Below, in pieces: positions 1 through 64,000 of a stretch of DNA of 64,000 nucleotides. The notes beneath the pieces are model-generated. The model was not told the DNA's origin. It saw nothing but the letters and a program-made list of their open reading frames with translations, and made no database searches. The position numbers and the translations under genes were made by a program. Numbering within the stretch: position 1 is the first letter of the stretch; each line of letters begins with the position of its first letter. The stretch is from the human T2T-CHM13v2.0 reference genome, Homo sapiens: the NCBI RefSeq assembly GCF_009914755.1, contig NC_060938.1; one strand, 5' to 3'.

Positions 1-427
1 TATTTTGAACTAATTATGGCCTTTAATAATTGAGTAAGGTATACTCCTGTGAACAAAATTTGGAGCATGTTTGTTTCTCTCTACCTGGTTCCTCCAGAAT
101 TTGGAAACCATCTACTCACCGTTCTTGTTCCTGTGAATCAAGTGGTGAGCTGCAGCTTGGAAGAAACAAAAAGTGATGCAACATCTGGTGGAGGCAAACC
201 AGTGTTACAACCCATTGGAATGGCTGACAGCAATCAAACTCCAAACAGTGCTGCAGACCAAACCACGCATGAACACGCCTTTCTTCCGAGGACCCTTAGA
301 TCAACCCCAGGAGGAGCCCTAAGTGCTGTTCCCCACATTACGCCCCTTTTCGGTAGGAAGTAGCCAGGAAGAGTCATCACCGAACACCCCCTAACACCAG
401 TTAGTGTTACCACTCCAGAGGGAGGAA
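1..427 (+). mobile_element. ERV1 (MER4-group/MER61-type) internal region 3' end with polypurine tract
   Basis: Ends in PPT AGAGGGAGGAA (417-427) directly before the TG start of an LTR; resembles MER4-group internal sequence. Confidence 0.65.
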
Positions 428-863
428 TGATATAGGAGTTAAGAAGAAATCACTTAGGCAAATAGTAAGGGTATGTGAGTCCTCAGTAACGCTTTTCTAT
501 TTAATGAAAAGCAGCTGCAAACCATTTTCTAACAAAGAACCGCCTGTAAAGTCTAGCTGCAGACATAGCTGGGAGCTTGCACAGGTGAATGCCAGCAAGA
601 ACTAGGAACTAGACATGTTCAAGATGGTGGCCCCACCTTCCCTTCTCTGTCAGCCACGTGTAAAGAGCAAACAAGATGGTGGCGATCAACTGGAAAGCCC
701 ACTTGCATAGTAAGATTAGGATGGGGCAACTTGCCTTCCCCGTGTGCTATATAAACGTCATACCTGATCGAACCAATCTGTGAGCCCAACATAAATCAGA
801 CACTGCCTTCTCCAGCCTGCCTATAAAGTCTGCCCTGGCACACACTGCCTTTTCCTTTGCAGA

Positions 864-910
<47 letters not shown>

Positions 911-956
911 CAAGGAGAGAGAAAGACTGTCTAATAAACTTTCCACTGTTTAACCC
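428..956 (+). mobile_element. MER61-like ERV1 3' LTR, truncated just after its poly(A) signal
   Basis: Starts TGATATAGGAGTTAAGAAGAAAT (recalled MER61 start); TATA-like CTATAAA ~821; (CT)n 868-908; AATAAA 933-938. Confidence 0.7.
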
Positions 957-1044
957 AAAAAAAATATATAAAATTAAATTAATTTAAATTAAATTAAAAA
1001 ATAAAAAAATAAAATAAAATAAATAAAATAAAATATAAAATAAA
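957..1044 (+). repeat. A-rich tail / (AAAAT)n
   Basis: Seen directly. Confidence 0.9.
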
Positions 1045-2189
1045 ATGCAGGAACCTGGCAGACCTCAGAGGAGCCCAGGCCTGATCAAGGTGCTCCTTCC
1101 TGCCTCCTGTTCTTACCAGATAACTGATTCTCTCCGTGATGAGATGCACACTTCCTGGGATCCCATCCCCTCACAAGGATTCCACAACTTATCAGACCAC
1201 ATGGTTGCCCTTTTCTCCCACTCACCATCTGAGAATCACATGTTGTTAGCAATCCATCTTCCACCTACAAAAATAAGAAAGTAACTGACACCCTCAGGTG
1301 TGGAGCCCTGTTAACCCAGAAGTCAGCAAAGAAAAATGATTTGCCTTCTGATCAGGGAATGTGGGATATCAGTAAGCAAGGGGTATAGTTTCAGGTCTAG
1401 TGGTCTCCTTTTCTTAACCTCTAGCCTCACAAGCCAATAAAACTCACAGAAATCCTTCCCCTGCCTCATTAACCCCTCAGTCAAGTGAGGAGGCAGTCAC
1501 TCCCCACACCAAGGTAGCCTTATGCTTTCCTGTCCTGCACTAGCACTGAGATACTCAGATGGTACCCAGACCTCATCCTGCCATTAGCCCAAGCCAGGAA
1601 CAGCTCTGTCTGTGGAGAGAGTAGAAGGCAGTCAAGTGCTTGGGATACACCGTCTCTATTCTACAGTGTAACCTGAGAACCCCAAAATGCCCTGAGGCAG
1701 CCCAATCCTGCCCATCCCTCAAAGATGGCTTCAGTATTCATGTTTTATCATATTATATATTATAATTTTTTAATTAATAGAAAAGGAATGTTAACACAGG
1801 TCATCTGGATCCAGAGCTCCATGCTCTAAGTTTTTAAGGCTATGAATTTTCCTCTTAATATAGCTTTGACTACATCCCTTAGTTTGCAGTTTGTACTACT
1901 TTCATGTTAATGATTTTCTAAACATTCTGTAACTTCAGCTTTGACTTAATTCTTGACCTAAGGGTTGTTTAAAAGAGAATTTTAAAATCTTCAAATGGTT
2001 TGAAGTTTGTTTAGTCTTATGAGTCAGAATTCTCTGATTGCAAGGAAAATAACCCCAATTGACTTAAGTGAAAGATGGGAATTGTTATAAGGATATAAGG
2101 ACCTTGTGTACTCCAAGAGCAAAAATGCATTGAGACTCTTAAAAGGGCATAAATCAGCAACTGGTAAATCATTGGGAGCTTCTCTCTGA

Positions 2190-2538
<349 letters not shown>

Positions 2539-3929
2539 TAGTGGTTTGGGGTTTTGTTTTGTTTTTTGCCAACCAGTTTCTTCTTTCTTGAATTCACATG
2601 GCAGATCACAATCACTGATAGTTCTCAAATTTGTATATTGTAGGTCCAGCCACCTGAGAGATGATATTCCTATCTCTGTGCCTCAAATTCCAGATTTTCA
2701 GGGAAGGAGGTCTGGCCCATCTGGATCAGGTGTCCAATCTTAAGTCAATCAGTCAAGGCCAGGGAAGTGCGATCATATTGTACTAAGTTGTTGCTGAAAA
2801 CCAAAATGTGGGAGGAGTTATGAAAGAGAAGGGACAGGGATTCGTTATTGTGAACAGATTGGACACATGAAAAGGTATCCACTACTGTTTAGTTTTTCTT
2901 ATTTATGTCTGGGTTTATTACATTGTGGACAGAAGATGTAGTCTGTTGTATTTCAACCTTTAAGAATGTATAGAAATTTTCTCAATTATAGTTATGTTCT
3001 CATTTGCTTTTATAGAAAAAGAAATGTGGTAAAGTTTCCCACTACTGTTGTTTCTGTCAGTTTCTTCACATGTTAATACTATATTGTTTGGCACATGAAG
3101 TTTCAAGTATATCACATTCAACTTGAGTATATTACAATTTTCTGGAATGCTTAGTTAAATCATAGCCTCCTCAGGGTTGCAAGAGACCATAAAGGTCACT
3201 TAGTTAATTCCTCCTTCAGAAGCTTCACTGCTGTCTAACAATCCCTCAAGCGGCCATTAGCCATGTTTGAGCTCTGCATTCCATTATTCGACTGCTCTGA
3301 CAGTCAGGGAGTTCTTTCTCAAATTGAACTGGACTCTGCCTTTCTGTCACTCTGTCACTTCTAACCATTGGTATCCCAGTCCTAACACTGAGTATCCTCT
3401 CCCATATATCACCCCTTCACATTTCTCAGGTCAATTTCCAGAAACACAAAACCAGAGCCCCTCTTTCTGAATGCCTTTTCTGATAGCTTTGAATATACTA
3501 AACATTTCACAAACTTCAAAATGCCAGTTGGGAAAGAAATACCTTAATCCCAAAAGTCTTCCTGTTTCTGCCCCTCACTTTTTAAGGGATCCTTGAAAAA
3601 GTTAGTGATGGGGGATTTTGCCTCAGTTTCTCTCAACTTCATCAGAGGGTCTAGAAACAAGTTTGCAAACAATTCTGATGAGGCAGGAGGAAAGAGAGGG
3701 AGGGAAGAATGATGTTTATGTGTAGGAGGATGCCTTCAGAGCCCTGGTGGGGTGGACTCTATGCTGGGAAACAGCCATTTGGTAAGAGCATTGATCATCG
3801 GTTGAAAATTGCTTGTGTCTTGTCCATGGGTGAAGCTTTTGGAGGCAAAAGAGATCTCATAGGGAGAACTGCTGCTGCCCAAGCTGCCACTGTCACGGGT
3901 GAACATTCGTTTTGCTTGTGTGTGCCTGT

Positions 3930-4070
3930 CTCTCCCAACTAGGATGTAAGCTCCATATGTCAGGAGCTCTTCTTCCCCCGTCTTGCTCACTTCTGCATCC
4001 TCGAGGCCTAGAACAGTGCCCGGCACATAGTAGGTATTCAATAAATATCAGTTGAATGAATAAATCAATT
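3930..4070 (+). mobile_element. L2 3' end
   Basis: Typical tail AGAACAGTGCCCGGCACATAGTAGGTATTCAATAAATATCAGTTGAATGAAT. Confidence 0.8.
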
Positions 4071-4373
4071 CATGCAGCTCAGCTTTCTTAATTTAAGTAT
4101 CACCCTCCCCTTTAGTTAACAAGTCATCTGGTTGTTTCTCTTTAATGCATGAGAGAGAGTCCACTTCAACTATCCATGCCCTCTGGATTCTTATTTGAGC
4201 CATATTGTTGGACTTTGTCAGCAGCTTCCCAGAGGGAGGGCACTATCTCTAGGAGAAAAAAATGAAACATAGAATTAAAGAATTTTTGAGCTTCCTTGGT
4301 TCTACCCTCGAAAATGTAAGGCTCTCTAGTCCCTGGAATTCCCATGTTACTAACTTCTTTGGGTAAAGACACT

Positions 4374-4848
4374 TGCATTAGTTTTTTAGGGCTGCTGTAA
4401 CAAATTACCAGAAACTTGGTGGCTTAAAATAACAGAAGTGTATCCTCCCACTGCCCTGGAAACCAAAAGTATGAAGTCAAGGTGTCAGTAGGGCCATGAT
4501 CCCTCCAGAGACTCTAGGGGAGAATCCAACTTCTGGTGGCTGTCAGCACTCCTTGGCTTATAGTCACATCACTCTATTGCTTGAAGGCCAGCGTCTTCAA
4601 ATTTCTCTCAGCTCTGTCTTCAGATCACCTTTTCCTCTCACATGTATTCCAGTCTCCCTCTGCTTCCCTCTTATAAGGATACACGATTGCACTGAAGGTT
4701 CATCCAGATAATCCAGGATAACCTCCCTGTCTCAAGATCCTTAACGCTCATCACATCTGCAAAGACCCCTTTTCTTTATGAGATAACATTTACAGGTTTT
4801 AGAAATCAGGACCTGATGTCTTTGGGACCCCTTATTCAGCCCACTGCA
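4374..4848 (-). mobile_element. MLT1C-like MaLR LTR
   Basis: GCTGCTGTAACAAATTACCAGAAACTTGGTGGCTTAAAATAACAG...CATCTGCAAAGACCC. Confidence 0.8.
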
Positions 4849-5159
4849 ACACTGAAGGCCACCAGTTGAATATTTGTCCATTCAACAGACATCCACTGGG
4901 TATCTATTCTATGCCAGGCACTGAGCTGGTCTCTGGAGACACATAGTGGAAACAAGAGTGATGTGTGTCCTCCCCAAGCCCACACTCTAGTGAAAGATAC
5001 ACACAGCAGGCAAGCCATAGACCCCCAGTGCTCATCAGCCAGTCACCTAGCAAGGTCTTCCCTGAATAAAACCCAGGATAGATAAATGTGGACATTTTCA
5101 GAGGATCAATGCCTTAGGGATTTTGCTGGGGGATGGGGGAGGAGAGGCCTAAATAATAA

Positions 5160-5385
5160 CTACAATCTACTCAGCACTTATTACACACTAGGCCCTGTGC
5201 CAAATGCTCTAATACATTATCTAATCTAGTCCTTAGAATAAGCTCAGGACATAGGTCTGATTATCCCCATTTTACAGACTGAGAAAACTGAGGCTCGGAG
5301 TAAAAATAATTTGTCTAGGATCTCACAAGTAGTGAATGGCTGAGCTGAGATTTGGGCCTAGGTCTGTTACACTCTAGTGTTCTTA
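5160..5385 (-). mobile_element. MIR
   Basis: Core ATTATCCCCATTTTACAGACTGAGAAAACTGAGGCTC. Confidence 0.8.
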
Positions 5386-5722
5386 ATCAGGCATGACCCT
5401 GCCTGAGCCATCTGAGGACACTGGGGACCAGGTAGACTGTGGGCTGAAAGAGCAGGAGAGGCAGTATTGGGCCGTGGGAAGAGCTGAATTCTGCTTAACG
5501 TCTGTGTGTCCTTGGGTAAGTCCCTTCACCACTCCAGCCTGTTTTCCCATCTGTAACATGAGAGAATGGGAACAACTGAGTTCAAAGTCCCCATTTTCTG
5601 TATCTGCATCTGAAAGGGCTGACAAAAAATTTCATTATCCTCATGCTTTTGCTTGGAACAAGGGCTCATATCAGGCACCCAGGAAGCCCCAAGGCTAAAA
5701 ACAAGTAGGCATAGTGGAGCTA

Positions 5723-6207
<485 letters not shown>

Positions 6208-6829
6208 TTATGATTTCACTGAGCACACAGGTGACAGGCAGATGGCTTCTCTTCCTGGCTCTCCATGGAGAAAAGTTCTCCTGGGGAAGTTGCATGAGAC
6301 CCTCCGGCAACAGAGGGGAAATGGAGACCCAGACACACTGTGCTAACCTTCCCTGCTTGTAGGATGTGGACAGATGGTTGGACCCTATGAAGGGTCACAG
6401 ACCTCTTTGGCAATGTATTAAATCTCACAATTCTGTCCCCAGAAAATTTCTTGCAGACATGTACACCGCCAGCAACACTGCCGACATGCTATGAAGCCCA
6501 TTCATGGACAGCAGTTTCAGAACCCTGGTGTAGAAGGTGTACCCTCTCTCTGAGAGAACTTCTGGGAATAACTCACCCTCGAGGGATGAGGAGAGTCAAG
6601 GCCACTCAGAAGTCACTTTGTTTTCAAGTCATCTCATGTGATTCAAAAGCTGAGGTTTATGTTTGGAGGGAGGGGGTCTAAGAGAGAGAACAAGTGAGGT
6701 TTGAAACCCACCTGCATACCATTCTCAACCAGCTACGTTCTTCCCTTTACATCTATCTTTCATAATGTTGAATTTAACATTATTTCTATGTCCTTGGTGA
6801 TCTGGAAAATCATCTTAAATCACAGATCT

Positions 6830-7134
<305 letters not shown>

Positions 7135-7493
7135 ACAGATTATCGGAATGATATTGGTCTGCCAATGGCAAGAAATGTCCCCTCTCGCCTGCGATGGCTT
7201 TCCTTGCATTCCAGTAACTCCTGGGATGTCCTTCCCATTCTTCTGGAAACCGTGTTTTCTGACCCACACACACAGGGGTTAGAAAACCCCTGTGTTCGTA
7301 CACAAAGTACATACTCCATACTCAGAGCCAGCCAGGAGTATTGGAAATTGGTGAACAGGGTACCCCACCCAGCACAGCAAGGTCAAGTTTGGGATATCAC
7401 AAGATTTGGCACTGAGAAATTTGAAATTTTTCCATTCAATCAGTGGATCTTAATCCTTGGGGGGTCACTGATGCCTTTGAAAATCTAATAAAG

Positions 7494-7495
<2 letters not shown>

Positions 7496-7539
<44 letters not shown>
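7496..7539. repeat. (CA)n microsatellite
   Basis: Seen directly. Confidence 0.95.
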
Positions 7540-7542
<3 letters not shown>

Positions 7543-7618
7543 GCACATAGAAACAAAAACTTGCCACCAATTTCAAGGTGTTCACAACCTCCCTGAAGCT
7601 TCCCCAAGGATTCTTTAG

Positions 7619-7861
7619 AGCTGCCCTATCCAAGATGATGGCTACAAGCTACTTGTGGCTACTGGGCCCTTGAAATGCGGCTACTCAGGATGGAGATTTA
7701 CCATAGACATAAAATACAAGCTACATTTCAAAGACTTCATTTGAAAAAGTAAAGAATGTAAAAATATTTCAATAATTTTATATGATTACAAGTTGAAATG
7801 ATAATTATTTGGATATATTGAGTTACAAAAAATATATGATTAAAGTTAATTTCACCTATTT
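7619..7861. mobile_element. MER33-like hAT-Charlie element, interrupted by an Alu
   Basis: ATAAAATACAAGCTACATTTCAAAGACTT...GTTGAAATGATAATTATTTGGATATATTG. Confidence 0.7.
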
Positions 7862-7863
7862 CA

Positions 7864-8161
7864 GGATGGGTGTGTCGGCTCATGCCTGTAATCTCGGCAC
7901 TTTGGGGGGCCTAGGCCAGTGGATCACCTGGAATCAGGAGTTCAAGACCAGCCTGGCCAACATGGTAAAATCTTTTCTCTACTAAAAATACAAAAATTAG
8001 CCAAGCATGGTGGTATGAGGCTGCAGTCCCAGCTACTCCAGAGGCTGAGGCACAAGAATCACTCGAACCCAGGAGGCAGAAGTTGCTGAGTGAAGACTGC
8101 ACCACTGTACCCTACCCTGGGCAACAAAGCAAGACTCTGTCTCCAAAAAAAGAAAAAAAAA
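7864..8161 (+). mobile_element. AluS
   Basis: Full-length; TSD-like GTTAATTTCAC on both sides. Confidence 0.95.
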
Positions 8162-9661
8162 GGTTAATTTCACATGTTTCATAAGCCTCAGGAAAGGCTT
8201 CCCAGGATTCTCAAATTATAAATGTTCACTTTAGGTCCTGCCACACCCTACTCCCCACTGGCCATTTCCTGATACAGTCAGGATGGCTGTGTTAGGCCGG
8301 GCTCCCAGTGCCACACTTCTCCTTCCTTAGTATCAGCCCTCATTCCCCTGCGACCGAGGAGGTGTCTTCCCAAGGGAAAAGGGCCCCTGATCAGGCAAGA
8401 TGTGGCAGTCTCTTGGCAGAGGCAAAGCAAAGAGCCCTCAGCAACCCACTACCCTCAAATGGAAATCCTTAGGCCCAGTCCCTGGGTCTGCAGCTCTTAA
8501 GCACCTGGGCCCAGCTGTCCATACAAAGAGTGATCTACTTTCCTGAAAATATAAGAATGTGCAGTGGTTTCCACTATAGCCCCCTACGTGAATTCTAGTT
8601 CTGGGCAACATCAGCTAAGAAGAATCAGAAATACCACCTAGTCCCTCATCTTACAGGCGGAGAAACTGACGTCTAAATAGGTCAAACAACCTTTCTGGCC
8701 ACACAGTTGGTTAGTGATATCACCAGGGTCTAGCTCAGAGCATGGCTCAGAAAACACGTGCAGCATAAATGATCCAGAGAAGGAATCGATTGATCCAGGG
8801 AAGGAAGCCAGATCTCTCACTGCAGTCCAGTGTCCCTCTTACGACCCCCACTGACGTACCCTCATCCCTATTCAGAAAATGGGGAATTTACTTACCTGCT
8901 GATAACAGCAAGGGGACCAATGCAGAAGAAAAACAGAAGAAGCAGAACAGAATTCCAAAGGAGAGCTTTGACTCGAGAGTGACTGTTTAATCATTCGACC
9001 CTCCTCCGTGGCAGATTGTGGGTCTTTGCAAGCCCGAGGCATTCTCACCCCACTCCACTGCCTAGCAACCATATTCAAAGACTCACTTATCCTACATTAA
9101 GTCAAATTTATACCTAACTACTTAAGAGTTTAGTTGCAATTAGCTAGTTGACATGTTGTGATTTACAGACATTTAATTAAAACATTATTAACATTCATAT
9201 TTCCTTTTGTTTTGTTGAGTCTTAGGCATTTTCATAGGACCTTGTAAAACTTTGAACCCAAAGACAGAGCAAATGGTCAGCTGGTGCACCCTAGTATAAT
9301 TGTACTTTTTGTTTACCTCTGGTATCCATTTTAATTGGTCAGGGTCTGTGCTTACCAGATAAGTCTCTTGATCATTATCCCTGCCCAAAGGGTAAAATGG
9401 CCCTGCCTCCCAAGGGCTTACTTTGTCATCTTAGTTAAGCAACAGCCTTAATTAACAGCCTCCATTTGATCTTTTGCAGAAAAAAAGAACAAGTCATAGA
9501 GGATCCTAAATAGTAACAGCAACGAATTCCAGAAATCCGAGGGCCAGTTGGGTCCCACCTTCGCTGTGTTGGGGGATCCCACAGTCATTGACTACACAGT
9601 TGTTGACACTGCTCGCTAAAAATGATCATCAATGGATACACATAGAACACATAGAGTTCAC

Positions 9662-9980
<319 letters not shown>

Positions 9981-10251
9981 TCACAAACAAACTTTTGTTA
10001 ATAGGGGATGGAGAATATGATTGTGCAACTGCTGTCACCCACCTCTTCTAAGACCCAGAAACTAAAGTCCTGGTGCAAACATCTGGGTCCCTCATCAGGG
10101 GCTGGGAAGGTCACACAGCCCCTCCCTCAGGCAGGTGAAACATCTGGTTCATCTAGCATGTGGGGCTGTGAGCAGGAGTGTGCCCTGAGAGGACAAATTC
10201 TTGAAGACTCCATCCCTGTAAAGAATGTCACACTGCTGCTGCGTATGGCTG

Positions 10252-10666
10252 TGGTGTAGTTTGGATGTTTGTCTCCTCCAAATATCGTGCTGAAATCTGA
10301 TCCACAGTGTTGGAGATGGGGCCTAACAGGAGCCATTTTAGTCACAGGGGTTAATCCTTCATGAATAGATTAATGCCCTCCCTGGGTGGGGGATAAGTGA
10401 GTTCTCACTCTGTTTGTTCTTGTAGGAGCTGGTTGCTGAAAAGAGCCTAGCGCCTCCCCTCTCTCTCTTGCTTCCTCTCTCACCATGTGATCTCTGCACA
10501 TGCCAGCTCCCCTTCACCTGCTGTCACGAGTGGAAGCAGCCTGAGGCTTTCACCAGATACCCAATCTTTTAGACACGAGAACTGTGAGCCAAATAAATTC
10601 TTTTTTTTAATAAATTACCCAGCCTCAGGTATTCCTACTATATAGCAACACAAATAGACTTAGACA
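10252..10666 (+). mobile_element. MSTB-like MaLR solo LTR
   Basis: TGGTGTAGTTTGGATGTTTGTC...AAATAGACTTAGACA; 5-bp TSD GGCTG/AGCTG. Confidence 0.8.
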
Positions 10667-10699
10667 AGCTGGTAATAAAGCCCTCAAGGGCTAATGAGA

Positions 10700-10885
10700 G
10701 AAGTATGTGCTTTGGAGTCAGAAACTCCTGAGTTTTAGGCTTGGCTATGTCACTTGCTAACTGTGAGACTTGGGGAAGGTTATTAGATCACTCTCCCATT
10801 TCCTCATCTCTAAAATGGGAGACGACTCCTACCTCAAAGGGTTGTTCTAAGAATTGAGTGGGATATTGTTTGTAAAGCACCAGCC
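10700..10885 (+). mobile_element. MIR
   Basis: TTTGGAGTCAGA...TTTCCTCATCTCTAAAATGGG. Confidence 0.7.
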
Positions 10886-11679
10886 CTATAGTGGCCAAAT
10901 TACTTGCATTCCTGTTCAATGTTGCATGTTTCTCTGACTACTCCCAGTTCATCCCAGAAGTGGAGGTACACAGAGAGTTAAGCAGGTAGAGTCAGTAGGG
11001 GAGAGGACTGGATTTGAATTCATGCTCTGCCATCTATTATCTGTGCGACTTTGGGCCACTTACCTACATTAAGGGTGGATAGCAAGATTAAATGAACACA
11101 AAAGTGTTTGAAACTGAGCCAGGCACATAAGAAACCCTCATTAGCTACTGGCTATTGTTATTTTTATAGTAGATGTTCAATAAATGTTAATTGAATCTAA
11201 ATTGATCCACAGGTGACTTGGGGATGAGATGGAGGCTCATTCATTAGAGGTAGGTGCCCTTTCCTCCAATAAAGTTCCCAGTGTATTTTCATTACTTCAA
11301 AATGTACACTTTTCTGATAGAAAACTCAAAGGAGTATCGAGGCCAGAATGCTGCTGGTTTGTCCTCAGCTGGGCACTTTTTATGTGATTTACTGACTTGT
11401 ATTTCTTATCTTCATGACCCTAAAAGGAACTTAAAAGGTAGTATATTATTTCATTTCCATTTTTCAGAAAAAGAAATGTCATCAAACAAGACATTAAATC
11501 TCTTTTCCTTTCATAATTCTTTTTCATGCAGCTCCCAACTCTACCCTACTGAAAAAGAAGCCCCCACACAAGATGACAAAGGAAAAAGCAAGGAGGGGCC
11601 TTGAAGAAGCATGACCTGGTGAGGATTTTCAGCCTGATGGGGATGATCAGTGCCCAGACCAAGGCACCATAGTCTAGAA

Positions 11680-12172
<493 letters not shown>

Positions 12173-12815
12173 TAGTAGGTGTGAGATCTGGAGAATTGTG
12201 TTATCATCCTGGTTCAGCCACTCACTAGTTACATTACCTTGAAAATTTACTTATCATTTCTGAGTCTCCATGTCCTCATCTAAACAATTACAGAAAATTA
12301 TAATGCCCTCATCCAACCTACCTGCTATTGGAGCATGTGTGTTGAGACATAAATTTGGAGCATATATGTGGAAGTGTTTTGTAATGTATTAAGCACTAAA
12401 TAAATATAAGATTTCATTCTTTCCACCATATGCATTTTCTTCAAGTAGATCCAGTGGTCTATGGGCTAAGAGGTCTCCATCCTATTCCTCTTTTGACTTA
12501 GAGCAGGAGAGTTGGCCCAAATATGAGCCTACTCTCATTGAAATTATGACAACTGCACCCAAAGCTGCTCCTGTTTTCGTGAGGATTGTCACTATTTCCC
12601 AAGGCTTCCATGCAGGCTAAGACCAGGCAGTTTCAATGATTCAAGCTGTCCACAAAATTCCTGGGAGACCTGCCACAGTGATAGTTAGGCCATAAAGAAC
12701 TCCCTAGGATAGTCCCCCCCAAAAAAACCATGGGCTTTGGACACACATATCTGGCTCTGCCACTCCCTGTGACCTTGAACAAGTCAGCCTGGTTTTCTAA
12801 GCCTCAGTTTCTTCA

Positions 12816-13253
<438 letters not shown>

Positions 13254-14020
13254 CTAGTATCCATAGTTACTGTTATAGTAAATGAGAATGATTAAAATTT
13301 GTATTATAGATGTCTAGTTTCCCAGTGATTATGAAGAGCTTGTCCTAGGCAAATATTTTGAGCCTGGAATAGCCTGGGAGAAATATTCAGTCACTGACTC
13401 ATATATTCAAGCATTTAAACTCTATCTATATGCAAGGAAGCTTTATATAATAGAAAGAGCATAGACAGTTTTAATCTCCAGGGTTTTAATCTGAAGAGCT
13501 AACTTTTAATCTCCAGGGTTCCTCAGTGCTCTAGGATTCTAGAATGTGCCATGTTTCAGTGTAGAAGGGGAGAGAAGAATACCCCAGAGCAGGATCAACC
13601 TTGAGTGTCACCAAATCAGGGAAGATTGTTCCCTTGCTTAGGGAAAAAGCCAGAATTGGAGGCAAAAAGAATGGAAGAAAAGGGAGCACCAGAGAGCCCC
13701 ACTTCACAGAGAGTCAAGGATAACTCAATCTCTAGGACAGAGCCCATAACATAGTCCCTCACCCCAAACCAGGGTAATGTTTGATGTATATTCTTCGAGC
13801 AGCCTGAAACCTACCAGAAGTTGGGATAAGGCCTTCAGCAGTAATTCTCAAACACAGTTACCTAGAGAGATTGTAAAATAAACAGATTACTAGGTTCTAG
13901 CTCTGGAGAATCCGATTCAGTAGGTTTGGGAATTTGCATACTTAACAAATGTTTCTGATGCAGGTGGAAAAAAGTCTGCAATGGAAACTGAAATCCAGTT
14001 CTTCCTCTGATTCCACATCC

Positions 14021-14270
14021 TTTTTTTTAATTTATTTTTTATTTTTATTTTTATTTTTTTGAGACAGGGTCTTGCTCTGTCACCCAGGCTGGAGTTTTGC
14101 AGTGGTACAATCACAGTTCCCTGCAGCCTTGCCTTTCAGGCTCAAGCAATCATGCCCGACTAATTTTTGTTTTTTGTTTTTTTTTATAGAGACAGGGTTT
14201 CGCCGTGTTGCTCAGGCTGGTCTCGAACTCCCAAAGTGCTGGATACTGGCATGAACCACCACGCCCAGCC
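14021..14270 (-). mobile_element. AluJ with internal deletions
   Basis: GAGACAGGGTCTTGCTCTGTCACCCAGG...GGCTCAAGCAATC. Confidence 0.85.
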
Positions 14271-15861
14271 CCAAATCCTATTATTTTTCTATCATATTAA
14301 AGAACCCTAGATGATGGATGGATGGATGAATTTACAACAAATATATGACAGTTTGCCTCACCTAAGTCCACAGGGCTATAAATAGGCAATAGATGCTGGG
14401 GCCCTCAATTTGTTTGTCTCTACCGTCTCATTACCACAGTTCCTGAGAAGGGGCTGAGCTTTAGAGTGCTGACTGGATAATTCTGGGACACTGATTAAAG
14501 CCAACTTAGCATGGTAGAAAGGGCAAGAGCTATGCAGTCAGAAGACATGAGCTTGGGTCTAAGTATTGGTACTCCCTCGTTGTGTGACCATGCGCAATTC
14601 TTGACTTTATTAAACTTTTATTTTCTCATTTGTATAAAGAAGATAAAAGTGTCCAACGTACAAGATTGTTAACTACTAAAGTATAATAAATGCTATCTTA
14701 TTTCTCCAGCTAAGGACACATCCCCAGTCTCACTCCATTTCCCCTCATGATCAGAAATCCTTAAGGGGGATCTACTAACTCCTCACATTTATGTACACAT
14801 TGCTTTTGGGTACATAGTCCCATTTGAGTCTTTTTTGTGGTAAGTGGGGGTGTGATTCCTAACTGACCACAGAAAGCTGAAGCAATCTGAACACAGAGAA
14901 GTGGGGTTACTTATCCAAAGTCACCCTGCCAGCAGTTGAGGAACGACAGAACGCCAAGGCATCTTGTGGTTCTAAGTCCAGTGATCTTTCAACTGCCCCT
15001 CTTACCCCTTCCTGATGAGGGTCATCTCACATTAAACCCTAAAATCACATTTGATAAGTCAGTAGTGGGGAGGAGGGATCACAGTTAAAATTAAATTAGT
15101 CCCTGATATTAAAACTAAAAGATTATAATGGGAAACATTTTAATTTTTAACTTGCGTGTCTCTATCTTGCTGTTTAAGACTGGTCGGACTGAAGGCATTC
15201 CTTGGAACACTCTTTCCTTTTGAATTTATCTCTTCAGTCCACTTCAGGGACTCTTTACCCCTCTGGCCTTCAGAAGGCATTTGCATCCTGGTTTCTGATA
15301 GAGGAGGCTCTGTGAGGGAACAGAGTCTATTTATTCTAACTTGCTGTCGTCCCTAATGTACTGTCACACAAGCGACTTGCTGTGCAATGCTAGAAAGGAA
15401 ATAATAAAATGCACGATTAAGAGTGTGGCTAATGCCTCCCAGACAGTCAGGTTCTCTGGAGGTCACATTTCCAGTGAATTCATTGCCCACGGACGGTTTC
15501 CCCACGGCCTTCAGAGGAGCTTAGCTGTGGGACTGCCTACCTTGCCCGTTTCCACATTTCCATGAAGATTTGAAAATTAGGTGGGAAATGGGGAAGGGGT
15601 AATAGAGAAAGTAGCTGGAGTCCGCTCTACCTGGAGCCCCTCCAAGGTGAGAATGAACCTACCCTGCCCTTTCTGTGAGAGCTGTCTCTCCTTGTCCTGT
15701 GGTGCAACCCTTGCTTTCAGGAGCCTATCCAGCTCCGGTTTCTATGACTCAGAATGACCTGGAACAAATATATTCCATTGTGCTATGATTTTTCTGATTT
15801 TTAAAGTAAGTCCAAGTCTTCCTGGTTCTCTCCTTTTTGGAGACACTGAAAAATTAGGGTC

Positions 15862-16153
<292 letters not shown>

Positions 16154-16289
16154 TTTTCTGAGATTATTTTAACAAAGCCATTTGACTTGACAAGAATGTC
16201 ACTTCCCTCCAACCACACAGTCTGAGAATCAAGGCAATATTAACCCCATATTGTCAACAGATGAAGGTGACAGAAATGCAGACATAACA

Positions 16290-16678
16290 GAGTACTCCAG
16301 AGAAACAAACAGTAGGCAATAGACAGATAGATAGACAGATAGATAGAAAGAAAGATAGATGATAGATAGACAGACAGACAGACAGACAGGCAGTTTTACT
16401 CTAAGGCATTAGCTCACATGATTATGGAGGCTGACAAGTCCGAAATGCTGTTGAACAGGATAATTCTCACTGTGGGAGGGCCATCTTTTTGTTTTTCTCA
16501 GGACTTCAACTGATTGAATGAAGCCCCCACACTGAGGAGGACAATCTGCTTTACTCCGTCTACAGATTCCAACATTAATCTCATCCAAAAACACGCTCAC
16601 AGATAAACCAGAGTAACATTTGGCCATCATCTGGGTACCTTGGGGCCCAGTCAAGTTAACACATAAAAGTCACCCTCT
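16290..16678 (-). mobile_element. MLT2-like ERVL LTR containing a (GATA)n/(GACA)n tract (16320-16390)
   Basis: CTCCAGAGAAACAAAC...GCTCACATGATTATGGAGGCTGACAAGTCC...GGCCCAGTCAAGTTAACACATAAAA. Confidence 0.8.
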
Positions 16679-18559
16679 CCGTGGAAAAAACCTAGGAAAA
16701 GAACCAATATGCACTTAATGTAATCATGTGCTTGGCATTATACATGGCTGTCTCCAATGGCACACAGCCGGATGTGGTAGGTGCCTAGTTTGGTTGACTC
16801 TACAGGCAGTGGTTTTTCCACGGTGCCTGCCTTGGATGATTCCAAATGCGGCCTTCTCCCAGGAAGCCTATGAGGTAAGACGATGTCCAATGGCAGCAGA
16901 TACCCAGGGCACCATTTGAAACAGGAGTGTGTGACACAGACCTGCTGGAGACTGTAGTGCCAGCATCAGACCTCACTCAAGAAGTTGCATCCAAGTGCCT
17001 GCCTGGTTGTCCTGACTGCTTCCTCTTTTCAGGGAGCTTATATGCAGAATCCCACATCAAAGGCACACAAGGAAAAGGCAGATACTGGGTAATTTGTGAA
17101 GTGGAAAAGTCAGGTTTTAGCTCCTTTGCCCTCTCAAGCTGAGAAGGCTCACACTTCCTCTTGACCCACTTGTACCCTGTTGGCATGCCTGTCCTGTTCC
17201 TCAGGCCTTTAAGGTACCAGGTGTCACATGGTTTATCTAACGAACTCACCTGAGTTCCTGGAGCTCAGCAAGAGAACCAGGGAAGCAGCATTAAATGAGG
17301 TTTTCTAGAGCCAAGATCAGCACCTGGCATGCAACCTTCAAGTGATTCCTACCCTGAGAACTTCAAGCCAAGGGGCATGGGACCAGCCCATAGGGAGAAG
17401 AGACCATTTGGTATCCTTCAGATCACATTCTGGCAGCGCTGGGAACCACACTTCAGGCTCCTGTGACTCCAACCTGTTGGCTTTTGCCTTAAAGGAATTC
17501 CCTTACTATCACTTACCCTCAAACACAGGCTCCTCCGAGGCTTGAACAGAGAGGTGGAATCTTTACTCCCTCATGCAGCCAGTGACAGCTGTACAAGTGG
17601 CCCCCGGACAAGTGCCTCTAAGATTTCACTTCTTTGGAGCCTCCCACTTTATCTCATCCCCAACCCTTGCTACGACCACCATATCCAGATGTGAGGAGGT
17701 AAGAACTTAACCCTGTTTACAAGAAAGACAAAGAAGGTATTTTTCAGGCGCTCACCTGGCCCCACTCCTTGAATTCTGGTTATAAAGAACTCACCCTTGA
17801 GGCTGATGTTGAGCAGAGCCAAGGCCGGCCTAACTGTGGGATAGAAGCAGCTTGGATCTGGGGTAGGAAGAGTTCTAGCAGAGCAGCTGCTCAGCCCTGA
17901 GCTGGAGAAGTGTTCAGAAAGAAGAGGCGGGGAGCTTTAGAACAGTGGTCCAGTCTGCATGGACATCACAGGTATCCCTTGCATTAAGACAGAGATCAAT
18001 TAGGAACTGTCTAATGCATCATAAAAGAAATCTTCACTTGATAAAAAGGAGAATGACCAGAACGTTCCCTGAATAACGGCCACCACCACTCTCTCCAAAC
18101 CCCCACCCACTTAAAGCACATTCCAGCTTTGGGACAACCCTCAGGACAGCATTTTCACGACCACGCACCCATCCTGTTGGATCTCTCAGGAATCTGCGGA
18201 CACCAAGAACGTTTTAGGATAAGCCAGGCTGGGTGGATCTCAAGAAATGGGCTCTGCTAAACAAACCCAGAAGGCACTTTCCATAAGTAACAGCAGAAAT
18301 GCCACAATGCAAATTGTGACAAATCGGACCAGCTACTGTGAGACTGGGAGGAGTGTTTTATTCTTTCCTTTATGTATTTCATTTTTGAGCATCTCAGTCA
18401 GCCTAGGATGGAGCTGAGCTGACAGTGGGGTAGAAGAGATGGTGGGCAAACAACTCAGAGCCAAGGATAGAAAGTCGAGAGGAGGGAGCTGAAGGAGAAA
18501 CAGCTAGGGGGAAACAAAAAAGCCAGGGACTGTGTGGGACTTGCTGCTCAGGAGCTGAA

Positions 18560-18920
18560 CTTGCAGCTTTGACAAAGCTGACTTTAAGCCGACCTTCAGC
18601 GGCGCTTCTTAGCAATGTACACCGGGCAATCGCTGGTAAATCTTTATTAATTTTAATTGGCGGCACCCATTTATAAGAACCATTAAAAAGGATAAATTGA
18701 GCCCATCCGGCGTAATGTCTTTTGTTAATTAGTTTGTCAGCACTGTTTTAATATCCCCTAATGACTTCATATTTCAGACCTGACATTAAAGGAGACGCTG
18801 TGAGAAAGGAAATGGTCTTATCACAGTGTACTGTACCGTTTTTCTTTTTTGAACAAAAAGTGTCCTTCCAAATGCTGACCAAGGTTAGATGTCATTTAAT
18901 TCTCAAAGGTAGGTGCTTGA
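18560..18920. promoter_or_regulatory. Candidate conserved non-coding enhancer
   Basis: Repeat-free, locally CpG-retaining, dense in TAAT/ATTA, TTTAT and TGTCA motifs; conservation is inferred, not measured. Confidence 0.5.
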
Positions 18921-19525
18921 GGACTTCTGAAGCCCCCAATTCTCTCTCCAAGTCCTGCCATCCCATCATTTCTCAATTTTCCTCTTAGTCTTAACCATCT
19001 CAGGCATCCCCAACACACTCCTTCATTTCTTCTTTCCTCCTTCATTTACTCTACAAACATCTATTGATCTATTGAACCCCTCAGAATCAGGGAGATGGGA
19101 GGGGAGGAAGTCAAGCAACATGCAGATATTTTCTAGAAAAAAAGACCTAAAAGCTTTACATTTTCTATTCCACTGAAGGGCTTTTATTTATGTATTTATT
19201 TTTTCATTTTTTCAAATTCAAAGCCAGCATATTTCTTTTGGCAGGGAACAAAATATGAAAAGGAAGAGAAAGAAAGACAAAGCGATAAGGTGGGCCTTAA
19301 CTCCTGGTTCCAAACATTTTTGCTCTAATGACCAAAACTGACACCAAGGCAGTCTACCATGGTGGGAGCACAGGTCTTAGGGTGATGGGGAGAGAAACGG
19401 GGGGGGGGGGGGAGGGGAGAGAGAGAGAGAGAAAGAGAGAAAATGCCCTGTGTTTGGATCTTAGGACCACCGCCATGGGCCTCAAAAAAGGGGGCACAAG
19501 ATGATGCACTGGAATGCTGGAAGCC

Positions 19526-19814
19526 TTTTTTTTTCCCCAAGATGGAGTCTTGCTCTGTCACCCAGGCTGGAGTGCAGTGGTGCAATCTCAGCTCACTACA
19601 ACCTCCGCCTCCCCAGTTCAAGCAATTCTCCTGCCTCAGCCTGGCTGGGATTACAGGCATGTGCCACCACGCCTGGCTAATTTTTTTATATTTTTAGTAG
19701 AGATGGGGCTTCCCCATGTTGGTCAGGATGGTCTCGAACTCCTGACCTTGTGATCTGCTCACTTCAGCCTCCCATAGTGCTGGGATTACAGGTGTGAGCC
19801 ACTGCGCCCAGGCC
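19526..19814 (-). mobile_element. AluS
   Basis: Reverse Alu; TSD CTGGAAGC(C/T)TTT. Confidence 0.95.
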
Positions 19815-20620
19815 CCTGGAAGCTTTTAGAACTATTCACCAGTTGTCAAATCTAAACAAAAAGAAGGAAATTAAGTTTGTCTCTCATTGTCCCAGGGCCT
19901 TGGTCTCTCATTGTCCCAGGGCCACCAAGACTTGGGGTAAGGAGCAAGGGAGGGGCCTTAAAGAGCGAGCTGCAGTGCCTGCGCTGGCATGTTGGCCAGT
20001 TGCAGTTATCTTTGGCTGGTTAAGTGAATTTACAGGCAGTATTATCTAGTTTTAACTGAATTGCCCTCACAAAGAGGACAATTAGAAATCGTAGCTCAAA
20101 CTGCAAGTTGACATGAAAAATGACGGAGCTGAAACTTCTCCCACTCCAAGCTCTTTGTCAACCATCTGATGAGGTAAAAATAATGTTGATCTAATCACAT
20201 CTGACAAGCAACTGCCACCCACTCCCCCCCAAAAAAAGAGTAAAAAATTATCAAGAAGACTATTTGAAATGTGGATTTACATCCACTATTATTCACAGTA
20301 AACTTTGCCCTGGGCATATTCTGTGTCTTGAGATATTAACTAACAATCACGGTACTAATTTATGCTTTATGGATAAATAGACGGAAAAGGAGGCACATGC
20401 ATGCTCAAAAAAATTCTTATCGATAGAGGAATTCTGTGACTGTAAAAGCGTGTCTGGAGACGTCCCAAGTGTGGGGCTCTTGATGTACGTAACTCCCTGG
20501 ATCCTCAATTTTCTCTACTGTAAAATGGTAATAATTCCACCTACTTTGTAAGGTTGTTCTAACGACTAGAGACAAAGCATCTAAAGTGCCCATCACAGAG
20601 CCTGGTACTGGATGTAGCTG

Positions 20621-20700
20621 TCATCATCATCACAGCCATCGTCATCATCATTCTCATCATCATTACACCATCCTCATCACCATCATCACCACCACCACCA
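20621..20700. repeat. (CAT/CAC)n trinucleotide tract, resuming after the MSTA at ~21118
   Basis: Seen directly. Confidence 0.85.
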
Positions 20701-20701
20701 C

Positions 20702-21117
20702 TGATATAGTTTGGAATATGTATCTGTGTCTCTTCCCAAATCTCATGTTGAATTGTAACCCCTCGTATTTGCAGGTGGGGCCTGGTGGGAGGTGACTGGA
20801 CTTTGGGGGTGAATTTCTCATGAATGGTTTAGCGCCATTCCTCTGGTGCTGTCTGCCAGGTAGTGAGTGAGTTCTCCTGAGATCTGGCTGTTTAAAAGTG
20901 TGTGGTGTCTCATTCTCTCACTCTCTTGCTCTGTCTCTCACTCCTGCTTTCACCATGTGACTTCCACCATATTTGAAAGCTTCCGGAGGCCCCCCCAGAA
21001 GTGGATGCCAGCACTATGCTTCCTGTATAGCCTGCAGAACCGTGAGCCAATTAAACCTCTTTTCTTATAAATAATCCAGTCTCAGGGATTTCTTTATAGC
21101 AATGCAAGGACAGCCTT
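20702..21117 (+). mobile_element. MSTA MaLR solo LTR
   Basis: TGATATAGTTTGG...CCCAAATCTCATGTTGAATTGTAA...CAATTAAACCTCTTTTC. Confidence 0.85.
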
Positions 21118-21604
21118 CACCATCATCACCATTAACATCTTTATGACCACACCCACAAGCAATCTTCTGTGATCCCTTTCAACAGTGTACAGCAATCAGT
21201 GAATCACTGAAGTTGTTTTTTAATTACAAGTCCCCTTAAGAAAATCTGTAAGAGCTTCTTGCATGGCACAGAGCTCTCTTGGATGCACTTTCTCCTTTTT
21301 CATCCCTCCTACACTTCATGCATGCTGTAGAGCAAGGCCTCACCAACTCCAACAGACAGATGATGCATTTGAATGAAGCGAGTCACAGGGACCGGGAAGA
21401 GCTTCAGAATGACAGCCTGTTTAAAGGGCCAGCCTGAGAAACAGAGGGAGACCATGTCTCAAAAAACTAAAATAAAAATAAAAAATGAAAAACAAACCAA
21501 AAAAATTAAGAGTGGCTGCTTCCCAGCACCATGCAATAGTTGCCATATAGGAAGATGGGCACAGTGAAGCCATAGCATCCTATCTCCGAGAAAATCCAGA
21601 AATG

Positions 21605-21941
21605 GGCCAGGCGCGGTGGCTCACGCCTGTAATCACAGCACTTTGGGAGGCCGAGGTGGGGGGGATCACCTGAGGTCAGGAGTTCAAGACCAGCCTGGCC
21701 AACATGGTGAAACCCCATCACCACTAAAAATACAAAAAAAAAGAAAAAAAAAAAAGAAAAAGAAAATAACCAGGCATAGTGGCGGGCGCCTGTAATCCCA
21801 ATTACTTAGGAGGCTCAGGCAGGAGAATGGCTTAAAGCCAGGAGGCGGAGGTTGCAGTGAGCCAAGATTGCACCATTGCACTCTAGCCTGGGCGACTAAA
21901 GTGAGACTATGTCCCAAAAAAAGAAAGAAAGAAAAAGAAAA
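21605..21941 (+). mobile_element. AluS with expanded middle A tract
   Basis: TSD GAAAA(T/A)CCAGAAATG. Confidence 0.95.
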
Positions 21942-22696
21942 ACCAGAAATGGAGATACTTTTCAGTGAAATCTTTCTTTTTTTTTTTTCTGCATCAATCT
22001 GTTACAGTGCCTAAAATAGCACTTTGGAGTTGTGTTTCTTGAGTTTTACAAGCTTTTCCGCCTTAGGGGGTCCCCTGTTGAAAAGAAAATGTCCATGAGG
22101 GAGGAGTACATTAGGTCTCAACTGACATCTAAAAAGAAATTTACATGTCAGTCTTTTGAGAGTGAGATACAAGACAAGAAAGGTGGGGGTGGGGAGCAGG
22201 GCTAGAGTAGGGGGCAGGAAGGGACCAAAAGACAAACTGAGGGGAATTCCAAGGGTCTGTTTAACATTACCTACACCCCCGCTTTGCTAAGACTGGCTTT
22301 TACTCTGGAAAACGGGATTATTTGCTTTTGAATATCTACACCTTCTCCTTTTCCTCTGTACACTCTCCCCACTCATCCCCTCCAATCTCCTTTCCTCAGC
22401 CTTTGTATGCATTCATGCATGCAGGTGTATACACACACACGTGCACACACACACACACGTGCACACACACACACACACACCAGAAAACTCTGAATTTAAG
22501 AAAATATTAGGATAAAAACAAGAGTTGAGGCCATGCATGGTGGCTCACACCTGTAATCCCAGCACTTTGGGAGGCCAAGGTGGGCGGATCACTTGAGGTC
22601 AGGAGTTAGAGACCAGCCTGACCAACATGGTGAAACCCCATCTCTACTAAAAATGTAAAATTAGCTGGGTGTGGTGGTGGAGGCCTGTAATCCTAA

Positions 22697-23796
22697 TGTT
22701 AGAGGTGTTCGAACCACAGCGACTCCATCTTGAGTGAGGGCTAGGAAAATGAGACTGGGACTTGCTGGGCCGCATTCCCAGAAAGTTAGGTATTCCTAAA
22801 CTCTAGATGCTTACAGTTAAAGGAACAAATTGATCATGTTTACTAAACAGACTCAGACTTGAGAGTATCCTAATATCCTGATACCTTGGGAACAAAGACA
22901 TTCCTAATTTTGCTTTAAAGATAATATGATAATATCGATTCTTGCAAAATATTGTCATTAAGAAAATTAATCCTCTATCACAAACCCTTGTAGCAGAGCA
23001 CATCTCCCCAGGATCTTTTTTATCCTATATATACAAGCATTGTACCTAGGGTGGACGTGTTCCTCCTCTTACTTTCGGGAATGCCCTACTCTGTCTATGG
23101 AGTAGCTGTTCTTTTGTCAGAGGTGTGTGAACCAGAGCAACTCCATCTTGAATAGGAGCTGGGTAAAATAAGGCTGAAACCTATTGGGCTGCATTCCCAG
23201 ATGGGTAAGGCATTCTAAGTCACAGGATGAGATAGGAGGTCAGCACAAAATAGAGGTCCATACAGACCTTGCTGATAATACAGTTTGCAGTAAAGGAGCC
23301 GGCCAAAACCCACCAAACCAAAATGGCCACGAGAGTGACCTCTGTATGTCCTCACTGCTACACTCCCATCAGCACCATGACAGTTTACAAACGCCATGGC
23401 AACATCAGGAAGTTACCTTGTATTGTCTAAAAAGCGGAGGCATGAACAATCCACCCCTTGTTTAGCATATCACCAAGAAATAATCATAAAAATGGGCAAC
23501 CAGCAGCCCTCGGGGCTGCTCTGTCTATGGAGTAGCCATTCTTTTATTCCTTTACTTTCTTAATAAACTTGCTTTCACTTTGCACTGCAGACTCACCCTG
23601 AATTCTTTCTTGTGCGAGATCCAAGAACCCTTTCTTGGGATGTAGATTGGGACTCCTTTCCTGTAACACTTTCACCATTTTACTTTCTTAATAAACTCAC
23701 TTTTGCTTTGCACTGTGGACTCGCCCTGAATTCTTTCTTGTGCGTGATTGAAGAACCCTCTCTTGTGGTCTGGATTGAGACCCCTTTCCTGTAATA
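22697..23796 (+). mobile_element. LTR15-like (MER41/MER4-group) ERV1 solo LTR, interrupted by MER41A
   Basis: TGTTAGAGGTGTTCGAACC...GACCCCTTTCCTGTAATA; halves 22697-23114 and 23673-23796. Confidence 0.75.
23115..23668 (+). mobile_element. MER41A solo LTR
   Basis: 554 bp TGTCAGAGG...CCTGTAACA with perfect 4-bp TSD CTTT (23111-23114, 23669-23672). Confidence 0.85.
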
Positions 23797-24139
23797 TCAG
23801 CTATTCCGGAGGCTGAGGCACGACAATCTCCTGAACCTGGGAGGCAGAGGCTGCAGTAAGCTGAAACCGCACCACTGCACTCCATCTTGGGTAACAGAGG
23901 GAAACTCCATCTCAAAAAAAAAAACAAAAACCAAGATTTGGAAAATTACTAGACTGTAATATAAGACAAATCTGAAAAGAAAATAAGCTGTGTATATGCA
24001 TGTGCATGAGGATATGTATGGTTTACTACTTTTCAGCAACAATTAATCCCCTCATCACCCTAAAAGAAATCTTTATTAGCACATACTATTAACCAGACCA
24101 TGTGCTAAGTGCCAAGGATACTAAGATAAATAAGAAAAT

Positions 24140-24619
24140 TGTTAGACATGAGTTCTAAATTTCTCTTCAAAGAATCAATGTCAGTATGTTCAATTCTTTG
24201 CCTTCTACTTTTAAACTTAACTTCCTCGTAAAGCAACCTTTTCAATCACCTGCTCCACCCTGACTCATTCTGATTACCTGCTCATTCTCCACCCTGACTC
24301 ATTCCGATTTCCTGCTCTGCCATAATCATTTTTCCTGCCAAACCACTCACCCCATCACTCTCTTTAAATTAGCCAATCGAAATTAGTTTAGCCTATGCGG
24401 TCTAACCCTAACCAACAGGGGAATGACACAGCAGCAGGGGCCACGTGTGTCAGGAATAAGACCCCCCTTCCCCTCCCTTGTTCGGGTGTGCACTCACCAC
24501 TGCTCCATCTGTGAGGGCACACCCTTCTATAGAAGTAATTTGCCTTGCTGAGAAGAAAAAAGGAAAATTTTATATTCAAGTGCTATTTCTTTTGCAGCAC
24601 CAAAACTTTATTTATAACA
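24140..24619 (+). mobile_element. LTR10 (LTR10A/F-like, HERV-I family) solo LTR
   Basis: TGTTAGACATGAGTTCTAAATTTC...; repeated CTCCACCCTGACTCATTC units; ends TATAACA. Confidence 0.85.
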
Positions 24620-24819
24620 AAAGCAATTCTTGTCTTCAAGGATCTCGCCATTTAGGTGGGAACACCAACAAATATACAGTGATGGATAATTTGCTACAAG
24701 TTTTAAAAGAGGTGAATCTGTGGGAACATAAATAAAAGGCGTACCCACCTGTTCCTATGGAAAGTCAGTTTTGTGAAAGCTTCATAGGGGAAATGTCCCA
24801 TAGACTAAATATTTCTTAA

Positions 24820-25920
24820 AACTTTTAAATTATGCAATGTATCATACAGAAAATAATATAAATGATGTATACGTACCATTTAAAAATAGTAAACACCTGT
24901 GAACCCACCACCCAGCCTAAGAAATAGAACAGCTTCCACATCTTTGAAGTACCTCTCTGACCTCAAATGTTTTGTTTTTCATTCGTTTTTACTTTTAATT
25001 TTCTTCCTGTATATGTGTCACTAAGCTATTAATACATACTTTTTTGGTTTGTCTGGTTTTGAATTTTATGTAAATGGGACAATACAGTATTATTATTCTA
25101 AGACATGATTTTTTTACTTGACCATATGTTTTTGAGAATGATCTCTGTTCATATACACAGTTACAGTTTATTAGTTTTTAGTGGTATGTAGTTTTCTGTT
25201 GTATGAACATATCCTAACGTATAGAGCTATTTTACCATTGATAACTATTCCATTCTTTTCCATTTTTGTTATTATAAACTAAGACACAATGAAAATTCTT
25301 CTATAAGACTCCTGGTAAATATGTCTCCTGCAAGAGGAACTCTTGGATTGTTGCTGAATGCAATTGGCTTGAATATTGATTTTGTGTCCATTAACTGTGC
25401 TAAATACTCTTATTAATTCTAAATTTGTATCTGTAAAAAGTTTGGTATTTTTTATAGACATCTGTATCATTTGAAAATGGTGGTAACTTTTTTTCAAATT
25501 TTATATACATGTTTTTCTTATCTTACCACAATTATTAAGACTTCTAATATGATATTGTATGTAAGTGATGGTAACTAACATTTACATCTAATTCCTGACC
25601 TTAAACAGAATGCTTTCAACATTTTACCACTAAGTATGCTTTGTACTTTTCTGAAAATATATAATTAATTTCCCTCTGTTAGGTTAAAGATGATTCCTTC
25701 TATCCATCATTTGCTAAAAGTTTTTTATCATGATCTAATTTTTAATATTGCCAACAGTTCTTCACTTAAAAAAATTGTATGTTTATTCCACCTTTAATCT
25801 GTTACTATAATGCATTACCTTATTCAGTGGTCTAACATTAAACCAACTTTGCATTCTTACGATAAGCCTAACTGGTCATTATCTGTGTTAATGCATATAG
25901 CTAGAATTAGTTTGTATTAA
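24820..25920 (-). mobile_element. Old L1 (L1ME-like) fragments
   Basis: AT-rich antisense L1 3' UTR/ORF2-like motifs, e.g. AATGCTTTCAACATTTTACCACTAAGTATG. Confidence 0.6.
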
Positions 25921-25929
25921 AGTATAGTA

Positions 25930-27090
25930 TTTCAAATTGTCTCAAAGCCTTTTAGTCCTAGCCAGCAGTGCTTTTGCCAATGCAGTTCTCATAAAGACTT
26001 TGTGGGTTTCCAGTTTATCTGATTCTGGTCAGCTTCACGCCATAGAGCCACATTTAAAATTCTTTCCTAGATAGCCTCTTGCTAATTTTGGCAAACTAAA
26101 TCCCTTTTATCTAGTAGAGAGGATCTACTAGGAGCCACCATAAATCTTATCAAGGTCTTATCTAAGGATCCCACAGTTACGCTCTTAATTCTTTACCCTG
26201 AGGCCATTACTTACTTTGAAAATAATTTACTGGCTTGAAACACCAGAATTAAGAAGTAGTTTTGGTTTTCAACCCATTACTTTATGACTTCTCTATAGCT
26301 ACTCTTGTCGCAAACTGAACAATTCTTTCTATAGCTGATCTCTCTCTTCCCATACCTTATCACAGGCAGCTAAAACATTCTAAAACACTTTCAACATTCT
26401 TCCAGGAATCACCTTGCCAATGTCCAAGTTTATTAGATTTATTTTCTATTATACAGTTACCATGGGCAACAACAGCTTTGTCAAATGTTACTACTATTCA
26501 ACACAGATCCTCAATTTCCCAGCCTTCTAGAGCAGTTTCCTCATTACATTCCAGCCTCCACAACTGTTTATTTGCAAATTTTCCAAGCTTTGGAAATAGT
26601 TCCCTTGCTGCTTTTCTATCCTCTGTCACTCAGTCCTAAAGACAATGGCTCATGTTTTAGGTTTTTAGTTCAGCAGCACCCCACTTATAGGTGTCAATTT
26701 CTCCACCAATCAGCTCATGTTGTATAACAAACCACCTCAAAATTTAGTGGCTTAAAACAACAATCATTTGTTCAGCTCAGAATTTTGTGGATCCATAATC
26801 TGGGCTGTATTTAGCCAATAGGTTCATCTGCTGGTGTGGGCTGGGCTCACTCATGCTTCTACAGCCAGCTGCTGGTCAGCTGGATGGCTTGTTTCCAATG
26901 CTTACCTGGCTGGCCCTTTGGGCATAGAGACAATTGAGCCCTACATCTATCATTGAAAGACAAGCCAACACAGGCTTCTTCACATGGCAGCCATGGCAAG
27001 GGTCTCTAGAACAATAAGAGAGAAAGACTGAATGCACAGGTGCCGTTCACATTTCTGCTTATGTCTTATTTGCTAATGTCCTACTGACAA
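25930..27090 (-). mobile_element. MLT1 internal fragment plus MLT1 LTR (LTR from ~26705)
   Basis: Int/LTR junction CAGCACCCCACTT...CAATTTCT, then AACAAACCACCTCAAAATTTAGTGGCTTAAAACAAC. Confidence 0.6.
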
Positions 27091-27149
27091 TAAGGATTAC
27101 AACATGCTTTCTTGATTCATCCCTTTTCTCTCTGTCCATTTATTTTCCT

Positions 27150-28920
27150 TTTTTCAGCTTTAGAGGTATGATTGACAAAAATTGTATATATTTAAGTAAA
27201 ATGTTAGTATTAATTATAGTCACTATGCTATATGTTAGGTATCTAGAACTAATTCATCTTATAACTGCAAATTTGCACCTTTTGACCAGCATTTCCCATT
27301 TCCCCCACCTCTTTCCTGGAAACCATCATTGTACTCTGTGTCTCTGAGTTCTACTTTTTTACGTATAAGTGAAATCATGCAACGTTTGTCTTCCTGTGCC
27401 TAGCTTATTTCATCTAAATGTGATATATTTCATTTAAAATGTGATATATATATGTATATATGTACATGTATATACATATATATATCACATTTTAAAAATC
27501 CATTCATCCCTTGATGGATACTTGGTTTGTTTCCATATCTTGGCTATTATAAATAATGCTGCAGTGAACATAGGAGTGCAAATATTTCTTTGATATAGTG
27601 ATTTTATTTTCCATGAATATATATCCAGAGGTAGAAATACTAGATCATATGATAATTATATTGTTAACTTTTTGAGGAACCTCTGTACTGTTTTCCATAT
27701 GACTGTACCAATTTACATTCTCACAAGAATGGAGAAGGGTTCCCTTTCCTCCACATCCTCACCAACATTTGTTATCCTTTGACTTTTTAATAGTAGCCAT
27801 CCTAACAAGTTTGAGGCAGTATCTCCTTGTGGTTTTGATTTGTATTTCCCTGATAATTAGAGACACTGACCACCTTTTTTATGTATCTGTTAGCCATCTG
27901 TATGTCATTTTCAGAAAAATATCAAATTGCCCATTTTTTTTAATTTTTCCTTTTTTTTTTTTTTTTTTTTTGAGACAGGGTCTCACTCTGTCACCCAGGC
28001 TGAAGTGCAGTGATCCTTCCACCTAAGCCTCCCAAGTAGCTGGGACCACAGGTGTGCACCACTATGCCCAGCTAATTTTTGTGTTTTTGTGGAAACGGGT
28101 TTTCACCATGTTTCCCAGGCTGGTCTTTGCCCATTTTAAAATGCAGTTATTTGAGGGTTTTTTCTACTGAGTTGAATAAGTTCTTTATATGTTTTGGATA
28201 TTAATCCCTTTGCAAATATTTTCTCCCATTATGTGAGCTGTCATGTCACTTCGCTGACTGGTTCTTTTGCTGTGTAGAAACTTTTAGTTCAATGTAGTCC
28301 CATTTGTTTATTTTTGTTTTTATTGCCTGCTTTTGGTATCTTATCCAAAAATCATTGCCAAGACCACTGGAGATTTTCTCCTATGTTTTCTTTTAAGGAT
28401 CTTATATTTTTAGGTCTTAAGTCTATACCTTTAATCTATTTATAGTTGATTTTTGGTGTATGGTGTGAGATAAGGATCTGATTCCATTGTTTTTGGTTTG
28501 TTTGGTTTGATTTCTCAAGTGGATATCCAGTTTCCCCAAAGCCATGTATTGAAGAGACTATCCTCTCTCCATTATATATTCTTGCTACCTTTGTCAAAGA
28601 TTAGTTGATCACATATGCATGTGTTTATTCCTGAACTTTCTATCCTGTTCCATTGATCTATGTGTCTGTTTTTATGCCAGTGCCAAACTGTTTGATTGCT
28701 ATAGCTTTGCAATATGATTTGAAATCAGAAAGTGTGAAGCCTCCAGCTTTGTTTCTGCTCAAGATTACTTTGGCTATTTGGTGTCTTCTGTGGTTTCATA
28801 CCAATTTTAAGATTATTTTTTCTATTTCTGTAAAAAAAAATGCCATTGGAATTTTGAGATTGCATTGAATCTGTACATCACCTCAGTAGTATGAACATTT
28901 CGACAATATTGATTCTCCTA
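27150..28920 (-). mobile_element. L1MA/L1MB-type 3' portion containing a partial AluJ (27935-28127)
   Basis: Antisense L1 3' end and ORF2 motifs: CCACATCCTCACCAACATTTG, TTTGTCAAAGATTAGTTGA. Confidence 0.85.
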
Positions 28921-29283
28921 TGAATTTGTCTGTTATTATTAACTGTTATATTTGTCTCTTCTTGGATAAATGCAAGAACCTCAGAACCTTTTAAATCCAT
29001 TCCCCCTCCTGATTTATAGGCCATTGTTGTAATATATTTTAATTCCATGTATATTTCAAAATGAGTTAAGTTCTATTATTATGATGTCAATATTTATTTA
29101 GATTTACCCACTAGTTATCATTTTCATTGTTCTTTATTCCTTCTGACATCTCAGCTTCTTCTGGAAAAATACCTTTTGCTTTGTTTCAGGTTTTGTGGTA
29201 ACACATTCTCTGAAGTTTACTTGTTTGTTTGTTCTTTAAGTTTTACTGAGCTATAGTTGACTTATAATAAACTGCTAATATGT

Positions 29284-29807
29284 GGGGGGAGGGGGGAAGG
29301 ATAGCATTAGGAGATATACCTAATGCGAAATGATGAGTTAATGGGTGCAGCACACCAACATGGCACATGTACACATATGTAACAAACCTGCATGTTGTGC
29401 ACATGTACCCTAGAACTTAAAGTGTAATAATAAAATTTAAAAAAAAACACATAAAGAGAAAAAAATGAATACTGTTTCACAAATTAAAAAAAAAATTATA
29501 ACCTTAACTTGATTTTACCCTAATGCCATACTATATATTCTTATATATAGCACAAGCTAACTGCACCTAAAATATAGGAAGAGTAATATCTAAACTGTTA
29601 CATGACAAATAAATTTCATTTGTTTACCTAGGTTCCTGTTTGAGAATAATCTATTTTTGCAGAACTGTTGAGGAAGACCAGGCACACTTATATAAAATAG
29701 AAAGATTCTTCATTTGGGAGAAAATATGTTTTATCTTTTACTTCTTCAATAAAATTTGTAAAAGACCAGATATTAAATTACTATCTCTTTCATAAAAAGA
29801 CAAAAAA
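29284..29807 (+). mobile_element. 5'-truncated L1PA (L1PA3-5-like) 3' end with ~350-bp 3' transduction
   Basis: L1PA 3' UTR 29284-29435; 18-bp TSD AATAAACTGCTAATATGT at 29266-29283 and 29808-29825. Confidence 0.85.
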
Positions 29808-31019
29808 AATAAACTGCTAATATGTAAAGAGTTTGATATGTTTTGACACATGTACACATCTGAGAACCTATCACTGCAATCAAGATAATCAACATAGTCA
29901 TCACCTCCAAAGCTTCCTCATACCCCTTTGTGATCTTTTTCTCCTTTTATTGCTGAGTAGTAGTCTATCATAAATATGCCCCAGGTTTTTTTATCCACTC
30001 ACACTTGTTTGTGGCCATTTGAATTTTTTCCAATTTTAAGCTATTATAAACAAAGCAGCAGTGAACATTTATGTGCAAATTTTTGAATGCACATAGGCTT
30101 TCATTTCCCTTGAATAAATATCTAGGAGGGAAATGGGGCTGGATTATATTCTATGTGTATGTGTAAAGTTTTAGAAACTGCACAGCTGCTTTCCAAAGTG
30201 GTTGTACCATTTTACATTCCTTACAAGGTCTGAGAGTTCCAGTTGCTCCACATTCTTATCAATACTTTCTAATTTTAGCCACTCTAAGAGGTGTGGTGTC
30301 TCATTGACATTTTAATTCACATTTCCTGAATAACTAATGACGTTGACAATCTCTTCATGTGTTTGTCATCTGTATATCTTTGGTGAAATATATGCCCAAT
30401 TTTCTACCCATATTTTTATTGTTTGTTTTGTTACCACTGAGTTGATTTTTTGTTTTGTTTTGCATTTTTCAGAGATAGGGTCTTGTTATGTTGCTCAGCC
30501 TGGACTGGAACTCCCAGGCTCAAGTGATCCTCCTACCTCAGCCTCCCACATAGCTGGGGATTGCCCATGCACACCACCATGCCTGACTTGTTATTACTGA
30601 GTTTTAAGGGTTCATTAAGTAATCTAGCTACAGGCTTTTATCAGATACGTGATTTGCAAATGTTTTCTCCCAGTCTGGCTTTATTTTTCATTTCCTTAAC
30701 AGTATATTTTGAAAAGCAGAAATTTTTTTGATAAAGTTTAGTTTATCAATATATTGTTTTGGGTCATATTTTCTTGCTTCTTTGCATGCTTAGTAAATTT
30801 TGCTTGGATGCCAGACATTTTCAGTAAATAATGCCACTTTATACTAAGCTTTAAATCAAGTCATAAGTCCTCCAACATTATTCTTCTGTTTCAAAATTAT
30901 CTGAGCTGTTCTAGCTATGTTACACTTCCATATGGAGTTTAGAATCAGCTGATTGTCTCCAGGTTTGGCTATAAAAATAAAGGAACCATGAACAATCATA
31001 TACAGGTTTTTTGTGGACA

Positions 31020-31757
31020 TCTTACAGTAGGTAGCTAGTCAGACCTAAACAAGGCAGGAAAGGGTTCCCCCATCACACACACACCAGGAATGTCAGGCAT
31101 CCATCAGGTGATGATTAGGCAGTTGCCAGCTGTCTCTCTAAAATAATATTTGGTCACAGCTTGCCCCAGGGAAAGGCAGTGTCCGAATAGATAGAAAAAA
31201 CCTGAAACTGGTGATCAGCAGCTTCCTGATAAGATCTCCAGAATTGGGCGAGTGGGCTCAAGCATGTGCACTAAGAGGCAAAATGAGAGTTTAACTCTAG
31301 GAATGCTAGACTGATAAGGGAAGAACACCTCAAGTGAGCATGCGTACAACTCCAGCAAACATACTGCGCATGCGCCCCCTCCCAAGTGCTACCAGGCCAC
31401 TACACATGCTTACAGCTCACTGCAGGGGAAAAATCAGGAAAAAAGCCAGGCAAGACCCTGAACGTATGCCAAGGTATACAACTCCAAGTCAAAGGTCAAA
31501 CAGTGCACTGGATCTCTCTATTTGCCTGCTTGGCCCTCTTCCAAGTGTACTTTACTTCGTCTCATTCCTGCTCTAAAGCTGTTCAGTAAATTTTCACTTC
31601 TGCTCTAAAACTTGCCTCAGTCTCTCCCTCCTTATGCCTCTCCATTGAATTCTTTCTTCTGAGGAGGCAAGAATTGAGGTTACTGCAGACTTGTATGGAT
31701 TTGTGGTTGGTAACATACTTTGGTGCCACATGACTCAGATACATTCTGCTGCTAACA
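31020..31757 (+). mobile_element. MER50 ERV1 solo LTR
   Basis: AGTAGGTAGCTAGTCAGAC...CACCAGGAATGTCAGGC...GCTAACA; TSD GACA/GACC. Confidence 0.85.
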
Positions 31758-33318
31758 GACCTAAGTTTTTGTTTCTCTGGGATAAATGCCCAGGAGTGCT
31801 ATTTGTGGGTCATATGGTAAGTATATGTTTGGTTTTTTAAAAAACTGATCAAGTATTTTCGAGAGTGGCTATACAATTTCACATTCCCACCAGCCATATA
31901 TAGAAGATCCAGTTTCTCTGCATCCTCACCAGGATTTGATATTGTCACTTATTTGCATTTGAGCTGTTCCGATAGATGTGTAGTAATTTCTCATTGTGGC
32001 CTTAATTTGCATTTCCCTGAGGCCAGTGCTATTGAACATCTTTTCATGTGCTTATTTTCCATCTGCATATCTTTTTCAGTGAAATGTCTCTTCATGTCTT
32101 TTGCTCATTTTCTGATTAAATTGATGACTTTTTTACTGTTACAGTTTGAGGGTTTTAAAATACATACTAGAGATACTAGTCCTATATGTAGTTTGCAAAT
32201 ATTTTCTCTCAATCTGTGGCCTGCTTTTTATTATTATTATTTTTAACAGGGTCTTTTGCAGAGCAAATTTTTTTTATTTTGAAGGAGTCCAATTTATTAA
32301 CCATTTCTTACATGAATCATGCTCTTAGCGTCATATCTAAGAATTCGTGACCAAGCAAGTAGAATATCAAACTAGAATATATTCCTTTCTTAAATCAGAC
32401 CAACAAAACTGTTGTGTCGATTCAAGTTTGAGTGAGTGAAGTCACGAGAACCAAAAATCCCAGAATTAACTGTCACCGTCGTATATTGTTTGTTTTCCAT
32501 GAACCCATGCATTGCTGTAAGCAATGTAATACTTCAGAAATGATCTCTCCCTTTTTTATAATGTAAGCTTTTTTGCTAGAAAAAAAAAATGATACACTGC
32601 TGAAAACTTAGGGAGACAAAACCAGAAAACCAAAGCAAAAACTGAAACAATGTATGAACTGAGTACATAATAGGCTCAGAAAAAGTCATCAAAGATATTG
32701 CAAAAAAAAAGAGAATAAAGCAAAGTGTTGTTTCTTTATTAGATGGGGCCACAGAGGAAGGAGTAGCAGACAGAAAAAAGCTGCAAAATAGCATTTTGAT
32801 CTGGTTTGATCTTGATCAACATCAAAAAAAATGATTAGGTGCAGAAAAGTTTAGTTACCACATAGACTTGGAAAAAGGAAGGACAAAGTTGCAGATGGCC
32901 TGAAACTAAGTAAGTAGCAAAGAAAATTCATTTCAATGGGCTGAGGCCCTGCAAACAGACGATCTTAGGGAATCTCAGTCAAGTCATTGCCTGTAATTGC
33001 AAACTTGACAACTGTGTATGGAATATTATTACAGTCACAGGGATGGCAATTTCAGATACATTCCACATTGTCCTCAGAATGATGCTTTCCAGTAAAAATT
33101 CTTGTCCCTAATCGATAGATAATGAAACTGGGGCCAAAAATCACATCATAAGAGTGGCACAACTGGAGCTGAAATGCTGGATCTTAGTGCATTTTTCCGG
33201 GAACACATCTGTGTCTTCCCAGATGGGGAGGTGGAGTGAGAAAGAGAGACAAAAACACCTTTCAGGATAGCAGGGACCGGAGGTCTGCTGACAGACACAG
33301 AGACACCTGACCCAAGAA

Positions 33319-33431
33319 GACAAAGAAGAAAGTGCACTGGGCCACGAATCAGAATTAGATCCTGCCCCAACTGCAGCTTACTAGCTGTGTCACCTTGGGG
33401 ATAGCTACTCTCCTGCCCTGGGCTTCTTTCT
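33319..33431 (+). repeat. Left copy of a ~110-bp MIR-derived direct repeat flanking the H1-8 retrocopy (right copy 34525-34644)
   Basis: Hand alignment ~80-85% identical, sharing CTGCAGCTTACTAGCTGTG and TACTCTCCTGCC. Confidence 0.75.
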
Positions 33432-33441
33432 GGGGGCAAGG

Positions 33442-34326
33442 GGTGGGAAAAGAAATAAAAGTCTTTATTGATAAATAGCTTACAATTATACAAACAGAGC
33501 AGTGGGTTTGTTGGGGAATAAAAACTAGGGCAGAGGCTCAATCTCTCTCCATTTCCACCCCGGCGCTAGGCCTCAGCCCTCTGATTGAACACTTTGGATG
33601 ATGAGGCCTTGATGGACAACCCAGGCTTTCTCAGGCCCTTGGAGGCCTCTGTCTTCCCGGTCAGGTGTGCAGGCACCACCTTGGACCCACTGCCCCTAGC
33701 AGGAGAAGCTGCCTTGGTGTTTGGCTCCTGCCCAGCACCCTGGGCAGCTGCCCTTTTAGGGGCCTTGGCCTTGGCCACCACCTTCTTTTTGGTGGGGGAA
33801 GCAGCACCGTTCTTGACCTTGCTAGCCGTGGGTTTTGAACTCTTACTCCCAGCTTTGATATTCCTGTGAGCCTCAGCGTCTCCTTAGCTGCTCCTGCTGC
33901 CTTTGGCCTTTGGCTTCTTGCTGAGCCCACTGGCACAGGAAGAGGCCTACATGGCTTTGCCTTTGTGTCCTCAGCCTCACTGCCCTGCTGGGGGGGGTGG
34001 GGGCTTCTCCTTGGCTGCATCTAATTTGGGAGACGTCGGCAGCTCTGCTGGCCTCTTGGCTGCTTTTTTCACCTTGCCCGAGTTGGGAGGGTCCTTCTTT
34101 GCCTCACCTGGTTTGTTGGGGCCCTTTCCCCTGGCCTCATTAGCTATCCTGGGGGCTGTCCGGGGGAGCCATCTTCCTAGACTGAATTTTCATCTTGTAC
34201 TTGGGAATGAATTTGAAGCTGCCAGCAGCCCCCCAGCCTTGGAGTTGAGGGGCCTGGCGAGGAGGTTGAGGTACACGCTGGTGGCCAGGACCTGCTTCAG
34301 TATGTACTTGAAGTGGAGGATGTCCC
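33442..34326 (-). pseudogene. Processed, 5'-truncated pseudogene of oocyte-specific linker histone H1-8 (H1FOO)
   Basis: Minus-strand translation DILHFKYILKQVLAT...LLARPLNSKA...GSFK...KVKKAAKRPA...KPTASKVKNGAASPTKKKVVAKAKAPK...GSGSKVVPAHL...KASSSKVFNQRAEA* matches recalled H1-8; no introns; frameshifts; stops at 33947-33949 and 33884-33886; 3' UTR with AATAAA at 33464-33469 (-). Confidence 0.93.
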
Positions 34327-34771
34327 CAGGAGAACCAGTCCTTCCAGCCGTTCCAGAGTGTCTTGTGTCCCAGCCTGCTAGGCTGGAGTAGAGGAGGTCA
34401 GAAGAGGAGGCAGCTTGGCCTGTTCTGGGGATTCAGAAGCTAGCCACCCTCCCCAGTCCAGACCCTGGGCCCGATTCAGCGTAGCAGGTGCTGGAGGATA
34501 GATAGCGTGCTAACCGCTGATGGGGACAGAGAAGCTGAAAGAGCACTTGGCCATGAATTGGAACTAGATTCTGCCCCAGCTCTGCAGCTTACTAGCTGTG
34601 CGGCCTTAGGGAAAGTTACTCTCCTGCCTTGGGCCTCGGTTTCCTAGTAAAATGAGGGGATTGGACCAGATGACCTTTGCTATTACTTCACATTCTAACA
34701 ATCTATGATCCTGGCTATTATTTGAAAACTCAGAGGGATTCTAGCAAAGCTTATGGAAGACTACAGTGTTC

Positions 34772-35068
34772 TTTTTTTTTTTTTTTTTTTTTTGAGACAG
34801 AGTCTTTCTCTGTCGCCCAGGCTAGAGTGCAGTGGCAGCGATCTCGGCTCACTGCAACCTTTGCCTCCCAGGTTCAAGCAATCTTCTTGCCTCAGCCTCC
34901 CGAGTAGCTGGGATTACAGGCATGCACCATCACACCCGGCTAATTTTTGTGTTTTTAGTAGAGACGTCATGTTGGTCAGGCTGGTCTTAAACTCCTGACC
35001 TCAGGTGATCCACCCGCCTTGGCCTCCCAAAGTGCTAGGATTACAGGTGTGAGCCACCGTGCCCAGCC
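34772..35068 (-). mobile_element. AluS
   Basis: TSD CAGTGTTCT. Confidence 0.95.
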
Positions 35069-35556
35069 CAGTGTTCTGTTTATAGAGCAAATACAGATTT
35101 TTCACTATTTCTGCTGCTTTGCCCAACATCCCTTTCATCTGCTCTTTTGGGGGTGATGTCCTTCTCAGAGTCCATGGGATTCTGTTGAGGCTGCCAATCA
35201 GAGTGCTGGGCCCTAGCCCTGGACACACTCATTGGCCTAAGAGTTGATTACTAGACCCAAGAAGACCAATCAGAATCTTTCCCTGAATGCGTATGTGTGG
35301 ATACAAGGAAAAAAAGAGAACTCACTTCTCGGGTTGCAGAACCAATACAAACCTGGAGATGTGTGCTCCCTACCCTCCTCCCTACCATCCCGTCCCTCCC
35401 GGTGTAGACACCTCTTCATCTTTCCCCCTCATCATGGTGGCTCATCTAGGGCAGGAGAGAGAAGCGGAGGCAGGAACCGGCAGGAAGGAGGGAGGTCGGG
35501 CAGTGGCCTTACTACAGGAACATGTCAGATGTCAGATTCCCCGTATTTGGAGGGGG

Positions 35557-36280
<724 letters not shown>

Positions 36281-36282
36281 TG

Positions 36283-36582
<300 letters not shown>

Positions 36583-36714
36583 TGATTTTTTTGCTGTCAT
36601 AGACAATCCCATGATGAACATCCTCGCTTGAGTGGCTAATTGTTTCCTTAGGAAAGATTCTGACACTTGGAGTTACTAGGCTGATGTGGAGACCCTTTAA
36701 AAAGCTCTAGATAA

Positions 36715-36981
36715 GGCTGGCTGTGGTGGCAAAATACTATAATCCCAGCTCCTCAGGAGTCCCAGGCAAAAGGATCACTTGAGGCCGGGAGTTTGAGATC
36801 AGCCTGGGCCTTGTCCCCATACAAAAATTAGCCAGGCATGGTGGTACCTACCTGTAGTCCTGGCTACCTGGGAGGCTGAGGCAAGAGGATCTCTTGAGCC
36901 CAGGTGTTTGAGTTTACATGATTGCGCCACTGCACTCCACCAGCTGGGGTGACAGAGACCCTGTCTCTAAAATAAATAAAA
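36715..36981 (+). mobile_element. AluJ in an old L1 fragment
   Basis: TSD AA(A/G)AGCTCTAGATA. Confidence 0.85.
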
Positions 36982-37738
36982 TTAAGAGCTCTAGATAGAT
37001 AAAAATTGCCAGGTGTCTTTCCAGAAAGATAATACCAGTTCACATTCTGACAAAATTGTCCGAGTACTTTTGTCACTGTACATACTACATTTTATTTATA
37101 AACATTTGTCAATTTGATTGATAAAAATTATGTCTTATTTTAATATGTATTTCTCTGATTACTAGAGAGGGTGAATCTTTTTTGTAGCTGAATGGCATTT
37201 TTATTTCTTCTATAAATTACAGTCCACTGCTGTTTTTCCCCATTCAATTTTAGTGCTGCCCTCATGGATTGATAACCATTTTGTCATATTTGTACAGACA
37301 GCTTTTTCTTGTTTGCCATTTGTCTTTTAATTCTGTTTATGAGGATTTAGAGTTTTTCAAAAGGAAAATATCCCTGCAAACTGATGAGTCCTGAATGTTA
37401 TTTTTTTTTACCTGGATGAGTTTCTGCTTTGCTTCCAGGAATTGCTTCTGTGCCTGAGGCAGGGGGCTGGCAGGGGTTGGAGGGCCAGGGTCAGGGCTCA
37501 GCTCTCCTGGTGCAGGGGCAGGCCCATACTCCTGGGATCCCAATTCAGCCTCACAAACCCGAAGCTAAAGAACTGCAAATGGTTCTTTAGACTGGCCGCC
37601 ACCTCCATTTTATGATCTCTATCTTTTTCTATCTCTCTCTCTTTCTTTCTGTCTTTCTTTCCTTCTTTCTTCTGGGGGCTGTGAAGGTGGTTCATTCCCG
37701 GGATTTACAAGGTCTAAAAATCAGTTTTGAAAAACCAG

Positions 37739-38234
<496 letters not shown>

Positions 38235-38639
38235 TTAAATTGAAGCATTTCTGGAAAAGGCATCCCACGTGGGAAGGAAGACCCTGCATGTCGGCATGCG
38301 GAACCCCACCAGCAGCACACACAGATGTACCACAGTCGGGCCTACTCCGCAGCCCTGCCCTGGGGGCAGAGCCTGTGGGGTTCGCTGTCACTATCGTTGT
38401 TCATTTGCTTTTTGGTACTTTGGTAAATTGTGTCCTATATATGTGTCTGAGTATACAAAGATAGTCCCTAACCTGCATTCTAAAGTGATGGGGCCGACGA
38501 ACAATTGGGCTTTTGATCTAACAAGTTCGGTCCCCAAGCTGAGAGCCAGAGTTTAATCGCTCAGGGCATGAAGAAAGATTTTAAAAGCCATAAAGGCAGA
38601 AAGAGGGAAATAGAGGAAACGGGTGCCTGGCACCTGAAG

Positions 38640-38797
38640 AGAAACTGAGGAAAGAATGATGAGGTTTGAAGGAGATTCTAAGGAATTTTACCGTGAGGCG
38701 TGCAACGCAGACCTTCTCCCTCATCTGGATGAAAACCAGGGAAGTCCCCATTCCCCACAGGTGCGCTTGGAGCTGGGCCATCAGATCAGATGAAGAG
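38640..38797 (+). pseudogene. Putative decayed coiled-coil exon of the OLFM4-like pseudogene (equivalent to OLFM4 exon 3)
   Basis: LKEILRNFTVR...TFSLIWMKTREV...DQMK then GTAAGA donor, versus recalled OLFM4 EKKLLNLTVR...DFELIKVEVKEM...DQLEVE|gt. Confidence 0.5.
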
Positions 38798-39633
38798 GTA
38801 AGAAGAGCCTTGCAGTGGACGCAGGGTGATCACCAAGGGAGGGGGTGGAAGGCCAGCCAAGTCCAGGCTGCAGAGCCATGGGGCACTGGCAGCAGTGAGA
38901 CAGCCGCTCTGTGTGACCAGGCTGGGGAGGCAGTGCTCTGGGTCACCTGCCTGCGCTGGGCTGGACGGCGAGATGACACCTTCATCCCTCTTTCAGCCAC
39001 ACTGTCCAGAGTGAGTTCACACCCTCATTATATCTCACCTGGAACATTCCAGCAGCCCTTCACTTGTCCTCCCCCACACACCAACATGATCTGTCTGAAT
39101 CACAAATCTGATCCCACTTCTCCTTGATGATAACATTCGATGTCTCCCCATGTGCCAGCCTTTCCTGTGTATTCAAGGCCCAGAGACAAGGCCCCGTCCC
39201 AGTTCCCCTCCTCAGGGTTTCTTCCCTGTTCACCTCTGCTCAGCCACACAGGGTCAGCCCTTGACAACCTTCATATCCTTATACATGCCCTTCCCCTTTT
39301 GCTGCCTCAGGAACTCTTATTCATGTCCCATCTTAAATGCCTAATGCTTGGATCTCCCTGGGAAGTTTATACTCCCTTCTCTGGGCTCCCAAAGCACATC
39401 AAACCTACATGGATTCTTGTAAAGGGAACAGGTAAAGCCTCTGAGTACTTCCCACACACCAGGAACTCAGCTAAGCCCTTTCATATATTAGCTCATTGAA
39501 TCCACAGCCCTAAGAGATCAGTCCCACTGTTAATCCATTTATGAATGAGGAGACTGAAGCCAAGAGAAGTTATACGCCTGGCCCAAGGGCACACAGCTAC
39601 AGCAGCCGACCTGGGATTTAAGGTGTCTCACAT

Positions 39634-40236
39634 TGTAACTGGGCAGTTTCACTTCAAAATGCATTTTAAAACCTTTCTCCCCATTTGTCTTTCTTCCCTA
39701 GTCTCGAGACGTAACCTTGAAGCAAATGGTAGAAGCCTTTTCCCTTAACCTTAAATTAGACTCCACACCCCTCCCTTTCCCACCATATACTCTCTTCACA
39801 TTTATCTAACTGTATGCTAGTATCTAATTACGTGCTTACTTAGAAGGTTCCAGGGGTTAATCTTGAGACAGACAGACCAATCTTGAGACAGACAGACCAA
39901 GCCTGGAGACCCAGCTGCAAAATTCCAGCAATTACCTCCAGGCAGCTACTCAACAACCCAGCTATTGTTGAGATGATGTCAGCCCACGTTCCAGGTGGAC
40001 CAAGACCCAAGACAGCCACCGAAACAAGACACACAGACCTTGTACTCAACATACATCCTGCCTGCCTCCCAGATCAAGTTTCCCTTTTTAAGCTCTTGCC
40101 TTCTCCCCAGAAACTCAAAATGGTTACTTTGGATATGACTCTGGTCATTTCCCCATTGCTAGTTTTGATAAATAAAGTCACTTTCTTTCCTCGCCCTTGT
40201 TACTGGGCTTTGCAAGCAGACCTGTATTCCACTACA
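39634..40236 (+). mobile_element. ERV1 solo LTR (MER66-like, subfamily uncertain)
   Basis: TG...CA ends, AATAAA ~40171, internal 20-bp tandem duplication AATCTTGAGACAGACAGACC. Confidence 0.6.
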
Positions 40237-40434
40237 AAACCATCCCATTATGTCTCTCGAAGTACTTCCCATGTGTGTCTTAAATGTGACCACATCAGTA
40301 GCTCCCAAACCCGTTTAGCCTCAGGGTGACCTGTGGGCCCTGCTCAGATGTAGGCAAACAGAAGCTCTTGTGGTAAGGCCCAGAGTCTGTCACTTTTAAA
40401 AGCTGTTCAGGTGAGACAGAGGCTCAGCTAGGCT

Positions 40435-40526
40435 TAGGGTGACTAACTATCCTGGTTTGTTTGGGACTGTGGGGTTTCTTGGGAGGTAGCAAAGCCCTGG
40501 GCAAACTGGAATGAGCTGGTCTCCCA
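40435..40526. mobile_element. MER94-like hAT-Blackjack element
   Basis: TAGGGTGACTAACTATCCTGGTTTG...GGGCAAACTGGAATGAGCTGGTCTCCCA. Confidence 0.7.
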
Positions 40527-40639
40527 GGTAGGAGGTTCAGACGTGACTCGAGCATCAGGCTCTTCTCAGGACGTTCAGCTCTCTGTGCCTGGGAACCTTT
40601 CAGTACCCAACAGTGTCTGACACACGAGGTGTTCAGTAA

Positions 40640-40746
40640 GTAGAGAGAAATGTGCCTTGCACCTGGAGCTCAACAAACGAACAATTTTCTTCAGCTTTAG
40701 GCTCAACTGGAAAATAGTCTTCAGGGGCCTTGAACATGGGGTGCAG
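40640..40746 (+). pseudogene. Putative decayed exon of the OLFM4-like pseudogene (equivalent to OLFM4 exon 4)
   Basis: RNV...HLELN(fs)TNNFLQL*AQL versus recalled RNMT...KLETLDKNNVLAIRREI; phase-1 end G|GTGAGT matches the phase of the 45077 exon. Confidence 0.45.
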
Positions 40747-42033
40747 GTGAGTGTCAGTGGGCACAGCCCTGATCTTGCTCTGCCCTACCCCACACCGCTC
40801 ATCCTCAGAAACCAGTCTGGATTAGGGACAACCCGGTGGCTGGGGTCAGCTGGCAGGCAGCCAGGCAGGGTTCTGCTCCCCAGAGACCGGTAAGTGATCC
40901 CTGCTCTTCCCAGCCATGCCTAAGCCATATGCACCCCCAAGAAGCCTCAAAGAGTGGGCAATGTCCATGAAGTCTGGGCTCTTGGTGAACACTGGTCACC
41001 AAGCATTCACCAAGATGTTCATACAGATAGGGAAATGAGTCCCATCGAAGACAATTCGCATATGTTGTTTGTAAAAGAAGGAAATGACATCTTTGCCCAA
41101 TGAATATGCTGCAGATATATTTTCCCAGGCAGTCCTTGGTCTTTGGACTATGTATGGTATTTTTTTCCCACAGTGATGTTTAAAATTTTTTTATGAGTCA
41201 TGTACTATATCAATCTCCTTTCTTTGGGGTTTTATGCCCTGCTGAGAAAGCTTCCCCCACTTCTTGATTTCTTCTAGAACTTTCACAAATTTTGGGGAGT
41301 ACAAAAGGTAGGTTAGGGATCTAGTATTTCTTTCCCCCCAGTTAGGCCCAGATAGGAGAGATGACTTCTCCAAAGTCAGAGTGGGTCTGGTGTCTGCTAG
41401 GATGAGGGTGCCCCATCCAGACCTCATCTCCCTGTCACTACCCCAAGTCTGCATAAAGATCTCTTCTTTAACCAGTCTCTTCAGAAGGCCTTAAAAGAGT
41501 AACTGTTTTCACAACTTGCCTTCATGTATCCTTTCTTGAGTTACAGTCACTCATGCGTGAGGCTTTCCTCGTCCTTACTCTGAGACTGTGTTCATCTTTG
41601 AGGCTCCCACCTACCCACAATACCCTGCGCAGTGCTCTGTATATCATTCATATTTGGGAATTAGACTGAGATATATGCCCCCAGCTGGCAGTGTGAAGGC
41701 CCTTGGATTTCCAAAATGCAGAGGCAAGGGATTTGGTGGGCTAAGTGAGTGTAGGCCCCTCTGTTCCTTAAGATCCCATGTCATGGCAGGGACTGGGGTA
41801 CCCACTCAAGTGTGCCCTCGGTGTTCCCTTCCCTTCTCGCACTGGGTGGTATGAAGCAGCTGCTGGGTTCACAGGATATGGGGCGTGATCTGTGGAGGAA
41901 CACAGAGGAGGGAGTAGATAGGAAGGGAAATTCAGCTCCTGTGCCTGATCTTGGGCCTTCTCCCATCAGCCCACCTCTTGGGTGTATTTCTTGGACCACA
42001 GGACCAGAATGGCCGAAACTGAAGAAAAGCAAT

Positions 42034-42413
42034 TGATATGGTTTGGCTCTATATCCCCATCCAAATCTCATGACAAACTGTAATCCCCAAAGTTGGGGGA
42101 GGGACATGGTGGGAGGTGATTGGATCATTGGGGTGAATTTCTCCCTTGCTGTTCTCATGATAGTGAGTTCTCACAAGGTCTGGTTGTATAAAAGTGTGTA
42201 GCACTTCCCCCTTCGCTCTCTCTCTCCTGCCAGCCATGTGAAGACCATGCCTGCTTCCCCTTTGCCTTCTACCATGATTGTGAGTTTCCTAAGGCCTCCC
42301 CAGCCACGCTTCCTGTACAGCCTGTGGAACTGTGAGTCAATTAAACCTCTTCTCTTTATACATTACCCACTCACAGGTAGTTCTTGATAGCAATGTGAGA
42401 ACGGACTAACACA
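42034..42413 (+). mobile_element. MSTA/THE1D-like MaLR solo LTR
   Basis: TGATATGGTTTGGCTC...GAGAACGGACTAACACA; TSD GCAAT/GCAGT. Confidence 0.85.
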
Positions 42414-42493
42414 GCAGTAGAAGAGCTGAATAAGGAAGGGCTCTTTCCATTTTGTGAGCCTTAAGAAACTAGAATCTGCCTTGTTCTTTGGGG

Positions 42494-43397
42494 TATAAAC
42501 TTGAAATCCTAAGCCCCCCCATTGACTGAATGGATCCCCTTGTGGCCAAGGGGACCCCATTAAAACCTTAAAACTGACTTCCTGGCCATGACGGGACAGA
42601 AAATCAGACACCTCGTTACACCCCCTCCCTCTTCTGGTTTAGACACAACAACTGACAAGCCTTAATGTTAAAACAGAGATTCTAAAACTGACAGAACAGA
42701 TTCTTTGTGGCAATAAGGTATCAAATTATAAACAGAACCTAAGGCCATGCCAGGCAAAGGTTAAGTCACCCACTCCTACACTTATAGAATAAACTATGTC
42801 CCAACTGCCACAAGGTTTTTCTTTTTCTCTAGCAGCTAAACTAGAGCGCTGGCCTTGAGATAAGCAATATTAAAACAATTACAGTTCATCCAGCTCACAG
42901 AGGCTAACTACCTGACCCTTGTTCCACAAGCCGTAACTACAGCTTTGACTGGACAAGAGACTGATTTCAGTAACTTTCTCCAGATAAGACCACCAACCAT
43001 GGACTGGTTCTGGCCAGTTTACAGAGACTGCACACTTGCATGTTTCTGGATCCTGAAAAGACCTTCTGATGTATAGGGCCTAATCATAATACGTTTAAAA
43101 GTTATGTCCCCACCCCAAAGTGGGTCATATGTTACATGCATGTTCGTTCAATGCACATGCATCAGGATTGCCTCATGAATATTCACAGCTCCTCCTGTAA
43201 CCTGTTGAATATGTATGTTTAGCCAACCTGTTCAGCATAAAGCTCCTACCCCAAGCCTTCCTCCTTCGAAATGCCTGTCTCTGGTCTTGTCCAGAGGCAC
43301 CCTTTCCAGCCTGCTGTACCCCCGTTATAAGAAATAAACTCTTCTCTCCTTTCTGCATTTATAAATCTTGTGTGTGGTTTTCTTCTTAAAGTTAACA
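42494..43397 (+). mobile_element. MER4D-like ERV1 solo LTR
   Basis: AAATCCTAAGCCCCCC..GACTGAATGGA...GGCCATGACGGGA...AAGTTAACA. Confidence 0.75.
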
Positions 43398-43529
43398 GGG
43401 ATAATTATATCCCAGCCCTCAAGGCCAACACAAGCAGCTGCCAACATTTCAGAATGCTTGGGGAATGCAATGTCCTGGCAAATTGAAGATCTGTATGAAT
43501 GGAGTGGCCCAGCTTACTCAGAGTGACTT

Positions 43530-43915
43530 GCTCACTTATCCACTCAACAAAGCATTGGAGAATGCCTGCCGGGTGCCTGACTCCATGTACTGTTCTAGGT
43601 GCTGAAATGCAGCAGTAAAAGAGGGAGATTGTTGGCTGCTTTGGTGGAACCTACTTTCTAATAGAGGGAGAGAGAAGACAAATCAATCAAGAATGCACAT
43701 GAAAATATCAGACACTGATAAATGCCACTGAGGAAGTAAACGGAAGGCCGCACCTGGGGAGCCACACTGCTGGGTGGTCAGGAAGGAAGGGACATTTTAA
43801 CAGAGATGGAGTGATGAGGACTCACCTCGTGAAGACCTGGAGGAAGAGCAAGTGGAGCAGCCGACACAGCTGGGGCAAAAACCCTACAGCAGGGATGAGC
43901 TCAGTATCTCAGAGG
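43530..43915 (-). mobile_element. L2
   Basis: Antisense L2 3' region: CACTCAACAAAGCATTGGAG...GAAGACCTGGAGGAAGAGC. Confidence 0.65.
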
Positions 43916-44499
43916 CGCTGCCTCCGACAGAAAAGAATAACAGCACATCCCCCGAGTTTCTAGAGGTTTCAACCAAATTTTGTTCTTTTGAAGACTCAGG
44001 TTTTATCTTTAAAATGAAAGCAAATTTTGGGTTCCAGTCTTTGAGACAACCATATTTATTTTTGTGTTAAACCTATCTGTCTTTAAAAAAAAAAGAGAGA
44101 GAGAATATACTTGGATTGAGGTAAGCCAAGATTAAACTTCTAAAAGGTAACATCCCATAGTCCAGAGAAATCTGACGCAAGGTAGCTAGATGCCATTTCA
44201 TCCTCGTGTTTATCGTTCACCTGGCAGTGACAGAATCTGGGCCTCCAGTAAGTCCAAGTCCAATTCTCAAGAACACATGACAAGATCTGACTTGGGTGGG
44301 ACAGGAAACCTCCTTGGTGGGTTATTTCCTCCATTCCCCCAACCTTAGATCCTGCACAACACACATTATCAGCAGGTTTGTTCCTGAACCCCAGGACCAT
44401 GACTCAAGGCCATGAACAACTTAACCCAAGCAATCTAGGAATCCTGGCCTGTGCGGTGTGCCACATCACCTGGTCAGATCATCTCCTCATCAGATGACT

Positions 44500-44858
44500 G
44501 GTATGGCCTGAATTGTGTCACCCTCGCATTTATACACTAACGTCCTAATCCCCAGTACCTTAGAATATGGCCGAATTTGGAAGTAGGGCCTTTAAAGAGA
44601 TGATTAAGATTAAATGAGATCATGTGGTGGGCCCTACTCCAGTATGACTGGTGTCCTTATGAGAAAGGAAGAGCGACCAGGGATGTTCACTCACAGAGGA
44701 AAGGCCATCTACAAGCCAAGGACAGAGGCCTTGGAAAAAACCAAACCTGCTGACACCTCGATCTTGGACTTCTAGCCTCCAGAACTGTGAGTAAATTTCT
44801 GTTGTTTAAGTCATCCAGTCTGTGGTATCGTGTTACAGCAGCCCTGCCAGATTAATAC
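44500..44858 (+). mobile_element. MLT1B-like MaLR solo LTR
   Basis: TGGTATGGCCTGAATTGTGTC...GACTTCTAGCCTCCAGAACTGTGAG...ATTAATACA. Confidence 0.85.
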
Positions 44859-45076
44859 AATAACCCAACAAGAGCCCAAGGTGAGGGGACTCCAGGGAAT
44901 GGGCACCCCAAAAGTAAAGTTTTAGAGTTTCCTTTCCCAAAGTTTTCTCCACCCGAGATAGAGTGGTCACTGGTTGGCTTCCTTCCTCATACCTTTAGAA
45001 CTCACCACGGGCCAGCTCCATGTCCCCAGCTGGGCACTGTGTCTCTGACTCAATCCATTCCTTTCCCAGCCCTCAG

Positions 45077-45859
45077 GATCCTGTGCTAATGAAGGCATCA
45101 TCAGCTTCAGCCACGCTTTTGTTCTCTACACCATCCCTTCAAAGATGGAGGTTGGGGCAAGGACCCCTCCCTGGAACCAGGCCAAAGGTTCAGTATTGGA
45201 AAAGCATTGATTCTTTCCCCATAGTCCTTAAATATTCTTTTTACAAAGACTACACCAGATTAAAACAGTTCCGTGGCACAATCTCTACAGGTCTGTTAAT
45301 TCAGGACAGAGCTCTGGAATTAATGGCCAAGAACAAGAACCAGCTTTATTATAACTGCAACAATTCCAACAACATGTGCTGGGTAAATATTACCTCCAAC
45401 AAAGTCCAAACTAGCCTATAGCCAAATGCAGCTTATAACCATGATTTTCCCTATACTTCTTCCTCCTAGCAAGATTTGGACTTCTCTCTTGATGAATCAG
45501 GCCTCTAGGTCATACATCCAACTGGAGAAGCCAGAAGTAACATCATCTTGGCCAAAACCAACAAGTCCACCTCCCAGTTGTCCCTCCTCTGGGAAACCGC
45601 CCATTTGGCTCTGCAGCCAGCACTGCCTTCGTGGCATGTGGTGTAATGGATGTAACCAGGACAGTGTGTACCAAAGCTAAGAAAATAGTCTCCATGTATG
45701 ACACCAAGGCCAAAAAGGAAAAGTATGCCAGCGTCTGGTTCAAAAGTGGAGAAATGAGACAAACCTGTCTGATGACCCAACTGTACATCCCATCCAATCT
45801 ATGAGTCCAGCTATGGTGACTGGAGCCACTACGATGTTTATTCTTATAGCGACATGTGA
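45077..45859 (+). pseudogene. Terminal olfactomedin-domain exon of an unprocessed OLFM4-like pseudogene
   Basis: After a pyrimidine-rich acceptor (AG 45075-45076), across frameshifts: (G)SCANEGIISFS, GGWGKD, QYW, GQSSG, LYYNCNNSNNMCWVNITSN, PNAAYNHDFPY, *QDLDFSLDESGL*VI, SNIILAKTN, AFVACGVM, MYDT, HYDV, TGA. Colinear with recalled OLFM4 GSCGHGGVVNIS...GAWGRD...PNAAYNNRFSY...WQDIDFAVDENGLWVI...AFMVCGVL...YYDT...NYDL. Confidence 0.9.
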
Positions 45860-46044
45860 GGAAGGTAACAGGAGTATCAGGCGAGGGAAAGGGTGAGGCT
45901 CCTTGGGACTAAGCACACTCATATTTGTTGGTTTGTTTGCTGAGTGTGTGTTTGCTTGTGTCTTTATTTTACGCAGAGGGCATTCCTCAAATGCTGGGTG
46001 ACCTTGGCTGTCTGTTCATATTTAAGAGTGAGACATCAAAAGTT

Positions 46045-47310
<1,266 letters not shown>

Positions 47311-47469
47311 TTCTCTCAGGCACTGCTCAGAACCAAAGGAGCCTGTCTCCTTTAGCCACCATGCACAGGCATTTACCAAGGTCCTGACAATCACAGCCCC
47401 TCATTCCAGGAGCCTGCAGATACCCTGGAGATGGGGTCACTAGGCGGGCTTGAAAACCCCAGGCTCTCT

Positions 47470-48204
47470 CCACTCTTTCTTTTCTTTCCTTTGCTTCCCT
47501 TTTCTCTTTTTCTTTTCCTTTCTTTTCTTTTTCCTCCCTCCTTTCTTTTTTTTCTTTCTTTCTTCTTTTTCATTTTTTTTTTTTATTTTTAAGAGACAAG
47601 GTCTTGCTCTGTCACCCAGGCTGCAGTGCAGAGGCACCATCACAGCTCACTACAGCTTTGAACATCTCCCAGGCTCAAGCAATCCTTCTGCCTCAGCCTC
47701 CCACGTAGCTGGGACTGGCTGGGCACCATGGCTCGTGCCTGTAATCCCAGCACTTTGGGAGGCCGAGAAGGGCGGATCACTTGAGGTCAGGAATTCAGAT
47801 CAGCCTGACTAACATGGTGAAACCCCGTCTCTACTAAAAATACAAACAATTAGCCAGGCATGGTGGCGCAGGTCTGTAATCTCAGCTACTCGGGAGGCTG
47901 AGGCGGGAGACTTGCTTGAGCTTGAGAGGCGGAGGTTGCAGTGAGCTGAGATTGCACCACTGCCCTCCAGCCTGAGGCGACAAAGCGAAAAAGCAAGACA
48001 CTGTCTCAGAAAAACAAACAAAAAACAAGTAGCTGGGACTACAGGCACCACCATGCTCAACTAATTTTTTGTTTATTTACTTTTTGTAGAGATCGGGATA
48101 GCTCTGTGTTGCCCACACCAGTCTCGAACTCCTGGCATCAAGTGATCCTCCCCCCTCAGCCTCCCAAAGTGCTGGGATTACGGGCGGGAGCCACCGTGCC
48201 CAGC
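47470..48204 (-). mobile_element. AluJ (-) with long CT-rich tail, interrupted by an opposite-strand AluS (47717-48027, +)
   Basis: TSD GTAGCTGGGACT flanks the inner Alu. Confidence 0.9.
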
Positions 48205-48366
48205 CTCTCTACTCCTTGTCACTTCTCTCTGGCTGCCACCACCTTGCCCTGGAGTTATTTCAGCACTCTCCTAACTGGCTTCCCCTTGTCTCCTCTGGCC
48301 CCTCCTTGTCCCTTGTGCAGTCTGTCCAGCACACTGCCGCCAGAGTGAGATTTCAAAATGCAAATC

Positions 48367-48687
<321 letters not shown>

Positions 48688-48975
48688 TGATCGTGTACCT
48701 CTTCTTGCCTCCCACCCTTCTAGGATGCAGGTTATACAACGCTGTGAACTGGCCCCTTCCTGACCCTCCAGCTTCATCTCATCCGCTCTCCCTCCCTCTC
48801 AGAAGAACTAACTGGTCCTCTTTCGTTCCCTGGATACACCCTGCTCCTGCTGTCTCAGCACTATGCACCTGCTTTTATTTCTGCCTGGAACACCCAACCA
48901 TATGTGGATGGGTACACACACACACACATCTTCCCTGCTAACTCACATGGATCACCAGTGTCACTGACTCCCTAG

Positions 48976-49063
48976 ATGTATATGACATAGTCATGTATCA
49001 CTTGATGTGTATGACATAGTCATGTATCACTTGATGTGTATATGACATAGTCATGTATCACTT
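48976..49063. repeat. ~29-bp tandem triplication over the Tigger3 left end
   Basis: ATGT(A/G)TATGACATAGTCATGTATCACTT x3. Confidence 0.9.
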
Positions 49064-51730
49064 CATGTTCTGAGAAATACGTTAAGCAATTTTGTCATCG
49101 TGTGAGCATCATGGAGTGCACTTACACAAACCTAGTGCCTACAACACACCTCGGCTATACGGTCCTTCTGCTCCTAGGCTGCAAACCTGTGCAGCATGTT
49201 ACTGTACTGAATACTGTAGGCATTTGTGTATCTAAACATATCTAAACATAGGACAAGTACAATAAAAACAGTATAAAAGAGAAAAAATGGTTCATCTGTA
49301 TAGGGCACTTACTATGAAGGTATGTCCGGAATTGGTGGGTTCTTGGTCTCACTGACTTCAAGAATGAAGCCGCGGACCCTCGCGGTGAGTGTTAAGAGTT
49401 CTTACAGGCGGCGTGTCCGGAGTTTGTTCCTTCTGATGTTCAGATGTGTTCAGAGTTTCTTTCTTCTGGTGGGATCATGGTCTCGTTGGCTCAGGAGTGA
49501 AGCTGCAGACCTTCGCGGTGAGTGTTAACAGCTCTTAAGGCGGCGGGTCCGGAGTTGTTCTTTCCTGCTGGTGGGTTAGTGGTCTCCCTGGCTTCAGGAG
49601 AGAAGCTGCAGACCTTTACGGTGAGTGTTATAGCTCACAAATGCAGTGTGAACCCAAAAACTAAGCAGTAGCAAGATTTATTGCAAAAAGCAAAAGAACA
49701 AAGCTCCCACAGAATGAAAAGCGAGCAGAACCAGTTGCCACTGCTGCCTCAGGCAGCCTGCTTTTATTCTCTTATCTGGCCCACCCACATCCTGCTGATT
49801 GGTCCATTTTACAGAGAGCTGATTAGTCTGTTTTACAGACAGCTGATTGGTCCATTTTGACAGGGTGCTGATTGGTGGGTTTACCATCCCTGAGCTAGAC
49901 AGAAAAGTTCTCCACGTCTCCAATAGATTAGCTAGATACAGAGTGTCCATTGGTGTATTTACAAACCCTGAGCTAGATACTGAGTGCTGATTGGTGCATT
50001 CACAATCCCTTAGCTAGACATAAAGATTCTCCAAGTCCCAAGATTAGCTAGACACAGCGCCTGATTGGTGCATTCATAAACCCTGAGCTAGACACAAGGT
50101 GCTGATTGGTGTGTTTACAAACCTTGAGCTAGATACAGAGTGCTAATTTGTGTATTTACAATCCCTTAGCTAGACATAAAGATTCTTCAAGTCCCCACTA
50201 GACTCAGGAGCCCAGCTGGTTTCACCTAGTGAATCAGCTGAGGCCCAGTGAGAATTTGAGCGCGGTGCCGGCAAGCCGGCACTGCTGGGGAACGCAGCGC
50301 ACCCTCCGCAGCTGCTAGCTCTGGTGCTAAGCCCCTCACTGCCCCGCGCAGGCGGCACCAGCCGGCCGCTCCCAGTGCAGGGCCCTCCAAGCCCACGCCT
50401 ACCCGGAACTCGGGCTGGCCCGCCAGCGCCGCATGCAGCCCCGGTTCCCCCCCCACGCCTCTCCCTCCACACCTCCTGGCAAGCAAAGGGTGCCGGCTCC
50501 GGCCTCAGCCAAGCCCAAAGAGGGGCTCCCACAGTGCAACGGTGAGTGACGGGCTCCTCAAGCGCCCCGAGGCTGAGGAGGCACCGAGAGCGAGTGAGGG
50601 CTGCTAGTACCGTTGTCACCTCTCAAAGGGAGCTTGCGGGCCTGGAAGTTGCTCTGGGTGAGTCTGTGAGTGAGTGGTGGGTGAATGCGAAGGCCTAAGA
50701 CATGACTCCTGAAAACTTCATAAGCACCGTACACTTAGGCTACACTAAATCTGTTTTTAGAAACATTTTTCTTTCTTCAATAATAAATTAACCTCTGCCA
50801 GGCGCGGTGGCTCACGCCTGTAATCCTAGCACTTTGGGAGGCTGAAGCGGGGGGATCACCTGAGGTCAGGAGTTCGAGACCAGCCTGGCCAACATGGTGA
50901 AACCCCATCTCTACTAAAAATACAAAAATTAGCCAGGCATGGTGGCAGATGCCTATAATCCCAGCTACCTGGGAGGCTGAGGCAGGAGAATCACTTGAAC
51001 CCGGGGGCGGAGGTTGCAGTGAGCCGAGATCACACCACTTCACTTCAGCCTGGGCAAAAGAGCGAAACTCTATCTCAAAATAATAAACCCAGCTTACTGT
51101 AACTTTTTTTACCATATAAACTTTTTTTATTTTTTTAACTTTTTGACTCTTGAAATAACACTTAGCTTAAACTCAAACACACTGTACATCTGTACAAAAC
51201 GTTTTCTTAGAATGAAGACACGAACACACACATTACACACGTTAGGGTCAGGATCACCAGTATCACTGTCTTCTACCTCCACATCTTGTCCCACTGTCTT
51301 CAGGGGCAATAACACACATGGAGCTGTCCTCCTATGATAACAGTGACTTCTGGAATACCTCCTGAAGGACCTGCCTAAGGCCATTTTACAGTTAACTTTT
51401 TTATTTTGTAAGTAGAAGAAATACATTCTAAAATGACAATGAAAAGTATAGTATAGTAAATACACAAAGGAGTCATATAGTCATTTGTTATTAAGTATAT
51501 TATGCACTGTATGTAATTGTATGTGCTAGACGTTTATAAGCCTGGCAGCGCAGTAGGTTAGTTTACATCAGCATGACCGCAAACCTGTGAGTAATGCATT
51601 GAGCTATGACGTTGCCACAGCTATGACCTCACTAGGCTATGTAATTCAGCTCCACTGCAATCTTATGAGACCACTGTTGTATCTGCAGGCTGTGGTTGAC
51701 CAAAACATTGCTATGCAATGCACGGCTGTA
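49048..51730 (+). mobile_element. Tigger3 (Tigger3b-like) DNA transposon interrupted by LTR12 and an AluS (50797-51086)
   Basis: GTTCTGAGAAATACGTTAAG...CTCCTAGGCTGCAAACCTGTGCAGCATGTTACTGTACTGAATACTG...GTTGACCAAAACATTGCTATGCAATGCACGGCTGTA. Confidence 0.85.
49321..50625 (-). mobile_element. LTR12 (LTR12C/D-like, ERV9) solo LTR
   Basis: Reverse of TGAGAGGTGACA...CCAATTCCGGACA(C/T)A; arrayed CTGATTGG (CCAAT) repeats; CpG-rich U3; 4-bp TSD AAGG (49317-49320, 50626-50629). Confidence 0.92.
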
Positions 51731-51856
51731 TAATTACTTGTTCAATGTCTTCATCGCTAGACTGTAAATTCCACCAGGGTAGGGACTGTGTTCCTACCAC
51801 CTTTAGCCCCAGCACCCAGCACAGGGCCTGGCCTCTGGGAAATGTTCGATAATTAC

Positions 51857-52158
51857 TTTTTATTCTATTTTATTTGAGACCAAGTCTCGCTCTGTTGCCC
51901 AGGCTGGAGTGCAGTGGTGCGATCTTGGCTCACAAGCGCTCTGCCTCCTGGGTTCAAGTGATTCTCCTGCCTCAGCCTCCTGAGTAGCTGGGATTACAGG
52001 CACATGCCACCACGCCTGGCTAATTTTTTTGTATTTTTAGTACAGACGGGGTTTCACCAAGTTGGCCAAGCTGGTCATGAACTCCTGGCCTCAGGTGATC
52101 TACCCACTTTGGCCTCCGAAAGTGCTAGGATTACAGGCATGAACCACAGTGCCCAGCC
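51857..52158 (-). mobile_element. AluS
   Basis: Reverse Alu. Confidence 0.95.
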
Positions 52159-52483
52159 AATTATTTTAAATTAATAATCAGTTAACAAACCAGTAATTAT
52201 CAGCCTTTTATATTTTATAATCCACCAATTTCTATTTTATTCCCCTAAGCTGTAGGTGCCTTTTATTCTTGTTTTTCAAGAAGGAGTTTTGCCTGGGCAC
52301 ATAACATTGTACACTGGTTCCTGGGCTCAAGGTTGGGTGCTACCACTCTTATGCGTCCCCTGCCAAAGCCTCTGTCATGTTGTGCAGTTTCCCGTACGCT
52401 TTGCCAGCCAGGACTAGACTGTCTATTGATATTTTTCTCTCTCCCTGATTCACCACCACGAGGCTCTGGGTGGGGAACCATGA

Positions 52484-53620
<1,137 letters not shown>

Positions 53621-53690
53621 GGCCAGAAGAAAAGGACTCTGGTTCTGAAAACTCAGCCCAAGAGGCCAAGCAAAAGAGCAATGTACACAT

Positions 53691-53709
53691 TTGCCACTAG
53701 ATGGCAGGC
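53691..53709 (+). promoter_or_regulatory. CTCF motif
   Basis: TTGCCACTAGATGGCAGGC fits CCASYAGRKGGCRS. Confidence 0.6.
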
Positions 53710-54421
53710 TTCCTGCTTTATTCGCTAGCTCTCCCAATTTTATTAAATACAGAAATGATCCTGACCAGTACTCTAGCAATCCAATCTTCCAAAGCTTCCA
53801 AACACATTAAAACTCATAGAATGTTAAAGGTGGACAAAAGTTTAATGAATTTTTTTGCCGAACCTTACATTTACAGAAGAGAGAGAGAGAGAGTCCTAAA
53901 GGTAAACCCCAGGTTGTTTTTCTATTATTCTACTCTGCCTCTAAACAAAAGCCACCCAAAAACCTCCTTAAAAAGAGACATAATATAGGTGTGTTCCGTT
54001 TCTGAAAAATGCAAACAGCGCTGTTATGATTTTTTACACCTTTCTGCATGTACGTAATGCTGACAGAGAGATGAACTCTTCCATAAACATGGTTGGATGT
54101 TTACCTCGTTTCTGTCTTTTTTGTGAGCTTGGCGAGTGCTGGGGCTAGTCAGTAACTTGAAGTCCAAGATCCCTAATTCAGCTCTGTGCTCTCACAGCCT
54201 TACCAAAGCCTGGTAAAAGGACAAATGAGACATCCGAGTTGGTTGTAAGGAAGTAAAGTGGAGTCCCTACAACCAGCTGGGTGACTTTAGCCAAGGGACT
54301 TGCTTCTTGGGACCTTGATTTCAAAAAAAGGGGACGTTGGATTCACTCTATCATCTAAATCTGTAAGTGCAAAAAGTAATACAAGAGAAGTGTCCTGTAG
54401 AGCACGAGGAATGTTGCAGGA

Positions 54422-55157
<736 letters not shown>

Positions 55158-55383
55158 TTGTAAGTTTCATCAGTCCCTTTCTTAGCTCTGTTATTTATCT
55201 TTTCATTCTTCAGAAGCAGAGAATTGTATATCCAAAGATGTTAATTTCAGCATTATCTACAATAGCAAAGAAAAAAGAGACTAAAAGACAATGTCTAACA
55301 CCAGACAAAGGTTCAACCATAATAAATATGCTCCATTGACCCAATAGAATTAGATATTATAGTATTATAAGAAAATGATTAGG

Positions 55384-55952
55384 GGCCGGGCACGGTGGCT
55401 CATGCTTGTAATCTCAGCACTTTGGGAGGCCAAGGTGGGTGAATCACTTGAGGTCGGGAATTCGAGACCAGCCTGACCAACGTGGAGAAACCCCATCTCC
55501 ACTAAAAATACAAAAAAATTAGCCGGGCGTGGTGGCCCATGCTTGTAATCCCAGCTACTCGGGAGGCTGAGGCAAGAGAATCACTTGAACCCAGGAGGCT
55601 AAACAGAAAAGGACAATGGCCTCTTTGTCCCTAGTGTAAGAGAGCTGGGGGGAGCCCTAGGAACCCACCAATGGTAAATTTAAAATGCTGCCTTAAAGGT
55701 ATTGAACAAGTCCGGGTGTGATGGCTCATGCCTGTAATCCCAGCACTTTGGGAGCCCGAGGCGGGAGGATCACTTTAGCCCAGGAGTTCAAGATCAGCCT
55801 GGGCAACATGGTGAGACCCCATCTCTACAAAAAATATAAAAAGTAGCCAGGCGTGGTGGTGCAGGTTGCGGTGAGCCGAGATCAAGCCATTGCACTCCAG
55901 CCTGGGCAACGAAAGCGAAACTCTGCCTCAAAAAAAAAAGAAAAGAAAAGAA
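55384..55952 (+). mobile_element. AluS carrying a 266-bp inverted insertion (55598-55863)
   Basis: TSD AAGAAAATGATTA (55369-55381, 55953-55965) brackets both Alu halves. Confidence 0.9.
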
Positions 55953-56575
55953 AAGAAAATGATTATATGGCATAATGTTAAGTGAAAAGACATAAATTGG
56001 CACTACCCCAATTGTAAAATGTGAGATTGGAACCTAATATATAAAAATGGAAACATTAATCAGTTACTATACTGTATTTCAATGTCACAATTATGGGTAG
56101 TGTTTTTCTTTAAACTAGTGGCTATTATTATTTTGTTATCTTTTTTTTTTAATTTTATTTTCTCTTTTTTTTTTTTTTTTGAGACAGAGTGTCTCTCTGT
56201 CACCCAGGCTGGAGTACACTGGTGCAATCACCAGCTCACTGCAGCTTCAACCTCCTAGGCTCAAGTGATCCTCCCACCTCAGCCTCCTGAGTAGCTGGGA
56301 TTACAGGTGTGCACCACCACACCTGGCTACTTTTTATATTTTTTGTAGAGATGGGGTCTCACCATGTTGCCCAGGCTGATCTTGAACTCCTGGGCTAAAG
56401 TGATCCTCCCGCCTCGGGCTCCCAAAGTGCTGGGATTACAGGCATGAGCCATCACACCCAGACTTGTTCAATACCTTTAAGGCAGCATTTTAAAGTTACC
56501 ATTGGTGGGTTCCTAGGGCTCCCCACAGCTGTCTTACACTAGGGACAAAGAGGCCATTGTCCTTTTCCGTTTAGC
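55598..56575. repeat. Inverted repeat: arms 55598-55863 and 56310-56575, spacer 446 bp
   Basis: Hand alignment gives 6 mismatches in 266 bp, including ~110 bp of non-Alu sequence. Confidence 0.95.
56141..56462 (-). mobile_element. AluJ
   Basis: Reverse AluJ with CTCACTGCAGCTTCAACCTCC. Confidence 0.9.
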
Positions 56576-57596
56576 AAGCCGAAAAGGTTCCCAATTTTGA
56601 AAAGCTACCTTCCTCCAGCATACCCCCACAAAAGTCATTGTCCTGAAGACCTCTGGGAACATGACAAATGGCAGATCTGTGCAAATATACAACCGCCCTA
56701 ACCGAGGCCACAGCCACCCGGCCCACTTAGGAGAGCTGGCATTGAATGGGAAGTGGCCGGCGCTTTCAGCCTGGCCAGCGGGCTGACAAGGGGTCTTTGT
56801 AATGGGAACAAAACTGCATCCCCCTTCACCTGGAGATTCTCCAGCACCCCCTCCTCTCCTGCACTGCCCCCCAGCACACATCCGTGCACACACGCACACA
56901 GAGGGGGGTTTATGTTTGCTTCGTAGGTGTGTTAATAAAAATCTCCTTAGGGTCACCGCTTCTGAGGTTTTGAAGTGAAACACTGCCCAAAAGGAGGGTT
57001 CATCTTCAAGTCAGCCTCACCTTCACCCCATTAAGTAGCTCCTGCTCACATCTTTCCTGAAACCACTTAAGGTAATTCCCTGTCTTAACGCTGAAGGTGC
57101 TTATGGTTCTATTTCAGACTCCTGGTGTGGGCAGTACAGGGTGAAAGAAATGCCCCGGATAATTAAGGAGATTATTTTATTCAGGCTATTAGGGAGAACT
57201 TTCATGAATACAGAGAAAGTTCTCAGCAAAAAGGAAGTGGGGGAAGCTGGGGTGGTACAGAGGCAAGGCTCTGGGGGAAGAATGGACACGGCTTATTTGA
57301 AGCATGCGATGGGAATCTACAGAATATGCAAGGGCAGGGGAGTCCTTTGCAATTTCTACCTCCCTTTGGAGCACCAAATAAAGTCCAATATGGGCAACAG
57401 AAGACCAGAAAGCTGGCCTCCCCTGTAGCTGAGGAAGGAGGAAATGAGTAGTGAGAATGATGTCCCAGATGCCTCCAGGGGAGGCGGTTCTGGGGACTGG
57501 GGTAAGTAGGGGCTGTGGGGAGAGAAAGAGGGTGTGGGAGGAGGAAACACATCTCCAGGTGCTCTTTGGCAGCTGAAATTTCATTCCTCAAATTCA

Positions 57597-58101
<505 letters not shown>

Positions 58102-58142
58102 TCAAGGATATCTTTTGAAAACAACAACAACAAAAATGTAGA

Positions 58143-58441
58143 TTTTTTTTTTTTTTTTTTTGAGACAGTCTCGCTCTTGTTGCCCAGGCTGGAGTGCAAT
58201 GGCACGATCTTGGCTACTGCAACCTCCACTTCCCGGGTTCAAGCGATTCTCCTGCCTCAGCCTCCTGAGTAGCTGGGATTACAGGCGCCTGCCACCATGA
58301 CCAGCTAATTTTTGGACTTTTAGTAGAGACGGGGTTGCACCATGTTGGCCAGGTTGGTCTCAAACTCCTGACCTCAGGTGATCCGTCCGCCTCGACCTCC
58401 CAAAGTGCTGGGATTACAGGTGTGAGCCATCGTGCCCAGCC
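58143..58441 (-). mobile_element. AluS
   Basis: TSD AAATGTAGAT. Confidence 0.95.
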
Positions 58442-60062
58442 AAATGTAGATGGTTGAACAGCTCCAGTCACAATGTAAAGTTTTAATTTTCCTCTGCAAT
58501 AAAAGCAGCCTTTTTCTTAATGTTTTCTTTGATAGAGGGAAGCCCCCACCACCACTCCCGGCTTCTTTGCCCCAGCCCTCCTCTTTATCTAACCCAGCCA
58601 GATGTGTGCATTTTTTTTTCCATTCACATGGCACAGGGTTTGAAGATGAGCTGTATCCCCCATTAGCCACTCTTTCCACCCCCGGAGAGACTCTGATTGT
58701 GGAGGATTCGTGCTGCTGACTGTAGATAAAACAATCGAGATGGGGGGCTGCTTTGGAAACGGGGGGGGTGTGGGGATTTTTCCATCTGGAATCACAAGGC
58801 TTTTGGTGGTAGGCCCAGATGGAACCACGATCTGTCTGTGGAGACAAAGCTTCTTTTGGAACTGGTCATGGCCACAGGAATATGAGGTTTTTGACAATAC
58901 GGTGGCCAAGAGATAGGAAACTGAAGTGGGTTATGAAATGCCAAGGACAGATCACTCTGACTCTGGTGAAGTAAGCCCATTAGTAAGCTGAACTCATGTA
59001 ATTCATCAAGGAGCTTCCTTGAGCCGGTGAAAACAAGGATTGTAGAACTGTGAGTTCAGACCTGGACGTTAGAAAAACAACTCCCAAGTCAGCCAGTCTC
59101 CACCCTCTTAGCTTAAGTCATCTTTCAGCTGGGAGCAAACATGCTTCCTTACCACACCAGAACAATGCTAGGTCTTCAATTATTGTAAAGAATTTTACAA
59201 ATGCTGAGTGTCCCTGTCGACACTATTAATGAACATCCTCTAAGCTGCACTTAAGCCAAATCCCAAGGGATAATTAGGGATACGGAACAATGATACAATG
59301 TAGATTGCCAGTTTGCTTGAAGCTCCCAACATCCAATTAGAGGGTGGTAGCGATTTCCCAGAGCACAGGAGATGAAAACCATCTGTCACAGCCTGCTTCC
59401 TAAATCCTCCCTTCCAGGAGCTCTTTCTGTCACCTAATAATGCAAAAAGGAGCACCTTCTCGGCCCTGAAAGCCCATCTTCCGACCAGACATGAGTTAAC
59501 AAGCTGCGCGCCCCAGGGCAGACCACATTTCCTCTCTGAGCCTTCATTTTCTCTTCTATAAAATGAACCTGCTGGACATGGGTTGGTGGCTTTCAAACTT
59601 TTGAAAGCAGTGGAAACTTTTGTTTTTCTCAAGAGGAAAGCTTGATGATGGAACTCAATTTGGAGTATCTTTATGTCACTGAGAGGAAGTATAATAAACA
59701 CTCCACTAATCAGACTGCTGGAGGGAGACGGCTCAGCTCTTTTGTGTCTTAAATCTCCAAGCAGACTATCAGTCCCCATGGATTGGATCACTGCCTGCAA
59801 GTATTAACTGCTTAATAAATGTCACGTAGGAAAAAATGTGTGCTTCATTGGGAAACTGTGTATCCTTTAGAGCATACCCTTCCAGGTTATCTGAGTGCGA
59901 TGCTTTAGGGTCTCTGGGCCATTCATTGCCTTTGAGCTATTTTTCAAATCTGTAAATTGTAGATAACTGATAGCAATGTAAATAATTCCTGTTTGCAGGC
60001 ATGCAAATACATTCTGTCCCGAGGTGGTTCAATTTACTTCCTATTTTCCAAAGGAAAGCCAG

Positions 60063-60127
60063 TTTCCTTCTATTTGAAATATGTTTCCTTCTATTCGTAA
60101 ATATATTTCCTTCTATTCGTAAATACA
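60063..60127. repeat. ~22-bp tandem repeat x3
   Basis: TTTCCTTCTATT(CG)TAAATA units. Confidence 0.85.
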
Positions 60128-60614
60128 CTTCAACATTGCTTTTCTCCATATAAATTTGTGCCTCTTTTGACTTCTCATTTGAACCGGTTGTCACATCTTA
60201 CCAGCCTTCATTAATGATGCACTAAATACAATTTTAACATGTCCATTTTATGTTTGTAGGAATGTCATGATTTTAGCTTTCTTTGAAAATTGCCTTAGTT
60301 AAAAAGTTTATCAATAAAAATGAACATTTTTTTTTTCCGAGTTCTCCCCTGATGTCCAATAGCATTTATACTCACACACAGTTGACTTTAAAAGTATAAT
60401 GTTATGGAAATGCCTTTAGGAAAGCAACACATGCTCATTGGGAATAAGAAATGAGAGAAAGAGCCACATGGGATACTAGGAGCTAGGCTCCCTTAGGCAT
60501 AAAAGGGCAAGTCGGGGAGCAGTTACCCCAACTCAAGAGAGAAGCTATTGAGAAGGCTGGTGATAGGAGCTGAGGGCTGAAACAGGCGGAGGCAACCAAC
60601 CCAGGGCAACCCAG

Positions 60615-61386
60615 TGTAATCACACCAGACCAATCTGGTTCAACTCTTTTTTTTTTGAGACAGAGTCTCGCTCTGTTGCCCAGGCTAGAGTGCAGTGGCG
60701 CAATCTTGGCTCACTGCAAGCACCGCCTCCCAGGTTCACACCATTCTCCTGCCTCAGCCTCCTGAGTAGCTGGGACTACAGGCACCTGCCACCACACCTG
60801 GCTAATTTTTTTTACTTTTAGTAGAGACGGGGTTTCACCGTGTTAGCCAGGATGGTCTCGATCTCCTGACTTCGTGATCTGCTCACCTCGGCCTCCCAAA
60901 GAGCTGGGATTACAGGCGTGAGCCACCGTGCCCAGCCCTGGTTCAACTTTTATGTAACAAAGTCGTGAGTTGTTTTTTGGTTGCCATGGATCCCCAAGTT
61001 GAAAGTCAAGTAACCTGAACATGCCCAGATGAACCAAGTGTGCAACCACAAGTGGAACCTAAGTGCTGGAAGCCGGGAGCAAGGACTGCTTTCAGAGGTG
61101 GACTGCACATGGCAGGATCCAGGATCCAATCAGATTGAGCTCTAGTGTCACCCCGTGGCAGGATCCAGTCAGATCATGCCTCCCCAGCATCACCTCATTG
61201 CAAGATCCAATCAGATCATGGTTCATTACCCTTCGCCTATAAAACCTGCCCCAGCCCACCAGCTAGGCGACATAGATTTCAGCCTTGCCTCCTGTCTTGC
61301 CAGTCAATTCCCAATAAAGGTTTTCAGTGCCATGGTATTGGCTTGTGTGTGCATCAGGCAGTGAGCCCATTGCTTGCTGGGTAATA
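60615..61386 (+). mobile_element. LTR47-like solo LTR interrupted by an AluY/Sc (60645-60937, -)
   Basis: TGTAATCACACCAGACCAATCTGGTTCAACT...GGCAGGATCCAGGATCCAATCAGAT; LTR TSD CCAG; Alu TSD CTGGTTCAACT. Confidence 0.8.
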
Positions 61387-61558
61387 CCAGCAGAAAGAGA
61401 ACAGAAATGAATATTCCAGCCTCACTCTGCTCCCTGCCTTCATGGGCCAAATCCAGCTGGACCAAGAGGGAAAGGGAGTACACATGTTCATAGGCGTCAG
61501 CCTTCTGGGTGGAGGGGACATCACAGTCATTCAAACAGCGAACCAAGACAGCTTGGGA

Positions 61559-62053
61559 TGAGAATCAAACCACTCATAGCTCACTGTCTATATTAACATG
61601 ACTTTACTATTCCACTGTCCTCATCAAAGTAACTTCACTATTATTCCAGAAAATGCTTGCCCAGGAAGATAAAAGCTGTAAATAACTCTACTGTTCATCC
61701 CAGGAACTTCCTGAAGGACACACCATGTCTTCAACAGGAAGCATCAGTTTATAGGTTCAATAGGAAGACAGTTTATACCCCAAGGTTCTTTGAACGCCTC
61801 AGCCAGAAATCCTCACTTTGCTGTGTCTACCAATCATGATCTTAGCAACCCCCATCAAGCATGCCACCTCTGCACTGAAAGAGCCACCTTAAACCAGGCC
61901 TCAAAGTCTCAATAAAAATCACTTTGCCCTCCCACTTTGGGAAGCTACTGAGGCTTTGTGGAGGGGGTACTCTACCTTACCACGGTGAACAATCAACTCA
62001 GCCTTGCCTTCTCCGCAGGTTGCTCTGGTGATATTTAGGAGATGGCATTTGAC
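61559..62053 (+). mobile_element. Old LTR-like element, family uncertain
   Basis: TG...CA ends with LTR-like composition. Confidence 0.4.
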
Positions 62054-62354
62054 AGAAGGGAAGCATATTTGGAGATGATTGTGTATGTGAGCCTGAATCA
62101 TCCAGGCAGGTTTCTTCCCTGCTCCAGTTCAGTGGGACGACTGCATAAATATTCTTTCTTTTTCCTATGTGGATACAAAATATTGAGTTTGGGGGCTGGA
62201 AGGAATCCCAGCGATGAACTCATCCCTCCCCTCCTTTATGGATTAGGTCAGTAGAACTTACACAGGGAGGTCAGCCAGGGGGCTGGGATCTGAATTCAAG
62301 TCCTGCGGCTCTGAGCCAGGTGGCCTGCATTTATTCATTCTCTTGCTGCCATGT

Positions 62355-62726
<372 letters not shown>

Positions 62727-63479
62727 TGACGAGCACTCAGAAGTGGGGCCACGTTTTCGAGATTCTTGCCCCGTTTTTCCTTCCGCCCCTTTAAAGCAGA
62801 TCCTGGGCTCTGTGCTCCTTTACTGAAGAAAGTGGTGGAAGGAAAGAAAGTCGATAGCAGTCTAAGAACTCCCAGCTTCCAATCCCTAAAGTCTAAACAT
62901 TTGGGAAGAACAGAGGAGATTACAGGTAAGGACCCAAAATGTAGGAAAGGTTTTTCCTGGGCTGGTGTTGGAGGGGAGAGGATGAGAACAGAGAAGGGAT
63001 GGGTCTCAGGAGGAGCAACCCAAGAGAGAAGGCCTGCGTGGACAGGACTCGACGGGGCATGGAGGGCTCTGTGACATGAAGCGGCAGAGTGACCCCCATA
63101 CCTCCCCAGAGCCATGTGGACAAGACTGAGGGCCAGCCCAGGAGTGACCTGTGGAACCAATAACCAGCACCAATGCCCTGGCACCATTACGGTCTCGACA
63201 TCATTAAGACCCTGAAACTCTAAAACAACCAGTGGAGAGCTGGTGCTGCAGACACTCAAAGAGGCAGACGCACAGAGCCAAGGAGGCTCTTGGATTTCGC
63301 CCCAAAACTGGGTCAAGGGGACAGAGTCTCCTCCCTCCCATTCCCGACCAGTGCGCTGGGAGTGGCCACACTAGGCATGGAGCAGCCTGTTTGCCAACAC
63401 ACTCTGGTCATAGGAGAAAAAAGAAAATGCCTCCTGAGTTTGGTTTTAAGGAGCTCCTTAACAAAAGGCAGCCCTGAGC

Positions 63480-63754
63480 AAAGTGATGCTGGGTGAGGGA
63501 TGCTGCTTTTGCTTTTAAAATAAGCCACAATCTTCCCAGCAAACAAAGAGTGTCTTCTGAGTAACTCAAAGAATGTTTCTTTTCTCCTGGTACAGGGAGG
63601 GCATCTTTCAAATGAAAGTCCGTATCTCCTGTTTTCAGGAAGAAACTAGATTAGAATGCCCTTCTTGCATCTGCTGTTTTTCAAGTGCCTTTAGCTCAAA
63701 ATAATCCTTATGCCAAAGTGGTATGTTTTGGGGTGGCATATCCTGGCACCTTTC
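63480..63754 (-). mobile_element. MER34-like ERV1 LTR 5' part
   Basis: Reverse of TGAAAGGTGCCAGGATATGCCACCCCAAAACATACCACTTTGGCATAAGGATTATTTTGAGC. Confidence 0.6.
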
Positions 63755-64000
63755 AGCAGGAACAGGGGTGCAGAGAGGGGCCATGTGGAGTAAGCCTGTC
63801 CCTGAGGGCCAGGAAGCCCAGGCAGCCTCACTTCCTCTCTCTCTCAGCAGCTGATGTGACCCTGGTCTGACCTTGCAGCTGCTCCTCCTGGCTCCCTGCT
63901 GGCTGCAGGCCAGGGCTCAGATTCCAGTCTTTTCCACAGCTCTAGAGGACCAGACTTTCAAAGGAGGGAAGGAAGGGAGGAAGGGGAGGGCAGGAAGAGG

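What the first reader, a model, noticed from the sequence alone, without database searches (positions are those of the whole stretch)
45077..45859. Fossil of an intron-containing olfactomedin-4-like gene, possibly an unannotated unitary pseudogene
Seen: a whole olfactomedin beta-propeller domain can be read across frameshifts. It begins at a good acceptor in phase 1 (AG|GA TCC TGT) and ends at TGA 45857-45859, giving 783 nt. Two conserved Trp codons have become TAG (45467-45469 in WQD, 45506-45508 in GLWV), and there is a further stop at 45419-45421. Known: the OLFM4 last exon also starts G|SCG and encodes the whole OLF domain. Inference: the preserved exon boundary and heavy divergence from OLFM4, including an extra Cys pair (YYNCNNSNNMC) absent from my recollection of OLFM4, point to a distinct paralog lost in this lineage rather than a retrocopy. 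The context has no olfactory-receptor genes, unlike the known OLFM5P locus. The ORF track shows only fragments of this exon.
Basis: partly seen in the sequence, partly recalled or inferred. Interest (0 to 1): 0.88.

Follow-up and report, generated by a model that had tools for sequence, protein, structure and literature searches.

The report
Dead olfactomedin gene relic, chromosome 14
Between ESRRB and VASH1 the human genome holds the broken last exon of an old olfactomedin gene, different from OLFM4 and OLFM5P and not annotated in RefSeq, which records a gene loss in our ancestry.

Summary
Window 45077-45859 (+) (T2T chr14:70,911,077-70,911,859) reads collinearly as an olfactomedin (OLF) domain. 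A genome-wide Pfam scan scores it 71.5 bits, E 1e-16. It has three in-frame TAG stops, at 45419, 45467 and 45506, and four to six frameshifts.

The exon starts at an AG acceptor in the same place and phase as OLFM4's last exon. No upstream exons are detectable, and the last ~30 codons are only weakly supported. The DNA is unique in the genome, and RefSeq annotates nothing there.

It belongs to the OLFM4/OLFM5/olfactomedin/tiarin subfamily. Nesting inside eutherian OLFM4 is rejected (AU p 0.006). It carries a Cys pair seen in 0 of 93 OLFM4 and 0 of 12 OLFM5 proteins, but in 14 of 14 turtle "olfactomedin-like" and 99 of 103 amphibian relatives. Its deeper placement is unresolved.

Decay at invariant columns suggests about 0.2 substitutions per site since it died. 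From recalled rates that is very roughly 100 million years.

Verdict: an unannotated, probably unitary pseudogene, a new member of a known kind. Interest is moderate.

The parts
45060..45076 (+). Pyrimidine-rich tract and AG acceptor (AG = 45075-45076) of the relic last exon
   Evidence: Sequence read. It has the same place and phase (phase 1, Gly codon split) as the OLFM4 last-exon acceptor seen in L001.
45077..45859 (+). Relic last exon encoding a whole olfactomedin (OLF) domain, disabled by stops and frameshifts
   Evidence: Pfam OLF 71.5 bits, E 9.9e-17, in the whole-genome scan. Collinear HMM hits. Frameshift-aware alignments. Subfamily profile A1 E 2e-34 and 1.4e-17; note that A1 contains five pieces of this exon, so those two scores partly reflect self-match.
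45082..45084 (+). Cys codon at the start of the domain (G-S-C), first of the family's conserved Cys
   Evidence: Aligned with the G-S/T-C of all subfamily proteins.
45106..45135 (+). Zone of the first frame change
   Evidence: Placed at 45106 or 45133 depending on the guide protein. HMM pieces 45067-45126 and 45132-45179 lie in different frames.
45177..45188 (+). Zone of the second frame change
   Evidence: 45177-45183.
45245..45325 (+). Stretch with a probable pair of compensating frame changes; the alternative frame recovers the G-Q-x-x-G motif
   Evidence: Used by the platypus- and OLFM5P-guided alignments but not by the others. Uncertain.
45356..45379 (+). Extra Cys pair (TGC 45356-45358 and TGC 45377-45379) in Y-Y-N-C ... 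M-C
   Evidence: Distribution over 242 proteins: 0/93 OLFM4, 0/12 OLFM5, 14/14 turtle olfactomedin-like, 99/103 amphibian.
45419..45421 (+). In-frame TAG stop
45467..45469 (+). In-frame TAG where relatives have Trp (W-Q-D)
45491..45508 (+). D-E-S-G-L-stop: the family's D-E-x-G-L-W motif with its Trp codon turned to TAG (45506-45508)
   Evidence: The motif is named in a passage of PMC4206993.
45593..45602 (+). Zone of a frame change
   Evidence: The genome scan splits its match here.
45637..45642 (+). C-G of the conserved C-G-V motif (TGT 45637-45639), second conserved Cys of the domain
45778..45787 (+). Zone of the last frame change
   Evidence: 45778-45787. The reading downstream is weakly supported.
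45857..45859 (+). TGA, possibly the native stop codon
   Evidence: It lies 7 codons after Y-D, where relatives end 5-8 codons after Y-D. Support for this tail is weak.

Best explanation
This is the decayed last exon of a gene that once encoded a secreted olfactomedin-family glycoprotein of the OLFM4/OLFM5/olfactomedin/tiarin subfamily. By analogy with its relatives, that protein had an N-terminal signal peptide and coiled coil and a C-terminal OLF beta-propeller.

The gene was a paralogue in its own right, not a copy of human OLFM4 or OLFM5P. It was of the type that keeps an extra Cys pair in the propeller, as amphibian tiarin-like proteins and turtle 'olfactomedin-like' proteins do.

It was inactivated in place, in the interval between ESRRB and VASH1, and has drifted neutrally since. 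That makes it a unitary pseudogene. It makes no protein now, and no present function is indicated.

Shown: the domain, the lesions, the acceptor, its uniqueness in the genome, and its exclusion from eutherian OLFM4.

Inferred: in-place inactivation, the lineage assignment, and an age of death of very roughly 100 million years.
For: Domain and subfamily
- OLF profile match at E 9.9e-17, above the curated cut-off.
- Collinear pieces across the whole domain.
- The N-terminal part beats 199-200 of 200 shuffles.
- Conserved first Cys, C-G motif and D-E-x-G-L-(W->stop) are all in place.
- In a 57-row maximum-likelihood tree, the clade of all 53 subfamily rows including the fossil has 100/99 support against MYOC, OLFM1, OLFM3 and ADGRL3.

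Gene structure
- The acceptor has the same place and phase as in OLFM4.

Not a copy of a living human gene
- Three TAG stops and 4-6 frame changes.
- Nearest human paralogue is OLFM4 at about 40% identity, then OLFM5P at 36%.
- No other unassigned OLF match in the genome: 22 matches (all with E below 1 lie at the 14 known OLF genes, OLFM5P or this locus) and 21 (all of them).
- The DNA is single-copy.
- AU test rejects a place inside eutherian OLFM4 (p 0.00645, delta lnL 14.1).
- The OLFM4+OLFM5 clade (95/83) excludes the fossil.

Lineage-typical characters (242 proteins)
- Cys pair: 0/93 OLFM4, 0/12 OLFM5, 14/14 turtle olfactomedin-like, 99/103 amphibian.
- G-G-W-G-K: 0/93, 0/12, 56/103 amphibian.
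- C-G-V-M: 0/93, 0/12, 10/14 turtle.
- Y-D-T-K: 1/93, 0/12, 85/103 amphibian.
- Mean BLASTP score of the reading is 120 bits against the amphibian/turtle set and 110 against the OLFM4 set.

Decay
- The fossil keeps 17 of 26 columns that are at least 98% invariant. OLFM4 keeps 26/26 and OLFM5P 25/25.

Synteny lead
- Table 6 of PMC6786245 lists a salmon gene named OLFM4 in one run with VASH1, ANGEL1, ESRRB, TGFB3, DLST, AREL1, FCF1, RPS6KL1 and PROX2.
Against: - No upstream exon was found in the window or elsewhere on chr14. tblastn with 120 and then 287 proteins gave only hits of about 20-27 bits, one of them inside a masked repeat. The N-terminal HMM gave a best E of 2.5, with plus and minus strands alike.
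- The profile that finds the upstream exons of OLFM4 and OLFM5P finds none here. A whole gene in place is therefore not shown.
- The deep position is unresolved. The fossil sits in a polytomy on a 2.7 branch.
- AU does not reject sister positions to amniote OLFM4 (p 0.305), mammalian OLFM4 (p 0.199), OLFM5 (p 0.38) or turtle olfactomedin-like (p 0.236).
- The four characters may be ancestral states rather than shared derived ones. Some teleosts have them, and the frog protein P0143, sister to OLFM4 in the tree, also has the Cys pair.
- Best identity to any protein retrieved is only 35-38%. No close orthologue was found, and no mammalian protein of the Cys-pair type. However, the lists show only 120 of 702 and 120 of 541 hits.
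- The 3' tail is weakly supported.
- The salmon list gives no coordinates, and STARD13A (human 13q) stands next to the run. The paper's supplements, which would give positions, were closed.
Confidence: 0.75

Rival explanations
1. It is an old duplicate of OLFM4 made in stem mammals or stem amniotes. It would then be a sister of the OLFM4 clade, not a member of the amphibian/turtle Cys-pair lineage, and it died later.
For: OLFM4 is the best-matching human paralogue. AU does not reject the fossil as sister to amniote OLFM4 (p 0.305) or to mammalian OLFM4 (p 0.199). The frog protein P0143, sister to amniote OLFM4 in the tree, still has the Cys pair, so an early OLFM4-line duplicate could have kept it.
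Against: The free tree puts the fossil outside the OLFM4+OLFM5 clade (95/83). None of 93 OLFM4 orthologues, from mammals, birds, crocodilians, squamates and turtles, has the Cys pair, G-G-W-G-K or C-G-V-M. A stem-mammal origin would therefore need parallel losses. The locus is on another chromosome from OLFM4.
Confidence: 0.12
2. It is an ancient retrocopy, 5'-truncated, or a partial DNA copy of a subfamily gene whose parent was lost elsewhere. It would not be a gene that died in place.
For: Only one exon's worth of sequence is detectable and no upstream exons were found. In this family the last exon holds the whole domain, so a truncated copy would look similar.
Against: Similarity starts exactly at an AG acceptor with a pyrimidine tract, at the same position and phase as the OLFM4 intron. 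This reading needs two events, a copy and the loss of the parent, and leaves no second fossil in the genome. The salmon gene list suggests an olfactomedin gene in this syntenic block. N-terminal exons of this family are poorly conserved and would be expected to fade first.
Confidence: 0.1
3. The sequence is still used, either as a coding exon read in some unusual way or as a conserved non-coding element or RNA.
For: None from these tools. The 4.2 kb around it is not repeat-masked.
Against: There are three stops and at least four frame changes. 9 of 26 family-invariant residues are lost. There is no RefSeq gene, transcript or functional element over it; the nearest lncRNA starts at 53314 on the other strand.
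Confidence: 0.02
4. It is a chance resemblance or a low-complexity artefact.
For: The outermost pieces are individually weak: E 0.03-0.06, and 5-31 of 200 shuffles reach the score of the C-tail.
Against: E 9.9e-17 in a search of the whole 3.1 Gb genome. Pieces are collinear in the right order. It is the only such match outside the known OLF genes and OLFM5P.
Confidence: 0.01

Closest known systems
Human OLFM4 (13q14)
   Same: It is the best-matching human paralogue, about 40% identity over about 220 aligned codons. The whole OLF domain lies in the last exon, and the acceptor has the same position and phase. It is in the same subfamily clade.
   Different: OLFM4 is intact with four further exons. 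It lacks the extra Cys pair, as do 93 of 93 orthologues. The fossil is rejected from inside eutherian OLFM4. They are on different chromosomes.
Human OLFM5P (11p15.4), the known pseudogene of this subfamily
   Same: Both are dead members of the same subfamily in human. OLFM5P is 36% identical to the fossil. A sister position to the OLFM5 clade is not rejected (p 0.38).
   Different: OLFM5P is young: its last exon is still an open frame of 269 codons, it keeps 25/25 invariant columns, and its upstream exons are still found. It lies among OR51/OR52 genes, and many mammals have intact orthologues. The OLFM5 group has no Cys pair (0/12). The chr14 fossil is far more decayed and is not annotated.
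Amphibian tiarin / 'olfactomedin-4-like' expansions (for example Xenopus laevis Tiarin, P0225) and the frog olfactory-mucus olfactomedin
   Same: They share the Cys pair (99/103), G-G-W-G-K (56/103) and Y-D-T-K (85/103) with the fossil. They give the highest mean similarity to it and fall in the same polytomy. A passage of PMC4206993 places the original olfactory-epithelium protein in subfamily V and describes tiarin as a Xenopus family member.
   Different: They are intact and often in many copies on one contig. The tree recovers no clade with the fossil. Which frog gene, if any, is the orthologue is unknown. That the bullfrog proteins include the classic olfactomedin is my recollection, not a result.
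Turtle 'olfactomedin-like' proteins (P0149-P0159, P0187, P0190 and others, about 457 aa)
   Same: They are the only clear amniote group of the Cys-pair type retrieved (14/14). They share C-G-V-M (10/14) and the one-residue-shorter loop before P-N-A-A. A clade with the fossil is not rejected (p 0.236).
   Different: A clade with the fossil is not favoured either (delta lnL 4.1). Identity is about 31%. They have G-A-W-G-K and Y-D-T-R. Their genomic position is unknown here.

Membership tests
Olfactomedin-domain proteins (Pfam PF02191) | Match to the OLF profile above the curated cut-off | tested here: met
   71.5 bits against a cut-off of 23.9, E 9.9e-17, in the genome scan, read through 3 TAG. 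A stop-free piece, 45601-45777, scores 31.3 bits on its own.
Olfactomedin-domain proteins (Pfam PF02191) | Conserved Cys at the start of the domain, the C-G motif, and D-E-x-G-L-W (motifs named in a passage of PMC4206993) | tested here: met
   TGT 45082-45084; TGT-GGT 45637-45642; D-E-S-G-L at 45491-45505 followed by TAG in place of Trp.
Olfactomedin-domain proteins (Pfam PF02191) | An open reading frame that can make the domain | tested here: not met
   3 in-frame stops and 4-6 frame changes. It is a pseudogene of the family, not a working member.
OLFM4/OLFM5/olfactomedin/tiarin subfamily ('subfamily V' in PMC4206993) | Groups with the subfamily against other OLF subfamilies | tested here: met
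   The clade of all 53 subfamily rows including the fossil has 100/99 support against MYOC, OLFM1, OLFM3 and ADGRL3. OLFM4 and OLFM5P are the best human matches.
OLFM4 (orthologue or recent copy) | Falls within the OLFM4 clade of its own taxonomic group | tested here: not met
   AU test rejects fossil plus eutherian OLFM4 (p 0.00645). Sister positions to mammalian or amniote OLFM4 are not rejected (p 0.199 and 0.305).
OLFM4 (orthologue or recent copy) | OLFM4-type residues at the Cys-pair, G-A/S-W-G-R and C-G-V-L positions | tested here: not met
   The fossil has the Cys pair, G-G-W-G-K and C-G-V-M. These occur in 0 of 93 OLFM4 orthologues.
Cys-pair lineage (amphibian tiarin-like, turtle olfactomedin-like) | Extra Cys pair in Y-Y-N-C...C | tested here: met
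   TGC 45356-45358 and 45377-45379. Present in 14/14 turtle and 99/103 amphibian proteins. It may be an ancestral state, since 9/17 teleosts have it.
Cys-pair lineage (amphibian tiarin-like, turtle olfactomedin-like) | Forms a clade with these proteins | tested here: inconclusive
   Polytomy in the careful tree. Fossil plus turtle group gives delta lnL 4.1, p 0.236.
Cys-pair lineage (amphibian tiarin-like, turtle olfactomedin-like) | Orthologous position (between ESRRB and VASH1) in other vertebrates | not testable with these tools
   No vertebrate genomes or gene context are on hand. The only lead is the salmon gene list in PMC6786245, Table 6.
Processed pseudogene (retrocopy) | Coding similarity runs across the former exon junction without an intron | tested here: not met
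   Similarity begins at the AG acceptor. The frame upstream has a stop 9 codons before the boundary Gly codon (TGA 45049-45051) and no match to any of 287 proteins.
Processed pseudogene (retrocopy) | Poly(A) tail and target-site duplications | not tested
   Not expected to survive about 0.2 substitutions per site, and the 3' UTR length is unknown.
Unitary pseudogene | Disabling lesions and no working counterpart or parent copy in the same genome | tested here: met
   Lesions. Nearest human relatives are about 40% and 36% identical. Single-copy DNA. No further OLF relic.
Unitary pseudogene | Working orthologue at the same locus in another species | not testable with these tools
   See the synteny row above.

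The most novel reading that the evidence does not exclude
The human chr14 relic is the mammalian orthologue of the gene lineage that gave amphibians tiarin and the original olfactory-mucus olfactomedin, and turtles their 'olfactomedin-like' gene. That gene would have sat next to VASH1/ESRRB since the common ancestor of bony vertebrates and been lost in early mammals. If so, mammals lack the founding member of the olfactomedin family, and the human genome still shows where it was.
Probability: 0.4. Interest if true: 0.5.

Novelty: new member of a known kind. Interest (0 to 1): 0.36.

Why it matters
It adds a third member, dead and so far unannotated in RefSeq, to the human OLFM4/OLFM5P subfamily. 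It also marks the place of a gene loss in our ancestry.

If synteny confirms the link to the amphibian and turtle Cys-pair genes, it would explain why tiarin and the classic frog olfactomedin have no mammalian counterpart. It would also give a dated loss event for comparative work on olfactory and mucosal matrix proteins.

Practically, it is a candidate entry for pseudogene catalogues, and a possible source of spurious OLF-domain hits in six-frame searches of 14q24.3. It has no evident medical bearing.

Tried and rejected
Upstream exons
- tblastn of 120 and then 287 subfamily proteins against the whole window gave nothing above about 27 bits outside 45000-45900.
- The best-scoring place, 34795-34938, lies in a masked repeat.
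- 37080-37244 is full of stops.
- An HMM of N-terminal halves against all six-frame pieces gave a best E of 2.5, and the minus strand scored as well as the plus strand.
- Profile A1 over the whole genome found the upstream exons of OLFM4 and OLFM5P but none on chr14.

Finding a close orthologue
- Three protein word searches were run: the OLFM4 last-exon frame, the OLFM5P frame, and profile A1 of turtle and frog proteins plus five stop-free pieces of the fossil.
- None returned a protein more than 35-38% identical to the fossil, and none returned a mammalian Cys-pair protein.
- Searches list only 120 of 702 and 120 of 541 hits. Candidates known from samples alone were left out (418, 243 and 6553). 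The length window applies too. So this blank is weak.

Two-lineage idea
- I considered that marsupial, alligator and turtle proteins of about 467 aa were a second amniote OLFM4 lineage whose eutherian member is the fossil.
- I dropped it. In the tree they follow the species tree as plain OLFM4. The fossil's place among turtles in that tree is a long-branch effect; it moved once more diverse rows were added.

Resolving the deep position
- Five AU tests were run. Only the eutherian-OLFM4 placement is rejected.

Literature
- No paper holds olfactomedin + 'unitary pseudogene', olfactomedin + ESRRB + VASH1, or 'olfactomedin-4' + 'vasohibin-1'.
- 'OLFM4P' finds only cell-type labels.
- 'OLFM5P' finds five unrelated association or expression papers (listing only).
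- olfactomedin + pseudogene + 14q24 finds two unrelated papers (listing only).
- 'tiarin' is swamped by a ciliate genus name.

Not attempted
- Structure prediction and the Atlas search were not used. They would not bear on orthology.
Full report
WHAT IS THERE

The window is T2T chr14:70866001-70930000. The finding lies in the 260 kb between ESRRB and VASH1. Nothing is annotated by RefSeq at 45077-45859, and the stretch 42372-46595 is not repeat-masked.

- a pyrimidine-rich run ending in AG at 45075-45076, then GA TCC TGT;
- TAG at 45419, 45467 and 45506;
- TGA at 45857.

IS IT MORE THAN CHANCE?

Yes. A six-frame scan of the whole 3.1 Gb reference with Pfam OLF (PF02191) returns 22 matches. All those with E below 1 lie at the 14 known OLF genes, at OLFM5P, or at this locus. 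Here the scan gives:
- window 45323-45601, E 9.9e-17, 71.5 bits against a cut-off of 23.9, profile 72-165, three TAG inside;
- window 45613-45750, E 0.0033, profile 170-215.

Stop-free pieces match on their own (best 31.3 bits, E 2e-7). An HMM I built from subfamily domains hits the three-frame pieces in collinear order from position 3 to 234.

My own protein-to-DNA alignment with frameshift states, run with five guide proteins, gives a continuous domain from 45070/45076 to 45765-45856 at 35-40% identity. It needs frame changes near 45106-45135, 45177-45188, 45593-45602 and 45778-45787. It may also need a pair near 45245-45303 and 45322-45325 that recovers the G-Q-x-x-G motif.

Against 200 mononucleotide shuffles, the N-terminal third (45060-45322) is reached by 0-1 shuffles (z 3.6-7.6). 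The last 40 codons are reached by 5-31, so the 3' tail and the TGA as native stop are only suggestive.

GENE STRUCTURE

In OLFM4 the whole domain is in the last exon (open frame of 290 codons, profile 2-245). Primate OLFM4 proteins part company with the genomic reading exactly before G-S-C-G. The acceptor there is tgtatAG|GG AGC TGT.

The fossil has cctcAG|GA TCC TGT. That is the same position and the same phase 1, with a pyrimidine tract in front. This is what a gene with introns leaves behind, and not what a retrocopy leaves.

The rest of the gene is not detectable:
- tblastn with 120 and then 287 proteins found nothing;
- an N-terminal HMM against all six-frame pieces gave a best E of 2.5, with both strands alike;
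- a subfamily profile over the whole genome finds OLFM4's and OLFM5P's upstream exons but nothing more on chr14.

The N-terminal halves of these proteins are much less conserved than the propeller (alignment). Their loss from view is therefore expected, but it remains a gap. The 901 bases around the exon occur once in the genome.

WHICH GENE WAS IT?

Among human paralogues OLFM4 is closest (41% over 88 residues in the best segment, E 2e-21), then OLFM5P at 36%.

Three protein searches gave 287 named proteins:
- OLFM4 orthologues (120 of 702 listed);
- the OLFM5 group, turtle 'olfactomedin-like', frog, sturgeon and teleost proteins (all 67);
- amphibian expansions including Xenopus Tiarin, more turtles and one lizard (120 of 541 listed).

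No protein is more than 35-38% identical to the fossil. The amphibian/turtle set scores higher on average than the OLFM4 set (120 against 110 bits).

I chose 51 of the 287 proteins by hand to cover all groups, and added five human rows and the fossil. In the careful maximum-likelihood tree of these 57 rows, the subfamily including the fossil has 100/99 support against other OLF subfamilies. Inside it the fossil hangs on a 2.7 branch in a polytomy with sturgeon, turtle olfactomedin-like, salamander/caecilian, frog, and the clade Phrynosoma + (OLFM5 + (Ascaphus P0143 + OLFM4)). The OLFM4+OLFM5 clade (95/83) excludes the fossil.

AU tests:

| Fossil held together with | p-AU | delta lnL |
|---|---|---|
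| eutherian OLFM4 | 0.00645 (rejected) | 14.1 |
| amniote OLFM4 | 0.305 | 4.8 |
| mammalian OLFM4 | 0.199 | 8.6 |
| OLFM5 | 0.38 | 2.5 |
| turtle olfactomedin-like | 0.236 | 4.1 |

So the tree says only that this is an old, separate member of the subfamily and not a young copy of OLFM4.

Discrete characters say more. These were counted over the 242 proteins of at least 420 residues. The human and chimpanzee OLFM5P models, one latrophilin fragment and all shorter rows were left out.

| Character in the fossil | OLFM4 | OLFM5 | Turtle olfactomedin-like | Amphibian | Teleost | Sturgeon |
|---|---|---|---|---|---|---|
| Cys pair | 0/93 | 0/12 | 14/14 | 99/103 | 9/17 | 0/2 |
| G-G-W-G-K | 0/93 | 0/12 | 0/14 | 56/103 | 8/17 | 0/2 |
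| C-G-V-M | 0/93 | 0/12 | 10/14 | 5/103 | 8/17 | 0/2 |
| Y-D-T-K | 1/93 | 0/12 | 0/14 | 85/103 | 5/17 | 2/2 |

The Cys pair is also present in the single lizard protein (1/1).

A drifting pseudogene does not gain two cysteines at the family's own positions. So the gene was of the Cys-pair type when it died. These states may be ancestral: the frog protein P0143, sister to OLFM4 in the tree, also has the pair. They therefore exclude crown OLFM4 and OLFM5 more firmly than they prove kinship with the turtle or frog genes.

WHEN DID IT DIE?

At columns at least 98% invariant across the 242 proteins, the fossil keeps 17 of 26 residues. Human OLFM4 keeps 26/26 and the young pseudogene OLFM5P keeps 25/25.

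The minimum number of base changes at first and second codon positions is 9 of 52, which gives a Jukes-Cantor distance of 0.20. At the 95% threshold it is 15 of 72, giving 0.24. The sample is small, and end-of-alignment errors would inflate the estimate.

Three stops and four to six frameshifts in 783 bases fit a somewhat lower figure. Using human-lineage neutral rates that I recall rather than computed here, 0.1-0.25 substitutions per site means some 60-150 million years. That points to a loss in early placental or earlier mammalian history, not a human- or ape-specific event. This dating is inference.

SYNTENY LEAD

One paper, read in passages only, lists genes under selection in Atlantic salmon (PMC6786245, Table 6). 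In one run of names it gives VASH1, OLFM4, RPS6KL1, AREL1, FCF1, ANGEL1, DLST, ESRRB, GPATCH2, TGFB3 and PROX2.

All but OLFM4 have human counterparts on 14q24.3. VASH1, ANGEL1, ESRRB and TGFB3 (and GPATCH2L, which the salmon name GPATCH2 resembles) appear in the neighbourhood listed. The human positions of the rest are my recollection. Other runs in that table also look like syntenic blocks. This suggests that a teleost gene named OLFM4 lies in the block where the human fossil lies.

The table gives no coordinates. STARD13A, whose human counterpart is on chromosome 13 like OLFM4 (my recollection), stands just before the run. The supplements that would settle it are closed. It is a lead, not a test.

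WHAT IT DOES

Nothing now, as far as can be told. There is no open frame, no RefSeq transcript or functional element, and family-invariant residues have been lost.

What it did is inferred from relatives: a secreted, coiled-coil-multimerised glycoprotein with a C-terminal five-bladed OLF propeller. The closest solved structures to a turtle relative are noelin/OLFM1, latrophilin and myocilin OLF domains. No member of this subfamily is in the PDB list at E 1e-10 or better.

NOVELTY

The family, the fold and the phenomenon are all known, and OLFM5P is a precedent. What is new is this locus.
- It is absent from the RefSeq annotation supplied.
- No paper in the library links olfactomedin with this interval or with a unitary pseudogene.
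- GENCODE and pseudogene catalogues could not be consulted, so 'unannotated' holds for RefSeq only.

VERDICT

The relic is best described as an ancient, probably unitary pseudogene of a third human member of the OLFM4/OLFM5 subfamily, of the Cys-pair type. Interest is moderate, at 0.36. It would rise somewhat if synteny shows it to be the lost mammalian counterpart of tiarin and the original olfactomedin.

Noticed in passing
window 42712-42765 (+): Best plus-strand hit of the N-terminal HMM within about 30 kb upstream of the relic exon (HMM 74-91 of 215). Its E is 2.6, no better than minus-strand hits, so it is not evidence of an upstream exon.
   Followed up: partly
window 34762-35075 (weak protein hits at 34795-34938, +): 44 OLFM4-type queries give 25-27-bit tblastn hits here to the region around the exon 4/5 junction. 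The interval is a masked repeat, and the reading looks like a translated Alu (the Alu call is my recollection). It is a false lead for anyone hunting upstream exons.
   Followed up: yes
L002 and G000 chr11:5577858-5582449 (-), OLFM5P: The OLFM5P last exon is still an open frame of 269 codons that keeps 25/25 invariant columns. The subfamily profile also finds two upstream exons (5580090-5580257, with one TGA, and 5582285-5582449). A human protein model (P0121, 308 aa) and a chimpanzee 'olfactomedin-4-like' model (P0122, 380 aa) exist in public sources.
   Followed up: partly
protein P0215: A Platysternon megacephalum record named 'alanine aminotransferase 1' is 91% identical to Chrysemys 'olfactomedin-like' and carries only the OLF Pfam domain. 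It looks misnamed in the source.
   Followed up: no
proteins: Frogs carry many paralogues of the Cys-pair type on single contigs. For example, eight Dendropsophus proteins share a longest-contig length of 106643427, and six Mixophyes proteins share 133958006. This suggests tandem arrays. No mammal, bird or crocodilian appears among the 120 listed.
   Followed up: no
protein P0239 (Phrynosoma, 798 aa): This is the only squamate protein with the Cys pair. It is much longer than its relatives (possibly a fused model) and sits on a long branch (1.2) next to the OLFM4+OLFM5 clade with weak support (81/57).
   Followed up: no
window 33445-34227 (-): The annotated H1-8P2 pseudogene lies 11 kb upstream on the other strand. 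It is unrelated to the olfactomedin relic.
   Followed up: no
literature: A review of primary congenital glaucoma (PMC4741182, search listing only) holds both 'olfactomedin' and '14q24'. I recall a glaucoma locus mapped to 14q24.3 and that myocilin is an olfactomedin protein. With a dead relic this is most likely coincidence.
   Followed up: no
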